From Clostridia bacterium (lineage in GTDB: Bacteria; Bacillota; Clostridia; Oscillospirales; CAG-272): DNA of 64,000 bases. The first letter of the stretch is position 1. Each line of letters opens with the position of its first letter. The position numbers and the translations under genes are program-made. Shown in pieces: positions 1-64,000 of this stretch. Below the pieces are notes generated by a model. It was not told the origin of the DNA. It did not search any database and worked only from the letters and a program-made list of their open reading frames with translations. The stretch spans positions 2,889 to 66,888 of the forward strand of contig JAFUQQ010000009.1 in assembly GCA_017472285.1 (NCBI GenBank), in the 5' to 3' direction.

Positions 1-177
1 TTGCATTTTTTTCTCCCGATGATTTTCTTACCATAAGTATATAAAAGGATTCCCGTTCTGTCAATGCAAAAAAGTATCGAAATTCAAAGTTTTTATATAA
101 AAATCACAAAGATTTTTATATAAATATCGGATATAATGATAGTATATTAAAAAATATTTTTTCAGGAGGAAAGGATA

Positions 178-1548
178 ATGACTGAAAAAAACGGACTTCA
201 AAAGATCGTTGCGCAATTCGACCGTTTTGCGTATTACGTTGACCCGAAAATCGAACGTGATATTGAAGAAAACAGAAAAGGACAATTTCGTTTTCGATTT
301 CAGAATGAAAACGGCGAACCGATTGATAACGTAAAGATCAAAATCACACAAACGCGCCATGCATTCCATTTCGGCGCAACCACATTCTTTTTGCATCAGA
401 TGGAAACCCCCGAACTGAATGCCGCATATGAAGAAAAATTCACGAATATTTTCAATTATGCCGTTATTCCCTTGTACTGGGACACGCTGGAACCCGAAGA
501 AGGCAAGCCGCGTTTTGATAAGGATTCCCCTTTCATTTCCCGCCGTCCGCCGCTTGATGAAGCGATTGAATTTTGTGAACAAAACGGACTTGACATGAAA
601 GGTCATTGTTTGATCTATAATTCTTTCCAACCGAGTTGGCTTTCCGATGATAACCGCGAGATCAAGATCAAAATTGATAAACGTCTTAGGGAACTTGCAC
701 AGAGATATGGCGATAAATTTGTCGATGTTGACGTTATCAATGAAATGCTTACCATATATAAAAACTGTTATACGGGTAACGGATGCCGCAATTTGCAGAT
801 CACGGATGAACGCGACCATGAAAAATGGTGTTTTGATATCTGCAAACGTCATTTTCCGCATTCTCGTCTGTTCTGGAATGAAGGTATGCAGGAAAGTTTC
901 GGCGATCATTACCGCGGACACCGCAGTTATTATTATATGGCTTTGCAGGAATGGCTCTCCAAAGGTGCGCCCATCGAGGGTATCGGTATGCAATATCACG
1001 CATTTTGGCCGCATTGGAAAGGCATCGAAATGTTCGACGATATCAAAGGCGCGCTGAATCCCTTGCGCCAGCTTGACGTTTTTGCTTGTTACGGTGAGTT
1101 TGGATTGCCCATCCATATTTCCGAAGTTTCCATTCCGTCTTGGACGGGCGAAAAATTCGGAGAAGATGAAGAAGCGCAAGCAGAAGTGGTCAAACGTCTT
1201 TACAAGCTTTGGTTCAGCCGCAAATATTGCAAATCCATCGTCTGGTGGAATTTTGCCGATGATACCGCATTTAGCGGCGAAAATATTTTCCATGGCGGTC
1301 TGATCCGCAGAGATTGCACGGAAAAACCTGCCTACCGTGTACTTGACGATCTGATCAATCGCGAATGGCGCACGAATTTTGAAACCATCGCGAATAAAGA
1401 ATTGCGTTTCGCGGGATTTTACGGTACGTATGACATCGAGATCACGCATAACGGCAAAACAATCACAAAAACCGTTCGACTCCATGAAGATAACACCGGT
1501 TACGATAATCGTATCCGCGATTTCCGTTGCATCAATATTACAATATAA
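178..1548 (+). CDS. glycoside hydrolase family 10-like protein (xylanase fold)
   Basis: 456-aa ORF with AGGAGGA RBS a few nt upstream. GH10-type catalytic motifs are visible: acid/base 'DVINEM' and nucleophile 'IHISEVSI', plus 'GHCLIY'. No signal peptide. Confidence 0.6.
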   Translation: MTEKNGLQKIVAQFDRFAYYVDPKIERDIEENRKGQFRFRFQNENGEPIDNVKIKITQTRHAFHFGATTFFLHQMETPELNAAYEEKFTNIFNYAVIPLYWDTLEPEEGKPRFDKDSPFISRRPPLDEAIEFCEQNGLDMKGHCLIYNSFQPSWLSDDNREIKIKIDKRLRELAQRYGDKFVDVDVINEMLTIYKNCYTGNGCRNLQITDERDHEKWCFDICKRHFPHSRLFWNEGMQESFGDHYRGHRSYYYMALQEWLSKGAPIEGIGMQYHAFWPHWKGIEMFDDIKGALNPLRQLDVFACYGEFGLPIHISEVSIPSWTGEKFGEDEEAQAEVVKRLYKLWFSRKYCKSIVWWNFADDTAFSGENIFHGGLIRRDCTEKPAYRVLDDLINREWRTNFETIANKELRFAGFYGTYDIEITHNGKTITKTVRLHEDNTGYDNRIRDFRCINITI

Positions 1549-1554
1549 TAAACA

Positions 1555-1587
1555 AAAACCGTTGAGGATTTTCCTCAACGGTTTTTT
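1555..1587. terminator. bidirectional intrinsic terminator between convergent GH10-like and GH78-like genes
   Basis: AAAAACCGTTGAGGA-TTTT-CCTCAACGGTTTTTT: GC-containing stem flanked by an A-run and a T-run. Confidence 0.75.
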
Positions 1588-1601
1588 GAATATCGTTTAA
1601 A
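1585..1601. repeat. 17-bp dyad motif copy A (TTTGAATATCGTTTAAA, 1 mismatch)
   Basis: Lies between the terminator T-tract and the stop codon of the GH78-like gene. Differs at one position from the four exact copies. Confidence 0.7.
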
Positions 1602-3533
1602 TTATAACAATATATGATAATAATAAATAGGAAGTGCGCTCCATCCGTGGCAAAGACTGCCCGCATCGGCAAAATCTCGCCAGCCATTTTCTGTTTCCCA
1701 AACCGTACCGACACCACACTCCACCATCGGACGATAAATTTTTTCAATATCTGCAAGAATAAAGTCACGGTATTTTTCCCGATCGACCACAAGAAGCGTA
1801 TCATAAAGGAAACATTTCATACTGAGCGAGAGTTGTGTAAGAGAATGGTCACTCAATATTTTTTCGCAAAGTTCTTCTCTTTTCCGTTCTTCGCAAGCAC
1901 CGCAAAGGATCGCCAAGGAATTGCCGAGAATGCTATATTTTTTATTTGAATATCGATCAAAAAACATTTCTTTTTCGGCAGAATAGAAATAATTACGGAT
2001 CGATCCATTCAATTTTTCCGCAATTTCCAGATAACGATTCTCAATAGAAAGAGCGGATGCAATCTCAGCCATCCGTTGCAAAGCAAGCGACAGGAGCGTA
2101 TTCAATATCAAGTCATATTCGATATGACGGACAAATCGGGAACTAAAAAATTCCTTCTCGTCCAAGCCGTCGCTCCATTCATAAAAATTCCAATATTGTT
2201 TGCCTTCAAAGGGCAAGACAAGATCTCCCTCGCGTTCCATACGGGAAAGAAAAACGGAAAGAACGCTTTTCAATTTCGGATAGATTTCCCGTAAAAACGC
2301 TGTATCACCCGAATAACGCAGATATTCCGCGCAGGAAGTGAACCAATGCAGCGAAAATGACGGGATCACGAGATCCATTTTGATCGGAAAACAGATCGAA
2401 AGCAGTCCGTCCTCGCGGTCATCTTTGGAAATCAATTCTAAATTCGCCCTTGGAAACCTTGTTTCACCAAAAGCATAATAACCGAAAAGCATCTGATTGC
2501 GGCTATCCATGCAGTAAAGTGCCTGTTCGCGCCAAGGACAATCCTCATAATGCTCGTGCATACAATGTTTCAACGCGCGCACGGAAATATCATAGATTTC
2601 CGATTGCGCCTTGGTCAGAACGGGACGCTTTTTTTCTTCGACAGGATATATCGTCGGCACGATCGCAATTTGAATATCGTTCAAACCATATTCACTCTGC
2701 ACCTCAAGATAAACAGCGGCAAGCCTGCGAAAAGGATTCATATAAACCGTTTTTCCCTTTTTGACTCTAATCTCTACGCTGAAATCCCGACTGCTAATTT
2801 TTCTTTGCACCACGTCATCCGTCAGGTGTTCGGCATAAGAAACAACCAAGGTCTGTTCTTCATCGGAATCCGTTTCGATCTGCAAAAAGCCGACTGTATG
2901 GATACCGAGGTCAAAAACGCTGTCTGTGTCCGATATTTTTTTCAACAATTGACCGCAAACAGATTTCTCCAATTTCAGTTTTTCAACCGGACATATACGA
3001 AGCGGCAAATTTTGGTCCACAATCACGCTTCCGGAAAAACCATTGAGGATACCGGTCTTCCAATCGTCTTCTTTCGTCGCATCATAAAAGAAAGATAATC
3101 CCATTTGTCCCGTAATGATCTTTTTTCGGTGAGAAGAATACGCTGAACTCATACGGGAATCCGTTTTTTCTGAGCTTACGCAAACGGAAACACCGTCGCA
3201 AACAACGTCAAAAATCAATCCTGCATTTCCAGGATAATAAACGGAAGTCGTATCAATACCATAGTACCAAACGACAATTGCCAAATGATTTTCCCCCTGT
3301 CTGCAAAAAGGTTTCAGATCGATCGTATCATAAATCTTATCATACGGATAATCCGCGTATTGTCCGAACGAAACCTGAATACCGTTCAAATAGAGCGCAT
3401 AGTTGCTATCAGCCGAAATCGAAACGGAAATTTCGCCGCCGTTATATTGAAAAGATGAATAAAACTCTCCGTATTCATCCGCGCGCGGAGATTCACTGCA
3501 CCATATCCATTTTGCATTTTCAAATACTTTCAT
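1602..3533 (-). CDS. six-hairpin glycosidase, alpha-L-rhamnosidase (GH78)-like
   Basis: Long ORF. Start placed at MKVFENAKWIW (ATG 3533) because AAAGGGA lies 6 nt upstream. Motifs 'DCPWREQALYCMD' and 'GSLCHGWSALPIYYY' are typical of the GH78 catalytic domain. Confidence 0.55.
   Translation of the reverse strand: MKVFENAKWIWCSESPRADEYGEFYSSFQYNGGEISVSISADSNYALYLNGIQVSFGQYADYPYDKIYDTIDLKPFCRQGENHLAIVVWYYGIDTTSVYYPGNAGLIFDVVCDGVSVCVSSEKTDSRMSSAYSSHRKKIITGQMGLSFFYDATKEDDWKTGILNGFSGSVIVDQNLPLRICPVEKLKLEKSVCGQLLKKISDTDSVFDLGIHTVGFLQIETDSDEEQTLVVSYAEHLTDDVVQRKISSRDFSVEIRVKKGKTVYMNPFRRLAAVYLEVQSEYGLNDIQIAIVPTIYPVEEKKRPVLTKAQSEIYDISVRALKHCMHEHYEDCPWREQALYCMDSRNQMLFGYYAFGETRFPRANLELISKDDREDGLLSICFPIKMDLVIPSFSLHWFTSCAEYLRYSGDTAFLREIYPKLKSVLSVFLSRMEREGDLVLPFEGKQYWNFYEWSDGLDEKEFFSSRFVRHIEYDLILNTLLSLALQRMAEIASALSIENRYLEIAEKLNGSIRNYFYSAEKEMFFDRYSNKKYSILGNSLAILCGACEERKREELCEKILSDHSLTQLSLSMKCFLYDTLLVVDREKYRDFILADIEKIYRPMVECGVGTVWETENGWRDFADAGSLCHGWSALPIYYYHILL
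2669..2685. repeat. 17-bp dyad motif copy B (TTTGAATATCGTTCAAA, exact)
   Basis: Inside the GH78-like CDS, where the minus strand reads ..GLNDIQIA... Confidence 0.85.
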
Positions 3534-3549
3534 GTTATTCCCTTTCATA

Positions 3550-4760
<1,211 letters not shown>

Positions 4761-4763
4761 CAA

Positions 4764-5813
4764 ATGGATATAGGTTCTAATATTCGCTATTACAGAATGC
4801 AAATGGGAATCACGCAAGGCGAGCTTGCCGAAATGCTTTGCGTTTCTCATCAAACCGTCAGCAAATGGGAGCGGCAGCTCGTCTATCCCGATATTACTGT
4901 TTTGCCGAAGCTTGCAACTGCCTTTCATACAAGCATTGACAATCTTTTGAATTTCAATATCAGCGAGGCACAGAAATATATCGCAGAGATCAAAGAAAAA
5001 TTGCATAAATACAACGAAACAGGAAATATTTCTGCACAAAAACAGCTTTTGGAAGCAGCGATTCAAAAATATCCGCAAGAACCGTTTTTCATTGAGAGAC
5101 TTTTGAACGTCTGTATTCCTTTAGCACACACAGAAAAACTTTCCGAAACGGATTTTTTACGCATGAAAGCCATCGGCGACCATTATGTCGGCAAATCCGA
5201 TGATAAAGCATATTCCGACAGTATTTTGCGTGCGCTTGCTTTGCTCTGTGCATCATTTGAACGATATTCAAACGAGGCGATGGTATATTATCAACGTATA
5301 CCTTCTCTGCGTAATATCAAAAGTAATATCGCGCATTTTCTATTACAGCCAGAGGAGTATGCGTGTATTGCGCCGAAAATAATTGCAGATCATATTTATT
5401 ACGCCTCTCTTATGTGCCGGAATCTCGCTTTGCAAGCAAAATCGGAAGACGAGAAAGCAGAAAAATTCCTTGCCTCGAATCAAATCATCGAAAATTTCTT
5501 TCTTGATGAAAATCACGGCTATTTTTCAACCATTTTGACAAAAAATCATTACGATCTTTCTCTGCTCTTTCTGAATACAGACGAAGAACGCTTCTTCATC
5601 CATGCCGAAAAATGCCTTTTGGAAGCGATGCACTATCTTTCTTTTCTGAACGGGAATTATCGGACAATCCTTGGCGAAATCGAATATGATAAAAGCATCT
5701 ATTACGATAAGAATAATTATTTTGAAAAATATAAGCAAAAATATTCAGAAAATATCAAAAACACAAAAATGTCCGTACAAAATGGATTGATCCGTATTCT
5801 TTCAAAATTTTAA
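4764..5813 (+). CDS. XRE-family HTH transcriptional regulator with long helical (TPR-like) C-terminal domain
   Basis: N-terminal 'IRYYRMQMGITQGELAEMLCVSHQTVSKWE' is a Cro/C1 HTH. Starts 3 nt after the gap stop codon. Confidence 0.8.
   Translation: MDIGSNIRYYRMQMGITQGELAEMLCVSHQTVSKWERQLVYPDITVLPKLATAFHTSIDNLLNFNISEAQKYIAEIKEKLHKYNETGNISAQKQLLEAAIQKYPQEPFFIERLLNVCIPLAHTEKLSETDFLRMKAIGDHYVGKSDDKAYSDSILRALALLCASFERYSNEAMVYYQRIPSLRNIKSNIAHFLLQPEEYACIAPKIIADHIYYASLMCRNLALQAKSEDEKAEKFLASNQIIENFFLDENHGYFSTILTKNHYDLSLLFLNTDEERFFIHAEKCLLEAMHYLSFLNGNYRTILGEIEYDKSIYYDKNNYFEKYKQKYSENIKNTKMSVQNGLIRILSKF
5256..5272. repeat. 17-bp dyad motif copy D (TTTGAACGATATTCAAA, exact)
   Basis: Inside the XRE regulator CDS, read as ..SFERYSN... 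This is a different frame from copy B. Confidence 0.85.
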
Positions 5814-5823
5814 AATTCAATAC

Positions 5824-5857
5824 AAAAACGAGACAGCAATCCGCTGCCTCGTTTTTT
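5824..5857. terminator. bidirectional intrinsic terminator between the XRE regulator and the AIM24 gene
   Basis: AAAAACGAGACAGC-AATCC-GCTGCCTCGTTTTTT. Confidence 0.7.
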
Positions 5858-5871
5858 GAACGATATTCAAA
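5855..5871. repeat. 17-bp dyad motif copy E (TTTGAACGATATTCAAA, exact)
   Basis: Lies between the terminator T-tract and the stop codon of the AIM24 gene. This is the same placement as copy A. Confidence 0.85.
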
Positions 5872-5873
5872 AG

Positions 5874-6644
5874 TTAAATCATACCTCTCGTCACGGGTGC
5901 AAGCAAAACTTTACCTGTTCCGCGATATACGTTAACAAGCCCTTCACCCGATGCGGCAGAACCGATGAGTGTTTTACCCGAGCGTTCCACGGTGAAATTC
6001 AGACTTCCACTCCAAGCGATCGCCATATTGCCATCCACTTTCAGAACATCATTATCAAGAGTAATTTCCACAAGTTCTTCTTTGGGGCAATCGGATTCCA
6101 AACAAAGAATACCCTTACCCGTGATACCGAGATTGAAAAGACCTTCATTGCCCGCAACCGCGGAAGAAAGATTGGAACGCGCCACCGTTTTATGTTTGAG
6201 CGTTGCTTCACAAGCAAGGAAAAGACCGTCATCCAGAACGATACCGCCGTTCCATTCAGCAACGTCAAGCAAAATGATATGTTTATAAGTCGGCTCCAGA
6301 ACAAGCATACCGCTTCCTGTATATTCGGGTTTGATCGCAGATTCGCCCGTTACGGAACCGCGGAATGCCTTACCGATGAGATCGCCGATGCCTTTGACAC
6401 CCGTCGTTGCATTGACGTTACCGATCGTCCATTGCATTGCGCCTGCCTGTACCGTAACCGAAGATTTGGAAACATCGCAGACGACCTGACGTTTGCGAAC
6501 ATTCATTGCGTTGCAATAATAAGCCATCATCGCAGCTTCGGGCGCAACGCTGAGATCGCGCTGATATTCGATGACGGAAAACGCACCGAGCGTATCCAGC
6601 GTCTTGATATCGTCATTGTCCGTAAAATTTTTGATCTGATACAT
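5874..6644 (-). CDS. AIM24 family protein (DUF124)
   Basis: Start at MYQIKNF with AGGAGGA RBS. The Gly-rich beta-rich sequence ('GESAIKPEYTGSGMLVLEP', 'GEGLVNVYRGTGKVLLAP') is typical of AIM24/TIGR00266. Confidence 0.7.
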   Translation of the reverse strand: MYQIKNFTDNDDIKTLDTLGAFSVIEYQRDLSVAPEAAMMAYYCNAMNVRKRQVVCDVSKSSVTVQAGAMQWTIGNVNATTGVKGIGDLIGKAFRGSVTGESAIKPEYTGSGMLVLEPTYKHIILLDVAEWNGGIVLDDGLFLACEATLKHKTVARSNLSSAVAGNEGLFNLGITGKGILCLESDCPKEELVEITLDNDVLKVDGNMAIAWSGSLNFTVERSGKTLIGSAASGEGLVNVYRGTGKVLLAPVTRGMI

Positions 6645-6678
6645 AAAATAGTCCTCCTGATATATATAAAATGGATAA

Positions 6679-6706
6679 GGGAGATGCTTCACCGAAAGCA
6701 TCTCCC
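6679..6706. repeat. GGGAG-palindrome element, variant copy
   Basis: GGGAGATGCTT-CACCGA-AAGCATCTCCC. The arms are identical to those of the copy at 46963. Confidence 0.7.
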
Positions 6707-6740
6707 AAAATTTCATGCAAAAAATGTGAAATACCGGATA

Positions 6741-9700
6741 TTAGTCTTTTTCTTTTGCAAGTTCCGCATCAAGATTTTTCTTTGCGGAAGAAAGCATGAG
6801 TTTGATACGGTTGAGCTGATTGACTTCACTTGCGCCGGGGTCATAGTCCACAGCAACGATATTTGCCTGCGGATAAACCTTACGGATGAGTTTAATAACA
6901 CCCTTGCCGACAACGTGATTAGGCAGACAAGCGAAAGGCTGGATACAAACGATATTCGGTGTACCCGTCTTAACAAGCTCGATCATTTCACCCGTCAGGA
7001 ACCAACCTTCGCCGTATTGGTTACCGATGGAAAGGAACGGTTTCGCAAGATCGGCAATCTCTTCGATCGGCATCGGTTCTTCAAAGCGTTTGCTTGCCTT
7101 GAGGGCATCGAGCGCGGGTTTACGGAGCGCACGGATCAAGCCAACACCGATCTTTGCCGTTGCAGCGGCAGTCCATTTCGCACCGAGGAATTCGTGTTTA
7201 TAATCGGAGTTATAAACGCAATAGTTGAAGAAATCCATGAGGTCGGGAACAACGACTTCCGCGCCTTCTTTTTCGAGAAGGTCAACAAGATGGTTATTCG
7301 CGAGAGGCATATATTTGACAAGGATTTCACCGACGATACCGACACGAGGTTTACGGAGCGTTTCATCGATGGGAAGCTTATCGAAATCTTCAACGATACC
7401 TTTGCAAACGGATTTATAGCTGTGTTTGGTCTTATCGTTTGCGAGAGAATCCACACAGATATTGATCCATTTCTGATGGAGTGCTTCCGCAGAGCCTTTC
7501 TTGAGTTCATAGGGGCGTACACGGTACAGACAACGCATGAAAAGGTCGCCGTAAACGATACCTTTGAGTGCGGCAAGGATCAAAGCGGGACTCAGCTTGA
7601 AGCCTTCGTTGGTTTCCATACCATTGGCATTCAGGGAGATAACGGGAATATGGGAAAGTCCGACTTTATCGAGCGCACGGCGGATAAAGCCGACGTAGTT
7701 ACTTGCGCGGCAACAACCGCCCGTCTGCGACATGATAATGGCAAGCTTATTGGTATCATATCTGCCCGAAAGCACCGCTTCCATGATCTGTCCGACAACG
7801 GTGATGGACGGGAAGCAAGCATCGTTATTGACGTATTTCAAGCCGACATCGATCGCCGTGCGGTTATCGTTGCTGAGGATTTCCAGATTGAAACCGTATT
7901 TTCTGACGACGGGTTCCAGAATATCAAAATGAATCGGGGACATCTGCGGAGCAAGGATGGTATAACCCTGCGCCTGCATTTCCTTGGTGTATTCTGTACG
8001 GTTATAATCGATGGGTTTCACTTCGGGAACGATGCCCTTTTCTTCTCTCATATTCATAGCCGCAAGCAAACTGCGGATACGAATGCGGACAGCACCGAGG
8101 TTATTGACTTCGTCGATTTTGAGAACGGTATAGAGCTTGTTGCTTCCTTCGAGAATTTCGCTGACCTGATCGGTCGTGACCGCGTCCAGACCGCAACCGA
8201 AGGAATTGAGCTGAATGAGTTCGAGATTTTCTTTGGTTCTGACAAATTCCGCCGCGGAATACAAACGGGAATGATATACCCACTGGTCGTTGGCACGGAG
8301 AGGACGGACAGGATTGAAATCGATCGGCAAGGAGTCTTCCGTCAGCACCGCCATACCGTAAGAAGCTATGAGTTCGGGAATACCGTGATTGATTTCGGGG
8401 TCAACGTGATACGGACGGCCTGCAAGCACGATACCTCGTTTGCCGTTTGCTTCCATCCAATCGAGTGCTTTTTTACCTTCGGCACGGATATCATTTTTCG
8501 CCGCAAGCTGTTCCTCCCAGGCGAGATGGACTGCCGCACGGATCTCTTTTGCGGGAATGTTCCATTTCTTTTCGAGAAGTCTTACCAAGCGGTCTGCCGC
8601 TGTCTTTTCATTTGTGAAAGCGATGAACGGACGGATATATTCGACCGTACCGTCAACGACTTCTTCGACGTTGTTTTTGAGGTTTTCGGAATAAGAAACG
8701 ACGATGGGACAGTTATAATGATTCTGCGCGTCGGGAGTTTCCTGTCTTTCGTAGAATACGCAAGGATGGAAAATGCGTGTGACACCTTCATTGATGAGCC
8801 ATTGAATATGACCGTGAGAGAGCTTTGCGGGATAACATTCGGATTCGGAAGGAATGGTTTCCATACCAAGCTCGTAAATCTTTCTTGTGGATTTCGGGGA
8901 AAGCACGACACGGAAGCCGAGCTGTTTGAAGAATGTCGCCCAGAAGGGATAGTTTTCGTACATATTCAGCACACGCGGAATACCGATCGTACCGCGAGGC
9001 GCATTTTCTTCGGTAAGCGGTTCGTATCCGAAAAGTCTTTCCATCTTATAAGCGGAAATATTCGGACCTTTTTCCTTGCCTTTATCACCGCCAAGACCCT
9101 TTTCGCAACGGTTGCCTGTGATATGGCGGCGACCACCGGGAAACGTATTGACCGTCAGCATACAACGGTTGGAACAACCGCCGCAACGAGCCGTCTTTGT
9201 CGTATATGTAAGCGCAACGATCTCGGAGATCGGAAGCATCGTGGTTTCTTTACCTTTATAGCGTTCACGCGCTATGAGAGCCGCACCGAACGCGCCCATG
9301 ATACCCGAAATATCAGGGCAAGTCGCTTCGACACCGGAAATTTTTTCGAAAGCACGGAGCACCGCCTGATTATAAAACGTACCGCCCTGAACAACGATAT
9401 GGGAACCGAGTTCGGAGGGGTCTGTCAATTTGATAACTTTATAGATTGCATTTTTGATAACGGAATACGCAAGACCTGCGGAGATATCCTGAACGGTCGC
9501 ACCTTCTTTTTGTGCCTGTTTCACGTTGGAGTTCATGAAAACGGTGCAACGTGTACCGAGATCGATCGGATTTTTAGCAAAAAGTGCTTCTTTTGCAAAA
9601 TCCTTCGCGGTAAAACCGAGAGAGTTTGCAAAGTTTTCGATGAAGGAACCGCACCCCGAAGAACAAGCCTCGTTGAGAAGGATGGTATCCACAGAATGAT

Positions 9701-10991
9701 TGCGCACCTTGACGCATTTCATATCCTGACCGCCGATATCGAGAACGCAATCCACCTCGGGATCGAAGAATGCCGCCGCCGTGCAGTGAGCAATGGTTTC
9801 GACTTCGCCGTGGTCAAGGCAGAAAGCGGATTTCAGGAGATTTTCGCCGTAACCTGTGGAACAGGATTGCACGATCTTTGCGGTTTCAGGAAGAAGTTTA
9901 CCGACTTCTGCCATCGCACGGATAGCTGTCTGAACGGGAGAACCTTGGTTGTTGGAATAGAAAGAATGAAGGAGTTCGCCTTCTTCACCGATCACGGCAA
10001 GTTTGGTCGTCGTGGAACCCGCATCAATACCGAGATAGCAATTGCCTTTATAAGTGGCAAGATTACCTTTTGCAACTTTTGATTTTCCGTGACGTACACA
10101 GAATGCATCGTAATCCGCTTGTGTTTCAAAAAGCGGATCAAGGCGTTTCAATTCAAATGCCATTTCCACGCCGTTTTCCAATCGGGTTCTCAGATCGGAA
10201 AGTGCAATGTTCGGCGCATCGTTCGCTTCCAGCGCCGCACCCATTGCCGCAAAAAGATGTGAATTTTCGGAATCCACGATATTTTCGGGTGTGAGCTTCA
10301 AGGTACGGATGAATGCTTTTTTGAGTTCGGGCAAGAAATGGAGCGGACCGCCAAGGAACGCTACGCAGCCGCGGATGGGTTTACCGCAAGCAAGACCGGA
10401 AATCGTCTGGTTGACAACGGCTTGGAAAATGGAAGCCGCAAGGTCAGCCTTTGTCGCGCCTTCGTTGATGAGAGGCTGAATATCCGTTTTGGCAAAAACA
10501 CCGCAACGTGCCGCGATGGGATAGATTTCTTTATAATTTTCCGCTTCTTTGTTGAGTCCCGTTGCATCCGTCTGCAAGAGAGAAGCCATCTGGTCGATGA
10601 AAGAACCCGTACCGCCCGCGCAGATACCGTTCATACGTTCTTCCAGACCGCCATCGAAATAAATAATTTTTGCATCTTCGCCGCCAAGTTCAATGGCAAC
10701 GTCCGTCTGCGGAGCGGTAAACTGCAATGCCGTTGCAACGGCAACGACTTCCTGAACGAATCCGATACCCAAGGCTTTGCCGAGGTTGATCGAACCCGAA
10801 CCCGTGATTTTGACTTGTAATTCGCAATTACCGATCTTTTCACCCGCTTCTTTCAGAAGTTCTGCGAGCGTTTCCTGTGTATGTGCGCAATGACGGCGAT
10901 ATTCACCGTATAAAATCTTTCCGGTTTCGTCGAGCAAAACCAATTTCACTGTTGTAGAGCCGATATCAATGCCGGCACGATATACTTTCAT
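6741..10991 (-). CDS. acyl-CoA dehydratase activase-related fusion protein (two BcrAD/BadFG ATPase modules plus DUF2229-type domains)
   Basis: 1416 aa. Two 'GIDIGSTT / GIDAGSTTTK' actin-fold ATPase starts and Cys-rich linker regions. Start at MKVYRAGIDIGS with GGAAAGGAAAA RBS. Confidence 0.8.
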   Translation of the reverse strand: MKVYRAGIDIGSTTVKLVLLDETGKILYGEYRRHCAHTQETLAELLKEAGEKIGNCELQVKITGSGSINLGKALGIGFVQEVVAVATALQFTAPQTDVAIELGGEDAKIIYFDGGLEERMNGICAGGTGSFIDQMASLLQTDATGLNKEAENYKEIYPIAARCGVFAKTDIQPLINEGATKADLAASIFQAVVNQTISGLACGKPIRGCVAFLGGPLHFLPELKKAFIRTLKLTPENIVDSENSHLFAAMGAALEANDAPNIALSDLRTRLENGVEMAFELKRLDPLFETQADYDAFCVRHGKSKVAKGNLATYKGNCYLGIDAGSTTTKLAVIGEEGELLHSFYSNNQGSPVQTAIRAMAEVGKLLPETAKIVQSCSTGYGENLLKSAFCLDHGEVETIAHCTAAAFFDPEVDCVLDIGGQDMKCVKVRNHSVDTILLNEACSSGCGSFIENFANSLGFTAKDFAKEALFAKNPIDLGTRCTVFMNSNVKQAQKEGATVQDISAGLAYSVIKNAIYKVIKLTDPSELGSHIVVQGGTFYNQAVLRAFEKISGVEATCPDISGIMGAFGAALIARERYKGKETTMLPISEIVALTYTTKTARCGGCSNRCMLTVNTFPGGRRHITGNRCEKGLGGDKGKEKGPNISAYKMERLFGYEPLTEENAPRGTIGIPRVLNMYENYPFWATFFKQLGFRVVLSPKSTRKIYELGMETIPSESECYPAKLSHGHIQWLINEGVTRIFHPCVFYERQETPDAQNHYNCPIVVSYSENLKNNVEEVVDGTVEYIRPFIAFTNEKTAADRLVRLLEKKWNIPAKEIRAAVHLAWEEQLAAKNDIRAEGKKALDWMEANGKRGIVLAGRPYHVDPEINHGIPELIASYGMAVLTEDSLPIDFNPVRPLRANDQWVYHSRLYSAAEFVRTKENLELIQLNSFGCGLDAVTTDQVSEILEGSNKLYTVLKIDEVNNLGAVRIRIRSLLAAMNMREEKGIVPEVKPIDYNRTEYTKEMQAQGYTILAPQMSPIHFDILEPVVRKYGFNLEILSNDNRTAIDVGLKYVNNDACFPSITVVGQIMEAVLSGRYDTNKLAIIMSQTGGCCRASNYVGFIRRALDKVGLSHIPVISLNANGMETNEGFKLSPALILAALKGIVYGDLFMRCLYRVRPYELKKGSAEALHQKWINICVDSLANDKTKHSYKSVCKGIVEDFDKLPIDETLRKPRVGIVGEILVKYMPLANNHLVDLLEKEGAEVVVPDLMDFFNYCVYNSDYKHEFLGAKWTAAATAKIGVGLIRALRKPALDALKASKRFEEPMPIEEIADLAKPFLSIGNQYGEGWFLTGEMIELVKTGTPNIVCIQPFACLPNHVVGKGVIKLIRKVYPQANIVAVDYDPGASEVNQLNRIKLMLSSAKKNLDAELAKEKD

Positions 10992-11042
10992 CTGAAATTT
11001 TCCTTTCCCAATCAATATATTATGATAATCCTCTAATTATGT

Positions 11043-11071
11043 AGTATATCATTTTTTTCGATGATTTTCAA
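11043..11071 (-). promoter_or_regulatory. sigma-A type promoter for the activase operon
   Basis: Minus strand reads TTGAAA-ATCATCGAAAAAAATGA-TATACT (N17). Confidence 0.5.
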
Positions 11072-11126
11072 CAGTTATTTTATGAACTTTTTTCGCAACG
11101 CAAAAAAATATGCGGGAAATACGAAC

Positions 11127-11158
11127 GGGGAGGCGCTTTTTGCAAAAAGCGCCTCCCC
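11127..11158. repeat. GGGGAG-palindrome element
   Basis: GGGGAGGCGCTTTTTGCAAAAAGCGCCTCCCC, a perfect 32-bp palindrome. Followed by GAAACCCCTCCGCAAAAACTTTT. Confidence 0.85.
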
Positions 11159-11221
11159 GAAACCCCTCCGCAAAAACTTTTGTTAAGGGGTGTGTTAGCA
11201 TATGATTGGATTCAGAGTGTA

Positions 11222-11419
11222 TTATTCCATTTGCGAACCTTTGATGATGATCGTAAGCCAACCGAGTTCGTCAACCGAAAGATTGTCTTCGATCTCTTTT
11301 TCGCCGTGTGTTTTCAGCACCAATTCTTCGGAATCGGGCGGATAATGCGTCTGGTTCCATTCGTAAACGCAGATACGTTTATAATCAAACGCAGAAAAAT
11401 CGATCTCTTTGACCTTCAT
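11222..11419 (-). CDS. small hypothetical protein (65 aa)
   Basis: ATG lies 2 nt after the esterase stop codon and is co-directional. No recognisable domain. Confidence 0.4.
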   Translation of the reverse strand: MKVKEIDFSAFDYKRICVYEWNQTHYPPDSEELVLKTHGEKEIEDNLSVDELGWLTIIIKGSQME

Positions 11420-11421
11420 CG

Positions 11422-12189
11422 TTATTTACCAAGCATCCATTTCAAAACGCCTTGGATATGCGTATCCCAAAAGAGCCAGCTATGTGCGCCGGGGACTTCC
11501 ATATAGGTATAATCATAATCAAGGGATTCAAATTTTTCTTTCAGACGGCGGTTTCCGTCAAGCAGGAAATCTCTCGTGCCTTCGATCATCATGATACGGG
11601 GTTTGATCTCGGAGATGTTACACTGTTCGGCAAGCCAGAACAGGTCTTCGCTTTCGGGAACTTTCATATCCTCACCAAAGCAAAGCATACCGACCTTCGG
11701 TGCATGGACGTTGATGAAATCCTGCACGTCGGCAACGGAGGAAATCCCCGCGGCAGCCTCATATCGTTCGGGATGCTTCAAAGCGATCTTCAGCGCGCCG
11801 TAACCGCCCATCGAAAGACCCGCGATAAAATTATCTTCTCTCTTATCGGAAAGAGGGAGAAATTCTCTTGCAATTCTCGGAACCTCCTCGCTGATATAAG
11901 TATAGAAGTTTTCTCCGTATTTCATATCGGTATAAAGACTTCTTTCCGCACTCGGCATGATGACGGCGATACCGTTTTCCGTTGCGTAACGCTCGATCGA
12001 GCTACGGCGCAGCCATGTGCTGTAATCATCGCTGAGACCGTGGAGAAGCAACAGGGTCTTATATTTTTCGCCGTTTGCCTGACCGGACATACCGATCTGC
12101 CCTTTCGTGCTTTTCTGAGGAACGATGACGTTGATTTCCGTCTGCATACCGAGGACTTCGGAAGCGAATTTCAGATTGATCAGAGCCAT
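11422..12189 (-). CDS. esterase family protein (esterase D / S-formylglutathione hydrolase-like)
   Basis: 'LLHGLSDDYSTW' and nucleophile elbow 'GLSMGGYGA'. Start at MALINLKF with AAAGAGG RBS. Confidence 0.8.
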   Translation of the reverse strand: MALINLKFASEVLGMQTEINVIVPQKSTKGQIGMSGQANGEKYKTLLLLHGLSDDYSTWLRRSSIERYATENGIAVIMPSAERSLYTDMKYGENFYTYISEEVPRIAREFLPLSDKREDNFIAGLSMGGYGALKIALKHPERYEAAAGISSVADVQDFINVHAPKVGMLCFGEDMKVPESEDLFWLAEQCNISEIKPRIMMIEGTRDFLLDGNRRLKEKFESLDYDYTYMEVPGAHSWLFWDTHIQGVLKWMLGK

Positions 12190-12206
12190 AACAGACCTCT
12201 TTCGGA

Positions 12207-12929
12207 TCAACCGTTATAAGCGGCTTCGTCACAGATGATGACAACGTCGGGATGTACTTTGAGAAGTGTTGCGGGAACGGCGGAAGTGATCTTATCGCCG
12301 AGCAATTTTGCGATCGCTTTTTGTTTATTCTTACCGCTTGCGAGAAGAACGATCTTCTTTGCTTTCATGATCGTGCCGAGACCCATTGTGATCGCCTGTT
12401 TCGGAACGTCATCGATGGAATCGAAGAAACGGGAGTTTGCTTCAATGGTGCTGTCCGTCAGATTGGTAAGATGGGTTTCATAATAGAAAGAAGAATCGGG
12501 TTCATTGAAAGCGATATGACCGTTCTGACCGATACCGAGGAGCTGAAGATCGATACCGCCTGCGTTTTCAACCATCTTATCATATTCTTTGCATTCGGTT
12601 GCAGGATCTTGCATCATACCGTTGGGGATATGAATATTTTCTTTTTTGATGTTGACGAAATTGAAAAGATGATGGTCCATAAAATACTTATAGCTCTGAT
12701 CGTTATCGGGTTTGATGGGATAATATTCGTCAAGGTTATAGGAGATGACTTCGGAAAAATCGATAAGACCGCTTTCATAGAGCTTGATGAGTTCCTTGTA
12801 AGTACCTTCGGGAGTCGAACCCGTTGCAAGACCGAGAACAGAATCAGGTTTCAGAATGATCTGACCTGCGATCATTCTCGCCGCCTTCACGGACATTTCT
12901 TGATAGTCGCGACAAACAATTACTTTCAT
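12207..12929 (-). CDS. nagB: glucosamine-6-phosphate deaminase
   Basis: 'VLGLATGSTPEG', 'SYNLDEY' and 'GIGQNGHIAFNEP' are hallmark NagB motifs. Confidence 0.9.
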   Translation of the reverse strand: MKVIVCRDYQEMSVKAARMIAGQIILKPDSVLGLATGSTPEGTYKELIKLYESGLIDFSEVISYNLDEYYPIKPDNDQSYKYFMDHHLFNFVNIKKENIHIPNGMMQDPATECKEYDKMVENAGGIDLQLLGIGQNGHIAFNEPDSSFYYETHLTNLTDSTIEANSRFFDSIDDVPKQAITMGLGTIMKAKKIVLLASGKNKQKAIAKLLGDKITSAVPATLLKVHPDVVIICDEAAYNG

Positions 12930-12942
12930 GAGGATTCTCCTT

Positions 12943-13872
12943 TTATGTTTTATTTATTTTTGATTTTTTCAGAAAAGAGAGTTTGGTTTCGGAAATCACG
13001 ACCGCAAGGAAAACGAGCAAAAAACCGACAGCCCGCGTGATACCGAAGCCTTCTTCCCTGCCCAGAAGCAAGGAAAAGAGTGCGCCGAAAACGGCTTCAA
13101 AGGTCAGGATGATAGCAGCACCCGTCGGATGCGCGTATTTCTGACCGAAATTCTGTAAGAAAAGCGCCGCCGCCGTACAAGCGCAAGCAAGATAGAGAAG
13201 CTGGAGAGCAAGACTTCCGACGTTCGCGCCATCCAGAGAAAGAGGAGCAAGATCGAATACGGAAAGCCCCGCGTAAGTAAGCCATGACAAGACCGCCGCA
13301 ACACCGAACTGCAAAATCGTAATGAGCATCGGGTCTTTATCGTTTGCGGTCGTTGCGATGGCAACGATATGTGCCGCATAGAAAAAGCCGCAGATCAGTG
13401 TCAGCACGTCACCGAACGCAACGGAAAGCAGTTTTTCACTGCCAAAATCCACAGAAATCAGAAGTATTCCCGCAAGGCATATAAACGCTGAAAGGATATG
13501 GTAGCGGTCGGGACGTTTTTTGGAGATAAGCCAGAATAAAAACGGAGTAATAACGCAATAGGAAGCCGTCAGAAACGCATTTTTTCCGGGTGTCGTCCCG
13601 ATCAGACCGTAAGTCTGTACGAGATATGCCGAAAATAGAAGCGCACCAATCAGGATTCCGGGGAAAATATAACTTTTATCAAGTTTTTTGAAGCGCTTAA
13701 CGGAAATCAGCGAAAGAACCGCGCAAGCGATCGTGAAACGGATCGCAAGCAAGAGGCTTGGCGGCAAACGGTCGGAAACGTCTTTCATAATAACAAAAGA
13801 CGTTCCCCAAATGAAAGCCGCCGCGAAAAGTGCAATGGAAGCGATATGAGAAATATTTAATTTTCGTTTCAT
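12943..13872 (-). CDS. DMT-superfamily (EamA) transporter
   Basis: About 10 hydrophobic helices in a duplicated EamA-like organisation. Confidence 0.8.
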   Translation of the reverse strand: MKRKLNISHIASIALFAAAFIWGTSFVIMKDVSDRLPPSLLLAIRFTIACAVLSLISVKRFKKLDKSYIFPGILIGALLFSAYLVQTYGLIGTTPGKNAFLTASYCVITPFLFWLISKKRPDRYHILSAFICLAGILLISVDFGSEKLLSVAFGDVLTLICGFFYAAHIVAIATTANDKDPMLITILQFGVAAVLSWLTYAGLSVFDLAPLSLDGANVGSLALQLLYLACACTAAALFLQNFGQKYAHPTGAAIILTFEAVFGALFSLLLGREEGFGITRAVGFLLVFLAVVISETKLSFLKKSKINKT

Positions 13873-14789
13873 TTCAAAAAGCCGCTGACGATCTGTTCTT
13901 CCGCTTCTTTTTCGTCAAGACCGAGCGTCATGAGTTTGATGAGCTGTTCGCCCGCGATCTTACCAATCGCCGCCTCGTGAATAAGGCTTGCATCGATGTG
14001 ATTTGCCGTAATCTCGGGGATAGCGGCAACCGTCGCATCATCCATGATGATCGCGTCACATTCGGTGTGTCCGTGGCAGCTTGCGTTGCCGCGGATATTG
14101 GATTTGAAGATCTGATGGGATTTGTCTTTGGCAACGGAACGGGAAATGACGTTCGTGCTGGAGCCGTCGCCGTCGAGATCAACGACGAAATCCGTTTCGG
14201 CAAGCTGTGTGCCATGTGTCATGATCTTTTCTTTAACGATAAGCGTTGCGCCCGCGCCGAGCTTTGCCGTGGTGTGACGGACAGTGGAATTGATACCCTT
14301 GATCTGTGTGGTTTCCATTTCCATATGAGAACCTTCTTCCATATAGATCTCCGTCGTGGGATTCATGATGTTTTCACCCGTGCCGTCACCGCTTCCGTAA
14401 TGCTTTTCAACGTAACGGACGGTCGCGTTTTTGCCAACATAGAAGGAATGGATACCGCTGTGTTCAGAGCTTTGCGTACCGCAGTTATGAATACCGCAAC
14501 CCGCGATGATGACGACGTTTGCGCCCTCACCGATATGAAAATCGTTATAAACGACTTCTTTCAGACCGCTTTCGCTGATGATAACGGGGATATGAACGCT
14601 TTCATTCTTTGTGAACGGTTTGATGATGATATCAATGCCGTTTTTATCTTCTTTGGTTACGATATCGATATTCTCCGTGGTCTCTCTGGCCGCTTTTTCA
14701 CCATTTGCTCGGATGTTGTAAGCACCGACGGGAAGGCTATCAAGATCGGCAACCTCACGGAGCAGATTTTTCTGAATTTCATCTATCAT
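13869..14789 (-). CDS. SufB/SufD family Fe-S assembly-type protein (short form)
   Basis: The beta-helix core and C-terminal 'ASLIHEAAIGKIAGEQLIKLMTLGLDEKEAEEQIVSGFL' are typical of SufBD. ATGA overlap with the downstream EamA gene. Confidence 0.75.
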   Translation of the reverse strand: MIDEIQKNLLREVADLDSLPVGAYNIRANGEKAARETTENIDIVTKEDKNGIDIIIKPFTKNESVHIPVIISESGLKEVVYNDFHIGEGANVVIIAGCGIHNCGTQSSEHSGIHSFYVGKNATVRYVEKHYGSGDGTGENIMNPTTEIYMEEGSHMEMETTQIKGINSTVRHTTAKLGAGATLIVKEKIMTHGTQLAETDFVVDLDGDGSSTNVISRSVAKDKSHQIFKSNIRGNASCHGHTECDAIIMDDATVAAIPEITANHIDASLIHEAAIGKIAGEQLIKLMTLGLDEKEAEEQIVSGFLK

Positions 14790-14803
14790 GGGAATACACC
14801 TCC

Positions 14804-15538
14804 TTAAACGACTTTTTCGGAAAGTGTCGGACAGGCAACACTGCCCGCTTTGCCGAGAAGCTCGGGAAGAATTTCTTCTTTCGTACCGATTCTGGAAAGC
14901 TCACCGCCCGCAATGACGACGATCTTATCCGCGATATTGAGGATACGTTCCTGATGGGAGATGATGAGAATGGAGCCGCCCTTTTTCTCGTGCATATTTT
15001 CAAATACTTTAATGAGATTATTGAAGCTCCAAAGGTCGATGCCCGCTTCAGGCTCGTCAAAGAGAGAGAGCTTCGTGCCTCTTGCGAGGACTGTTGCGAT
15101 CTCGATACGTTTCAGTTCACCGCCCGAAAGGGATGCGTTGACTTCTCTGTTGATGTAATCTCTCGCGCAAAGTCCAACTTCAGAGAGATACTGGCAAGCT
15201 TCGGAAACACCGATCTTTCTGCCGGAAGCAAGGGTAATGAGGTCTTTGACCGTAATGCCCTTGAAGCACACGGGCTGCTGGAAAGCGAAGCTGACACCGC
15301 GTCTTGCACGTTCCGTAATGGAAAGTCCCGTAATATCTTCGCCATCAAGAATGATCTGACCCGATGTGGGTGTGATGATACCCGCAATGACCTTGGCAAG
15401 CGTGGATTTACCGCCGCCGTTCGGACCCGTGATGGCAACGAATCGCTCGTCAATGGTCAAGCTGATATCCTTCAAAATATCTTTTGTCGTTCCGTTTTCG
15501 GTTTCTGCCGAAAAGGATATATTTCTGAGTTCTAACAT
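14804..15538 (-). CDS. ABC ATPase, SufC-like
   Basis: Walker A 'GPNGGGKST', signature 'LSGGELKR', Walker B 'LSLFDEPEAGID'. Adjacent to the SufBD-like gene. Confidence 0.8.
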   Translation of the reverse strand: MLELRNISFSAETENGTTKDILKDISLTIDERFVAITGPNGGGKSTLAKVIAGIITPTSGQIILDGEDITGLSITERARRGVSFAFQQPVCFKGITVKDLITLASGRKIGVSEACQYLSEVGLCARDYINREVNASLSGGELKRIEIATVLARGTKLSLFDEPEAGIDLWSFNNLIKVFENMHEKKGGSILIISHQERILNIADKIVVIAGGELSRIGTKEEILPELLGKAGSVACPTLSEKVV

Positions 15539-15586
15539 TTTATGATATAACCAGCCTTTTATTTACTATTTTCGTAAGATAACCGC

Positions 15587-16231
15587 TCAATATCCAAGCT
15601 CTTTGCCGACGATGATGACTTTCACGCGGGAAACGTGTCTTTGATAAGCCATGACCGTGTAATTCGCGCAGATACGGGCAGGCGTTTTGCAACCGTCCGT
15701 CATACCGCCGTTTCTTTTCAGCGAAATGCAATGACCGAGCTTTGCGCAAGGGGTATCACAGGAAAGACGTTTTGCGTTTTTCGGAGCGGCAATGGTCTTC
15801 ACGCGGAAAACCGCTTCGTCAAGGTCTTTGACGAGCTTATTGATGCCCGCAACGATGATGACGTTTTTCGCGCCGTAAAGCATAGCGGCAACACGATTGG
15901 AATTGCCGTCCACATTATAAAGCTCACCGTTTTCGGTGATCGCGTTGGCGCTTGCGAGATAGAAATCCGCAGAAAATGCCGCGCGCATCGCTTCTTCTCT
16001 CTGTTCCTGCGTCAGTCCCGGGATCATGCGGTCGATATAATTGTAATTTCCGTTTTTGATGGCATCGAGAATACCCGTTTCGGCAAGGGTCACCGAGCCG
16101 CCCGAAGCGCAGGAAGAACCTTCGGGAATCAGCGAAAGCGCGAGGGTTTTCGCTTCTTCGGGGGTTTCGACGTAATAAGCGTCCATGCGGTGCGAACGGA
16201 GCGCATCCAATGTTTTTTCAAGATTCATCAT
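15587..16231 (-). CDS. LUD-domain (lactate utilization LutC/YkgG-like) protein
   Basis: Size and the pattern 'GGSVTLAETGI...GNSNRVAAMLYGAKNVIIVAGINK' fit the DUF162/LUD family. ATGA overlap with the glnS stop codon. Confidence 0.65.
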   Translation of the reverse strand: MMNLEKTLDALRSHRMDAYYVETPEEAKTLALSLIPEGSSCASGGSVTLAETGILDAIKNGNYNYIDRMIPGLTQEQREEAMRAAFSADFYLASANAITENGELYNVDGNSNRVAAMLYGAKNVIIVAGINKLVKDLDEAVFRVKTIAAPKNAKRLSCDTPCAKLGHCISLKRNGGMTDGCKTPARICANYTVMAYQRHVSRVKVIIVGKELGY

Positions 16232-17892
16232 ACTTTGAAACTATCCTTCAGATTTACGATTCTGTTAAAGGTGTTGGGATGTTTAGTATCTTTTGCGAAA
16301 TAACCAGTGCGGACGAACTGGAATTTTTCGCCGTTTTCAGCATTTGCGAGAGCGGGTTCGATCTTTGCCGCAAGCGTTTCCGCAGAATTGGGATCGATAT
16401 AATCCGCATAAGTTTTGCCTTCGGGAATATCCGCTACGTTTTCAAGCGTAAAGAGATGATTATACATCACGACAGAAGCATCCTGTGCATAAGATGCGGA
16501 AAGCCAATGGATCGTACCTTTGATCTTTCTGCCGTCAAGAGGATTGCCGTTGCCCGCTTCGAGATCGATCGTGCAATGCACTTCCTTGACGGAGCCGTCT
16601 TCATTCTTTTCGATAGAAACACATTTTGCGATATACGCGCCCATCAGACGAACCTCACCATTCGGTTTCATACGGAAGAACTTCGGAGGCGGAACTTCCG
16701 CGAAGTCATCGGCATCGATATAGATTTCTTTTGTGAAAGGAACTTCTCTCGTGCCTGCTTCGGGGTCGTTCGGATTATTGGCAACGGAGAAATATTCCAC
16801 CTTATCTTCGGGATAGTTGTCGATCACGACTTTGATCGGGCGAAGCACACAAATACGGCGCGCCGCTTTTATATTGAGTTCTTCACGGATGCAGCTTTCG
16901 AGAAGACGGATATCCACAAGGCTATTGGATTTGGAAACGCCGATTCTGCCGATAAAATCAAGAATGGAAGCAGCAGTATAACCGCGGCGGCGCAGACCGC
17001 AAAGGGTAGGCATACGGGGGTCGTCCCAACCGTCAACGATACCGGTTTCAACGAGGGAGCGCAGATATCTCTTGGACATGACGGTGTGTGTCATATTGAG
17101 TCTTGCGAACTCGATCTGACGGGGTTTGCAGGGTTTGTATTCAAGATCTACGTTGTCGATGACCCAATCGTAAAGCGGTCTGTGGATCTCGTATTCGAGG
17201 GAGCAGAGGGAGTGTGTGATACCTTCGAGTGCGTCCTGAATCGGATGCGCGAAGTCATACATCGGGAAGATGCACCATTTGGTTCCCTGTCTGTGATGTT
17301 CGACGTATTTGATACGGTAGATAACGGGGTCGCGCATACAGAAGTTGCCGGAAGCAAGATCGATCTTTGCGCGGAGGGTATATTTCCCTTCGGGAAATTC
17401 ACCGTTCTTCATGCGTTCAAAGAGATCAAGGCTTTCTTCGATCGGACGGTCTCTCCACGGAGAAACCGCGGGATGCTGGAGGTCGCCCGCATATTCTTTT
17501 TCGCGGAACTGCTCGGGAGTCAGCTCACAAACGTAAGCAAGACCTTTTTTGATAAGCCCCACAGCAAGCTCGTAGTCTTTTTCAAAGTAGTCGGAGCCGT
17601 AATAGAAACGGTCTTCCCAATCGAAACCGAGCCAATGGATATCTTCTTGGATGGCATCCACGTATTCGGTATCTTCTTTGGCGGGGTTAGTATCGTCCAT
17701 ACGGAGATTGCATTTACCGCCGTATTTTTTCGCCGTACCGAAGTCGATAACAAGTGCTTTGCAATGACCGATATGCAAATAACCGTTGGGTTCGGGAGGA
17801 AAACGGGTATGGATACCGTCCGCCGCTACCTTGCCCGATTCGATATCGCTATCGATCGCTTCATATAAAAAATTATTGGAAATTTCACTCAT
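16228..17892 (-). CDS. glnS: glutamine--tRNA ligase
   Basis: 'TRFPPEPNGYLHIGHCKA' (HIGH) and 'VMSKR' (KMSKS), with a GlnRS-type C-terminal beta-barrel region. Confidence 0.93.
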   Translation of the reverse strand: MSEISNNFLYEAIDSDIESGKVAADGIHTRFPPEPNGYLHIGHCKALVIDFGTAKKYGGKCNLRMDDTNPAKEDTEYVDAIQEDIHWLGFDWEDRFYYGSDYFEKDYELAVGLIKKGLAYVCELTPEQFREKEYAGDLQHPAVSPWRDRPIEESLDLFERMKNGEFPEGKYTLRAKIDLASGNFCMRDPVIYRIKYVEHHRQGTKWCIFPMYDFAHPIQDALEGITHSLCSLEYEIHRPLYDWVIDNVDLEYKPCKPRQIEFARLNMTHTVMSKRYLRSLVETGIVDGWDDPRMPTLCGLRRRGYTAASILDFIGRIGVSKSNSLVDIRLLESCIREELNIKAARRICVLRPIKVVIDNYPEDKVEYFSVANNPNDPEAGTREVPFTKEIYIDADDFAEVPPPKFFRMKPNGEVRLMGAYIAKCVSIEKNEDGSVKEVHCTIDLEAGNGNPLDGRKIKGTIHWLSASYAQDASVVMYNHLFTLENVADIPEGKTYADYIDPNSAETLAAKIEPALANAENGEKFQFVRTGYFAKDTKHPNTFNRIVNLKDSFKV

Positions 17893-17922
17893 GATGTATA
17901 GTATCTCCTTATCAGGAAAGTT

Positions 17923-19611
17923 TTAATTCAAAGCCGCGATCTGCGCTTCGATTCTCTCGCGTGTTCTTGCTTCGCCGATGATCTGCATAACGGTATAAAG
18001 ATCGGGGGCATTCTGTTTACCCGTAACGGCAACACGGATGAAAGCGGAAATATCCGCGACGTTACCCTTGAATGCGGAAGGATCTGCTTTATATGCCTTC
18101 ATATCGGAAGCATAGCCAAGCTCGTCAGCAATCTTTTTGATCTTATCGAACCATACGTTCATTTCGTCAGCAGCATCGTAGGTTTCAAGGAATTTGGTAA
18201 GCGCGGCCTTGATATCCGCATTGTCAAAACCGGCAGGATAACTGTCAACGAGCGCGTAATATTTATCGTAGAAGAAGCCCATATAGGGTTTTGCATCGAC
18301 CCATGTTGCAAGGTCTTTTCTCGGCTTTTTGCCGCCTCTGCCGATGGCGAGGATCTTCTTTGCGTAATCCGCATCCGCGAGAAGTTCTGCGGCAAAATCA
18401 GAGTCAAATGCTTTTGCCCAAACGCAGAGTTTTTCATAAACTTCATCCGCGGTCATACGGGAAATGATATTTTTGGAAACGTCACCGAGCTTATTGAAGT
18501 CGAAAAGACAGCCGGAAACGGACATTTTCTTGATATTGAACGGGAAATCGGTGTAGGGCTTGTCAGCGTTTTTCGCGTGCCATTCTTCATAGTTGGAGTT
18601 GAGGAGGGTCATCACGTATTCGCAGACCGCTTCGGGAGAATAACCCATACCCGTGTAATCATCCATATTCGCGCCCATATCACGCTTGGAAAGTTTTTTC
18701 TTGTTGCCGTTTTCGTCAAGACGCATGATCTGGGAGATGTGCATATATTTGGGGAGCTTGAAGCCGAGATATGCGAAAAGCTGAATGTGCTTCGCAAGGC
18801 TGGGGAGCCATTCTTCACCGCGGATAACGTGTGTCGTACCCATGAGGTGATCGTCAACGGCGTGTGCGAAGTGATAAGTCGGGATACCGTCGGATTTGAG
18901 AAGAACGAAGTCTTCATCGTTTTCGGGAATTTCAAGCGCGCCTCTGACAAGGTCTGTAAATTTGGTCTTCTTTTCGGGATCGCCGTTCGCAAGGATACGG
19001 AGAACGAAGGGATGACCTGCCGCTAAATGTTCTTTCACTTCTTCCATCGTGAAGTTTCTTCTTGCGAGCATTTCTGCGCGGCGGCTTTCGGCTTCTGCCT
19101 GCCAGTCGGTATGTTTGATGGCTTCTTTTTTGTTGATCTGCTGAAGCTCATCAAGTTCTTCTTCCGTTGTGAAGCAAGGATATGCCTTGCCTTCGCGGAC
19201 GAGCTGTTTTGCGTAGGTCTGATAGATCGGACCTCTCATGCTCTGTTTGTAAGGACCGTATGCGCCCTTATCGGAAATATTGCCGTTTTCATCGAGGATC
19301 GCACCCTCGTCGAAATGGATGCCGTATGTGGCAAGGGTCCTAATCAGACCTTCTGACGCGCCTTCCACTTCTCTTTTCGCATCGGTATCTTCGATACGGA
19401 GATAGAAAACACCGCCGGACTGATGTGCAAGACGTTCCGCAACGGTGGACGGGAAAAGACCTCCGAAGTGAACAAAACCTGTGGGGCTGGGCGCGAAACG
19501 CGTTACCTTTGCGCCTTCGGGAAGATTTCTGGGGGGATATTTTTCTTCCATGTCAGCAGGTGTGGTTGTGATATGCGGAAAAAGAAGTTCCGCAAGCTGA
19601 TTGTAATCCAT
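17923..19611 (-). CDS. gltX: glutamate--tRNA ligase
   Basis: 'VTRFAPSPTGFVHFGG' and 'KLSKRD' class-I motifs, plus 'RIEDTD'. Confidence 0.9.
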   Translation of the reverse strand: MDYNQLAELLFPHITTTPADMEEKYPPRNLPEGAKVTRFAPSPTGFVHFGGLFPSTVAERLAHQSGGVFYLRIEDTDAKREVEGASEGLIRTLATYGIHFDEGAILDENGNISDKGAYGPYKQSMRGPIYQTYAKQLVREGKAYPCFTTEEELDELQQINKKEAIKHTDWQAEAESRRAEMLARRNFTMEEVKEHLAAGHPFVLRILANGDPEKKTKFTDLVRGALEIPENDEDFVLLKSDGIPTYHFAHAVDDHLMGTTHVIRGEEWLPSLAKHIQLFAYLGFKLPKYMHISQIMRLDENGNKKKLSKRDMGANMDDYTGMGYSPEAVCEYVMTLLNSNYEEWHAKNADKPYTDFPFNIKKMSVSGCLFDFNKLGDVSKNIISRMTADEVYEKLCVWAKAFDSDFAAELLADADYAKKILAIGRGGKKPRKDLATWVDAKPYMGFFYDKYYALVDSYPAGFDNADIKAALTKFLETYDAADEMNVWFDKIKKIADELGYASDMKAYKADPSAFKGNVADISAFIRVAVTGKQNAPDLYTVMQIIGEARTRERIEAQIAALN

Positions 19612-19795
19612 TTTTTCATCTACCTTTCACTTTTTTATATTATATTATAGGAAATTGCTCAAAATCGACCTCGCCGTTTTGCTGTACTTTGGTACTGAAA
19701 AACGGCAAAAAGGCGAGAAATTGGGAGCGGCGACTCGCCGCTTTTTTATATCTATGAATTATTTTTATTTTTAATTTTAAAGGGATTTTTTACTG

Positions 19796-20386
19796 TTACA
19801 GTGTGACGGGTTCGCCGTGACCGGGATAAACGGTTTTTCCGCGCATACGCGGAACGAGATTCTGCAAAGATGAAATGATCGTATTTTCATTACCGCCGTA
19901 AAGATCTGTTCTGCCGTACCCCTCGGCAAAAAAGGTATCTCCCGTGAAAACGATATCATCATCTAAAAAGAAGCAGACCGAACCTCTCGTATGCCCGGGA
20001 GTCAGCATCACCGAAAACGAAAGATTGCCAAAGGTCAGCATATCTTTATTTTTGAACGTCTGCGGAACGGTCTGACAAAGAATACTTTTGCCGAAAAATA
20101 CGGAAGATGCATTTTTTCTGCCGTCCGTCAGGAGTTCGGCATCGCGTTCGCTGATATAAACGGGAACGCCCGTGAGAGAAACAAGCTCGTCAACCGCGCC
20201 GATATGGTCAAAATGTCCGTGTGTCAAAAGGATCGCTTCCAGAGCGAAACCGTTTTGTTCCACGAGCTTCAAGATCTGTTTGCCGCTGCCATCGGGATCG
20301 AGCAGAACGGCTTTCCCCGTTTCCTCATCGCCGACAAGATACGTATTCGTTCCGAAAACACCTGCTTCGATCGTATAGATTTTCAT
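19796..20386 (-). CDS. MBL-fold metallo-hydrolase
   Basis: 'LLTHGHFDHIG' metal-binding motif; glyoxalase II-like size. Confidence 0.85.
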   Translation of the reverse strand: MKIYTIEAGVFGTNTYLVGDEETGKAVLLDPDGSGKQILKLVEQNGFALEAILLTHGHFDHIGAVDELVSLTGVPVYISERDAELLTDGRKNASSVFFGKSILCQTVPQTFKNKDMLTFGNLSFSVMLTPGHTRGSVCFFLDDDIVFTGDTFFAEGYGRTDLYGGNENTIISSLQNLVPRMRGKTVYPGHGEPVTL

Positions 20387-20529
20387 ATGATACCCCTTTC
20401 ATAGTAAAAACGAAGTCTGTAAATACCCTTTTAATTTCAGTATTATAGCACATTCTTTATCTTTTGTCTACAAAATCTTGCCAGATTTTTTGAAAAAGAA
20501 AATAAATCTATGGTATTTTTCCCGCATAC

Positions 20530-21306
20530 GTGTTAAAATACGTATATAAAAAACAGAAAGGATGCAATGCCTTGACAAAAATCAATATCAGAGGAATTTA
20601 TTTTGATAATATCGATATGCATGAAGCACTCGTTCTTGCGGAAAACGCAATGACGGGAGAAACGATAAAAACCGTTTTCACACCCAACGCAGAGATCGCA
20701 CAGCTTGCTGCTGAACAAAAAGAAATCAAAAATCTCCTGAACCGTGCAGATATTCTTCTGCCTGACGGAGCGGGTGTCGTTCTCGCTTCCAAAATATTAA
20801 AAACACCTCTCAAAGAAAAAGTTGCCGGCGTGGAATTCGGCGAAAATATCCTTGCCCTTGCCGCAGAAAAAGGATATCCCGTTTATTTTCTCGGCGGAAA
20901 ACCGACCGTTGCGGAACTTGCCGCGCAAAAAATGAAAGAAAAATATCCCGCTCTTTCCATCGTCGGTATGCATGACGGTTATTTTTTGAAAAACGGCGCA
21001 GAAAACGATGCCATTATCCGAAATATCAACGAAAGCGGCGCAAAAATCCTTTTCGTCTGCCTTGGCGCGCCTGCACAGGAACAATGGATCGATGCCAACA
21101 AAAACAGATTCGTTTCCGTCAGACTCGTGATGGGACTCGGCGGTTCACTTGACGTTTATGCGGGCACGGTCAGACGTGCGCCGAAAATCTTTATCAGAAT
21201 GCATCTCGAATGGTTCTATCGACTTTGCAAAGAACCGCGACGCATTGGCAGAATGATGAAGTTACCCAAATATATCATCGGAACGGTCAAAGATTCACGA
21301 CGCTAA
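20530..21306 (+). CDS. WecB/TagA/CpsF family glycosyltransferase
   Basis: 'FTPNAEI...LLPDGAGVVLASK...FLGGKP...VCLGAPAQE' family pattern. The true start may be the TTG at 20572, which has AAAGGA upstream. Confidence 0.8.
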   Translation: MLKYVYKKQKGCNALTKINIRGIYFDNIDMHEALVLAENAMTGETIKTVFTPNAEIAQLAAEQKEIKNLLNRADILLPDGAGVVLASKILKTPLKEKVAGVEFGENILALAAEKGYPVYFLGGKPTVAELAAQKMKEKYPALSIVGMHDGYFLKNGAENDAIIRNINESGAKILFVCLGAPAQEQWIDANKNRFVSVRLVMGLGGSLDVYAGTVRRAPKIFIRMHLEWFYRLCKEPRRIGRMMKLPKYIIGTVKDSRR

Positions 21307-21323
21307 TTTAAGGAGGACTTTTT

Positions 21324-23054
21324 ATGAAAAAATGGATTCTTTTGCTTTTATGTCTGTTATTGACAACGGTTCTTTTCTCTTGCGGCGACCATGAAATACC
21401 GCCGATAAGCGAAACGACATCGGAAACTTCCGAATCCCTCACGCAGACGGAAATTTCCGAAACCACGGTCATGACGGAAACGACTTCTTCCGCAACGGAA
21501 ACTACATCCGTTACGGAAACGACCGCATCACAGACCGAAACTTCTTCCACAGAGAAAACAACGGAAACCACCGCAAGAAATTACGTTCTTTACAGCGATT
21601 TCGGCGCGAAAGGCGACGGCAAAAAAGATGATTTTCTACCCATCTTTGCGGCTCACGCATATGCTAACCGCGAAGGGCTTCCCGTGAAAGCCGATGAAGG
21701 CGCAATTTATCTGATCGGACCGCAATCCATCGGCAGAGAGATCGAGATCCGAACGGATACCGATTGGACGGGCGCAAAATTCATCATCGATGACAGCGGC
21801 ATTACGGTTGATAAAAAAAAGACATATACGAAGCCCATCTTCCGCATCACGTCTGCAAAAGAAAGCCGGACCTTCAAAGAAATCCAATCGCTCAAAAAAA
21901 CCGATACCAATATCGGTTTTGCTCCGGGCGAAAAATGCCTTGCCGTCATCAAGGACAAAAGCGCAAGAGTCTTTATCCGTTCGGGTGTCCATTCGGGCAA
22001 AGGCGATCTCAAGCAAGAGATCGTTCTTTTAGATGAAAACGGAAACATCGATGAAGCAACGCCTCTCACTTGGAATTACGATGAGATCGCCTCCATCGTA
22101 CTCTACCCCCTTGAAGAAACAACCCTGACCGTTCGCGGCGGCGAATTTCATACGATCGCGGACAAAGCCCCCGCAAAGCATACTTATTTTCATAGAAATA
22201 TCATCGTCAACCGTTCCAATACCGTTTTGGAAAATATTACGCATACCGTTGAAGGCGAAACAGATGCGGGCGGTGCGCCGTATCACGGTTTTATCTATAT
22301 CTCACAATGTATGGACGTAACCGTAAAAAATTGCGCATTCACACCGCATTATATGTTCACAAAGATCCATGCCGACGGCGCGGCAACTTTCGGTTATGAT
22401 CTCCATATCAATACCGCAACGGATATCCGCATCATCGGTTGTACACAAACGATCTCCATCGACGATACGAATTATTGGGGTGTTTTCACATCCAATTTCG
22501 CAAGAAATCTGACGCTGGAAGATTGTATTTTCTCCCGTTTTGATGCACACAGAGGTGTTTATAACGTCACGATTCGAAATTGTACGTTCGGACATCAGGG
22601 TATCCTTTTCGTCGGCTTCGGACTTTTCACAATCGAAGATACGACCGTCCGTGCATCGTCTTTCGTTCAACTCCGCGAAGATTACGGCGCGACGTTTGAC
22701 GGTAAACTCGTGATCCGAAACGGTCGGTTTGAACCGCAAGCGAAGCTCCATTCCACATCCGAACTCATCAGAGCGCGCAACAATTGCGATCATTATTACG
22801 GTTATCAATGCCATTTCCCAACACTTGAGATCGACGGACTTTTCATAGACGATACCAATGCAACAAGCGGTTATCAAGGCATCTACGTCTTGCCGTCATA
22901 TACCGAGCGCACCGACCGCTTCGCGCTGAAATCCAAGACGGGTTATTTCCCGCCCGAAAGCGTGACACTCCGCGGTATCACGACCGCAAGTGGAAAAGAT
23001 TATCGCATCTGCCGCATCGCTTATCTGTTCTCCGATACGGAGATTACGGAATGA
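21324..23054 (+). CDS. lipoprotein with T/E/S-rich linker and right-handed beta-helix (pectate-lyase-3-like) domain
   Basis: Signal peptide plus lipobox 'LFSCG'. Low-complexity linker at 21414-21569. 'DFGAKGDGKKDD' is typical of the pectate_lyase_3 N-terminus. Confidence 0.65.
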   Translation: MKKWILLLLCLLLTTVLFSCGDHEIPPISETTSETSESLTQTEISETTVMTETTSSATETTSVTETTASQTETSSTEKTTETTARNYVLYSDFGAKGDGKKDDFLPIFAAHAYANREGLPVKADEGAIYLIGPQSIGREIEIRTDTDWTGAKFIIDDSGITVDKKKTYTKPIFRITSAKESRTFKEIQSLKKTDTNIGFAPGEKCLAVIKDKSARVFIRSGVHSGKGDLKQEIVLLDENGNIDEATPLTWNYDEIASIVLYPLEETTLTVRGGEFHTIADKAPAKHTYFHRNIIVNRSNTVLENITHTVEGETDAGGAPYHGFIYISQCMDVTVKNCAFTPHYMFTKIHADGAATFGYDLHINTATDIRIIGCTQTISIDDTNYWGVFTSNFARNLTLEDCIFSRFDAHRGVYNVTIRNCTFGHQGILFVGFGLFTIEDTTVRASSFVQLREDYGATFDGKLVIRNGRFEPQAKLHSTSELIRARNNCDHYYGYQCHFPTLEIDGLFIDDTNATSGYQGIYVLPSYTERTDRFALKSKTGYFPPESVTLRGITTASGKDYRICRIAYLFSDTEITE

Positions 23055-23088
23055 ATAACAAAAATCCCTCTCATGAGGGATTTTTCTC

Positions 23089-24474
23089 TTATTTCAAACC
23101 TTTTGCTTTTTCTCTTTTTTTCATTTCTCTTGCAACACAGCCAAGTAAAACAACCGCAAGCAAAGCCGCAAGAATATTGACACCGACAAAATTCAGCCAG
23201 ATACCGTCAAGACCGAGATTCCAGAGCAGAATCAACATCAATACGGGGAAAATAAGCGCAATGGATACGGACATCGCCGTTGCAAAAACGGGTTTTTCGA
23301 TGGCACTGAAAAAGCTCTGCGTAATGACCCCGATCCAACGGAACAGATATGCAAAACAGAAAAGACGGATTGCGTGTACGGAAATTTCAAGCAATCTTAC
23401 GTCTGCGGCATCCACAAAAAGAGATGCGATCGTTTCCGAAAAGAAAAACATGACAGCCGTTGAAACCATACCGACCGTAAACGTACCGAGATAACCGCAA
23501 CCAACGATCTTTCTGACTCTTTTATAATTTTCCGCGCCCCAATTATATCCGATCGCAGGCGCAAGAGAATCGCTGATACCGTAAAGCAAAGGCCAGCAAA
23601 GATCGCTCGCATACATCAGAACGGCATAAACCGCAACTGCCGTCGTACCGCCGCCTTCACCAAAAGTTTCCGCACCGAGTTTCATCAATGAAATATTCAA
23701 AATGATCGACGTGACACGTCCCGCAATGTTGTTGAGGAAAACAGGCGAACCGCAAGCGGCAATTTCCTTGAACATTGCCCATCGGAATTTCGGTTTTACG
23801 AATTGTAACAGCGTTTTTTTCCTTAAAAACGGAATCATTGCAGCAAAAGAGCAGAGGCTCATGGAAATACAGGTCGCAAGTGCAGAACCGACGACATCCA
23901 TTTCCAGAACGAACAGGAAAAACGAAAGAAAACCGAGCGTCAGCAGATTGGAAAAGATATTGATGAACATACTCGTTTTGACGTAACCGCTGATACGCAG
24001 ATAATTATCCATCGCAAAAAATATCGTCGTGAGCGGACCGCAAAGCGCATACGTGCGCAGATAACGCACCGCCGTATCTAAAAGTTCATCGCTCGCACCC
24101 ATCATCCGCGAAAGCGGTTCCGCGGCAAAAAACATCACGCTTCCCATCAATAAAGAAGCAAGAAAGATCATAATGATCGAGCAAGAAAAAATATTGTTTG
24201 CCGTTTGGCGATCTTCTTTACCGAGTGCAATCGAGATTGGTACGGATGCGCCGACACCGACAAGATCGGCAAGCGAAAAATTAATCATCACAAGAGGCAT
24301 CGCAATATTGACTGCCGCAAACGCACCCTCACCGAGAATCTGACCGATAAACGCGCCTTCAATGATGCTGTATACCGACATGGCAAACATACTGACCATA
24401 CCGGGCAAAGCCATCATGAAAAAAAGTTTCCAAGGTTTCATTTCGGCATACATGATCTCCGCTTTCATCTTCAT
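23089..24474 (-). CDS. MATE family efflux transporter
   Basis: 12-TM profile and N-terminal 'WKLFFMMALPGMVSMF'. Start chosen at the ATGA overlap with the upstream stop codon. Confidence 0.85.
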   Translation of the reverse strand: MKMKAEIMYAEMKPWKLFFMMALPGMVSMFAMSVYSIIEGAFIGQILGEGAFAAVNIAMPLVMINFSLADLVGVGASVPISIALGKEDRQTANNIFSCSIIMIFLASLLMGSVMFFAAEPLSRMMGASDELLDTAVRYLRTYALCGPLTTIFFAMDNYLRISGYVKTSMFINIFSNLLTLGFLSFFLFVLEMDVVGSALATCISMSLCSFAAMIPFLRKKTLLQFVKPKFRWAMFKEIAACGSPVFLNNIAGRVTSIILNISLMKLGAETFGEGGGTTAVAVYAVLMYASDLCWPLLYGISDSLAPAIGYNWGAENYKRVRKIVGCGYLGTFTVGMVSTAVMFFFSETIASLFVDAADVRLLEISVHAIRLFCFAYLFRWIGVITQSFFSAIEKPVFATAMSVSIALIFPVLMLILLWNLGLDGIWLNFVGVNILAALLAVVLLGCVAREMKKREKAKGLK

Positions 24475-25097
24475 GAGTCTTTCTGAGCCTCCGTATACCA
24501 CTGTTCAATATAGGAACAAAGAGCGGGAATCAAAGACGCGATCTCTTTTCCCGAAGTATTGATGCAAAGTTCATATCCCGCCGCGTCGCCCCACCTGCGT
24601 TCCGTAAACAATTTTCTGTAAGAAGCGCGCCGTTTATCGATCTCACGGCATTTGCGCAATATTTCTTTATCGGAAAGTTTTTCATTTTCTTCCGCTCTCG
24701 CACGGCAACGCGAAAGTTTGGAAGTTTCATCCGCGCAAACGAAAATACGGAACGGTTTCTGATCCGCAAGAACGATATCCCCCGCTCTGCCAACGATCAC
24801 ACAATCGCTTTCCAAAGCAAGTTTTTTCATCATTTCCTGTTCTTTCGCCATGACCTGAACGCCCTGAAGCATCGCGTAATTCGGTCTTGTGAAACCTCTT
24901 GCAATGGTCGCAGGATAAAAATTTCTCACATCTTTTTCCGATTGATAAGCAACGTAATTTTTATCCAATTTTTCTTTTTCGGCAACCATTTCTATGATCT
25001 GCTGATCGTAACAAGGAATACCAAGCGCATCGGCAAGACGTTTTCCGAGCTCACGTCCGCCCGAACCGAATTCACGGCTGATCGTAATGATTTTCAT
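24471..25097 (-). CDS. cytidylate kinase-like family protein
   Basis: 'ITISREFGSGGRELGKRLA' P-loop-like start is typical of this family. Confidence 0.7.
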   Translation of the reverse strand: MKIITISREFGSGGRELGKRLADALGIPCYDQQIIEMVAEKEKLDKNYVAYQSEKDVRNFYPATIARGFTRPNYAMLQGVQVMAKEQEMMKKLALESDCVIVGRAGDIVLADQKPFRIFVCADETSKLSRCRARAEENEKLSDKEILRKCREIDKRRASYRKLFTERRWGDAAGYELCINTSGKEIASLIPALCSYIEQWYTEAQKDS

Positions 25098-25130
25098 ATC
25101 TTATCTCCTCTTACGTTTTATTTTAATAAC

Positions 25131-25157
25131 AAAAAAGCCTTGACCTCTTGTCAAGAC
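25131..25157 (-). terminator. intrinsic terminator after tRNA-Val
   Basis: Minus strand reads CTTGAC-AAGAG-GTCAAG GCTTTTTT. Confidence 0.5.
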
Positions 25158-25253
25158 TTCTGATATGATAAAGCAAGTGCTCCCTAAGAATGATATAGGC
25201 GATGACCGTCATTTTAACGGAATTTCGCAATGCGGACGACATACTTGCGTAAA

Positions 25254-25330
25254 TGGTGAAGATGAGTGGACTCGAACCACCGACCCCCTGCATGTCAAGC
25301 AGATACTCTAACCAGCTGAGCTACACCTTC
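25254..25330 (-). tRNA. tRNA-Val (anticodon GAC)
   Basis: Folded by hand into a 77-nt cloverleaf: acceptor GAAGGTG/CATCTTC, anticodon loop TTGACAT, GGTTCGAGTCC T-arm, encoded CCA. Confidence 0.9.
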
Positions 25331-25371
25331 ATGTTTATTTTCAAACGGGTTTTATCAACCTTACAAGCAGT

Positions 25372-25400
25372 ACTTTACCACAAGTTTTTATGTTTGTCAA
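25372..25400 (-). promoter_or_regulatory. promoter of tRNA-Val
   Basis: Minus strand reads AAAAAAGGTA-TTGACA-N17-TAAAGT. It shares the AAAAAAGGTATTGA upstream element with 27579 and 33243. Confidence 0.55.
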
Positions 25401-25522
25401 TACCTTTTTTGAAAATATTTTTGTTTTTTGAAAAATTTTCGGAAGGAGCATACAGCCAAGCAAATTTGGCTGTGCCCTCTCCTACCGCATTTATGCAAAT
25501 ACAGCATCGCACAAAGCTAAAA

Positions 25523-27343
25523 TCATAGCTCATTTGAAATTTCATCATTCCATATCAAGTCCGAAAAGGACAGCAAAAGAGATGTCTCACACCAGCAAGT
25601 ACCGAAGAATACGCCTCCTACACGGCTCTGCCCTTCCCAATCACTCGTATTGACTCTTTCACAAATCCAGCCGGACAAAAGTTTGCGCGGCTCCTGATCC
25701 CAAGAAAATATGGGACGATCCTCTGTAGATACGCATTGAGGGATAAAAAAAGCAATATCGCGCAAAAGCTCAAGATATTCTTTGGTATCCGTGTATTTGT
25801 AGAGCTTATATATAGCATCACCCGATGCGGTGCAAAGTCCGGGAGCAGAATGCTTATTTTGCACGTTTGCAAATACACTTCCAACTGTATTGATATTTAA
25901 CTTTCCAAATTCACTTTCCTGAGGAAATACGTAAGAATATGGCATTACCCAGCTTGAGAGCAGATGCAGACTATCCTTTGCGTATCTTAACCACTTTTCT
26001 TCTTTTTCCACCTCGTACAAAAGCACCATGCTCTCAACCATAGCATACGAGCTTTCGCTGTCAGGCGCGCAAAGAGCCTCTCCGGGACCACCGTATGTGA
26101 TACCACGAGCAACGTAATCATTATAATATTTTTCACCGGCAAGCCTTGCGATATCAAGATATCTGCTATCACCAAAATAACGCCAAGCGAGCACCAAAGC
26201 GCTGATTACCGAAGCACCGGAGGTCGTGCCACCATATATGATCTCACCCGTTTCAATATTAATGAACTGTCCGAAGTCCTCATATTTTTTATATAGCTTT
26301 ACAAATGCGTTCGCACAGCTCTTAGCCGCAGATATCCAGCTTTCTTTCGGGGGCATTGCGTCAAAATGCTTAAAAAGAAAATAAAGTGCATCGCCGATCT
26401 TTCTTACAAGGACGGAATTTCTCATATGCTCATGCCCAAAGCCGTCATCCGTAATAACTCCGTCAACGATCATACTATAAAAGAAGCCGCAGGGAGATAT
26501 ATTTGAGGTCATATAGTCAAGCGTCTGTATAGCACGCTGTTTTGAAAGCGAATTTCCGTGCTTCAGCAATGGCAGCGATGACATTCCGCCGCCGACCCAA
26601 CCACACTGCCATTTTTTCGATGCTTCAGCGTAGTACTCCCCGCTAAAATTATCATTGTTCATATGGCTCTCCATCATGCGCCACAGCTCTTTGGTATAAC
26701 CGTTTGGGACGGGGCTATCGGAAAGTAAGCATCTGCGGTTCTTGAAAAACAATTCAAAGAATTCCGAAATATTGCAACAATCAAAAATTTTTATCAAAAC
26801 CCTTGATGAGAGAGATTCGCCTTTTATTACGGATATCCCGGAGTCATTCGAGGGCTCGTCTGTACGACACATTCGATAACATTGGGAGCGTATTGAAGGA
26901 AACTGAACCGTAACCTTTCCGCTTTCGACGGAAAAACCAATGTTTTTATCCTTACAGGCTTGCTCTGTAAAAATAAAAAAAGCTTGTTTATTGGATTCGA
27001 AAAAAACGCCGAAGCAAGGGACCGACATATCGCCCGAGGTAACCTCTATCTTGCCGCTACCGTCAATATTGAGCGCGGGAACATCAGATATGAGAGGAAC
27101 CGCATCCTTTTTGCAATCCGATTCGCGATACATGGGTGGATATTTACACTTAATTCGCTCAAATCTATTTCCGTTATATGCGCAGGCAGGCAAAAAAACA
27201 TATGCATCATCTCCCCATTCGGGAAATTCTATAGATAAAGAAAAACGCGTATCGTCATGATCTCTTTGAGCGATCAAGGAAACTCTATCGTTACAATAAC
27301 TTACATCTCCGTTGTTTGAGTCAAGCTTAATTTTATAATCCAT
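25523..27343 (-). CDS. hypothetical protein, possible (alpha/alpha)-barrel glycosidase/lyase-like
   Basis: 606-aa ORF with AAGGAGA RBS. The helical repeat C-terminal half suggests an alpha/alpha toroid, but I recognise no firm family. Visibly more AT-rich than its neighbours. Confidence 0.6.
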   Translation of the reverse strand: MDYKIKLDSNNGDVSYCNDRVSLIAQRDHDDTRFSLSIEFPEWGDDAYVFLPACAYNGNRFERIKCKYPPMYRESDCKKDAVPLISDVPALNIDGSGKIEVTSGDMSVPCFGVFFESNKQAFFIFTEQACKDKNIGFSVESGKVTVQFPSIRSQCYRMCRTDEPSNDSGISVIKGESLSSRVLIKIFDCCNISEFFELFFKNRRCLLSDSPVPNGYTKELWRMMESHMNNDNFSGEYYAEASKKWQCGWVGGGMSSLPLLKHGNSLSKQRAIQTLDYMTSNISPCGFFYSMIVDGVITDDGFGHEHMRNSVLVRKIGDALYFLFKHFDAMPPKESWISAAKSCANAFVKLYKKYEDFGQFINIETGEIIYGGTTSGASVISALVLAWRYFGDSRYLDIARLAGEKYYNDYVARGITYGGPGEALCAPDSESSYAMVESMVLLYEVEKEEKWLRYAKDSLHLLSSWVMPYSYVFPQESEFGKLNINTVGSVFANVQNKHSAPGLCTASGDAIYKLYKYTDTKEYLELLRDIAFFIPQCVSTEDRPIFSWDQEPRKLLSGWICERVNTSDWEGQSRVGGVFFGTCWCETSLLLSFSDLIWNDEISNEL

Positions 27344-27385
27344 ACTATATCATTCTCCTTTTTTGCTCAAATGTTCAAATAGAGC

Positions 27386-27419
27386 AAAAAAGCCTATCAC
27401 TTTCGTGATAGGCTTTTTT
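27386..27419. terminator. bidirectional intrinsic terminator after tRNA-Gln
   Basis: AAAAAAGCCTATCAC-TTTC-GTGATAGGCTTTTTT. Confidence 0.8.
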
Positions 27420-27420
27420 G

Positions 27421-27496
27421 TGGCTGCGGCACTAGGATTCGAACCTAGGTAATGACGGGGTCAGAGTCCGTTGCCTTACCACTTGGCGATGCCGCA
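27421..27496 (-). tRNA. tRNA-Gln (anticodon CUG)
   Basis: 76 nt and closely parallels the E. coli tRNA-Gln layout: TGCGGCATCGCCAAGTGGTAAGGC..CTCTGAC loop..GGTTCGAATCC..GCCA. Confidence 0.85.
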
Positions 27497-27550
27497 ATTT
27501 TTATGAAGTTTCCCGCCTGCGAGTGTCGCTCTCGCCTTGGGACGCATACT

Positions 27551-27579
27551 ATTCTAACAGATAACTTCCAATTTGTCAA
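27551..27579 (-). promoter_or_regulatory. promoter of tRNA-Gln
   Basis: Minus strand reads AAAAAAGGTA-TTGACA-N17-TAGAAT. Confidence 0.6.
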
Positions 27580-27639
27580 TACCTTTTTTCAATTTTTTTG
27601 ACAATTTTTTTAAGTTTTGCAAAGGAGATAAATGAAGAT

Positions 27640-27864
27640 ATGGAAAAGATATATTGTTTTGACAAAAACGACAAAATCGAGATCAAAAAAATAGATACAA
27701 CACCTGAAAAGCGAAAAATCTATGAAAAATCAGGCATCCTTGAAGGCGCGATTCTTGAAATTTTTTTCAAATATCAAAAATATCTGATCGTCAAAATCGG
27801 AGAAAATAAATTTGCATTATCTGCGGAAGCTACAAAAGAAATTTTCGGAGAACGGCTTTTTTAG
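27640..27864 (+). CDS. FeoA-like small protein
   Basis: 74 aa with an SH3-like FeoA pattern 'SGILEGAILEI...YLIVKIGENKFALSAEATKEI'. AAGGAG lies 12 nt upstream. Confidence 0.5.
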   Translation: MEKIYCFDKNDKIEIKKIDTTPEKRKIYEKSGILEGAILEIFFKYQKYLIVKIGENKFALSAEATKEIFGERLF

Positions 27865-27960
27865 TCATATTTTTGACTCGAAAAGGATATCATTTTCATA
27901 AAGAAAATTATCATTATTTCCGATCTCCTTTATTCTATATATAGCTATATATAATATATT

Positions 27961-29187
27961 ATGAAAAAGAAAATTCTGATCCTTTCAAAAACACCTTTCG
28001 CATCTTTATCGTTTCATGACCGCATCGACCGTTTGATCTGTTATCCCGCAATCGGTATCCCGCTTTTTGTGTTGACCGTATTTCTGATCTTTTTTCTCGC
28101 TTTTTACGGTCCGGGAGAATATCTGGCGGTATTATTGGAAAAACTTTTTATTCAGACAGCAGAAATTTTCCGCACTTTCCTTTTCCGTATCAATACGGCA
28201 GAATGGCTCATCCGTTTGCTGACCGACGGTATTTTTCTCGGTGTTACGTCCGTGATTTGTTTTTTGCCGCAGACCGCAATCTTATTTTTTCTGCTGACTG
28301 TATTGACAGAATCAGGATATATGGCGCGCGCGATTTTCGTTATGGATACCGTCATGCGTTCGCTCGGTCTTTCGGGAAAAGCAATTTCTTCATTTCTGAT
28401 CGCATTCGGCTGTACCGTACCTGCCATCACAAAAACAAAAGAAATGAAAGCCGACGAAAAAGAAACCGTGATCCGTTCCTTGCTTTTTATTCCGTGCAGC
28501 GCAAGACTTCCCGTATTGCTTTTTCTGGTTTCGGAATGTTTTGAAACGTATCCTGCGCTTGCCGCGGCTTGTTTTTATATTCTTTGTTTTTTCACAGCGT
28601 TTCTTTCCGCAACATTGGATAGCAAAAAACGAAAAAATGAAGATACCGAACCACTTATTCTTTCCCTACCCGATTATAAAATTCCTCGTTTACATATACT
28701 TCTTCGGGAAACTGCCGAAAAATCCGCTGATTTTCTGATTCGTGCCTGCACGATCATTTTTCTTTGCAGTGCCGTATTGAATCTCCTCGGTATGCTGACT
28801 CCCTCGTTTGTACTTACTGAAATACCGGATGAAAGCATTCTTTTCCATATCGGAAATCTGTTTTCACCGATTTTTCAGTTACTCGGATTTGGAAATGGAG
28901 CGGTCGCCATTGCACTCCTGAGCGGTTTTTTTGCGAAAGAATCGATCGTTGCTGCCCTTGCGCTCCTGTTGCCAACGGGTATTACATCCGTATTATCTCC
29001 CGCAGGCGCAATATCTTTTTGCGCGTTTTCCATGTTGTATACACCTTGTATGTCATCATTACACGCGATCGCCAAAGAGCTCGGACGAAAAAAAGCCTTA
29101 CGGATTCTCCTGCGAACCATTCTTTTCGCATTTTTGATCTCTTTCGCTTTATACACCTTTACCTATGTTTGTACAAATTGTTGTTGA
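27961..29187 (+). CDS. FeoB-type membrane (nucleoside-recognition/gate) protein lacking the N-terminal GTPase domain
   Basis: Begins at the 'DRIDRLICYPAIGIPLFVL' segment, which in full-length FeoB follows the G and helical domains. Multi-TM. No G1-G4 motifs. Confidence 0.65.
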   Translation: MKKKILILSKTPFASLSFHDRIDRLICYPAIGIPLFVLTVFLIFFLAFYGPGEYLAVLLEKLFIQTAEIFRTFLFRINTAEWLIRLLTDGIFLGVTSVICFLPQTAILFFLLTVLTESGYMARAIFVMDTVMRSLGLSGKAISSFLIAFGCTVPAITKTKEMKADEKETVIRSLLFIPCSARLPVLLFLVSECFETYPALAAACFYILCFFTAFLSATLDSKKRKNEDTEPLILSLPDYKIPRLHILLRETAEKSADFLIRACTIIFLCSAVLNLLGMLTPSFVLTEIPDESILFHIGNLFSPIFQLLGFGNGAVAIALLSGFFAKESIVAALALLLPTGITSVLSPAGAISFCAFSMLYTPCMSSLHAIAKELGRKKALRILLRTILFAFLISFALYTFTYVCTNCC

Positions 29188-29257
29188 ATATGCACAAAAC
29201 CACTTTTGACTTTTTGAAATTGTTCGTAATTTTTTATATTTTTCTTTCAAAATTAAC

Positions 29258-29285
29258 TTGACTTTTTATTTTTTTATGGTATAAT
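29258..29285 (+). promoter_or_regulatory. promoter of the sigma-factor gene
   Basis: TTGACT-N16-TATAAT with TGG immediately upstream of the -10 box. Confidence 0.5.
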
Positions 29286-29330
29286 ATTCGCGTATATGAA
29301 CAGCATTATTATTTTTGAAAGTGTGATTCC

Positions 29331-29885
29331 GTGAACTCTGATATCGAAACCTTGCTCGAAAACGTAAAGAACGGCGAACCGCTCTCCTTTGACGTGATTT
29401 ACAGGCTTTATACCCCCCTGATAGAAAGTACCGTTCAAAGCTGCTGCCGAAGCCTTTCCGCCACGACAGCCGAGGCAGACGATATCCGACAGGAAGCCGC
29501 TATCGCTCTCTATAACGCGGTGATCGCTTACAACCCCGCAAAAAACGTAACCTTCGGCGCGTATGCAAAGGTCTGCATCCGCAACAGGATCACATCTTAT
29601 ATCCGCTGTTTTCAGGAAAACGAATTGCCCGAAGTCCCTTTCGGAGAAACCGAGTTCGATGAGCCCGATCCCGAAACACCCGAGCAGGTCGTCATCAGTA
29701 AAGAATCCCTTTGCAATCTGAATCGCAGAATTGACGAAACTCTGACGGATTTTGAAAAATCCGTATTCGTTCTTTATATTGGCAATATGTCTTATAACGA
29801 CATGGCAAAAGCTCTCGGCAAGCCAAAAAAATCGATCGACAACGCCATTCACAGAATCAAAGCAAAGTTACGGAAGCTTTTATGA
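29331..29885 (+). CDS. sigma-70 family RNA polymerase sigma factor (group 3/4-like)
   Basis: Region 2 'DIRQEAAIALYNAVIAYNP...FGAYAKVCIRNRI' and region 4 HTH 'MSYNDMAKALGKPKKSIDNAIHRIKAKL'. GTG start. Confidence 0.8.
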   Translation: MNSDIETLLENVKNGEPLSFDVIYRLYTPLIESTVQSCCRSLSATTAEADDIRQEAAIALYNAVIAYNPAKNVTFGAYAKVCIRNRITSYIRCFQENELPEVPFGETEFDEPDPETPEQVVISKESLCNLNRRIDETLTDFEKSVFVLYIGNMSYNDMAKALGKPKKSIDNAIHRIKAKLRKLL

Positions 29886-30084
29886 AGCGGCACAGCCGTT
29901 CCCGTTTTCAGTTCAAAAATATGCTATAATTCCCCGCGGGGATTTATATAGAAAGCAAATTTAATCCGTTAAGTTTGTTTATGCCCAAATAGCTTAATTC
30001 CAGAGCGTTGTTTTCAAAGGTGTCGGTCAGAGTCCGGCTTAGGGCGAAAAATTAACCTAATTTATCAAAGCGAGGTAAACACAA

Positions 30085-30360
30085 ATGTATCAGGACAAGA
30101 CATTGGTATGCAAAGATTGCGGAGCGGAATTCGTTTTCACAGCCGGTGAACAGGAATTCTACGCTGAAAAAGGTTTCCAGCACGAACCCCAAAGATGCAA
30201 GACTTGCCGTGCCGCTAAGAAAAACGCTACTAAGCCCGCAAGAGAACTCTTCTCCACCACTTGCGCTCGTTGTGGTCAGGAAGCTAAAGTTCCTTTCCAG
30301 CCCAGCAATGACAGACCCGTTTATTGCAGCGCTTGCTACGCTGAAATGAAACAGCAGTAA
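30085..30360 (+). CDS. zinc-ribbon domain protein (two CxxC pairs x2)
   Basis: 'CKDCGAEF..FTAGEQEFY..CKTC' and 'CARCGQEAKVPF..PVYCSACY'. Widespread small zinc-ribbon family. Confidence 0.7.
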   Translation: MYQDKTLVCKDCGAEFVFTAGEQEFYAEKGFQHEPQRCKTCRAAKKNATKPARELFSTTCARCGQEAKVPFQPSNDRPVYCSACYAEMKQQ

Positions 30361-30377
30361 TATAGTTTTCACTATTT

Positions 30378-30413
30378 CCCCTTTCGGCTCTGCCGAAAGG
30401 GGTTTGTCTTTTT
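30378..30413 (+). terminator. intrinsic terminator
   Basis: CCCCTTTCGG-CTCT-GCCGAAAGGGG followed by TTTGTCTTTTT. Confidence 0.8.
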
Positions 30414-30475
30414 CTCCAAACTCTTGTCAAAACGAAAAAAGAGCCGCCACAGAGAAAAATTTTTGAAAGGGGGTC

Positions 30476-30505
30476 GGGGAAAACTTTTTTTAAAAAGTTT
30501 TCCCC
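30476..30505. repeat. GGGGA-palindrome element
   Basis: GGGGAAAACTTTTTTTAAAAAGTTTTCCCC. Preceded by CCGCCACAGAGAAAAATTTTTGAAAGGGGG, which is shared with the copy at 57958. Confidence 0.8.
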
Positions 30506-30519
30506 GAAGAACTCCGTAC

Positions 30520-30548
30520 TTGACAAAACGCTCGGTTTGCGTTATGAT
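30520..30548 (+). promoter_or_regulatory. promoter of the RNHCP gene
   Basis: TTGACA-N17-TATGAT. Confidence 0.55.
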
Positions 30549-30578
30549 AAACATAAATAAAAGCTGACGGAGAACATC

Positions 30579-30905
30579 ATGGAACAAAAACGATTTACTA
30601 AAAACGACGATACTTTTATCTGTAAAAACTGCGGTCTTGAAGTCAAACCTCTCGGATACAGCTCGCGCAACCATTGTCCGCGCTGTCTTTGCTCGCTTCA
30701 CGTGGATATCAATCCCGGCGACCGCGCCAACACTTGCGGGGGAATCCTGCGTCCGATCAAAGCAGAACCTGATCCCAAAAAAGGTTATATCATCATCCAT
30801 AAATGCGATAAATGTGGTGAAATCCGACGTAACAAAGCCGCAAACGAAGCCAAAGTACAGCCCGATGACATCAATCTCATCATCAAACTAACTTGCGGAG
30901 CTTAA
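30579..30905 (+). CDS. RNHCP domain-containing protein
   Basis: Literal 'SSRNHCPRCLCSLHVD' motif plus additional CxxC pairs. Confidence 0.75.
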   Translation: MEQKRFTKNDDTFICKNCGLEVKPLGYSSRNHCPRCLCSLHVDINPGDRANTCGGILRPIKAEPDPKKGYIIIHKCDKCGEIRRNKAANEAKVQPDDINLIIKLTCGA

Positions 30906-30939
30906 CAAAAAAGAGGACTTGAAAAAGTCCTCTTTTTTG

Positions 30940-31866
30940 TTATTCACCTGCTTCAACTGTAATTTCAATATCCCCGCTCGTCGTTTGAATTTCAAAGATG
31001 GGCGCATTGGCATCGGAAGACGGCACGCGGATATCGCCGCTCACCGTTTTCGTCTTGAAATGTTTCGCCGAGAGCACACTTCCCTCCACGTCGCCGCTCG
31101 TCGTTTTCAGCGTCATTTTTTCATAAAATTCAATGCTCTCGAATTCGGCATCGCCGCTTGTCGTTTCGAGGTTCAGCGTATTGCTATAAATGCGGTCAAA
31201 CGAAATATCTCCGCTTACCGTTTGCAGATCGAATTTCTTTGTATTGACCGATCTTACCGTAATGTCACCGCTCGTTGTTTCCATTTTAACGGAATCCGAT
31301 GTTGTGGCATTTCCAAACGGCACAAACGTCATATCACCGCTCACACTTTTCAGAGAAGCTTCGCGGTCTGTAACCGCTTCCGCAAAAATGCTTCCGCTTG
31401 TCGTTTCGGCAGAAAGATGGTCAAAATAGAAACCCATCGGAATCTTGATATCACCGCTCATCGTATGCAAAGACACCGTTTTATAACGATTCTTCGGAAG
31501 ATAAACGGTGATCTCCAATTCTTCTTCCCAAAAAACGCCTCGCATAATACCTTCGCGCACGTCTTTTCGTTTCACAGTCAGCGTTCCGTTATCTACAAAG
31601 ATATTGCAAAAGATATTTTCGCTTTCTTTACAAACGATCTTACATTGTCCATCATCCGCATGAACAAAACGGATATCGCTTTCCAGACCGCTGATATCGA
31701 TATTCTGAAATTCTTCCGTGACCTCATACGTTTTCGTTTCAAAGTTTTCCGTATCCAATTTTTCAAAATCACAGCCGGTCAAGATCAACGCAAAAGCAGA
31801 AACGATCAAACCGACCCCAAGCATCATCGATGCAACAATCAACGCTGTTTTTTGGAATGTACGCAT
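30940..31866 (-). CDS. DUF4097 family beta-strand repeat protein
   Basis: N-terminal TM segment followed by many 'TSGDI/VSGDI' repeats. Confidence 0.8.
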   Translation of the reverse strand: MRTFQKTALIVASMMLGVGLIVSAFALILTGCDFEKLDTENFETKTYEVTEEFQNIDISGLESDIRFVHADDGQCKIVCKESENIFCNIFVDNGTLTVKRKDVREGIMRGVFWEEELEITVYLPKNRYKTVSLHTMSGDIKIPMGFYFDHLSAETTSGSIFAEAVTDREASLKSVSGDMTFVPFGNATTSDSVKMETTSGDITVRSVNTKKFDLQTVSGDISFDRIYSNTLNLETTSGDAEFESIEFYEKMTLKTTSGDVEGSVLSAKHFKTKTVSGDIRVPSSDANAPIFEIQTTSGDIEITVEAGE

Positions 31867-31886
31867 TTAAGCACCCTTCTTTCTTC

Positions 31887-32450
31887 TTAATTTTGTTTTG
31901 TTATGTTCAGATATACAGTTTTATGAAGCTTCAAAAACAAAGATGTCAGGAAATTGCAAACAAGTAGCATGAAAACGGAAAGTCCCGCAAGTGAAAGACC
32001 GACACCGAGCAAAAAGATACTCTGAACGAGATATCCCGATACGAGCATTGCAAAAAAACAAGCAATTCCCGCAATACCGCCGATAGCCAACGACAAAAAA
32101 GCCGCGTACAAGCTGATGATAACTGACCATGCGACAATATACACCGAAAGCAATACAATTCCCGCAGTCAAAATCAAAGGAAACCATATCGGTGAACAAA
32201 CACAAAGCAGTACGATCTCCCACGTTTCTGGCTTCCTTTTGTTTTTCGGAGGCATCGGATTTTCCAACAAAATCTGCTCTGCAACCTCATCGGGAGTGCC
32301 GACCGAAGCGACAACTTGCGCTTCCGTCATGCCGTCTTCCATACAATCCGCAATCATTTCTTCATAATATTCAAGTGACCTTTTGACATCGGTCTTCGGC
32401 AGGTCTTTTATTTTTCGTCTGACCGCCGCAAGAAACTCTTTTTTATTCAT
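31887..32450 (-). CDS. DUF1700 domain membrane protein
   Basis: 'KKEFLAAVRRKIKDLPKTDVKRSLEYYEEMI' followed by TM helices. The start overlaps the PadR stop codon (ATGAATAA). Confidence 0.75.
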   Translation of the reverse strand: MNKKEFLAAVRRKIKDLPKTDVKRSLEYYEEMIADCMEDGMTEAQVVASVGTPDEVAEQILLENPMPPKNKRKPETWEIVLLCVCSPIWFPLILTAGIVLLSVYIVAWSVIISLYAAFLSLAIGGIAGIACFFAMLVSGYLVQSIFLLGVGLSLAGLSVFMLLVCNFLTSLFLKLHKTVYLNITKQN

Positions 32451-32784
32451 CCGACCCATTCCTTTCTTCCATTTCATTGTTTTTTCTCATGATAAAACGA
32501 TAGATGGCTTCCATCTCCACCCATCCCTGTTCAAACACACATAGTCTTGCCCGTCCCGCTTCGGTAATACGGTAATATTTTCGCAATCGTCCGTTGTGTT
32601 CCACAGAGCGTACCGTCAGATATTCCGCCGTTTCCAACCGCCTGAGAATCGGATACAGCGTGGATTCCGAAATATCCACGTAAGGCTTCATATCTTTAAT
32701 GATCTGATATCCGTAGGAATCTTCATCTTTGATAGCGGAAAGAACGCAAACGTCCAGCAATCCGCGCTTCAGTTGAATATCCAT
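32443..32784 (-). CDS. PadR family transcriptional regulator
   Basis: 'LLDVCVLSAIKDEDSYGYQII...STLYPILRRLE' winged-helix signature. Confidence 0.9.
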   Translation of the reverse strand: MDIQLKRGLLDVCVLSAIKDEDSYGYQIIKDMKPYVDISESTLYPILRRLETAEYLTVRSVEHNGRLRKYYRITEAGRARLCVFEQGWVEMEAIYRFIMRKNNEMEERNGSDE

Positions 32785-32939
32785 AAACGCATCCCTCCTT
32801 CGTTTATACTATACCACGCATAGTATTGCTTGTCAAGAGGTATTCTAAAAAACCTTTCAATAAAAATTCTGACCGTTGTATAAATTTTCCTGAAAAATCA
32901 TATACTAACAAAAAAATCAAACGGAGGGATATATTACAT

Positions 32940-33224
32940 ATGGAAAAATACACCATGAATAATCTCAGGGATAAAGAAGTTGTAAATCTTTGTGACGGCA
33001 AAAAGCTCGGTTATATCCACGATGCCGTCATCAACGTTTGTTCGGGATGTGTATGCGCAATCACCGTTCTTTTTGATCTGCGTGTATTCGGCTTCGGTAA
33101 ATGCGAAGAACTTGTCATTCCATGGGAAAAAATCACTTGTTTCGGCAAAGACACCATACTCGTCAATCTCGATACTTCTTGCTATGAAAAATTCACAAAC
33201 GAAAAAAAGTTTGACAAAAAATGA
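32940..33224 (+). CDS. YlmC/YmxH family sporulation protein (PRC-barrel)
   Basis: 'LRDKEVVNLCDGKKLGYIHDAVIN...VIPWEKITCFGKDTILV'. GGAGGG RBS 11 nt upstream. Confidence 0.7.
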   Translation: MEKYTMNNLRDKEVVNLCDGKKLGYIHDAVINVCSGCVCAITVLFDLRVFGFGKCEELVIPWEKITCFGKDTILVNLDTSCYEKFTNEKKFDKK

Positions 33225-33242
33225 TTTTTTTCAAAAAAGGTA

Positions 33243-33271
33243 TTGATTTTTATAAAAAGATGTGATAAAAT
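33243..33271 (+). promoter_or_regulatory. promoter of rpsB-tsf
   Basis: AAAAAAGGTA-TTGATT-N17-TAAAAT. Confidence 0.5.
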
Positions 33272-33418
33272 ATAACGGATTTTTGAGATTATCTGTCCAA
33301 AAATCAAATAAAATTATTATTAAATCCGCACACAGCGGCGGCGCGCTCTTGGTGTCGTAAAGACCTTGCGCGGCATGACCGTCACTGTGGAGGAAAAACC
33401 AAAAAGGAGAAAAAAATC

Positions 33419-34144
33419 ATGGCAATCATCTCTATCAAGCAGTTGCTCGAAGCTGGTGTACACTTCGGTCACCACACAAGAAGATGGAACCCTAAAATGG
33501 CTGAATACATCTTCACAGAAAGAAACGGTATCTACATCATCGACCTTCAGAAGACAGTTGGCAAGATCGACGAAGCTCACAAGTTCGTTAAGGAAATCTC
33601 CGCAAACGGCGGCGACCTCCTCTTCGTTGGTACAAAGAAACAGGCTGCTGACGCGATCAAAGAAGAAGCAGAACGCTGCGGTCAGTACTACGTAAACGTT
33701 CGTTGGCTCGGCGGTATGCTCACCAACCACAAGACCATCAAGAGAAGCATCAACCGTCTCAACGCTCTCGAAAAGATGAAAACAGAAGGCACCTTCGATC
33801 TTCTTCCCAAGAAAGAAGTTGCTAAACTCACAAAAGAAATGGAAGACCTCGAAAAGAACCTCGGCGGTATCAAGAACATGGCAGGTCTCCCCGCTGCAAT
33901 CTTCATCGTTGACCCCAAGAAAGAACACAACGCTGTTCTCGAAGCTAAGAAGCTCGATATCCCCGTAATCGCTATCGTTGACACAAACTGCGATCCCGAC
34001 GATGCTGACTACATCATCCCCGGTAACGACGACGCAATCCGTGCAATCAAACTGATCTCCGGTGTTCTTGCTGATGCTGTTATCGAAGGCAGACAGGGCG
34101 AACAGACAACAGAAGCTCCCGCTGAAGAAGCTATTGAAGCTTAA
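33419..34144 (+). CDS. rpsB: 30S ribosomal protein S2
   Basis: '[19 protein letters not shown]' and overall S2 sequence; AAGGAGA RBS. Confidence 0.97.
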
Positions 34145-34187
34145 TTTCTGAAATTCCGATTTTTCAATATACAGGAGGAAATTTAAA

Positions 34188-35114
34188 ATGGCTGCTATTT
34201 CCGCAAAGATGGTCGGCGATCTCAAGAAGAGAACCGGCGCAGGTCTTATGGACTGCAAAAAAGCTCTCGTTGAAACAAACGGCGATGTTGATGCCGCTAT
34301 CAAATTGCTCAGAGAAAAGGGTCTTGCTGCTGCTGCTAAGAAAGCAGACAGAATCGCTGCTGACGGTCTTGTTTCCGTTCTCAAAGACGGTGAAACCGTT
34401 GCAATGGTTGAAGTAAACTCTGAAACAGACTTCGTTGCAAAGAACGCAACATTCGTTGAATTCGTTCAGGGTATCCTCAGAACCATCATCGCGTTCAAGC
34501 CCGCTACCATCGCTGAACTCAACGCTTGCAAATTCGACGGCACAGAATACACCGTTGAAGAAACCGTTAAAGATAAAATCTACACAATCGGTGAAAACAT
34601 CACTCTCCGCCGTTTCGTTGTTGTAGAAGGTATCACAAGCACTTATATCCATGGCAACGGCTGCATCGGTGTTATCGTTAAATTCGACGTTGACGCTACT
34701 GTTGCTGAATCCGCTGAATTCGTTGAATTCGCTAAGAACATTGCTCTTCAGGCAGGTGCTTACGCTACTCCCTACCTCGACAGAGATCACGTTCCCACTT
34801 CTGCTATCGAAGAAGAAAAATCCGTTATCATGGGTCAGATCAAGAACGATCCCAAAAACGCTTCCAAGCCCCAGAACATCATCGAAAAGATGGCTATGGG
34901 TAAACTCGGCAAATTCTACGAAGAAAACTGCCTCGTTGACAAAGAATACATCAAGGACGACAACATGAAGGTTAGCCAGTACGTTGCATCCGTTGCAAAA
35001 GCACTCGGCACATCCATCAAGATCGCTTCCTTCGAAAGATTCGAAAAGGGCGAAGGCATCGAAAAGAGAGAAGACAACCTCGGCGACGAAGTTGCAAAAA
35101 TGCTCGGCAAATAA
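34188..35114 (+). CDS. tsf: translation elongation factor Ts
   Basis: 'MVGDLKKRTGAGLMDCKKALVETNGDVDAAIKLLREKG' UBA-like N-terminus. Confidence 0.97.
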   Translation: MAAISAKMVGDLKKRTGAGLMDCKKALVETNGDVDAAIKLLREKGLAAAAKKADRIAADGLVSVLKDGETVAMVEVNSETDFVAKNATFVEFVQGILRTIIAFKPATIAELNACKFDGTEYTVEETVKDKIYTIGENITLRRFVVVEGITSTYIHGNGCIGVIVKFDVDATVAESAEFVEFAKNIALQAGAYATPYLDRDHVPTSAIEEEKSVIMGQIKNDPKNASKPQNIIEKMAMGKLGKFYEENCLVDKEYIKDDNMKVSQYVASVAKALGTSIKIASFERFEKGEGIEKREDNLGDEVAKMLGK

Positions 35115-35187
35115 GCAAGTGTATCGCTGCCGATTTCTTATGATTTCGGTCATTTGCTAAACACAAAAAACATCTGCATAGAACGGT

Positions 35188-35208
35188 CGGTGTTTATAAA
35201 ACAGTTAA
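35188..35208. repeat. left 21-bp inverted repeat of the GNAT cassette
   Basis: CGGTGTTTATAAAACAGTTAA. Its reverse complement recurs at 36038-36058 with 1 mismatch. Confidence 0.8.
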
Positions 35209-35319
35209 CAGGTACAACAGTTTAATCTGGTGTACCTGTCCTTACATAATTTACTTTTGTGTGATAGTATGTAAACAAACAGACTTAAAATTGGAATTTG
35301 ATGGAAAGGTTGATGTGTT

Positions 35320-35838
35320 ATGGAAAGAAAAATATATATTTCAAACGATGAACTAACGATAGCAGAATATTGTAATGATTTTGATGCAGAGGCGAATTAT
35401 AATTGCTGGCAAGACCATGATACTCAAAAAGGGTATAATTATAAAATGGCTATTACCTTAGAAGCCTTTAAGAATAGACCTATTCGTTCTCGCTTTCAAT
35501 CAGTTATTATTCGAAAAAGTGATAATGCTGTCATTGGCACTATATCAATGTCACCAGAGAATTCATTGCCAGATTTGGCAATTATGATATACCCGCCATA
35601 TCGGAAGCAAGGATATGGTACTAAAGCATTTACATTAGCATTACAATACTGTTTTAATAAATTTAATTTAGACAGAATATATGCTGGATGCTATGAAACG
35701 AATGCTGCAAGTCTTAAAATGCTTACGGTATGCGGTTTTATTCCGCATCCAGAAGGCAATGAAGTAGAGAAACATTTTGAAACTGGTGCACCAATTACGC
35801 AATTAGACTTTGTAAAATACCGAGTTGACACAAAATAA
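35320..35838 (+). CDS. GNAT family N-acetyltransferase (RimJ/RimL-like)
   Basis: 'PPYRKQGYGTKAFTLALQYCF' acetyl-CoA binding motif and 'NAASLKMLTVCGF'. AT-rich codon usage. Confidence 0.8.
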   Translation: MERKIYISNDELTIAEYCNDFDAEANYNCWQDHDTQKGYNYKMAITLEAFKNRPIRSRFQSVIIRKSDNAVIGTISMSPENSLPDLAIMIYPPYRKQGYGTKAFTLALQYCFNKFNLDRIYAGCYETNAASLKMLTVCGFIPHPEGNEVEKHFETGAPITQLDFVKYRVDTK

Positions 35839-35869
35839 AATAATTTATCGCTAAATTCCAATTTGCTCG

Positions 35870-35912
35870 AACACTTTAGGACCGCCGAACGGCGGTCCTA
35901 AAGTGTTGTTTT
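35870..35912 (+). terminator. intrinsic terminator of the GNAT gene
   Basis: 17-bp perfect stem AACACTTTAGGACCGCC-GAAC-GGCGGTCCTAAAGTGTT followed by GTTTTAC. Confidence 0.7.
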
Positions 35913-36037
35913 ACTTCTGTATATAATATCAATAACATGGAAAACGATTCTGCGATTTGCAATCCAGGTGCAAGGGTGCACTTATATACACCTCTGCTGG
36001 ATGTATTGTGCGGTGTGCAGTTTTTCAGCGCACCAAA

Positions 36038-36058
36038 TTAACTGTTTTATGAACACCG
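36038..36058. repeat. right 21-bp inverted repeat of the GNAT cassette
   Basis: TTAACTGTTTTATGAACACCG, the reverse complement of the left repeat with 1 mismatch. Confidence 0.8.
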
Positions 36059-36062
36059 CCAG

Positions 36063-36083
36063 AAATCCGCGGATTTTTATTTT
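36063..36083 (+). terminator. weak hairpin plus T-run, possibly the displaced tsf terminator
   Basis: AAATCCGCGGATTT palindrome followed by TTATTTT. Lies immediately outside the right inverted repeat. Confidence 0.35.
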
Positions 36084-36104
36084 CCCACAAAATGTAAAAC
36101 GCAC

Positions 36105-36133
36105 TTGACATTTTCATTTTTCTATGCTATGAT
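36105..36133 (+). promoter_or_regulatory. promoter of the small XRE cassette
   Basis: TTGACA-N17-TATGAT. Confidence 0.55.
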
Positions 36134-36139
36134 AAAAAT

Positions 36140-36155
36140 GTAAAATCGATTTTAC
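36140..36155. promoter_or_regulatory. perfect 16-bp palindrome, candidate operator
   Basis: GTAAAATCGATTTTAC lies just downstream of the -10 box. A half-site-like AATGTAAAACG lies upstream of the -35 box (about 36091-36101). Confidence 0.5.
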
Positions 36156-36174
36156 GTTCCGATAAGGAGTTATT

Positions 36175-36387
36175 ATGAAAAACAAAGTCAAAGAATTGCG
36201 CGTACAAAAGGATATGACACAGATCTCCTTCGCCGAAGCACTCGGCGTGACAAGGCAGACCGTCATTTCCATCGAGAGCGGAAAACGCGAGCCGTCTCTC
36301 GGTCTTGCGTTCAATATCTCCAAGGTCCTGAAAGAACCCATCGAGAATATCTTCATTCCCGAAACGGAAGAAAAAAGCGAAGCATGA
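36175..36387 (+). CDS. small XRE-family HTH transcriptional regulator (70 aa)
   Basis: 'LRVQKDMTQISFAEALGVTRQTVISIESGKREPSLGLAFNISKVL'; AAGGAG RBS. Confidence 0.85.
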   Translation: MKNKVKELRVQKDMTQISFAEALGVTRQTVISIESGKREPSLGLAFNISKVLKEPIENIFIPETEEKSEA

Positions 36388-37412
36388 AATTCAAGAAACT
36401 ACTTTTTCATTTGGCGTATTATCTCGTTTTCATCGCACTCGGCGTTGCGTTGGAATTGATTGTATTTCACGTTTTTGGCGATATCTCAATTCATATCTGC
36501 TCGATCATCGTCATCGCACCAATGGTCATTCTGCGCCCTTTTTTCACAGATTGGCTCGACAAGCGTTATGCGCCACCCATTCCCGCAGAATTACAGGAGC
36601 TACACGAAACCATCGCCCGACGCTATGCAGAAAAATTACAGCTTGGTGAAGAAGCAAAAAAATTGCTCGGTGGTTCTTATATCCATAGATTCATGCGGGA
36701 TTTTGAACAGGTCGTATTTGATTTTTCGCTTTACGGCAAAGCCGGCATCCTGACACACGGTACGTTTACCCGTGTGATGACGCTGACACTTCCCTATTCA
36801 TCGGAAACACATGAAAATACGTTGCGGTTCATCAATAAGATCACCTTACTCGCGGAGAAAGACAAACATCTGATCTTCGCGGGATGTATTCTTGCGCCCT
36901 TGAAAAAGGAAACGACCGTCTGCCTTTATTACGAACCGAAATATTATTTTTCCGTCTGCAAACGGCTGGAAAAACTATTTTCCTCGGAAAGACAAGGCAA
37001 ACCGTGCATGGAAACCGCGCAGGATAAGGGGTGGACGTTCTATCAGACCCGTTTGCTCCCTCCGCCAAATGAGCTTTGGTATCTGCTGAATATCCGTTCT
37101 TCCGTATATCTGGAGCATCAGGGATTTGATCTTTCCACCGAAACGGAAGCCGTCATTTTCATGACGTTTCCAAACGGAAACAGAGATTTTCTTGCACAAG
37201 CGGAACGGTATGGGTTTTCACTTTTTCACGAAACGAAAAAAGATGACCGAACCGTTTTTGCCCTGACAAGAAAAATGTGTTTCGATACGGATAGTCTTGA
37301 CAGAATGACAGATTTTCTTTTGTATCTTGCAGGAACCTATCATGGAAGCTTTGACGAATATGAAGTCTTTACAGACGATTTCAGAGAGGAAATTTTAGAA
37401 TATGGAATTTAA
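36384..37412 (+). CDS. membrane-anchored hypothetical protein (possible DUF695-like plus RraB-like C-terminal domain)
   Basis: ATGA overlap with the XRE stop codon. Two N-terminal TM helices. The C-terminal 'FLAQAERYGFSL...LLYLAGTYHGSFDEYEV' resembles the RraB fold pattern, a weak call made by eye. Confidence 0.55.
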   Translation: MKFKKLLFHLAYYLVFIALGVALELIVFHVFGDISIHICSIIVIAPMVILRPFFTDWLDKRYAPPIPAELQELHETIARRYAEKLQLGEEAKKLLGGSYIHRFMRDFEQVVFDFSLYGKAGILTHGTFTRVMTLTLPYSSETHENTLRFINKITLLAEKDKHLIFAGCILAPLKKETTVCLYYEPKYYFSVCKRLEKLFSSERQGKPCMETAQDKGWTFYQTRLLPPPNELWYLLNIRSSVYLEHQGFDLSTETEAVIFMTFPNGNRDFLAQAERYGFSLFHETKKDDRTVFALTRKMCFDTDSLDRMTDFLLYLAGTYHGSFDEYEVFTDDFREEILEYGI

Positions 37413-37938
37413 AAGTGATATCAAAACGGTCAAAAAGGCGTTGACCGCCGTGCTGATCCTTTCCGTAATATTGACCGCAATGACCGTCATCCTTTTCGTT
37501 TGGGATCCGGATGAGCCCGACCTCAGCTTTTACGGCATTCTGATCGGTGTCTGCGCTTTCGGATGGCTGATGGCACTCGTTCTTGCCTTCCGCGCAAAGA
37601 ACGTAAAATCGCTGAAATTTGAAAACGATTTCATCGTTATCAATGGCTTAAAGATCCCCGTTGCCGAAATTCAGCACGTCAAGATTGGTGCTTCTCTCGG
37701 TACAATGAAACCCATCAAACCGCAATATGCCAATATTGATCTGATGGTAACGCTTCCGCCGGAGAAAGGTCTTTCGGGAAGCATCAAAATCATTGCATCC
37801 CGTGCCCGTTTCGAGCTTTTTCCCCTTGAAGATGTCATGACCGCTTACACATTGTTCCGCAAGCTCGGCTGCGATGTGGAAGCCGTATATACCCTCGGTG
37901 AAAAAAGCCGCAAATACGTATGGGGCGACGTTGCGTAA
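37402..37938 (+). CDS. hypothetical two-TM membrane protein
   Basis: Overlaps the upstream gene by 11 nt. Two TM helices followed by a ~100-aa soluble domain. No family recognised. Confidence 0.55.
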   Translation: MEFKSDIKTVKKALTAVLILSVILTAMTVILFVWDPDEPDLSFYGILIGVCAFGWLMALVLAFRAKNVKSLKFENDFIVINGLKIPVAEIQHVKIGASLGTMKPIKPQYANIDLMVTLPPEKGLSGSIKIIASRARFELFPLEDVMTAYTLFRKLGCDVEAVYTLGEKSRKYVWGDVA

Positions 37939-37944
37939 ATACAT

Positions 37945-37979
37945 AAAAGGCAGAGAAACATTCTCTGCCTTTTATTTTT
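37945..37979. terminator. bidirectional intrinsic terminator
   Basis: AAAAGGCAGAGA-AACAT-TCTCTGCCTTTTATTTTT. Confidence 0.8.
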
Positions 37980-38986
37980 ACCGCAAATCCTCCGCAAATT
38001 TCCGCAAGATGTCATCCGTATGGAAAAATTCATGCGTTCCGTCAAACGTGAAAAATTCCACCCAACCCGTACCGATCGTTTTGCAATATTCTTTCAGGAC
38101 TGCAAAAGAAGCTTTCGCTCCTTCACAATCAAAAAGATCGTCCTGTTCTCCCACGGCAATACGAAGCGTTCTCGGATAAACCAGCAGAGCAATTTCCGCA
38201 TCATCAAAAAGATATGCGCTGTCCCGCCACGTCCAATCGATAAAAGAATGTCTGTCGCGTTCATTAAAATTAAGAACAACTAACCGCACTTCTGATGCGC
38301 GTATCCAAAGCCGTCACCATTTGTGTATAAAATCCGCCGTAAGAAAGACCAACCATGCCAAAGCACGTAATATCATCAAAAGTTTCAAAATAATCGAGAA
38401 CGCGCATGATACCGAATACTTCCACAGCCGTGATCGAACTGCCGACACGCTTGAGTTTTGCATCGAGTAATCGCCTGTCATAAGGCACACCATACCGTTC
38501 CGACCTCCAAAGTAAAAGCTGCGGTGCAAATACGTGAACCCCCTGACGCAATACACGCATGAGCATATCGTTATAATTGTTCGTAAAGCCGTAAACGCCG
38601 GAAATCAATTCCGGTGTTCCCTCTCCGCCATGCTGAACGATGGCAAGGGGTCTTTTTTCTTCGCCGTTCAAACGAAAATACAGACCTGTCATCCAGAGTC
38701 CGTCCATGATCTCCAGTCGCAAACGGTATACCGTGTAACCGTCTTCATCCGAAAGATGCATGATCTCCGCGCGCGGCGGCAATCCCGTTTTTTCTTCGCA
38801 AAGCGGATAACCGAACATCTCCCGCAACTCGTGGCGGTATGTTTCCGGTTCGATTAAAATCACTTCCGCACGAGCAGAACGCACCGATGCCGCTTCCCGT
38901 TCCCTCTTCCGAATCAAAGATTCCAAACCCGAAAGATATGCTTCCTTGTGAATTGCTGCATCCTCATATTTTTCTCTGTATTCCAT
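37978..38986 (-). pseudogene. alpha/beta hydrolase (acetyl-xylan-esterase / dienelactone-hydrolase-like) disrupted by a frameshift near 38270-38300
   Basis: The upstream ORF carries nucleophile 'GLSYGG'. The downstream overlapping ORF in another frame carries the Asp ('GEQDDLF') and His ('DGTHEF') of the same triad. Total length is not a multiple of 3. Start at MEYREKY with GGGAGGAAAG RBS. Confidence 0.65.
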
Positions 38987-39116
38987 GTCTTTCCTCCCGC
39001 ATACGTTTTCTTTTATCATAACATACAATCCGAAAAAATCAAGTCTGTGTTGTATAATATACAAAAAATCTACACATTTCTGTCTATGAAAAATGAGTTT
39101 TTTGACCAAAAAAATC

Positions 39117-39145
39117 TTGACAATACCCCCTCTTTGTGATAGTAT
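39117..39145 (+). promoter_or_regulatory. promoter of the ilv operon
   Basis: TTGACA-N17-TAGTAT with an extended -10 TG. Confidence 0.5.
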
Positions 39146-39356
39146 ATTTTAATATAACAGCTTACCCTTATTACAAGAAGGCGGGTAGCACCCGCCGGTA
39201 ATTCCTCGCCTTTTTAAAATTTTCCGCATCCAAATACAACAAAAACGGCGAGGTTTGATTGAGTGATTTTTTCAATCAAAAAACTGTCTGTGTGTTTTTT
39301 CGACAGTTCCCCCCGAAAAAACGCAGCATTTTCCATAAGCAAGGAGGAATTATTTC

Positions 39357-41066
39357 ATGCAAATGACAGGCGCAAAAATTTTGATGGAATGCCTGCTCGA
39401 GCAGGGTGTCGATACCATTTTCGGCTACCCCGGCGGCACCATCCTGAATGTATATGACGAGCTTTATCATTACAGCGACCGCATCCGTCACTATCTGACC
39501 GCTCATGAACAGGGCGCAGCTCACGCGGCTGACGGTTACGCACGCTCCACGGGAAAGGTCGGCGTTTGCTTCGCAACGTCAGGTCCGGGCTGTACTAATC
39601 TGACGACAGGTATCGCTACGGCTTATATGGATAGCTCTCCCATCGTATTCATTACTTGTAACGTAAGTGAAAATCTTCTTGGAAAGGATGCATTTCAGGA
39701 AGTTGATATCACGGGTATCACCATGCCGATCACAAAAAGTAATTACATGGTGCGCGATATCAGAAAACTTGCGGATATCGTCCGTGAAGCGTTCGCAATC
39801 GCCAGAAGCGGTCGTCCCGGTCCCGTTCTGATCGACATCGTGAAAAACGTGACCGCTGAAAAGACGGAATTTACCCCCCTTCCCAAAGAGCAGCACGCTT
39901 CCAGCGGCTCACTCGGTGCGCTCATCAAGCGTTCCAGCCACGATCTCAAAACGCCCGAACCCGATCTTCGCGACGTGGATATCCTCGTTGATATGATCCG
40001 CGAAGCAAAAAAACCTCTCCTCATCTGCGGCGGCGGTGTTGTTCGTGGCAGAGCGGATAAGGAATTTCGTGAATTTGCGGAACGCGTGGATTCTCCCGTT
40101 GCCATCACCGTTATGGGCGGCGGCGGTTTTCAGGGCAGAAATCCCTTGACCACGGGTATGATCGGTATGCACGGCTCTCAGGCTTCCAATATGGCTTGCG
40201 ACGCTTGCGATCTTTTGATCGCTGTGGGATGCCGTTTCTCCGATCGTGTCGCACTTGATCCGTCCACGTTCGCAAAACAGGCAAAAATCGTTCAGATCGA
40301 TATCGACCGCGCGGAAATCAACAAAAATGTTGAGGTCGACCATCATATCATCGGCGATGCCAAACACGTTCTCGCGCTCCTCAATGAGCGCATCGAACAG
40401 CAACACCATTCCGAATGGAAAGATTACGTATTCTCTTTCAAAACCGAAACGGAATATGACGAGGGTATGCATACCCTGACACCCAAACAGATCTCCGATG
40501 CCATCGCACGCATCTGTCCGCAGGATACCGTCGTCGCAACAGACGTTGGTCAGCATCAGGTATGGGTATTCCAGCATTTCCATTACGATTATCCAGGTCA
40601 GCTCCTGACATCCGGCGGTTTCGGTACGATGGGCTTTGGTCTTGGCGCAGCGATCGGCGCGAAAGTCGGCAATCCCGAAAAAACCGTTATCCATATCACA
40701 GGTGACGGCTGTTTCCGTATGAATTGCCATGAGCTTGCCACAGAACAATTCTACAAGCTCCCCATCATCACCATCATCTATAACAACAACACACTCGGCA
40801 TGGTTCGCCAATGGCAGACTTTGATCTATAACGGCAACTATTCCCAGACCACACTCGACAGAGGTCCCGATTTCGTCAAGCTCGCAGATGCTTACGGACT
40901 CAGTGGTAAGCGTGTCACCAACGTCGAAGAATTGGAATCCGCCCTGAAGGAAGCACTTGCTTGCGGACACGGCTACGTCATCGACTGCGCAATCGAGATG
41001 GATGAGATGGTTCGTCCGATGGTTCCCGTCGGCGGACGTATCACCCAATTCCTTGTAAATCCTTAA
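39357..41066 (+). CDS. ilvB: acetolactate synthase, large (catalytic) subunit
   Basis: 'GAKILMECLLEQGVDTIFGYPGG' and the ThDP motif 'GDGCFRMNCHELAT'; AAGGAGG RBS. Confidence 0.95.
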   Translation: MQMTGAKILMECLLEQGVDTIFGYPGGTILNVYDELYHYSDRIRHYLTAHEQGAAHAADGYARSTGKVGVCFATSGPGCTNLTTGIATAYMDSSPIVFITCNVSENLLGKDAFQEVDITGITMPITKSNYMVRDIRKLADIVREAFAIARSGRPGPVLIDIVKNVTAEKTEFTPLPKEQHASSGSLGALIKRSSHDLKTPEPDLRDVDILVDMIREAKKPLLICGGGVVRGRADKEFREFAERVDSPVAITVMGGGGFQGRNPLTTGMIGMHGSQASNMACDACDLLIAVGCRFSDRVALDPSTFAKQAKIVQIDIDRAEINKNVEVDHHIIGDAKHVLALLNERIEQQHHSEWKDYVFSFKTETEYDEGMHTLTPKQISDAIARICPQDTVVATDVGQHQVWVFQHFHYDYPGQLLTSGGFGTMGFGLGAAIGAKVGNPEKTVIHITGDGCFRMNCHELATEQFYKLPIITIIYNNNTLGMVRQWQTLIYNGNYSQTTLDRGPDFVKLADAYGLSGKRVTNVEELESALKEALACGHGYVIDCAIEMDEMVRPMVPVGGRITQFLVNP

Positions 41067-41079
41067 AGGAGGTGCAGAT

Positions 41080-42631
<1,552 letters not shown>

Positions 42632-42700
42632 TGCGGGGAGTGCCCGCACCCACAAATAAAATCAAAACGCAATTTTTATAAAAATTTTTGCGAGGGGTTC

Positions 42701-42731
42701 GGGGAGGTGCTTTTTTAAAAAGCATCTCCCC
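42701..42731. repeat. GGGGAG-palindrome element inside the ilvC-ilvD spacer
   Basis: GGGGAGGTGCTTTTTTAAAAAGCATCTCCCC, preceded by TTTTTGCGAGGGGTTC. Confidence 0.85.
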
Positions 42732-42783
42732 ATCCGTTTCCCGCGGAAATTTTTTGCAGTTTATCCTATTTTTGGAGGTTCTT

Positions 42784-44445
42784 ATGCTTTCCGATCAAAT
42801 CAAAAAAGGCGTGAAACGCGCGCCTAACAGAAGTCTTTTATTCGCTCTCGGTCTGACAGAGGAGGAAATGAGCCGTCCTCTCGTCGGCATCGTCAGCTCT
42901 CATAATGAGATCGTTCCCGGTCATATGAATATCGATAAGATCGTTGAAGCGGTCAAAGCCGGTGTACGTGCCGCGGGCGGTACGCCTATTATGTTTCCTG
43001 CGATTGCCGTTTGCGATGGTATCGCCATGGGTCACGTCGGTATGAAATACTCCCTCGTTACCCGTGACCTGATCGCAGATTCCACGGAAGCCATGGTCAT
43101 GGCGCATCAGTTTGACGGTCTGGTTATGGTTCCCAACTGCGATAAAAACGTTCCCGGTCTCTTGATGGCAGCGGCAAGACTCAATATCCCGACCATTTTC
43201 TGTTCGGGCGGTCCGATGCTCGCGGGTCATCTCACAGACGGCAGACGTACCTGCCTCAGCCATATGTTTGAAGCTGTCGGTGCTTATCATGCCGGCACAC
43301 TTGATGAAAAAGGTGTCCTCGACTATGAAGAAAACGCTTGTCCCACTTGCGGTTCCTGTTCTGGTATGTATACCGCAAACTCCATGAACTGTCTGACGGA
43401 AGCCATCGGTATGGCACTTCCCGGTAACGGCACGATCCCCGCCGTTTATTCCGCGCGCATCCGTCTTGCCAAGCACGCAGGCATGAAGATCATGGAGCTC
43501 ATCGAAAAGGATATCCGTCCCCGCGATATCATGACCGCATCCGCACTTCACAATGCGGAAACCGTGGATATGGCACTCGGTTGTTCCACCAATACGATGC
43601 TTCACCTCCCTGCCATCGCGCATGAAGCGGGTGTTGAAATCAGCCTTGACGAATCCAACGCCATCAGTAAAAATACCCCCAACCTTTGCCATCTCGCACC
43701 CGCGGGTGATACCTTCATGGAGGACCTTGACCGTGCGGGTGGTGTTTATGCCGTCATGAAAGAACTGACAAAGAAAGATCTTCTCGATCTCTCCGTCATG
43801 ACCTGCACAGGCAAAACGATGGGTGAAAATCTGGAAAACGTCGTTAATCGCAATACAGAGATCATCCGTCCACTCGAAAATCCCTATTCCGAAACGGGCG
43901 GTATTGCCGTTCTGAAGGGCAATCTCGCGAAAGACGGCTGTGTTGTCAAGCAGTCTGCCGTCGCGCCTGAAATGATGGTTCACGAAGGTCCTGCGCGCGT
44001 ATTTGACTCCGAAGACGATGCCATTGCCGCTATCTACGCAAAGAAAATCGTTGCCGGTGACGTTGTTGTCATTCGTTACGAAGGTCCCAAGGGCGGTCCC
44101 GGTATGCGTGAAATGCTCAATCCCACCTCTGCGATCTGCGGTATGGGTCTTGGCGAGAGCGTTGCACTTCTCACAGACGGACGCTTCTCGGGTGCCACCA
44201 GAGGCGCGTCTATCGGTCACGTCAGTCCCGAAGCCGCTGCGGGCGGTATCATTGCCCTCGTCGAAGAAGGCGACATCATTTCCATTGATATTCCGAATTG
44301 TAAGATCGAGCTTCACGTTTCCGATGAAGAGCTTGCACGCCGCAAAGCCGCTTGGGTCTGCCCCGAGCCGAAGGTGAAAACAGGCTATCTTGCGCGCTAT
44401 GCTAAACTCGTTTCCTCCGCCGATAAGGGCGCGATCCTTGAATAA
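42784..44445 (+). CDS. ilvD: dihydroxy-acid dehydratase
   Basis: '[13 protein letters not shown]', 'CDKNVPG' and '[13 protein letters not shown]'. Start at MLSDQIKK with GGAGG RBS. The upstream extension crosses the repeat and is rejected. Confidence 0.95.
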
Positions 44446-44446
44446 T

Positions 44447-45772
44447 ATGTACCGCGAAACGTCAGAATTATTGCTTTTCAGCGACCTCGGTGAAAATGCG
44501 ATCCTCACCAATCTTTCGGATATCTTCCGCGATTTCCATGAAAATAACGCGGATAAACCTTCGCTCATTCGCCGTATTTACAAAGAAATCAAGCGTTTGC
44601 TTAACCTTGCGACCAAATACGGCTTTGATAAAAATCTCTGGCAAAATTATCTTACGTTCCTCCTAATCACGAATGAAAATTCCTTTTCCCTCACCGCCGA
44701 GCGTGTCGGTGCGGGAGAAGGCACGGTCAATCATTTTGTAAAAAATGATTTCCGTATTTTTCATCGTTTGTTCCACTACGACTTTTCCGAGATCGAAAAC
44801 GCACTCGGCATCGATTGCTTCACGACCCTGACGCATTATAAAGCCGTTTCCAAATCGGAAAAGAATTATTATAAAAGCGTCAGCGAAAAGGTGCAAGCAC
44901 TCAGCGAAAAGCTCTGCGAGGCAAATGATGAAAATGAAATTTTCACACTTGTAACGGATTTCTACCGCGCATACGGTGTCGGTATGTTCGGTCTGAACCG
45001 CGCTTTCCGCATCCGGAATCTCGGAGGCGGCGTGGAATTTCTCCCCATCAACAATACGGATAAGGTCATGCTTTCCGATATGGTGGGTTATGAAATTCAG
45101 AAAAAAGCGCTCGTCGAAAATACGGAAGCCTTCCTGAAAGGGATTCCCGCCAACAATGCCCTGCTCTATGGCGATGCCGGTACGGGTAAATCCTCCTCGG
45201 TCAAAGCACTCATCAACGAATATTACGATTCTGGACTCCGTATGATCGAGATCTATAAGCATCAATTCCGTGATCTTTCGGAAATCATCGCAACCATCAA
45301 AAACCGCAATTACCGCTTCATCATCTTCATCGATGACCTTTCCTTTGAGGAAAATGAGCTTGAATACAAATTTCTCAAGGCCGTCATCGAAGGCGGTGTG
45401 GAAACGCGTCCCGACAATATTTTGATTTACGCGACTTCCAACCGCCGCCATCTGATCAAAGAAACTTGGAAAGACCGAAACGATATGGAATTTGAAGACG
45501 ATCTTCACCGTTCCGACACGATGGAAGAAAAGCTCTCTCTTGCCGCGCGTTTCGGTGTGACCATCAATTACAGCGCGCCCAACCGAAAACTCTTCCACGA
45601 TATCGTGAAGGAGCTTGCCAAACGCCGTCCGAATATCGAAATCGACGAAGAAGAATTGCTTACCCTTGCGAACCGTTGGGAAATTCGCCACGGCGGTATT
45701 TCCGGACGTACCGCACAACAATTTATCAATTATCTTGAAGGAAGGGAGTCTTTAAAAAATGTTAACTCTTGA
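44447..45772 (+). CDS. DUF815-type AAA ATPase
   Basis: Walker A 'YGDAGTGKSS' and Walker B 'FIIFIDDLSFE'. ATG lies 1 nt after the ilvD stop codon, and the 3' end overlaps the ilvA start by 14 nt. Confidence 0.75.
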   Translation: MYRETSELLLFSDLGENAILTNLSDIFRDFHENNADKPSLIRRIYKEIKRLLNLATKYGFDKNLWQNYLTFLLITNENSFSLTAERVGAGEGTVNHFVKNDFRIFHRLFHYDFSEIENALGIDCFTTLTHYKAVSKSEKNYYKSVSEKVQALSEKLCEANDENEIFTLVTDFYRAYGVGMFGLNRAFRIRNLGGGVEFLPINNTDKVMLSDMVGYEIQKKALVENTEAFLKGIPANNALLYGDAGTGKSSSVKALINEYYDSGLRMIEIYKHQFRDLSEIIATIKNRNYRFIIFIDDLSFEENELEYKFLKAVIEGGVETRPDNILIYATSNRRHLIKETWKDRNDMEFEDDLHRSDTMEEKLSLAARFGVTINYSAPNRKLFHDIVKELAKRRPNIEIDEEELLTLANRWEIRHGGISGRTAQQFINYLEGRESLKNVNS

Positions 45773-46955
45773 TAAAATTTATCACGCCGCATTTATTTTG
45801 AAAGAAGTCGCTCGTAAGACCGACCTCATCTACGCTCCGAATCTCAGCAAGGATGCCGATATCTATCTCAAGACCGAAAACTTGCAGGTAACGGGCAGCT
45901 TCAAGCTCCGCGGTGCGTATTATAAGATCAGTCAGCTCACCGAAGAACAGAAAGCAGCCGGTATCATCGCTTGCAGTGCGGGTAACCACGCACAGGGCGT
46001 TGCCCTTGCGGCAACCCGTCAGGGCGTTCGCAGCGTTGTTTGTATGCCCGACAGTGCGCCGATCAGTAAGGTAGAAGCTACCAAACGTCTTGGCGCGGAA
46101 GTCGTTCTCACCAAGGGTGCCTACGATGACGCTTATCAGAAAGCCCTCGAACTCCAGAAAGAAACAGGCGCGACCCTCATCCATCCCTTTGACGACGATC
46201 TCGTTATCGCGGGTCAAGGCACGGTCGGTCTGGAAATTCTCGATCAGATGCCCGACATTGATGCCGTTATCGTTCCGATTGGCGGCGGCGGTCTGATCTC
46301 GGGTGTTGCATTTGCGATCAAACAGCTCCGTCCCTCCATCAAAGTTTACGGTGTACAGGCGGCAAATGCACCCAGTATGTACGAAAGCCGTCGGAAAGGC
46401 GAACAGATCACCCTCAGCACCGTTTCCACGTTTGCTGACGGTATCGCCGTCAAACATCCCGGTGACACAACCTTTAAGATGGTTCAGGAATACGTTGACG
46501 ATATCGTAACCGTTTCCGAAGACGAAATCGCGGCGGCAATCCTCGCCATGATCGAAAAACAGAAGCTCATTGCGGAAGGCGCAGGCGCAGTCAGCGTTGC
46601 GGCGGCTCTCTTTAACAAGCTTCCCATCAAGGGTAAAAAGGTCGCTTGTCTTGTTTCGGGCGGTAATATTGACGTAAATATCCTTTCCCGTGTTATCACG
46701 AGAGGCCTTGTGACCTCGGGCAGAAAAGCAACCCTTACCATTCCCCTTGCGGATAAACCCGGTCAGCTCGTCAACCTCTGTGAAATCGTTTCCCGTTGCG
46801 GTGCGAATATCACTTCCGTATTCCACGAACGTTCCGATCCCAATATGGCGATCGCAAGCTGTTACGTCCGTGTCAGCATCGAATCCCGTGACTTCGATCA
46901 CCTTGCATACATCAAGGACGAAATCACAAAAGCCGGATATAATATCGTTACTTAA
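45759..46955 (+). CDS. ilvA: threonine ammonia-lyase (short form with one ACT-like domain)
   Basis: PLP-Lys motif 'LQVTGSFKLRGA' and 'GGGGLISG'. Confidence 0.9.
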   Translation: MLTLDKIYHAAFILKEVARKTDLIYAPNLSKDADIYLKTENLQVTGSFKLRGAYYKISQLTEEQKAAGIIACSAGNHAQGVALAATRQGVRSVVCMPDSAPISKVEATKRLGAEVVLTKGAYDDAYQKALELQKETGATLIHPFDDDLVIAGQGTVGLEILDQMPDIDAVIVPIGGGGLISGVAFAIKQLRPSIKVYGVQAANAPSMYESRRKGEQITLSTVSTFADGIAVKHPGDTTFKMVQEYVDDIVTVSEDEIAAAILAMIEKQKLIAEGAGAVSVAAALFNKLPIKGKKVACLVSGGNIDVNILSRVITRGLVTSGRKATLTIPLADKPGQLVNLCEIVSRCGANITSVFHERSDPNMAIASCYVRVSIESRDFDHLAYIKDEITKAGYNIVT

Positions 46956-46962
46956 TATTTCA

Positions 46963-46991
46963 GGGGAGATGCTTTTAAAAAGCATCTCCCC
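46963..46991. repeat. GGGGAG-palindrome element
   Basis: GGGGAGATGCTTTTAAAAAGCATCTCCCC, between convergent ilvA and the M48 peptidase gene. Confidence 0.85.
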
Positions 46992-47012
46992 TCAATTTGT
47001 TTTTGGTTATAT

Positions 47013-48248
47013 TTATTTTTGAGTGCGCAATGCCTTTTCCACAGCCTCCACGCGTTCGCTGACAGGCGGATGGCTGTATTCCAGCAATACGTTAATGCGG
47101 GAAGGCGCGAGATGAGCGAAATTATCTTTGGCAAGTTTTTTTAGTGCCGAGATCATTGCTTCTCCATAGCCTTCCTCCACAGCCTGACGGTCCGCACAGT
47201 ATTCAGCGGCACGGCTGTTTGCATTGATCAGAAGATTTGTCAAAGGCTGAACGATCGCAAGACCGATGCTGACAAGGATAAAAGCAAAGCCGTAATTCAA
47301 TCCTTCAAACCCGAATGCCTCGCAAAGCATCGGCGCGCTGACCGCAAGATCCACGAGCAGACCGAGCAAAAGCATATAACCCACATTGAGAACCTGTCTT
47401 TTCAGGATATCTTTATGCAGACCGTGCCCCATTTCATGCGCAAAGACTGCGCAGATTTCATCGGAAGTCATTGCGTTCAAAAGATTATCGTAAAGCACAA
47501 TGGTCTTCATTTTGCCGAAGCCTGTGAAATAAGCGTTGAGTTTTGTGGTTCGGCGGGATGCATCCATCACCTCGATCGCTTTGACTTTATAACCGTATTT
47601 GGAAAGCAGAGCCATCAAGCGATCTTTGAGTTCACCGTCCTCAAGAGGCGTAAATTTGTTGCCAAGACGGCTGAAAAGAGGATACAGAAACGTGATAGCC
47701 AAGGAAATAATGAAGATCACGAGTGCAAAAAACAGCATCAGATAATCCCCTGTCAAATGATGCAGATTCATCATGATCGTCGCAAGACCCGCCATAATGA
47801 TGAACGAAAGGATTGTTGAACGGATCATATCCGTGACAAAAGTCTTCATCGTTGAACGGTTAAAGCCGTATTTTTGTTCGATAACCATCGTGGAGATATA
47901 AGACTTTGGGATATCGAACAGCGTATCGATGATGAACATCAGTAAAATAACAGCATAAAGCTGCATCTTCTCTCCGCCAGGAAACAAAGAAGCAAAAGCG
48001 GCATGGGCATTTGTAATCAATAATATCAAAGTTACCGCAAAGGAAACGATACCGAAACCAATATCCAGCTTGCAATGTTCCGCGCTGTACTGTTTCCATT
48101 TCAGATACGTTTCGGCATCATAGATATCCGCGACATTTGCGGGTGTGGGATTATTGGCGGAACGATATCGGAGAATTTTCAGGAAAATGGCATAGCCTTC
48201 CCCCAGCAATGCCAGAAGAATAATGATAAATTTTAACATTGTCATCAT
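47013..48248 (-). CDS. M48 family metallopeptidase (Ste24/HtpX-like)
   Basis: 'HEMGHGLH' zinc motif, multi-TM N-terminal half, C-terminal 'HPPVSERV'. Confidence 0.85.
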   Translation of the reverse strand: MMTMLKFIIILLALLGEGYAIFLKILRYRSANNPTPANVADIYDAETYLKWKQYSAEHCKLDIGFGIVSFAVTLILLITNAHAAFASLFPGGEKMQLYAVILLMFIIDTLFDIPKSYISTMVIEQKYGFNRSTMKTFVTDMIRSTILSFIIMAGLATIMMNLHHLTGDYLMLFFALVIFIISLAITFLYPLFSRLGNKFTPLEDGELKDRLMALLSKYGYKVKAIEVMDASRRTTKLNAYFTGFGKMKTIVLYDNLLNAMTSDEICAVFAHEMGHGLHKDILKRQVLNVGYMLLLGLLVDLAVSAPMLCEAFGFEGLNYGFAFILVSIGLAIVQPLTNLLINANSRAAEYCADRQAVEEGYGEAMISALKKLAKDNFAHLAPSRINVLLEYSHPPVSERVEAVEKALRTQK

Positions 48249-48275
48249 AACCTTTCAGATTTATAAAATAGATAC

Positions 48276-48307
48276 AAGCCTTCCGAAAGAGATCGGAAGG
48301 CTTTTTT
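48276..48307. terminator. hairpin terminator between metA and the M48 peptidase gene
   Basis: GCCTTCCGA-AAGAGA-TCGGAAGGCTTTTTT. The T-run is on the plus strand and the A-run is weaker on the other side. Confidence 0.5.
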
Positions 48308-48342
48308 GACCGTATAAAAACGGAGGAAAATCAAAAGCGGTA

Positions 48343-49263
48343 TCATCCGCCGATATTCGTGATATCGTAAGGTGTGGTCTGATATACGAAATAATTGAGC
48401 CAGTTAGAATACAGCAGATTTGCGTGCGCGCGCCACGTCACGCGGGGCGGTTGCGTGGGATCGTCATTCGGGAAATAATTTTCGGGAACAGCGATCTCTC
48501 GTCCGAGGTTCACGTCGCGGAAATATTCTTTTGCAAGTGTATTCTGATCGTATTCGGAATGTCCCGTAATGAAAATTTGTCTGTTATTGCGGGATTTGAT
48601 GGCATAAACGCCCGCTTTTTCCGAAACGGCAAGTATTTTCAAAGCTGGTTTGGCAAGGATATCTTCCTCAAGTACCGTCGTATGACGGGAATGAGGTGCA
48701 AGGAACGTATCATCAAAGCCACGGAACAGCATGGATGTTTTTTCTCTGACAGTATGCTCAAAAATACCGAATTTCTTTTCGAGAAGTTGTTTTTTCTGAA
48801 TACCGTAATGATAATAAAGTCCTGCCTGTGCGCCCCAACAGATATGAAACGTGCTGAAAACATGTGTTTTGCTCCATTCCATGATCTCACAAAGCTCCTG
48901 CCAATATTCAACGTCTTCAAATGCCAGATGTTCGACAGGTGCGCCTGTGATCACCATGCCGTCAAAATTTCTGTCCTTGATGTCGTCAAAAACTTTATAA
49001 AAAGCAAGCAAATGCTCCTTTGAGGTATTTTTGGACTCATGTGTTTTCGTATGCAAAAGCGTCAGTTCCACCTGTAAGGGTGTATTGCCGAGTAAACGGG
49101 AAAGCTGTGTTTCCGTATCGATCTTCGTCGGCATCAGATTGAGCAGAAGAATCTGCAAAGGGCGGATATCCTGTGTTCTCGCGCGGGTCTCCGTCATGAC
49201 GAAGATATGTTCTTCGGTCAGTGTCTTGGTCGCGGGCAATTCATTGGGTATACGGATCGGCAC
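48343..49263 (-). CDS. metA: homoserine O-acyltransferase (MetA family)
   Basis: '[11 protein letters not shown]...[15 protein letters not shown]' and '[15 protein letters not shown]'. Confidence 0.9.
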
Positions 49264-49285
49264 TTTTCAGGTCTTCCTTTCTAAC

Positions 49286-50590
49286 TCAAATAGATTCCAG
49301 TACGGCGGCAATATCGGCAATGAGATCGTCACTGCTTTCAAGACCGCAGGAAAGACGAACGAGATCGGGAGATACGCCTGCCGCTTCGAGTTCCGCATCG
49401 GTCATCTGACGATGTGTTGCGCTCGCGGGATGCAAGCAACAGCTTCTTGCGTCAGCAACGTGTGTTTCGATCGCCGCGATGGTGAGCTTCTTCATGAAGG
49501 CTTCCGCAGCATTTCTGCCACCCTTGACACCGAAGCTGATAACACCGCAAGTACCGTTCGGCATATATTTCTGTGCAAGTGCGTAATCGGGATCTGTCGG
49601 GAGCGAGGGGAAACGTACCCAAGCGATCTTTTCATGTTTTTCGAGGAAAGTTGCGATCGCAAGTGCGTTTTCATAATGGCGTTGCATTCTGACGTGGAGG
49701 CTTTCCAGACCAAGATTGAGGATAAATGCGCTCTGGGGCGAAGGTGTGGAACCGAAGTCACGCATGAGCTGTGCGGTTGCTTTCGTGATGAATGCGCCCG
49801 CAAGACCGAATCTTTCGGTATAAGTAATGCCATGATAACTGTCGTCGGGCGTGCAAAGACCGGGGAATTTTTCCGCGTGTGCAGTCCAATCGAATTTACC
49901 ACTGTCAACGATACAGCCGCCGACAGCCGCGCCGTGTCCGTCCATATATTTGGTCGTGGAATGGGTAACGATATCCGCGCCCCATTCAAAAGGACGGCAA
50001 TGAACGGGTGTCGCGAAGGTATTATCGATGATGAGCGGAACACCGTGTGCGTGCGCCGCATTTGCAAAGCGTTCGATATCGAGAACGCGGAGTGCGGGAT
50101 TGGCAATGGTTTCACCGAAAACAGCTTTCGTATTCGGACGGAATGCCGCTTCCAGCTCTTCATCTGTGCAATCGGGTTTTACGAACGTAAAATCGACCCC
50201 CATTTTTTTCATGGTGACGGCAAAAAGATTGAACGTACCGCCGTAGATCGCAGAACAAGCAACAACATGATCGCCGCAATTGGCAATATTGAAAACGGCA
50301 TAGAAGTTTGCCGCCTGACCGGAAGAAGTCAGCATTGCCGCCGTGCCGCCTTCCATTTCGCAGATCTTATTCGCTACGAAATCGCAGGTGGGATTCTGAA
50401 GGCGGGAATAGAAATAACCCGATGCCTCAAGGTCGAAAAGCTTGCCCATATCCTCACTTGTCGCGTATTTGAACGTCGTGCTCTGAACGATCGGAATCTG
50501 ACGGGGTTCGCCGTTTCCGGGGCGGTAACCGCCCTGCACGCATTTGGTTTCCATTTTGTAATGATTCATTTTGGATTCATCTCTTTTCAT
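49286..50590 (-). CDS. metY: O-acetylhomoserine aminocarboxypropyltransferase / sulfhydrylase
   Basis: PLP-dependent Cys/Met family: 'VQSTTFKY' and 'HSTTKYMDGHG'. The start is uncertain (50590 or 50569). Confidence 0.88.
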   Translation of the reverse strand: MKRDESKMNHYKMETKCVQGGYRPGNGEPRQIPIVQSTTFKYATSEDMGKLFDLEASGYFYSRLQNPTCDFVANKICEMEGGTAAMLTSSGQAANFYAVFNIANCGDHVVACSAIYGGTFNLFAVTMKKMGVDFTFVKPDCTDEELEAAFRPNTKAVFGETIANPALRVLDIERFANAAHAHGVPLIIDNTFATPVHCRPFEWGADIVTHSTTKYMDGHGAAVGGCIVDSGKFDWTAHAEKFPGLCTPDDSYHGITYTERFGLAGAFITKATAQLMRDFGSTPSPQSAFILNLGLESLHVRMQRHYENALAIATFLEKHEKIAWVRFPSLPTDPDYALAQKYMPNGTCGVISFGVKGGRNAAEAFMKKLTIAAIETHVADARSCCLHPASATHRQMTDAELEAAGVSPDLVRLSCGLESSDDLIADIAAVLESI

Positions 50591-50602
50591 TTAACATAAA
50601 AT

Positions 50603-50636
50603 TCGGAGAAAACTTTTTTGAAAAAAAGTTTTCTCC
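50603..50636. repeat. palindrome element, CGGAG variant
   Basis: CGGAGAAAACTTTTTTGAAAAAAAGTTTTCTCCG, followed by AACCACTTTCAAAAAACTTT. Confidence 0.75.
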
Positions 50637-50701
50637 GAACCACTTTCAAAAAACTTTATATGTCGATTGGTTGACGCATTTGCGTGCGGCAACTTGCCGC
50701 C

Positions 50702-52171
50702 TTAGTCTTGATTCAGTACGGATACTGCGCCCTTGATGGTCTTTTCATGCGCGAGTTTACCGTATTTATCAACTTCCATCTTGTTCTTTTCGCCGTGTGT
50801 CAGACAGCCTGCGCCGCCGATACAACCGCCCTGACAAGCCATACCTTCAATGAAGTTAAAGCCGAGGGGTTTACGAGCTTTGAGAAGCGCACGAGCTTTC
50901 ATGAGCGCGAGCTTGCAAGCTTCGATACCGTCACATACAACGGAGCTGACTTCAAAGTTTTCGATACCCTGTTCTTTGATTGCCTGAACGACAGCATCGG
51001 AAAGACCGCCGGAACGAGCGAAGATTCTGCCGTAGTAAGAAGCGTTATCGAGGAAATCTTCGGACATTGTGGAAATATCGAGGTCTTTGCTGTCAAAGAG
51101 AGCCTGAAGTTCTTCAAAGGTAATAACGGCATCAACGTAAGGAGCAACGCCGTCTTTCTGGAATTCCATCTTCTTTGCTGTGCAAGGACCGATGAAAGCG
51201 ATCTTCGCTGTGGGATCGGTTTCCTTGATATACTTGGAAAGCGCGCCCATCGGGGACATATTATGAGATATGTACGGAGCGAGATCGGGGAATTCCTTTT
51301 GAACATAGGAAACGAATGCGGGACAGCAAGAGCTGGTAAGGAAGCCTTTTTCCACAAGCTCCTGAGATTCTGTCAAAGCGACCATATCGCCGCCGAGCGC
51401 CGCTTCAACAACGGTATGGAAACCGAGCGCCTTGATACCGGAAACGATCTGACCGTGTTTTGCATAAGAGAACTGGCTGGCAATTGCGGGAGCGATGATC
51501 GCATAAACTTTATAATTCTTGTTATTATCACTCTTCTTGACCATATCGATCACGTCAAGGATATAGGATGCATCCATGATCGCGCCGAACGGGCACTGAT
51601 ATACGCAGGCACCGCAGGAGATGCATTTATTATTGTTGATGGATGCACATTCCTTAACGGGATCTTTCGCAATCGCACCAACCTTACAAGCTCTTTCGCA
51701 AGGACGCTTGAAGTCCTGGATCGCGCCGTAGGGACAAACCTTAGCGCACATACCACAGTTCACACACTTGGATTTGTCGATATGTGCAACGTGGTTTTCA
51801 TCAAAGGTGATCGCGCCTTTCTTACAAACGTCTTCGCAACGGTGAGCAAGACAGCCGCGGCAAACGTCGGTTACTTTATAACCGCCGACGGGACATTCAT
51901 CACAAGCCATTTCAATGACCTGAATGACGTTGGGATTGGAACGGTCGCCGCCCATCGCAAGTTTCACACGTTCGGAAGCAATTGCCTGTTCCTTATGTAC
52001 GCAACAACGCATGGTTGCTTCAATACCCTGTGTGATCATCGCGGGAATATCCGTTACGTGTTCCAAAAGGTCATCTGTCCAAGCGAGGCGTGCGACTTCG
52101 CGAAGAATTTTATACTTCAAATGTTGTACTTTTGTATCAAATTTTCTCACAATCAGTACTCTTCCTTCCAT
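50702..52171 (-). CDS. hydA: [FeFe]-hydrogenase, catalytic type, with N-terminal ferredoxin-like clusters
   Basis: All three H-cluster motifs are intact: 'TSSCCPAF', 'GPCTAKK' and 'EGMACQGGCIGG'. Several CxxCxxCxxxC motifs lie upstream. Confidence 0.85.
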   Translation of the reverse strand: MEGRVLIVRKFDTKVQHLKYKILREVARLAWTDDLLEHVTDIPAMITQGIEATMRCCVHKEQAIASERVKLAMGGDRSNPNVIQVIEMACDECPVGGYKVTDVCRGCLAHRCEDVCKKGAITFDENHVAHIDKSKCVNCGMCAKVCPYGAIQDFKRPCERACKVGAIAKDPVKECASINNNKCISCGACVYQCPFGAIMDASYILDVIDMVKKSDNNKNYKVYAIIAPAIASQFSYAKHGQIVSGIKALGFHTVVEAALGGDMVALTESQELVEKGFLTSSCCPAFVSYVQKEFPDLAPYISHNMSPMGALSKYIKETDPTAKIAFIGPCTAKKMEFQKDGVAPYVDAVITFEELQALFDSKDLDISTMSEDFLDNASYYGRIFARSGGLSDAVVQAIKEQGIENFEVSSVVCDGIEACKLALMKARALLKARKPLGFNFIEGMACQGGCIGGAGCLTHGEKNKMEVDKYGKLAHEKTIKGAVSVLNQD

Positions 52172-52201
52172 AAACTTTTTATATTGCGATCAAAGCCGCC
52201 A

Positions 52202-53374
52202 TCAGAAATAGCTGACTTTGATCTGTTTGCCCATTTTTCTCAGGCAATCCGAAAGCTCGCTGACGAGCTGCATTTTGATATTGAAATTGATCGGCAGATT
52301 GGGGTTCTGGTGGGCGGGGTTCATCGCTCTGCCGACGTAGAAATTGATATCCGTCGCTTCTTCAAAGAGCAGTCGGCTGATGAGCGAAGCACCGTCCTGT
52401 TTATAACTCCAATGCTTATAGGATTCGTTATCCGCGAGATAGTCTTTCGCGTATTCGAGAACGCGGTTGACCGTGATAACACCTTCTGTAACGAGATCGA
52501 CACCGTCAATATGCGCAATCGGCGGAATATCGGGGTCAATGAAATCGATCTCCGTGCGAACGGTCTTTCCGAGATAACGTGCCGCAATCGACGAAGTTGT
52601 ACCGCCGCAGATGATATGTTTGCCTTCCTTGGAGAAGAAAAGCGACATCATCTTATCGCAATCGTCACGGTTCGAGGGCGGACCGAAAAGAAGATTCATC
52701 GGTTCGCGTCGCTTGATACGGATGGTGCAAACAGAGGTATCGTCACCGGGTTTGCCGCCGTAAAGACGGTTACATTCGTCAAGAAGAATCGTGGACAATG
52801 TTTTTGCCGTGAAACCGACATCGTAAAAGGTTTCCATGAAGGTGATGATATCGCGTCTGCCCCAACCGAAATTGAGCGACATACCGACACCCGCATGAAC
52901 ACATCCATCCGACATCGCAATAAAGATATCATTTTCCTGTAATTTGATGCGTGAGCGGTAAATGAGCTTACCGCCGATATTGACCTCTGTTTTGGGAATC
53001 TCAAAGCCTCTGCCGTCGCGGAGCAGGATCACGGCGGGATTATCATATTCCATGATCTCCGCGTATTCGTTGTTCACAAGACGGATGAGGGTAAACGTGG
53101 AATAAGCAACACCGCGAACGGAACAAACGGGCAAGGTTGCCGCGATCGTCGCGATACAGTCATCCAGAGAGAGTCCCTCAGAAACCATCGTTGAAATAAT
53201 TTTTGAGGTCAAGGTTGACAAAATACTCGCCTTAACACCGCTTCCCAAGCCATCGGCAAGAACGATGACCGTCGAGTTTTCGTCCTGCTCGACCACGTCA
53301 ATATGGTCGCCGCAAAGTTCTTCACCGACGTGATTGATACTGCGGTAACCGATATCAGCAAATAGATTATTCAT
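52202..53374 (-). CDS. SpoIIE/PP2C-family protein serine/threonine phosphatase with uncharacterised C-terminal domain
   Basis: 'GEELCGDHIDV...VIVLADGLGSGVKASILS...IAMSDG' PP2C/SpoIIE pattern. Overlaps the hydS stop codon by 8 nt. Confidence 0.75.
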   Translation of the reverse strand: MNNLFADIGYRSINHVGEELCGDHIDVVEQDENSTVIVLADGLGSGVKASILSTLTSKIISTMVSEGLSLDDCIATIAATLPVCSVRGVAYSTFTLIRLVNNEYAEIMEYDNPAVILLRDGRGFEIPKTEVNIGGKLIYRSRIKLQENDIFIAMSDGCVHAGVGMSLNFGWGRRDIITFMETFYDVGFTAKTLSTILLDECNRLYGGKPGDDTSVCTIRIKRREPMNLLFGPPSNRDDCDKMMSLFFSKEGKHIICGGTTSSIAARYLGKTVRTEIDFIDPDIPPIAHIDGVDLVTEGVITVNRVLEYAKDYLADNESYKHWSYKQDGASLISRLLFEEATDINFYVGRAMNPAHQNPNLPINFNIKMQLVSELSDCLRKMGKQIKVSYF

Positions 53375-55040
53375 CTGCGATCGACTCCTTCAGTTTTGTC
53401 AGTGCAATTTTTGTTTCCGCGGCAGTTTCGCCGAGAAGCGATGCGATCTCCTGAACGATACGCATCTGATTCTGAACGACCTTATCCGCGATCTCAATGG
53501 TTTGTCTGTTGACTTCTTCTTTCTTTTCTCTTGCGGTTTCTTCGTCGGTCACGTCACGCATGATACAGATCAGGATGCGGGATTCCCTGTCGAAGATAAC
53601 GGTCTGGTCAACGTAGCGGTCGTATTCCGCAAGATAAACGTGCATACCCGAAACGCCTCTACCCGTTCTCTTAACGTCCATAAAGAGTTTGGGATCCATA
53701 ATACGTACCACAGGTTCGCCGAGAACGTCGGATTCACGCATGATGTTCATCATACGGAGTGCCGCGCGGTTGATCTGCTGCACTTCCAGATTTTCGTTGA
53801 GAACGAAAACGCCGTTGGGGGTATTTTTGATAATGGTATCGGAGAAGTTTTCCGCTCTGTCCTTGAGGAAAGGCAGACACATGGAGATCTCCGCTTTGCC
53901 CTGATAGATAGCAATGGCTTTATCACGGCAAGTATCGTAACCGCAAGAGCCGCAGTTCAGCTCATCCGCGGGTTTATTTTTACCCATCTGACGCATGATA
54001 TCCATGATCTCATACTCTGTGGGCATGGTAGTATTGCGTTCGATGCACTCAAAACGCTTTCTGAGAAGCTCGGGATCAGGCTGCTCAACCTCAAAATCAT
54101 TCTTGCCTGCATATTCGGCAACAGCAAGATAACCGCGAAGATGAGAACGGCTATGCTTTTCCATAACGGGACCGCCGACACAACCGCCGACACAGGCAGA
54201 CATTTCGATAAAGCATTTCTGGAGCTTACCCGCTTCGATATCGCGGAGGGCTGCCATGCAGTTTTCCACACCGTCTACGGAAAGGAAGGTATAACCAAAC
54301 TTTCCGATATCCATCGTTTTGATGATACCGCCGGGGGTCGGGAAAAGTCTTGTGAGGCTGCCTGGATTTTCATCCGTTTTCTGTTCGGGTGTCACGCGGA
54401 CTTTTTCAAACCAATCGCTGAGTTCTTCAAAAGTGAGAACGGCATCCACGTCTTTGTAATAATCCGCTTCGTCTTTTTTGGCAACGCAAGGACCGATGAA
54501 AACGACCTTTGCGTTCGGGATTCTGCGCTTGATATCCGCGGCGTGCGCCTGCATGGGACTCTTAACGTCCGCAAGGAAGGGCAATTCCGCGGGGAAATAT
54601 TTCTGGATCAAGAGATTGACGGAATGGCAAGCGGAGGAAATCAGAACGTCCTGCGTGCCTTCCTCTAAAATACGTTCGTATTCTTTTTTGACCATTGTCG
54701 CGCCGATGGCTGTTTCCTCGGCATCGGTAAAACCGATCTTTTTGAGTGCCTCACGCATGGATTCGATGCCAACGCCCTCATAATTTGCGATAAAGGAAGG
54801 CGCAAGGCTCGCAATCACGGGATCCGTGCCCATCATCAGCGTACGGACGACCTCCGTACTGTCTGCGATCTGCTTTGCATTCTGCGGACAAACGACGAAA
54901 CAGCGTCCGCAAAGAATACATTCGTCCTTGACGATATGCGCTTGGTTACCGGAGAATCGGATCGATTTCACCGGACAATGGCGAATACACTTATAGCAAT
55001 TTTTACAGTTGGACTTTTTCAGCTTCAAAAATTCTGCCAT
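53367..55040 (-). CDS. hydS: sensory-type (group C, HydS-like) [FeFe]-hydrogenase with C-terminal PAS domain
   Basis: Contains 2x[4Fe-4S] motifs. The L1 motif is altered to 'SSACHS' (the first Cys of TSCCP is Ala). L2 'GPCVAKK' and L3 'EMSACVGGCVGGP' are intact. An extra 'CGSCGYDTC..C' motif is followed by a PAS-like 'TPNGVFVLNENLEVQQINRAAL'. Confidence 0.8.
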   Translation of the reverse strand: MAEFLKLKKSNCKNCYKCIRHCPVKSIRFSGNQAHIVKDECILCGRCFVVCPQNAKQIADSTEVVRTLMMGTDPVIASLAPSFIANYEGVGIESMREALKKIGFTDAEETAIGATMVKKEYERILEEGTQDVLISSACHSVNLLIQKYFPAELPFLADVKSPMQAHAADIKRRIPNAKVVFIGPCVAKKDEADYYKDVDAVLTFEELSDWFEKVRVTPEQKTDENPGSLTRLFPTPGGIIKTMDIGKFGYTFLSVDGVENCMAALRDIEAGKLQKCFIEMSACVGGCVGGPVMEKHSRSHLRGYLAVAEYAGKNDFEVEQPDPELLRKRFECIERNTTMPTEYEIMDIMRQMGKNKPADELNCGSCGYDTCRDKAIAIYQGKAEISMCLPFLKDRAENFSDTIIKNTPNGVFVLNENLEVQQINRAALRMMNIMRESDVLGEPVVRIMDPKLFMDVKRTGRGVSGMHVYLAEYDRYVDQTVIFDRESRILICIMRDVTDEETAREKKEEVNRQTIEIADKVVQNQMRIVQEIASLLGETAAETKIALTKLKESIADE

Positions 55041-55052
55041 GGCCGCTTCTCC

Positions 55053-55304
55053 TTACATATTGAGTCTTCCGAGTATTTGTTCCTTGAAAAAAGCATCAAA
55101 ACCTCTGACCGTAACGCCCGTACAAACGTCATCATCGATCTGAATGGTGACGCCTTCTCTATTGCATTTTCCGATACAAAAGCTTCCCGCGAGAATGACC
55201 TCATCCTCCAGCGCATATTCCTCGACAGCCTTTTTCATCAAATCGACGATCTCATGCGAGCCTTTGATATGGCATGAACTACCGACACAAATCTGAACGA
55301 TCAT
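55053..55304 (-). CDS. thioredoxin-like [2Fe-2S] ferredoxin domain protein
   Basis: 'CVGSSCHIKGS...SFCIGKCNRE' (Cx4C...Cx3C, NuoE/HydC-like). Confidence 0.75.
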   Translation of the reverse strand: MIVQICVGSSCHIKGSHEIVDLMKKAVEEYALEDEVILAGSFCIGKCNREGVTIQIDDDVCTGVTVRGFDAFFKEQILGRLNM

Positions 55305-55348
55305 TTTGTTTCTCCTTTACGATTTCGGGATTGTACCGGCATCTGCGG

Positions 55349-55594
55349 TTATGCTTTTGCCAAAATTTCGGTTTTGAAGAATTCTTCGACAGTATCGGGG
55401 CTTACGGAGAAAAATGTGTCGCCAACGGTAACGCAAACACCCTTCTGGCATTCGCCAAGACAGAATGTGCCTGCAACTTCAACTTTATCTTCAAGATTGT
55501 GATCTGCGATCATTTCGCGGATTGCTTCAACGACCTGACGGGAGCCTTTGAGGTGGCAGGAGCTTCCGATACATACAGTAACTCTGGTTTTCAT
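55349..55594 (-). CDS. thioredoxin-like [2Fe-2S] ferredoxin domain protein (paralog)
   Basis: 'CIGSSCHLKGS...TFCLGECQKG'. Tandem paralog of 55053-55304. Confidence 0.75.
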   Translation of the reverse strand: MKTRVTVCIGSSCHLKGSRQVVEAIREMIADHNLEDKVEVAGTFCLGECQKGVCVTVGDTFFSVSPDTVEEFFKTEILAKA

Positions 55595-55644
55595 AAAAAC
55601 AATAATCCTTTCGTGGCTTGTGAAAATGTATTTTTAACGTTTTT

Positions 55645-56394
55645 TTAGATATTCAGATATTCGACCGATTTTGCGAGATTCAGAAGGAATTCCTTCTTTG
55701 CACCTTCGGTCTTTGCGGATTTGGATGCCGCCGCAACGGGAATCCATTTGAGAACGGCTTCTTTTTCAACAGCGCTCTTTGCGCAATAGAGATCGAGATA
55801 TTTTTCAGCTTCGGTGTCTTTTCCATCAAGCTTGAAAAGAATATAAGTGATCGCCGCGTCTACGTTGGGATTGCCCTGATTGGTATGGGACCAATCAAGG
55901 ATATAGGGCGTACCGTCTGCCTTAATGATGATGTTTTCGGGTTTGAAGTCGCAATGGCAAACGACGTTGGTCACGCCAAGCTCACGGAGTCTGAGCTGAA
56001 GATCGTAACGGATCGTGGCTTTGAGATCGGCTGCCGAGATCTTTCTCGTCATCTTATCCTTGAGCGTTGTGAGGAGAGATGCTTTTTTCGTATGGATCTC
56101 CTTCTGCAAGGAAACGAAAAGTTCGAGATACTCGTCACATTTTTCGGGCTGTTCGCTCATCAGTTCCGCGAGATTTTTACCCTCGATGTATTCCATCATG
56201 AGCGCCCATTTTCCGTCGACGGTACCGACCTTGAGAATCTTCGGGATGTTAAGACCGGTTTCTTCGATTCTCGCTTGATTGAGTCCTTCTGTGAGAATTT
56301 CGGATTTCGACCAATCATTTTCATCAAATACCTTGATCAAAGTGTCGCCGTCCTGATAAACAACCTTACCTTGTCTGACTGCAATGGTATTCAT
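55645..56394 (-). CDS. small protein-kinase-like / aminoglycoside-phosphotransferase-fold protein
   Basis: The catalytic-loop-like 'HCDFKPENIII' and 'ILDWSH' resemble the HRDxKPEN and DFG motifs of Hanks/APH-fold kinases. Candidate ATP-binding Lys in 'DTLIKVF'. Confidence 0.65.
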   Translation of the reverse strand: MNTIAVRQGKVVYQDGDTLIKVFDENDWSKSEILTEGLNQARIEETGLNIPKILKVGTVDGKWALMMEYIEGKNLAELMSEQPEKCDEYLELFVSLQKEIHTKKASLLTTLKDKMTRKISAADLKATIRYDLQLRLRELGVTNVVCHCDFKPENIIIKADGTPYILDWSHTNQGNPNVDAAITYILFKLDGKDTEAEKYLDLYCAKSAVEKEAVLKWIPVAAASKSAKTEGAKKEFLLNLAKSVEYLNI

Positions 56395-56489
56395 TGAATA
56401 AACCTCCTTAATAAGTTGTTCATTTCATAATATGATTTTCTATGGGCATTTTTCCGTCAAGTTGGAATGCGCCCATTATTTCATTTAAC

Positions 56490-56518
56490 AGTATATCATT
56501 TTTTTTTGATAATTTCAA
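56490..56518 (-). promoter_or_regulatory. promoter of the kinase-hydS-hydA operon
   Basis: Minus strand reads TTGAAA-TTATCAAAAAAAAATGA-TATACT (N17). Near-identical to the promoter at 11043-11071. Confidence 0.5.
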
Positions 56519-56683
56519 TAGAAAATCAAAGGATATCCTGAAATATTCGATAATATTTTTTGAAAAAGAAGAAATTCGTCCCGTTTTTTTGAGACGATCG
56601 TCCTTTACAAAGCGTCCGATTTGTGATATACTTATAATATGCGTATTTCACGCAATCTTCAGAAATAAGGCAGGTCTTCCATC

Positions 56684-57808
56684 ATGAATGAAAAAGAAAT
56701 TTCCGAAATCCGCCGCCGTTTCCGCGCGGATAAAACCAATATATCTAAAATCCGCGGCTGTTACGTCAACGCAGACAAAGAGATCAGCTCCGAATTTTTT
56801 GAATCTCTTGGGCTGATGGCAACCGATCACGTCGAAGATATCTTATCCCGCATGAAAAAAGTTCTTTCGGGAACGCTCGGCAAAAATCTCATGGAGATCG
56901 AATTTTCGACACAGCAGGTCCTTGAATCTCCCGAACATCAGCTTTTGACCACCCTTCGCAAAAGTGCGCTTTCCGATGATACCGCCGTCAAGGAATTTTA
57001 TGAAAAAGTCCGCACTACCCTTGCCATCGATAGTCCGTATCTCATCCTGCTCGCAAGCGATACGTACGATATCCCCGCCTATCACAAAGATGATATGGAA
57101 AGTGACGAATCTACAGAATCCTTTTCTTATTTCGTCTGCGCGATCTGTCCCGTCAAGCTGACGAAACCCTCGCTCGGTTATCATACGCATGAAAATAAAT
57201 TCTGCAATATTCGTCCCGATTGGGCAGTTTCCACACCTGAGATCGGTTTCATGTTCCCCGTCTATGAAGACCGCGGCGCAAATATCTATAAAACGCTCTA
57301 TTATACCCATAGCGCATCTGAAAGTCAAAATCCACTTGCCGAGATCTTGTTCGCAAACGAGATCCCCATGCCCGCAACCGAGCAGAAAGAAACCTTCCAA
57401 GCTATCCTGAGCGATACGATCGCGGAAGATTGCAATATCAGCGTCGTCAAAGCCGTCCACAGCGAGCTTGCAGAAATCATTGAAGAACATAAAAACACCA
57501 AAAAAGAAGAACCTCTCGTGATCGATAAACAAACGGTCAAAGACGTTCTGACTGCCTGCGCCGTGCCCGAAGAACGCATCCAAGCTTTCGAAGAACGCTT
57601 CGATGAAGAATTTGGCGAACAGACGGAGATCAGTCCCGTCAACCTCGTAAATAAACAGCTCGAAGTCAATACGGCTGATGTTTCCATCAAAATCAATGCC
57701 GACCGAGGCGATCTCGTTCGTACACGCATCATTGACGGAGTCAAATACATACTCATCCGCGCGGATGAATCTGTCGAAGTCAATGGTGTTCGCATTGCCA
57801 TCAATTAA
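56684..57808 (+). CDS. DUF4317-like hypothetical protein
   Basis: 374 aa. The N-terminal 'MNEKEISEIRRRFRADKTNISKIRGCYVN' matches my recollection of the DUF4317 family in Clostridia. No other motif recognised. Confidence 0.55.
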   Translation: MNEKEISEIRRRFRADKTNISKIRGCYVNADKEISSEFFESLGLMATDHVEDILSRMKKVLSGTLGKNLMEIEFSTQQVLESPEHQLLTTLRKSALSDDTAVKEFYEKVRTTLAIDSPYLILLASDTYDIPAYHKDDMESDESTESFSYFVCAICPVKLTKPSLGYHTHENKFCNIRPDWAVSTPEIGFMFPVYEDRGANIYKTLYYTHSASESQNPLAEILFANEIPMPATEQKETFQAILSDTIAEDCNISVVKAVHSELAEIIEEHKNTKKEEPLVIDKQTVKDVLTACAVPEERIQAFEERFDEEFGEQTEISPVNLVNKQLEVNTADVSIKINADRGDLVRTRIIDGVKYILIRADESVEVNGVRIAIN

Positions 57809-57822
57809 AGAGATACGAAAAA

Positions 57823-57850
57823 GGGGAAACTTTTTAAAAAAAGTTTCCCC
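57823..57850. repeat. GGGGA-palindrome element (terminator-like, flanked by A- and T-runs)
   Basis: GAAAAA-GGGGAAACTTTTTAAAAAAAGTTTCCCC-TTTTAAA. Confidence 0.8.
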
Positions 57851-57957
57851 TTTTAAATTCCCCTTCAAAAACTTCCTTGTGGGTGCCGCTGTCTTTATAA
57901 AGTCACACCTTTGTAGACCTCGATCCGCCACAGAGAAAAGTTTTGGAGGAGAGGTGC

Positions 57958-57989
57958 GGGGAGGAGCTTTTTTCAAAAAGCTCCTCCCC
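57958..57989. repeat. GGGGAG-palindrome element
   Basis: GGGGAGGAGCTTTTTTCAAAAAGCTCCTCCCC, preceded by CCGCCACAGAGAAAAGTTTTGGAGGAGAGG. Confidence 0.85.
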
Positions 57990-58000
57990 GCTCGTTCTCT

Positions 58001-58978
58001 TTATAGCCAATGAATATCGGGCATCGGCAAAGCCTGATATTCTGCTTTCGTGACCCCGAGCCGTTTCAGAAGCTCGTCCAACGAGATCATTTCGATACGT
58101 TTGCCGCCGCGTTTCGCGTCGCGCGCCGTTTTGGTGCGTTTACATATCCTTGCGGGTTCCGCACTTCCCGTTACGAAAATATCACATTCCGATGCCACAC
58201 GCGTATAATTGCCGCCCGCATCGATAATCATCTGCGCGAGATGATAGATCTGCGCCTCGCGAGGTTGTTCCAAAGCCATCGATACACAAACGGTCTTGCC
58301 CGCAAGCACCTGTTCCCTTTTGTTTTTGGGTTCTGCTTTATCTAAAAATGCCGCAAACATCGTGCGATTGGGATGGATATACGAACAGAATATCTTGGAA
58401 GCTTCCGTTTCTCCCCAGACACGGTGATCTTTTATATAATTATTTAAGGAAAGTTTTTTGCTTTCGCAGATCTTTTTGACGAGGAGCATCGTTGCTCTCG
58501 CATCCGCTTCGCTGTTATGTACGTCCTGCGGTTTCGGAATGGAAAACATTTCACACGCACGGTCAAGACCGAGTTGTCCTTCGCTTTGATAAGCGGAGGA
58601 ATATAAACTCTGGCTGTCGGCAAAACGGAATTTCAAAGGTGGGAGTCCGTATCTTGCGCAATCTTTACAAAGGAAATTTACGTCATCCTGCACGGAATGT
58701 CCCATAACGATCTGATCTTCGGCTTCCAACAAAGCCTTGATCTTTTGATAAAAAGCGGGAAATTTCGGTGCCTTCCGAAATTCCGCTTCCGAATACGAAA
58801 GAATGATATCGGGTCGTCTGGAACGTCCGACGAGATAAAAACGGGATTCGGGATTGATAACGATATCCTGACTTTCCAATTCATGAAAATGTTCATCCGT
58901 GATGACGTAGCCAAAGGAACAAATACTTCCTTTTCCGCCGTCCGCACATTCAATATCAAAAAATACATATCGCATCAT
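58001..58978 (-). CDS. DEDDh 3'-5' exonuclease domain protein with C-terminal BRCT-like domain
   Basis: 'VFFDIECAD' (ExoI), 'GHSVQDDVNFL' (ExoII), 'HNSEADARA' (ExoIII, DEDDh). C-terminal 'LAGKTVCVSMAL...IFVTGS' is BRCT-like. Start at MMRYVFFD with GGGAGGG RBS. Confidence 0.75.
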   Translation of the reverse strand: MMRYVFFDIECADGGKGSICSFGYVITDEHFHELESQDIVINPESRFYLVGRSRRPDIILSYSEAEFRKAPKFPAFYQKIKALLEAEDQIVMGHSVQDDVNFLCKDCARYGLPPLKFRFADSQSLYSSAYQSEGQLGLDRACEMFSIPKPQDVHNSEADARATMLLVKKICESKKLSLNNYIKDHRVWGETEASKIFCSYIHPNRTMFAAFLDKAEPKNKREQVLAGKTVCVSMALEQPREAQIYHLAQMIIDAGGNYTRVASECDIFVTGSAEPARICKRTKTARDAKRGGKRIEMISLDELLKRLGVTKAEYQALPMPDIHWL

Positions 58979-59111
58979 CAAACCCTCCCTTTCAAAGATC
59001 GTTTTTTGCCGTTTCATACGGCGCATACATTTTATTCTATCATAAAAATACAAAATGTCAAGAGAAAAGCACGAGAAGTATTCCCGTGCTTTTCGTTTTG
59101 CCAATATTCGT

Positions 59112-59906
59112 TTAACTCAAAAGTGCTCTGTCGTTGGCAAATTCCTGTCCGCTATGTTCGGAGAATTTTGCAACGAGCGCTTCAACGGTCAGATTTTTCT
59201 TTTCTTCGCCCGAAACGTCGAAAATGACCTTACCTGCGTTCATCATGATGAGACGGTTGCCGTGAGCAATAGCGTCTTTCATGTTGTGTGTGACCATCAT
59301 AGCGGTAAGTTTATTTTCCGCAATGAGCATATCAGAGATCTCAAGCACTTTTGCCGCAGTTTTCGGGTCAAGTGCCGCTGTATGTTCGTCAAGAAGAAGG
59401 AGCTTCGGCTGTTTGAGCGTTGCCATCAGAAGCGTAAGTGCCTGTCTTTGACCGCCCGAAAGCAAGCCGACTTTGGCTGTCATACGATCCTCAAGACCAA
59501 GATCGAGAATAGAAAGCAATTCTTTGTAATGCTTCTTTTCTTTGGCGGTAATGCCCCATTTGAACGTATGACGATCACCTCTGCGCGCAGCAATGGCGAG
59601 ATTTTCCTGAATCTCCATTGTTGCCGCCGTACCTGTCATAGGATCCTGAAAAACACGTCCGATATATCTTGCGCGTTTGTGTTCCGCAAGACCGGACACG
59701 TCGACACCGTCGATCAGGATCCGTCCCTCATCGATCGGAAATACACCTGCGACAGCATTGAGCGTTGTGGATTTACCCGCACCGTTGCCGCCGATGATCG
59801 TTACGAAATCCCCCGGATTCAAATGAAGATCAACACCGCAGAGTGCTTTTTTCGCATTGATTGTGCCGGGGAAAAAGGTTTTTTGTACGTTGATAAGCTT
59901 TAACAT
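59112..59906 (-). CDS. ABC transporter ATP-binding protein
   Basis: Walker A 'GGNGAGKST', signature 'LSGGQRQ', Walker B 'LLLLDEHTAALD'. Confidence 0.9.
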   Translation of the reverse strand: MLKLINVQKTFFPGTINAKKALCGVDLHLNPGDFVTIIGGNGAGKSTTLNAVAGVFPIDEGRILIDGVDVSGLAEHKRARYIGRVFQDPMTGTAATMEIQENLAIAARRGDRHTFKWGITAKEKKHYKELLSILDLGLEDRMTAKVGLLSGGQRQALTLLMATLKQPKLLLLDEHTAALDPKTAAKVLEISDMLIAENKLTAMMVTHNMKDAIAHGNRLIMMNAGKVIFDVSGEEKKNLTVEALVAKFSEHSGQEFANDRALLS

Positions 59907-59909
59907 AAT

Positions 59910-60881
59910 TTATTTTCCCCCTTTGGTTTCTTTTTTCTCTTTTATTTTTTGATGACGGAGATGAAAACGCTTTCTGCCCGAGAAATATTTCTTCTTCCAA
60001 TACGGAACGGCAAGGAAGAATGCAACAAGGAGCGCGGAAAGCATCTTGAGATAGTTACTGTCAAGACCGAGATAAATAACGGTCGCGTAAACGATATAAT
60101 AAACGATTGCGCCGAGAACGACAGCGATCAGCTTCAAAGCAAAATTGTTTCTGCAAAGCCAAGAGAAAAGCGCGTCACCGATACAGATTGCGGCAAGACC
60201 GATAACGATCGCGCCTTTACCCATATTCGCATCGGCATTACCCTGATACTGTGCAAGAAGACCGCCGGAAAGCGCAACAAGACCGTTGGAAAGAACAAGA
60301 CCGAAAATTTTTCTGTTGTCAGTATTGATACCCTGTGCGCGGCTCATCGCAAGGTTTGCACCGGTCGCACGGAGAGAACAACCGTATTCCGTACCGAAGA
60401 AACAATACAAACCTGCGATCAGAACGATACAGAAGAGCTCCAGAACGATGATCGTATGATTGATATCGAGCTGAGAAACTAAAAGATCGTATTTTCTTGC
60501 GGGAAGCGCAAGATTGGATGCGCTGGCACGTGCGGGTTCAAAGCCAAGACCCATAAGCTTCAGGTTGACAGACCAGAGAATAAGCTGCGTCAGAATACCC
60601 GAAAGGATCGGCGGAATACCCATAAAGGTATGGAAAAGACCTGTGACAAGACCCGCAAGCATACCTGCAATAAAAGCACCCAGAAGTGCGATCCAGACGT
60701 TACAGCCCTTGCTCATCAGAACGGCGCAGACAGCCGCGCCTGTACAGATCGAACCGTCGACCGTCAGATCGGCAATATCAAGGATCTTGTAAGTAATATA
60801 AACACCGATCGCCATGATGCCCCAGATCATACCTTGGGCAACGGCGGGCGGCAATGCCTTGAAATAAGTTAAAATATCCAT
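59910..60881 (-). CDS. ABC transporter permease (BPD_transp_2 type)
   Basis: Multi-TM protein. Start at MDILTYFKALP with GGAAAGGGA RBS. Confidence 0.85.
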   Translation of the reverse strand: MDILTYFKALPPAVAQGMIWGIMAIGVYITYKILDIADLTVDGSICTGAAVCAVLMSKGCNVWIALLGAFIAGMLAGLVTGLFHTFMGIPPILSGILTQLILWSVNLKLMGLGFEPARASASNLALPARKYDLLVSQLDINHTIIVLELFCIVLIAGLYCFFGTEYGCSLRATGANLAMSRAQGINTDNRKIFGLVLSNGLVALSGGLLAQYQGNADANMGKGAIVIGLAAICIGDALFSWLCRNNFALKLIAVVLGAIVYYIVYATVIYLGLDSNYLKMLSALLVAFFLAVPYWKKKYFSGRKRFHLRHQKIKEKKETKGGK

Positions 60882-60963
60882 GAAAAGAGTCCCTTTCCTA
60901 ATGTAAATGAAATGCGGCAGAAACAGCATCGGCGTACCGATGCTGTTTTATGCCGTATTGAAA

Positions 60964-61956
60964 TTATTCTGTTACGATTGCAACGTAGCCCTGTGCTTCG
61001 AGAGCATCGGTATCGATACCGAGTTCATCACAGATGTCCTTATTGTATTTCTTTGTGAAGGTAGCCGCATATTCAATGGGCATTTCTTCAATCTTAGCTT
61101 CACCCTTGAGGATCTTAGCAGCCATCTTACCGGTTGCTACGCCGAGGTCATAATAGCTGATGGTGAGAGTTGCGATACCGCAACCCTTGCAGGTTGCTTC
61201 TTCACCCGCGATAACAGGTTTCAAATTGCCTGCCATTGCGCCATAGATCGTCTGTGCAGCGGAAGCAGCAGCGTTATCTGTGGGAACGTAGAGAGCATCG
61301 CAAGCGGAAGCAGCGTTCTGCGTGATAGCAGCGATATCGTTAGAGTCGGAGAAGGGATATTCGTTAACGGTGATGTTCTTTGTTTCGAGATATTCCTTAA
61401 CGACTTTTACCTGATATGCGGAGTTTGCTTCTGTGGAGCTGTAAATGATACCGACGGTCTGAACACCGGGAACGAGGTCGATAATCATCTGTGCCTGTTC
61501 AGCAAGAGGAGCAAGGTCGGAAGTACCGGAAACGTTGCCGCCAACAAGACCTGTAAAGTTGTCGATGTCAAGAGCAACACCGTATTCGGTAATGGATGTA
61601 CCGAGGATCGGAATGGTCGTGGTTGCGTTTGCGGTAGCCTGGAGGGCGGGAGTTGCGTTTGCAAGGATAAGGTCAACTTCCTTAGTTACGAACGTGCTGG
61701 CAATGGTAGCGCAAGTATCGGGAGAGTTTGCTGCATCCTGGAAAAGAAATTCAACGTTTTCTTCGCCGAGTTCTGCAATAAGAGCATCCTTGAAGCCCTG
61801 TGTTGCCGCGTCGAGTGCGTCGTGGATCATGAGCTGGTTGATACCGACTACGTATTTGCCATCGTCAGTTTTGTCTTCTTTGTTGCCGCAAGCAACGAAT
61901 GCGAGCGCGAATGCCGCAACGAGTGCAAGAGCAAGAAGTCTTGTGAAAAGTTTCAT
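60964..61956 (-). CDS. ABC transporter substrate-binding lipoprotein (ABC_sub_bind / COG2984 type)
   Basis: Lipobox 'FVACG' and 'IHDALDAATQGFKDAL...LILANATPALQA...NVSGTSDL'. Start at MKLFTRLL. Confidence 0.85.
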   Translation of the reverse strand: MKLFTRLLALALVAAFALAFVACGNKEDKTDDGKYVVGINQLMIHDALDAATQGFKDALIAELGEENVEFLFQDAANSPDTCATIASTFVTKEVDLILANATPALQATANATTTIPILGTSITEYGVALDIDNFTGLVGGNVSGTSDLAPLAEQAQMIIDLVPGVQTVGIIYSSTEANSAYQVKVVKEYLETKNITVNEYPFSDSNDIAAITQNAASACDALYVPTDNAAASAAQTIYGAMAGNLKPVIAGEEATCKGCGIATLTISYYDLGVATGKMAAKILKGEAKIEEMPIEYAATFTKKYNKDICDELGIDTDALEAQGYVAIVTE

Positions 61957-61994
61957 AGAAAAGTCCTCTCTTCTTTTTAAAAAATTAATTTTAA

Positions 61995-62315
61995 AATAAA
62001 AACCGCCCCCGCACAAACATACGAGGGCGAATTATTTCCGCGTTACCACCTTGTTTTTTCATTATGCTCACACATAATGACTTTATGGGCATGAATATTC
62101 ATGCACCGACGATGTAACGGTCGAACCCGTCATACACTTGCAGATGTGTTCCATCTGTTCGCATACACCGCTCACGGAGTGAACTTCCGAATCGCTACTG
62201 CCGTTATCTCGCACCAACCGATAACTCTCTGTGCTTGTTCGCGAAACGTACTCTTTCCGATCTCTGCGTTTTCTTTTTTTGAAATGAACGGGGATTGCCC
62301 GCTTCGTTTTGAGGT
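61995..62315 (-). promoter_or_regulatory. T-box riboswitch leader controlling the ABC importer operon
   Basis: The minus strand shows four T-box elements. (1) K-turn/S-turn start CGCAGAGATCGGAAAGAGTA. (2) AG bulge plus distal loop CACAGAGAG..GGTTGGTGCGAG. (3) T-box sequence AAGGTGGTAACGCGG (62038-62052). (4) Terminator CGCCCTC-N12-GGGGGCGGTTTTT. Confidence 0.8.
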
Positions 62316-62322
62316 AGTTTCT

Positions 62323-62351
62323 ATTTTACACGCAGACCTTGATTTTGTCAA
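62323..62351 (-). promoter_or_regulatory. promoter of the T-box leader
   Basis: Minus strand reads TTGACA-N17-TAAAAT. Confidence 0.55.
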
Positions 62352-62436
62352 GCATTTTTTTCAAAAAACACAGCATTATGACCAAAAACGGATTTTTACA
62401 CAAATCTTTTTATGCATTTTTGTATAAAATGCCATT

Positions 62437-63354
62437 TTATGATTCTTTTGAATACATTTCAGAAAGAATCTTTTGAATCTGCTCTTTTTTTGCAAGACCT
62501 TCTCCGAAAGCAGAAGCACTCCCTGCCGCAATACCAAGCTCAAGTGCTTTTTCAAAATTTTTCTCAAGGGAATATCCCGCAAGAAAGCCTGCAACCATCG
62601 AATCTCCCGCGCCGACAGAATTGATCACGCGCCCCTTCGGCGCATCCGCTTCATAGACCGCATCCGCCGTCACGAGAACCGCACCCTTCTCCGCCATCGA
62701 AACCATGACGTTCTCCGCGCCCATTTCCAAAAGTTTTTTTGCATAAATAACCGCTTGTTCCCGTGTTTCTATACAAACACCGAACAATTCCGAAAGCTCA
62801 TGATGATTGGGTTTGATAAGAAACGGTCTGCAAGGTAAAATCTCCGTCAGCAAAGCACCCGAAGCATCAACAACGGTCTTAATATCCTTGCCAGATACCC
62901 GTTCCGCAATCTTCCGATAGACCGAAGTGCCAAGCATTTTCGGCGCGCTTCCCGAAAGAACGAGAATATCTCCCGCTTTTACACTTTCTGCTATCTTCAT
63001 CAATAACCTCTCCCAATCTTCCGCGGAAATATAGGGACCGCTTCCGTTGATCTCCGTTTCCTCTCCGCTTTTCAATTTCACGTTAATACGCGAAACGCCT
63101 TTCTCCAAACGAATGAAATCCTCTTTGCATCCCGTTTCCCGTATGCGCCTTGCGATTTCATCTCCCGTAAAGCCCGCAAGAAAACCGAGTGCTTTCGTTT
63201 CACAGCCAAGCTCATGCAAAACGAGCGAAACGTTGATACCTTTACCGCCCGCAAGTATCATCTCGCTTGCCGTCCTGTTCACGATGCCCTCTCTGAAATT
63301 TTCGACTCTTACGATATAGTCCAAAGATGGATTTAAAGTAACCGTATATATCAT
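62437..63354 (-). CDS. pfkB: 1-phosphofructokinase family hexose kinase (PfkB family)
   Basis: 'MIYTVTLNPSLDY', 'GGKGINVS' and C-terminal 'VNSVGAGDSMVAGF'. Start with GAGG RBS. The upstream extension crosses a repeat and is rejected. Confidence 0.85.
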   Translation of the reverse strand: MIYTVTLNPSLDYIVRVENFREGIVNRTASEMILAGGKGINVSLVLHELGCETKALGFLAGFTGDEIARRIRETGCKEDFIRLEKGVSRINVKLKSGEETEINGSGPYISAEDWERLLMKIAESVKAGDILVLSGSAPKMLGTSVYRKIAERVSGKDIKTVVDASGALLTEILPCRPFLIKPNHHELSELFGVCIETREQAVIYAKKLLEMGAENVMVSMAEKGAVLVTADAVYEADAPKGRVINSVGAGDSMVAGFLAGYSLEKNFEKALELGIAAGSASAFGEGLAKKEQIQKILSEMYSKES

Positions 63355-63389
63355 AAATAACCTCACAATAAAGCTTTTTGCAGAGATAT

Positions 63390-63418
63390 GGGGAGGTGCT
63401 TTTTTAAAAGCCCTCCCC
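63390..63418. repeat. GGGGAG-palindrome element, degenerate copy
   Basis: GGGGAGGTGCTTTTTTAAAAGCCCTCCCC, between pyk and pfkB. Confidence 0.7.
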
Positions 63419-63432
63419 AAGAAAATCGTATT

Positions 63433-64000
63433 TTAAATCGTTTCGACTTTGATCAGATTGGTCGTACCGGATTTACCTGTAACACCACCCGTGATAACGA
63501 TCGTATCGCCACGCTTCAGGAAAAGCTCTTTCTTTGCCGCATTTTTTGCGTGATAGAAAAGAACTTCTGTGGACGGAAATTCTTCAGCCATAATAGGCGT
63601 TACGCCCCAAGAAAGCGCAAGCTTTCTCCAAACCGCCTCGTTTGTCGTCATACCGATGATATCCGTCGGCGCACGGAAACGGGATACCATCCGTGCCGTC
63701 AGACCCGACATCGTACAAACGACGATCACTTTGGCTTTGATATCGATCGCCATGCTACAGGTCGAGTGAGAGATCGCGTCAGATGCGTCTTGAATCTGGA
63801 ACTGATAGGTACGGAACAGTTCTTCGTAATCAATATTGCGTTCCGCTTCTTCCGCAATCTTAGACATGGTCTGTACGGTCAGAACGGGATATTTGCCTGC
63901 CGCGGTTTCACCGGAAAGCATGATCGCGCTTGTGCCATCGTATACAGCGTTCGCAACGTCAGAAATTTCCGCACGTGTTGGACGGGGATTATGGATCATG
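63433..64000 (-). CDS. pyk: pyruvate kinase, C-terminal part (5' end lies beyond the window)
   Basis: '[33 protein letters not shown]' and a C-terminal regulatory domain. The ORF runs off the window edge. Confidence 0.9.

Follow-up and report, generated by a model that had tools for sequence, protein, structure and literature searches.

A putative H2-sensing [FeFe]-hydrogenase operon in a Clostridia genus lacking AdhE, headed by an APH-fold kinase that usually accompanies adhE

Results

The window, the whole 64,000-nucleotide stretch of Clostridia DNA analyzed here, carries six minus-strand open reading frames, all found where the initial annotation had placed them. They encode an APH-fold phosphotransferase (hereafter, the kinase), two small ferredoxins, the putative sensory hydrogenase HydS, a PP2C phosphatase, and a group B hydrogenase (Table 1). 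The intergenic gaps, from kinase to hydrogenase, are 50, 44, 12, −8, and 30 nt. A single promoter-like site lies ∼95 nt before the kinase start codon, a strong terminator-like hairpin closes the gene row, and there are no strong internal terminators between the six genes. The description of six co-directional, closely spaced genes behind one promoter is thus borne out. The six-gene operon is genuine as judged from this layout, and co-transcription is predicted. The group B hydrogenase may start at a GTG at 52150, behind GGAAGGAAG, instead of at 52171.

Table 1. Features of the hydS operon and their positions in the window
Feature	Positions	Strand	Description
Promoter-like site	56490-56518	-	TTGAAA-17-TATACT, extended TG; consensus matches 10/12
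APH-fold phosphotransferase (kinase)	55645-56394	-	249 aa; PF01636
Thioredoxin-like [2Fe-2S] ferredoxin 1	55349-55594	-	81 aa; PF01257
Thioredoxin-like [2Fe-2S] ferredoxin 2	55053-55304	-	83 aa; PF01257
HydS, group C (M2f) putative H2-sensing [FeFe] hydrogenase	53367-55040	-	557 aa
PP2C (SpoIIE-family) phosphatase	52202-53374	-	390 aa; PF07228
Group B [FeFe] hydrogenase (HydA2/HfsD type)	50702-52171	-	489 aa; TIGR04105
Terminator-like hairpin at operon end	50600-50641	-	19-bp stem

What surrounds and accompanies these genes? A search for a Rex-box-like site near the promoter found none. Neither adhE nor a Rex gene occurs within the window, and no regulator gene occurs at the locus; the position upstream of the kinase that holds rex and adhE in Ruminococcus albus 7 is taken by a divergent DUF4317 gene. 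The operon contains no gene for a STAS-type substrate, and no target of the phosphatase or the kinase is visible among its genes.

In Pfam, the H-domain of HydS matches Fe_hyd_lg_C (PF02906, 168 bits), and its H-cluster cysteines are C138 (L1), C185 (L2), and C283 and C287 (L3), within the motifs SSACHS, GPCVAK, and EMSACVGGCVGGP, respectively. The N-terminal part carries two [4Fe-4S] sites (Cys 12/15/18/22 and 41/44/47/51). HydS also has a C-terminal Cx2Cx4Cx16C motif (C363/C366/C371/C388; PF04060, “FeS,” 41.8 bits) and a PAS domain (PF00989, 24.5 bits versus a cut-off of 22.6). The M2f class is defined by Cx2Cx4Cx16C and PAS together with altered residues at C299, M353, and M497 (PMC8163306); at these CpI positions, HydS has Ala, Gly, and Ser (SSACHS, GPCVAK, and EMSAC). 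Compared by description, the group C (M2f) HydS of Thermotoga maritima has the same two [4Fe-4S] sites, H-domain, Cx2Cx4Cx16C, and PAS, and it is reported to have lost C299 and to carry M353→Gly and M497→Ser, the same residues as in the window HydS (PMC8163306). With this architecture and a full-length identity of 67% to R. albus 7 HydS, the proposed group C hydrogenase with an extra Cys4 motif and a PAS domain is well supported, and we assign the 557-aa protein by sequence to the group C (M2f) putative sensory hydrogenases. No group C structure is present in the PDB, where the best sequence matches are group A H-domains (∼1e-17). [quoted passage not shown]

The SSACHS motif highlighted by the initial annotation is present in the window HydS, but it is not the family norm. 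The proton-relay Cys (C299) is retained in 111 of 120 close homologues, and the family may therefore retain catalytic activity. Fixation of Ala in place of this Cys (TGY→GCT), and of Gly in place of Ser in L3, is limited to the clade at ≥88% identity; sister species keep the Cys, and the window's species clade alone has Ala.

As previously noted, the phosphatase gene overlaps the end of hydS; the overlap is 8 nt. Its product matches PF07228 (SpoIIE; 50.4 bits versus a cut-off of 25), with D23, D41-G42, D156-G157, and D211-D212 invariant in 27 orthologues. Foldseek searches returned the PP2C fold, with SpoIIE (5mqh, E = 4e-15; 5ucg) and RsbU/RsbX as top matches. The PP2C domain spans residues 1 to 222 and is followed by an invariant alpha/beta domain (residues 225 to 390) that has no Pfam match and whose weak SIS-like match failed confirmation. 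Across relatives, the phosphatase gene lies downstream of hydS, which it overlaps, in every locus with enough readable sequence.

Both ferredoxins match 2Fe-2S_thioredx (PF01257), each with a CX4C...CX3C pattern (ferredoxin 1, 33.6 bits, Cys 8, 13, 45, and 49; ferredoxin 2, 29.9 bits, Cys 6, 11, 43, and 47). Their mutual identity of ∼38% agrees with their description as paralogues. A thioredoxin-like ferredoxin adjoins hydS upstream in every hydS locus examined, and the second copy is found in many orthologous clusters and absent from some. The last gene product scores 543 bits on TIGR04105 (cut-off of 450), which places it in group B, and its canonical motifs (SSCCP, GPCTAK, and MACQGGCIGG) predict a catalytic enzyme, as had been proposed.

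The kinase, a single-copy gene product in this genome, matches PF01636 (APH) in Pfam with 54.3 bits (cut-off of 23.2). It carries the Brenner motif HxDxxxxN and a metal-binding Asp, and K21, H147, D149, N154, and D167 do not vary among orthologues. Its AF2 model (pLDDT of 92) is a bilobal kinase fold whose top Foldseek matches are APH(3′)-Ia/IIa and the choline kinase LicA (TM of ∼0.63); protein kinases are not among the top matches. APH(3′) and LicA share with it the overall fold, the Brenner motif, and the Mg-binding Asp, but identity is only 12 to 18%, and the conserved context of the window kinase is adhE or hydS rather than antibiotic or lipid genes. We rejected an aminoglycoside-resistance identity because the kinase reaches 29 bits on the NCBIfam APH(3′) model (NF033068), whose cut-off is 205. 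A Hanks-type Ser/Thr kinase was also rejected: PF00069 reaches 25.6 bits, below its cut-off of 31.7, and covers residues 143 to 177 only. The Ser/Thr-kinase look of HCDFKPEN, on which the initial annotation had drawn, is partly coincidental, given that the counterpart of the catalytic-loop Lys (HRDLKxxN) is unconserved, with K, S, N, R, or E at position 151 across orthologues. As modeled, the fold resembles small-molecule phosphotransferases and not Hanks kinases.

Is this gene set peculiar to the window? Plasmid pRUMAL01 of R. albus 7 carries a published cluster (RUMAL_RS17350-17385; Zheng et al. 2014; Greening 2019, PMC6776011) that encodes Rex, AdhE, a phosphotransferase, two (2Fe-2S) ferredoxins, HydS, a SpoIIE phosphatase, and HydA2. 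Its last six genes have the order and orientation of those in the window; the ferredoxin is likewise duplicated, and hydS and the PP2C gene likewise overlap by 8 nt. The encoded proteins are 50% (kinase), 65% and 56% (ferredoxins 1 and 2), 67% (HydS), 73% (PP2C), and 69% (hydrogenase) identical to those of the window, and HydA2 itself scores 577 bits on TIGR04105. The kinase orthologue is the “phosphotransferase” RUMAL_RS17360. The differences are the lack of the rex and adhE genes that head the eight-gene form in R. albus 7 and, in HydS, SSACHS versus SSCCHS in L1 and Gly versus Ser in L3. Transcripts of the R. albus cluster are 111-fold down at low H2, and HydS with the phosphatase was proposed as the sensor (PMC6776011). 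Signaling to an adjacent kinase has also been proposed already (Zheng 2014, as cited in PMC5707799). The novelty that the initial annotation saw in a kinase and two ferredoxins sharing an operon with HydS, a PP2C, and a hydrogenase must therefore be withdrawn. By gene order and sequence identity, the window locus is the apparent counterpart of the R. albus 7 H2-sensing cluster, minus adhE.

The same core order is found in hfsABCD of Thermoanaerobacterium saccharolyticum and T. thermosaccharolyticum (Shaw 2009; Eminoglu 2017; AEM 2025), which encodes a small Fe-S protein, the PAS-bearing hydrogenase HfsB, the Ser phosphatase HfsC, and HfsD, a ferredoxin-linked hydrogenase. In published work, HfsB is taken as the equivalent of HydS and HfsD as that of HydA2; the likeness of HfsA to the thioredoxin-like ferredoxins is one of position only. 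Two genes of the window operon, those for the APH-fold kinase and for one of the two ferredoxins, go beyond hfsABCD. In T. saccharolyticum, deletions of hfsA/B raise AdhE activity and need hfsC/D to do so, and hfs mutations shift AdhE activity more than mRNA changes account for (PMC5707799). Deletion of the whole operon cuts hydrogenase activity, and deletion of hfsB increased it (PMC5707799). A 2026 paper suggests that HfsABC may be a working hydrogenase without HfsD (PMC13277313).

We then compared the context of the kinase gene across ∼110 loci. The order ferredoxin-hydS-PP2C-hydrogenase seen in the window recurs in ∼54 of 80 named loci, and hydS lies downstream of the kinase in about two-thirds of loci. 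The co-occurrence survey suggested by the initial annotation thus revealed linkage of kinase and hydS in other genomes, so the kinase is not a small-molecule phosphotransferase unlinked to hydS. The closer association is with adhE, which is directly upstream of the kinase and co-directional with it in 76 of 78 readable loci, 26 of them without hydS. Genomes with only the adhE-kinase pair lack both HydS and the PP2C type of the operon, and 10 of 33 hydS-bearing relatives lack the kinase; hydS-PP2C operons without it have a plain hfsABCD-like form of four or five genes. In the kinase tree, adhE-only and full-cluster kinases are interleaved, which forces at least six context changes. Because of the adhE linkage and the separate occurrence both ways, a “matched” kinase/phosphatase pair, as first put forward, is unsupported as a rule. 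The kinase is a separable module, normally adhE's, and not an obligate partner of the phosphatase.

Canonical (bifunctional) AdhE was found neither in the window's own genome nor in any of 16 genomes of its genus. Yet the kinase is kept, with a dN/dS of 0.07 to 0.10 within the genus, indicating purifying selection; AdhE therefore cannot be its sole partner. The window kinase sits on a long stem branch, and 12 family-invariant positions, mostly in the C-lobe and including the catalytic-loop HGD→HCD, have switched and become fixed in the genus. Branch and switches coincide with the genus that lacks adhE.

Discussion

We consider it probable that the window carries an adhE-less copy of a Clostridia “H2-sensor/electron-sink” cluster whose core is hfsABCD and which would work in the following steps; the signal transfer and the targets of phosphatase and kinase are what we infer from the gene set. 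The group B hydrogenase would dispose of reduced ferredoxin as H2. HydS would bind H2 at its H-cluster, but with Ala, Gly, and Ser standing in for C299, M353, and M497 the proton relay would be out of action, and we propose that H2 would therefore be reported rather than turned over. The redox state could pass from the accessory clusters of HydS through the Cx2Cx4Cx16C cluster to the PAS domain, with the two thioredoxin-like [2Fe-2S] proteins as likely electron partners. The PAS domain might then modulate the translationally coupled phosphatase, which would dephosphorylate a putative phosphoprotein and so set the expression or activity of electron-sink enzymes. The kinase would be an accessory module, adhE's across Clostridia, that was kept and partly remodeled in a genus without AdhE; there, we propose, it must act on a non-AdhE substrate.

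Could the kinase instead be directed at AdhE or the ethanol pathway, as a protein or small-molecule kinase, and survive in this genus as a remodeled leftover with a different substrate? This is possible, if somewhat doubtful. The adhE gene precedes the kinase in 76 of 78 loci, 26 of which lack hydS, and the two stay paired although the sensor module has repeatedly been lost or gained. The long stem branch and the 12 fixed switches (HGD→HCD among them) fall exactly in the adhE-less genus, and hfs mutations alter AdhE activity beyond their effect on mRNA (PMC5707799). However, that link between hfs and AdhE in T. saccharolyticum comes with a four-gene hfs operon for which no kinase is reported, and the genus without AdhE retains the kinase at a dN/dS of ∼0.1.

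The model of the initial annotation, in which kinase and phosphatase oppose each other on one phosphoprotein, whether an operon product or one encoded elsewhere, and HydS sets the balance according to H2, appears unlikely to us. The kinase does head the hydS-PP2C operon in about two-thirds of loci, its catalytic residues are invariant, and the genus keeps it with the operon under purifying selection despite the absence of adhE. The phosphatase, moreover, falls in the SpoIIE/RsbU partner-switch subfamily, whose members are always opposed by a dedicated kinase. Those partner kinases, however, are GHKL ATPases, whereas the window kinase has an APH fold. That fold is nearest to small-molecule kinases, and the kinase may therefore lie outside any protein phospho-switch. 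A STAS-type substrate gene is absent from the operon, the kinase accompanies adhE in genomes without HydS and PP2C, and 10 of 33 hydS-bearing relatives, as well as the hfsABCD type, do without such a kinase.

A rewiring in this genus, in which the remodeled kinase and a HydS-gated phosphatase share a non-AdhE target (e.g., the group B hydrogenase, a ferredoxin, or a regulator) and the species clade has made HydS a pure sensor by losing the proton-relay Cys of its sister species, seems to us quite unlikely. If true, the lineage would be a natural minimal system for group C signaling that offers both Cys and Ala variants.

It is improbable that the group B enzyme is, together with HydS and the ferredoxins, part of a multisubunit catalytic Hfs hydrogenase that PAS and PP2C only fine-tune and in which HydS is not primarily a sensor: the proton-relay Cys in 111 of 120 close orthologues, the ferredoxins that always adjoin hydS, the lower hydrogenase activity upon deletion of the whole hfs operon, and the suggested function of HfsABC without HfsD (PMC13277313) speak for it, but the window's clade combines Cys→Ala with M353G and M497S, as in the low-turnover T. 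maritima sensor (PMC8163306), deletion of hfsB raised hydrogenase activity, and the strict coupling to PP2C and PAS is hard to square with a purely catalytic subunit.

With the gene set already published for R. albus 7, the value of the adhE-less sensor/electron-sink locus is comparative. The signaling route of putative H2-sensing [FeFe] hydrogenases, together with the target of their partner PP2C, bears on the balance of H2 and methane in rumen and gut and on the engineering of ethanol yield. In at least one genus the kinase works without AdhE, and closely related species carry either Cys or Ala in the sensor relay, which narrows the hypotheses to be taken to the bench.

Organization of the hydS operon

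The initial annotation had described six co-directional genes headed by a kinase-like gene; all six are present, on the minus strand, where it placed them, and the motifs that it quoted proved correct on motif reading of both hydrogenases. Successive genes are separated by 50, 44, 12, −8, and 30 nt, the start codon of the PP2C gene overlapping the hydS stop by 8 nt. A promoter-like site and a terminator-like hairpin lie at the two ends, and no hairpin comparable to the terminator was found within the operon.

Coordinates of the operon and associated features (G000, the window's own genome; L116, an extracted locus)
Feature	Coordinates	Strand	Description
Promoter-like site	56518-56490	-	TTGAAA-17-TATACT with extended TG
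Gene 1, kinase	55645-56394	-
Gene 2, ferredoxin 1	55349-55594	-
Gene 3, ferredoxin 2	55053-55304	-
Gene 4, HydS	53367-55040	-
Gene 5, PP2C	52202-53374	-
Gene 6, group B hydrogenase	50702-52171	-
Terminator-like hairpin	50641-50600	-	19-bp stem, 3' of last gene
DUF4317 protein	56684-57808	+	PF14199, 435 bits; divergent from operon promoter region
Reversed AdhE-domain protein, 877 aa	G000:C23:24021-26651 = L116:43-2676	-	Fe-ADH N-terminal, aldehyde dehydrogenase C-terminal

A domain scan assigned the kinase to the APH-family phosphotransferases (PF01636, 54 bits) and gene 5 to the SpoIIE-family PP2C phosphatases; against the Pfam protein-kinase model, the kinase scored 25.6 bits, under the cut-off of 31.7. 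Genes 2 and 3 encode thioredoxin-like [2Fe-2S] ferredoxins, each with CX4C...CX3C and with ∼38% mutual identity. HydS carries two [4Fe-4S] motifs at its N-terminus, an [FeFe]-hydrogenase H-domain, a PF04060 motif (C363-x2-C366-x4-C371-x16-C388), and a PAS domain. Gene 6 encodes a group B [FeFe] hydrogenase (TIGR04105, 543 bits versus a cut-off of 450; hydrogenase grouping in the window is by NCBIfam scoring and orthology) with the motifs SSCCP, GPCTAK, and MACQGGCIGG. For its start (52148-52171), the annotated ATG lacks a Shine-Dalgarno sequence, a GTG at 52150 sits ∼8 nt behind GGAAGGAAG, and alignments to orthologues begin only at residues 8-9, so that the true start may lie 7 codons downstream.

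Control of the operon by Rex was rejected because there is no Rex-box-like site near the promoter and no Rex gene in the window. The whole window holds three weak Rex-box-like matches, fewer than expected by chance, and neither a Rex nor a LysR gene. The promoters at 56490-56518 and 11043-11071 have in common the -35 hexamer, an A-run, and an extended -10 / AAAAAAATGATATACT. An extended operator common to the operon promoter and that of the operon at ∼11050 was rejected, as the likeness ends at ∼30 nt.

Among solved structures, the confident kinase model (pLDDT 92) comes closest to APH(3')-Ia/IIa/IIIa, the choline kinase LicA, and YtaA (TM ∼0.6-0.65, 12-18% identity), a model-based match that, within the kinase-like fold, puts it in the small-molecule branch. 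Its substrate may be either a protein or a metabolite. Position 151 is K, S, N, R, or E across orthologues, and the Hanks-like look of HCDFKPEN is partly accidental. Against an aminoglycoside-resistance model, the kinase scored 29 bits (cut-off, 205), and it is not a resistance enzyme of this kind. The PP2C model (pLDDT 84) matches SpoIIE, RsbU/RsbW, and RsbX, the partner-switching subfamily, and a whole-model Foldseek search returned PP2C matches only. Residues 225-390 form a second domain, of alpha/beta type, that matched no Pfam family and is extremely conserved: its CGGT.S loop is invariant, and an N(P/A)AHQ motif is conserved as well. A profile of this C-terminal part gave a weak PDB match to phosphoheptose isomerase (E = 7e-4, 57 positions only) and did not recognize the SIS_2 proteins of this lineage; a SIS-like identity for the domain was thus not confirmed.

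Correspondence to published clusters

A protein search of a plasmid collection recovered the Ruminococcus albus 7 megaplasmid pRUMAL01, annotated as LysR | Rex - adhE - phosphotransferase (249 aa) - (2Fe-2S) ferredoxin - (2Fe-2S) ferredoxin - HydS - SpoIIE phosphatase - HydA2, with HydS worded as an [FeFe] hydrogenase-domain protein and HydA2 as a 4Fe-4S dicluster protein. The last six genes of this cluster are those of the window in identical order, with identities from gene 1 to gene 6 of 50, 65, 56, 67, 73, and 69%. The gene combination, which the initial annotation had thought undescribed, has therefore already been published, and by gene content and order the operon belongs to a known cluster type rather than representing a new gene set. 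The R. albus 7 "eight-gene cluster" was 111-fold down in co-culture with an H2 consumer, which Greening et al. 2019 (PMC6776011) ascribe to a sensing role of the group C hydrogenase together with its phosphatase subunit. Signaling to the adjacent kinase was proposed by Zheng et al. 2014, according to Eminoglu et al. 2017 (PMC5707799); the content of Zheng et al. 2014 is cited here as conveyed by PMC5707799, PMC6776011, and PMC11837493. The Thermoanaerobacterium hfsABCD genes likewise correspond to the core of the window operon (small Fe-S protein, PAS-hydrogenase, phosphatase, and hydrogenase), HfsB being HydS and HfsD being HydA2 per the literature. Greening et al. 2019 (PMC6776011) labelled R. 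albus HydA2 as group A1. Contrary to this label, R. albus 7 HydA2 (L117:9844-11280, the R. albus 7 locus) scored 577 bits with the TIGR04105 group B model (cut-off, 450) and thus exceeds the cut-off, as does the window hydrogenase.

Association of the kinase gene with adhE

The kinase gene has one copy in its genome and belongs to a family for which a protein search returned >7,500 proteins, with relatives in at least 591 GTDB species genomes. Our survey of 80 named loci with 10-kb flanks revealed the arrangement seen in the window (kinase, one or two ferredoxins, hydS, PP2C, and group B hydrogenase) at ∼54 loci and the kinase without hydS at ∼26. At these hydS-less loci, a co-directional adhE lies directly upstream (∼1,400 bits versus NF010378). 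Overall, adhE is upstream of the kinase at 76 of the 78 loci with a readable upstream side; hydS follows downstream at 45 of the 76, is missing at 26, and is cut off at 5. In a maximum-likelihood tree, adhE-only and full-cluster kinases are interleaved, with 11 context changes by parsimony and at least 6 forced by well-supported branches. Both sets form one orthologous family in which the sensor module was repeatedly lost or gained, the adhE-kinase pair staying intact. Where a genome has adhE-kinase alone, HydS and an orthologue of the window PP2C are both absent. A cultured relative, Ruminococcus intestinalis NSJ-71, has the adhE-kinase pair only.

At L051 (positions 1462-5743), adhE, a kinase gene, and one Trx-like ferredoxin gene precede a group B hydrogenase gene, within which the contig ends, with no hydS or PP2C gene between. 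At L026 (G042:C2:21009-21728), in a genome without hydS and this PP2C, the kinase orthologue is interrupted by an in-frame TGA, is possibly a decaying copy, and is followed by one ferredoxin.

Kinase retention in a genus without AdhE

There is no adhE at the window locus; upstream, the position held by adhE in other genera is taken by a divergent DUF4317 gene. adhE is absent from all nine same-genus kinase loci and present in nearly all other genera. Canonical bifunctional AdhE was found in none of the 16 species genomes of the genus, which carry separate Fe-ADH and ALDH genes only. Even so, the kinase persists in 10 of these 16 genomes. Its dN/dS within the genus is ∼0.07-0.10, on a par with hydS (0.06-0.08) and the ferredoxin gene (0.09-0.10) but with dS near saturation, and its catalytic residues are all intact, so decay was rejected. 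Retention, low dN/dS, and intact catalytic residues in a genus lacking AdhE indicate that the kinase functions there without AdhE.

The window's genome also encodes a reversed AdhE-domain protein, which may reflect either a recent fusion or a join made in assembly; in the other species of the genus, the counterparts of its two halves are separate genes that lie on different contigs. As a partner of the kinase in place of AdhE, it was rejected because it occurs in this genome only and is absent from the other kinase-bearing species of the genus.

In the kinase tree, the stem branch of the genus is 0.63 and its tips are 0.5-0.65 (median tip length, 0.1). Twelve positions that are ≥90% invariant elsewhere have switched and become fixed in the genus, including G148C in the catalytic loop (HGD to HCD) and several in the C-lobe. 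The long stem and the switches are consistent with a change of partner and are no proof of one. An AdhE-directed kinase that was retargeted in this genus agrees with these features and with the prevailing adhE linkage elsewhere; we regard it as possible but rather doubtful.

HydS and PP2C as the probable signaling unit

Among 61 related genomes, 23 carry both kinase and hydS, 10 hydS only, 5 the kinase only, and 23 neither. Where both are present, the two genes adjoin wherever both loci are readable. hydS and the PP2C gene occur together at every locus with enough readable sequence and are never separated, and the kinase-less hydS relatives have a plain ferredoxin-hydS-PP2C-hydrogenase arrangement with no bifunctional adhE alongside. 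The kinase is linked to hydS in other genomes, and each also occurs alone; because of this separate occurrence, the "matched kinase/phosphatase pair" of the initial annotation is not a general rule. The annotation's observation of the genes stands, and its interpretation stands in part, the gene set being known and the pairing not general. That kinase and PP2C are true antagonists on one target would fit their shared operon and is, with each found without the other, unlikely. The conserved contexts point instead to HydS and PP2C (with ferredoxin) as the invariant signaling unit and to the kinase as an accessory, most tightly tied to adhE.

HydS has the motifs SSACHS, GPCVAK, and EMSACVGGCVGGP and thus Ala at C299, Gly at M353, and Ser at M497 (CpI numbering). 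By reported residues, the Thermotoga maritima sensor has the same Gly and Ser (M353 to Gly and M497 to Ser), and the proton-relay Cys is not conserved within its sensor subclass (PMC8163306). Set beside these shared residues, and for all its likeness to HfsB, HydS is quite unlikely to act as a catalytic component of an Hfs hydrogenase made of several subunits.

SSACHS with an L3 of ...VGGC... occurs in all nine database proteins at least 88% identical to the window HydS; among the matches listed, all 111 relatives at ≤84% identity have S/TSCCHS with ...GSC.... The exchange (TGY to GCT) requires two substitutions and so is not a sequencing error; on this distribution, it is clade specific. A second HydS clade (∼40-44% identity; loci L037, L039, L043, L044, L046, L049, L050, L054, L065, L066, and L094) has TSACPA in L1 and E(I/M/L)NCCE(Y/H/F)AC in L3. 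It lies in the same adhE-kinase-ferredoxin-hydS-PP2C-hydrogenase cluster with a single ferredoxin, often with a ∼500-nt gap before the hydrogenase.

Proposed working of the operon

We consider the following scheme probable as a whole. The group B enzyme would vent reduced ferredoxin as H2. HydS, with its proton relay disabled, would use its accessory clusters and its PAS domain to report H2 to the co-translated PP2C, with the Trx-like ferredoxins as putative electron partners of HydS. PP2C would then dephosphorylate a target and so set the expression or activity of electron-sink enzymes. The kinase would be an accessory module that as a rule goes with adhE but has been kept here for a role not involving AdhE. 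The parts demonstrated come from other organisms, namely, H2-dependent regulation from R. albus, regulatory genetics from T. saccharolyticum, and sensor-like spectroscopy from related enzymes; the remaining steps we infer. The value of the locus is comparative and lies in the modularity of the kinase, its independence from AdhE in this genus, and the natural Cys/Ala variants of the sensor.
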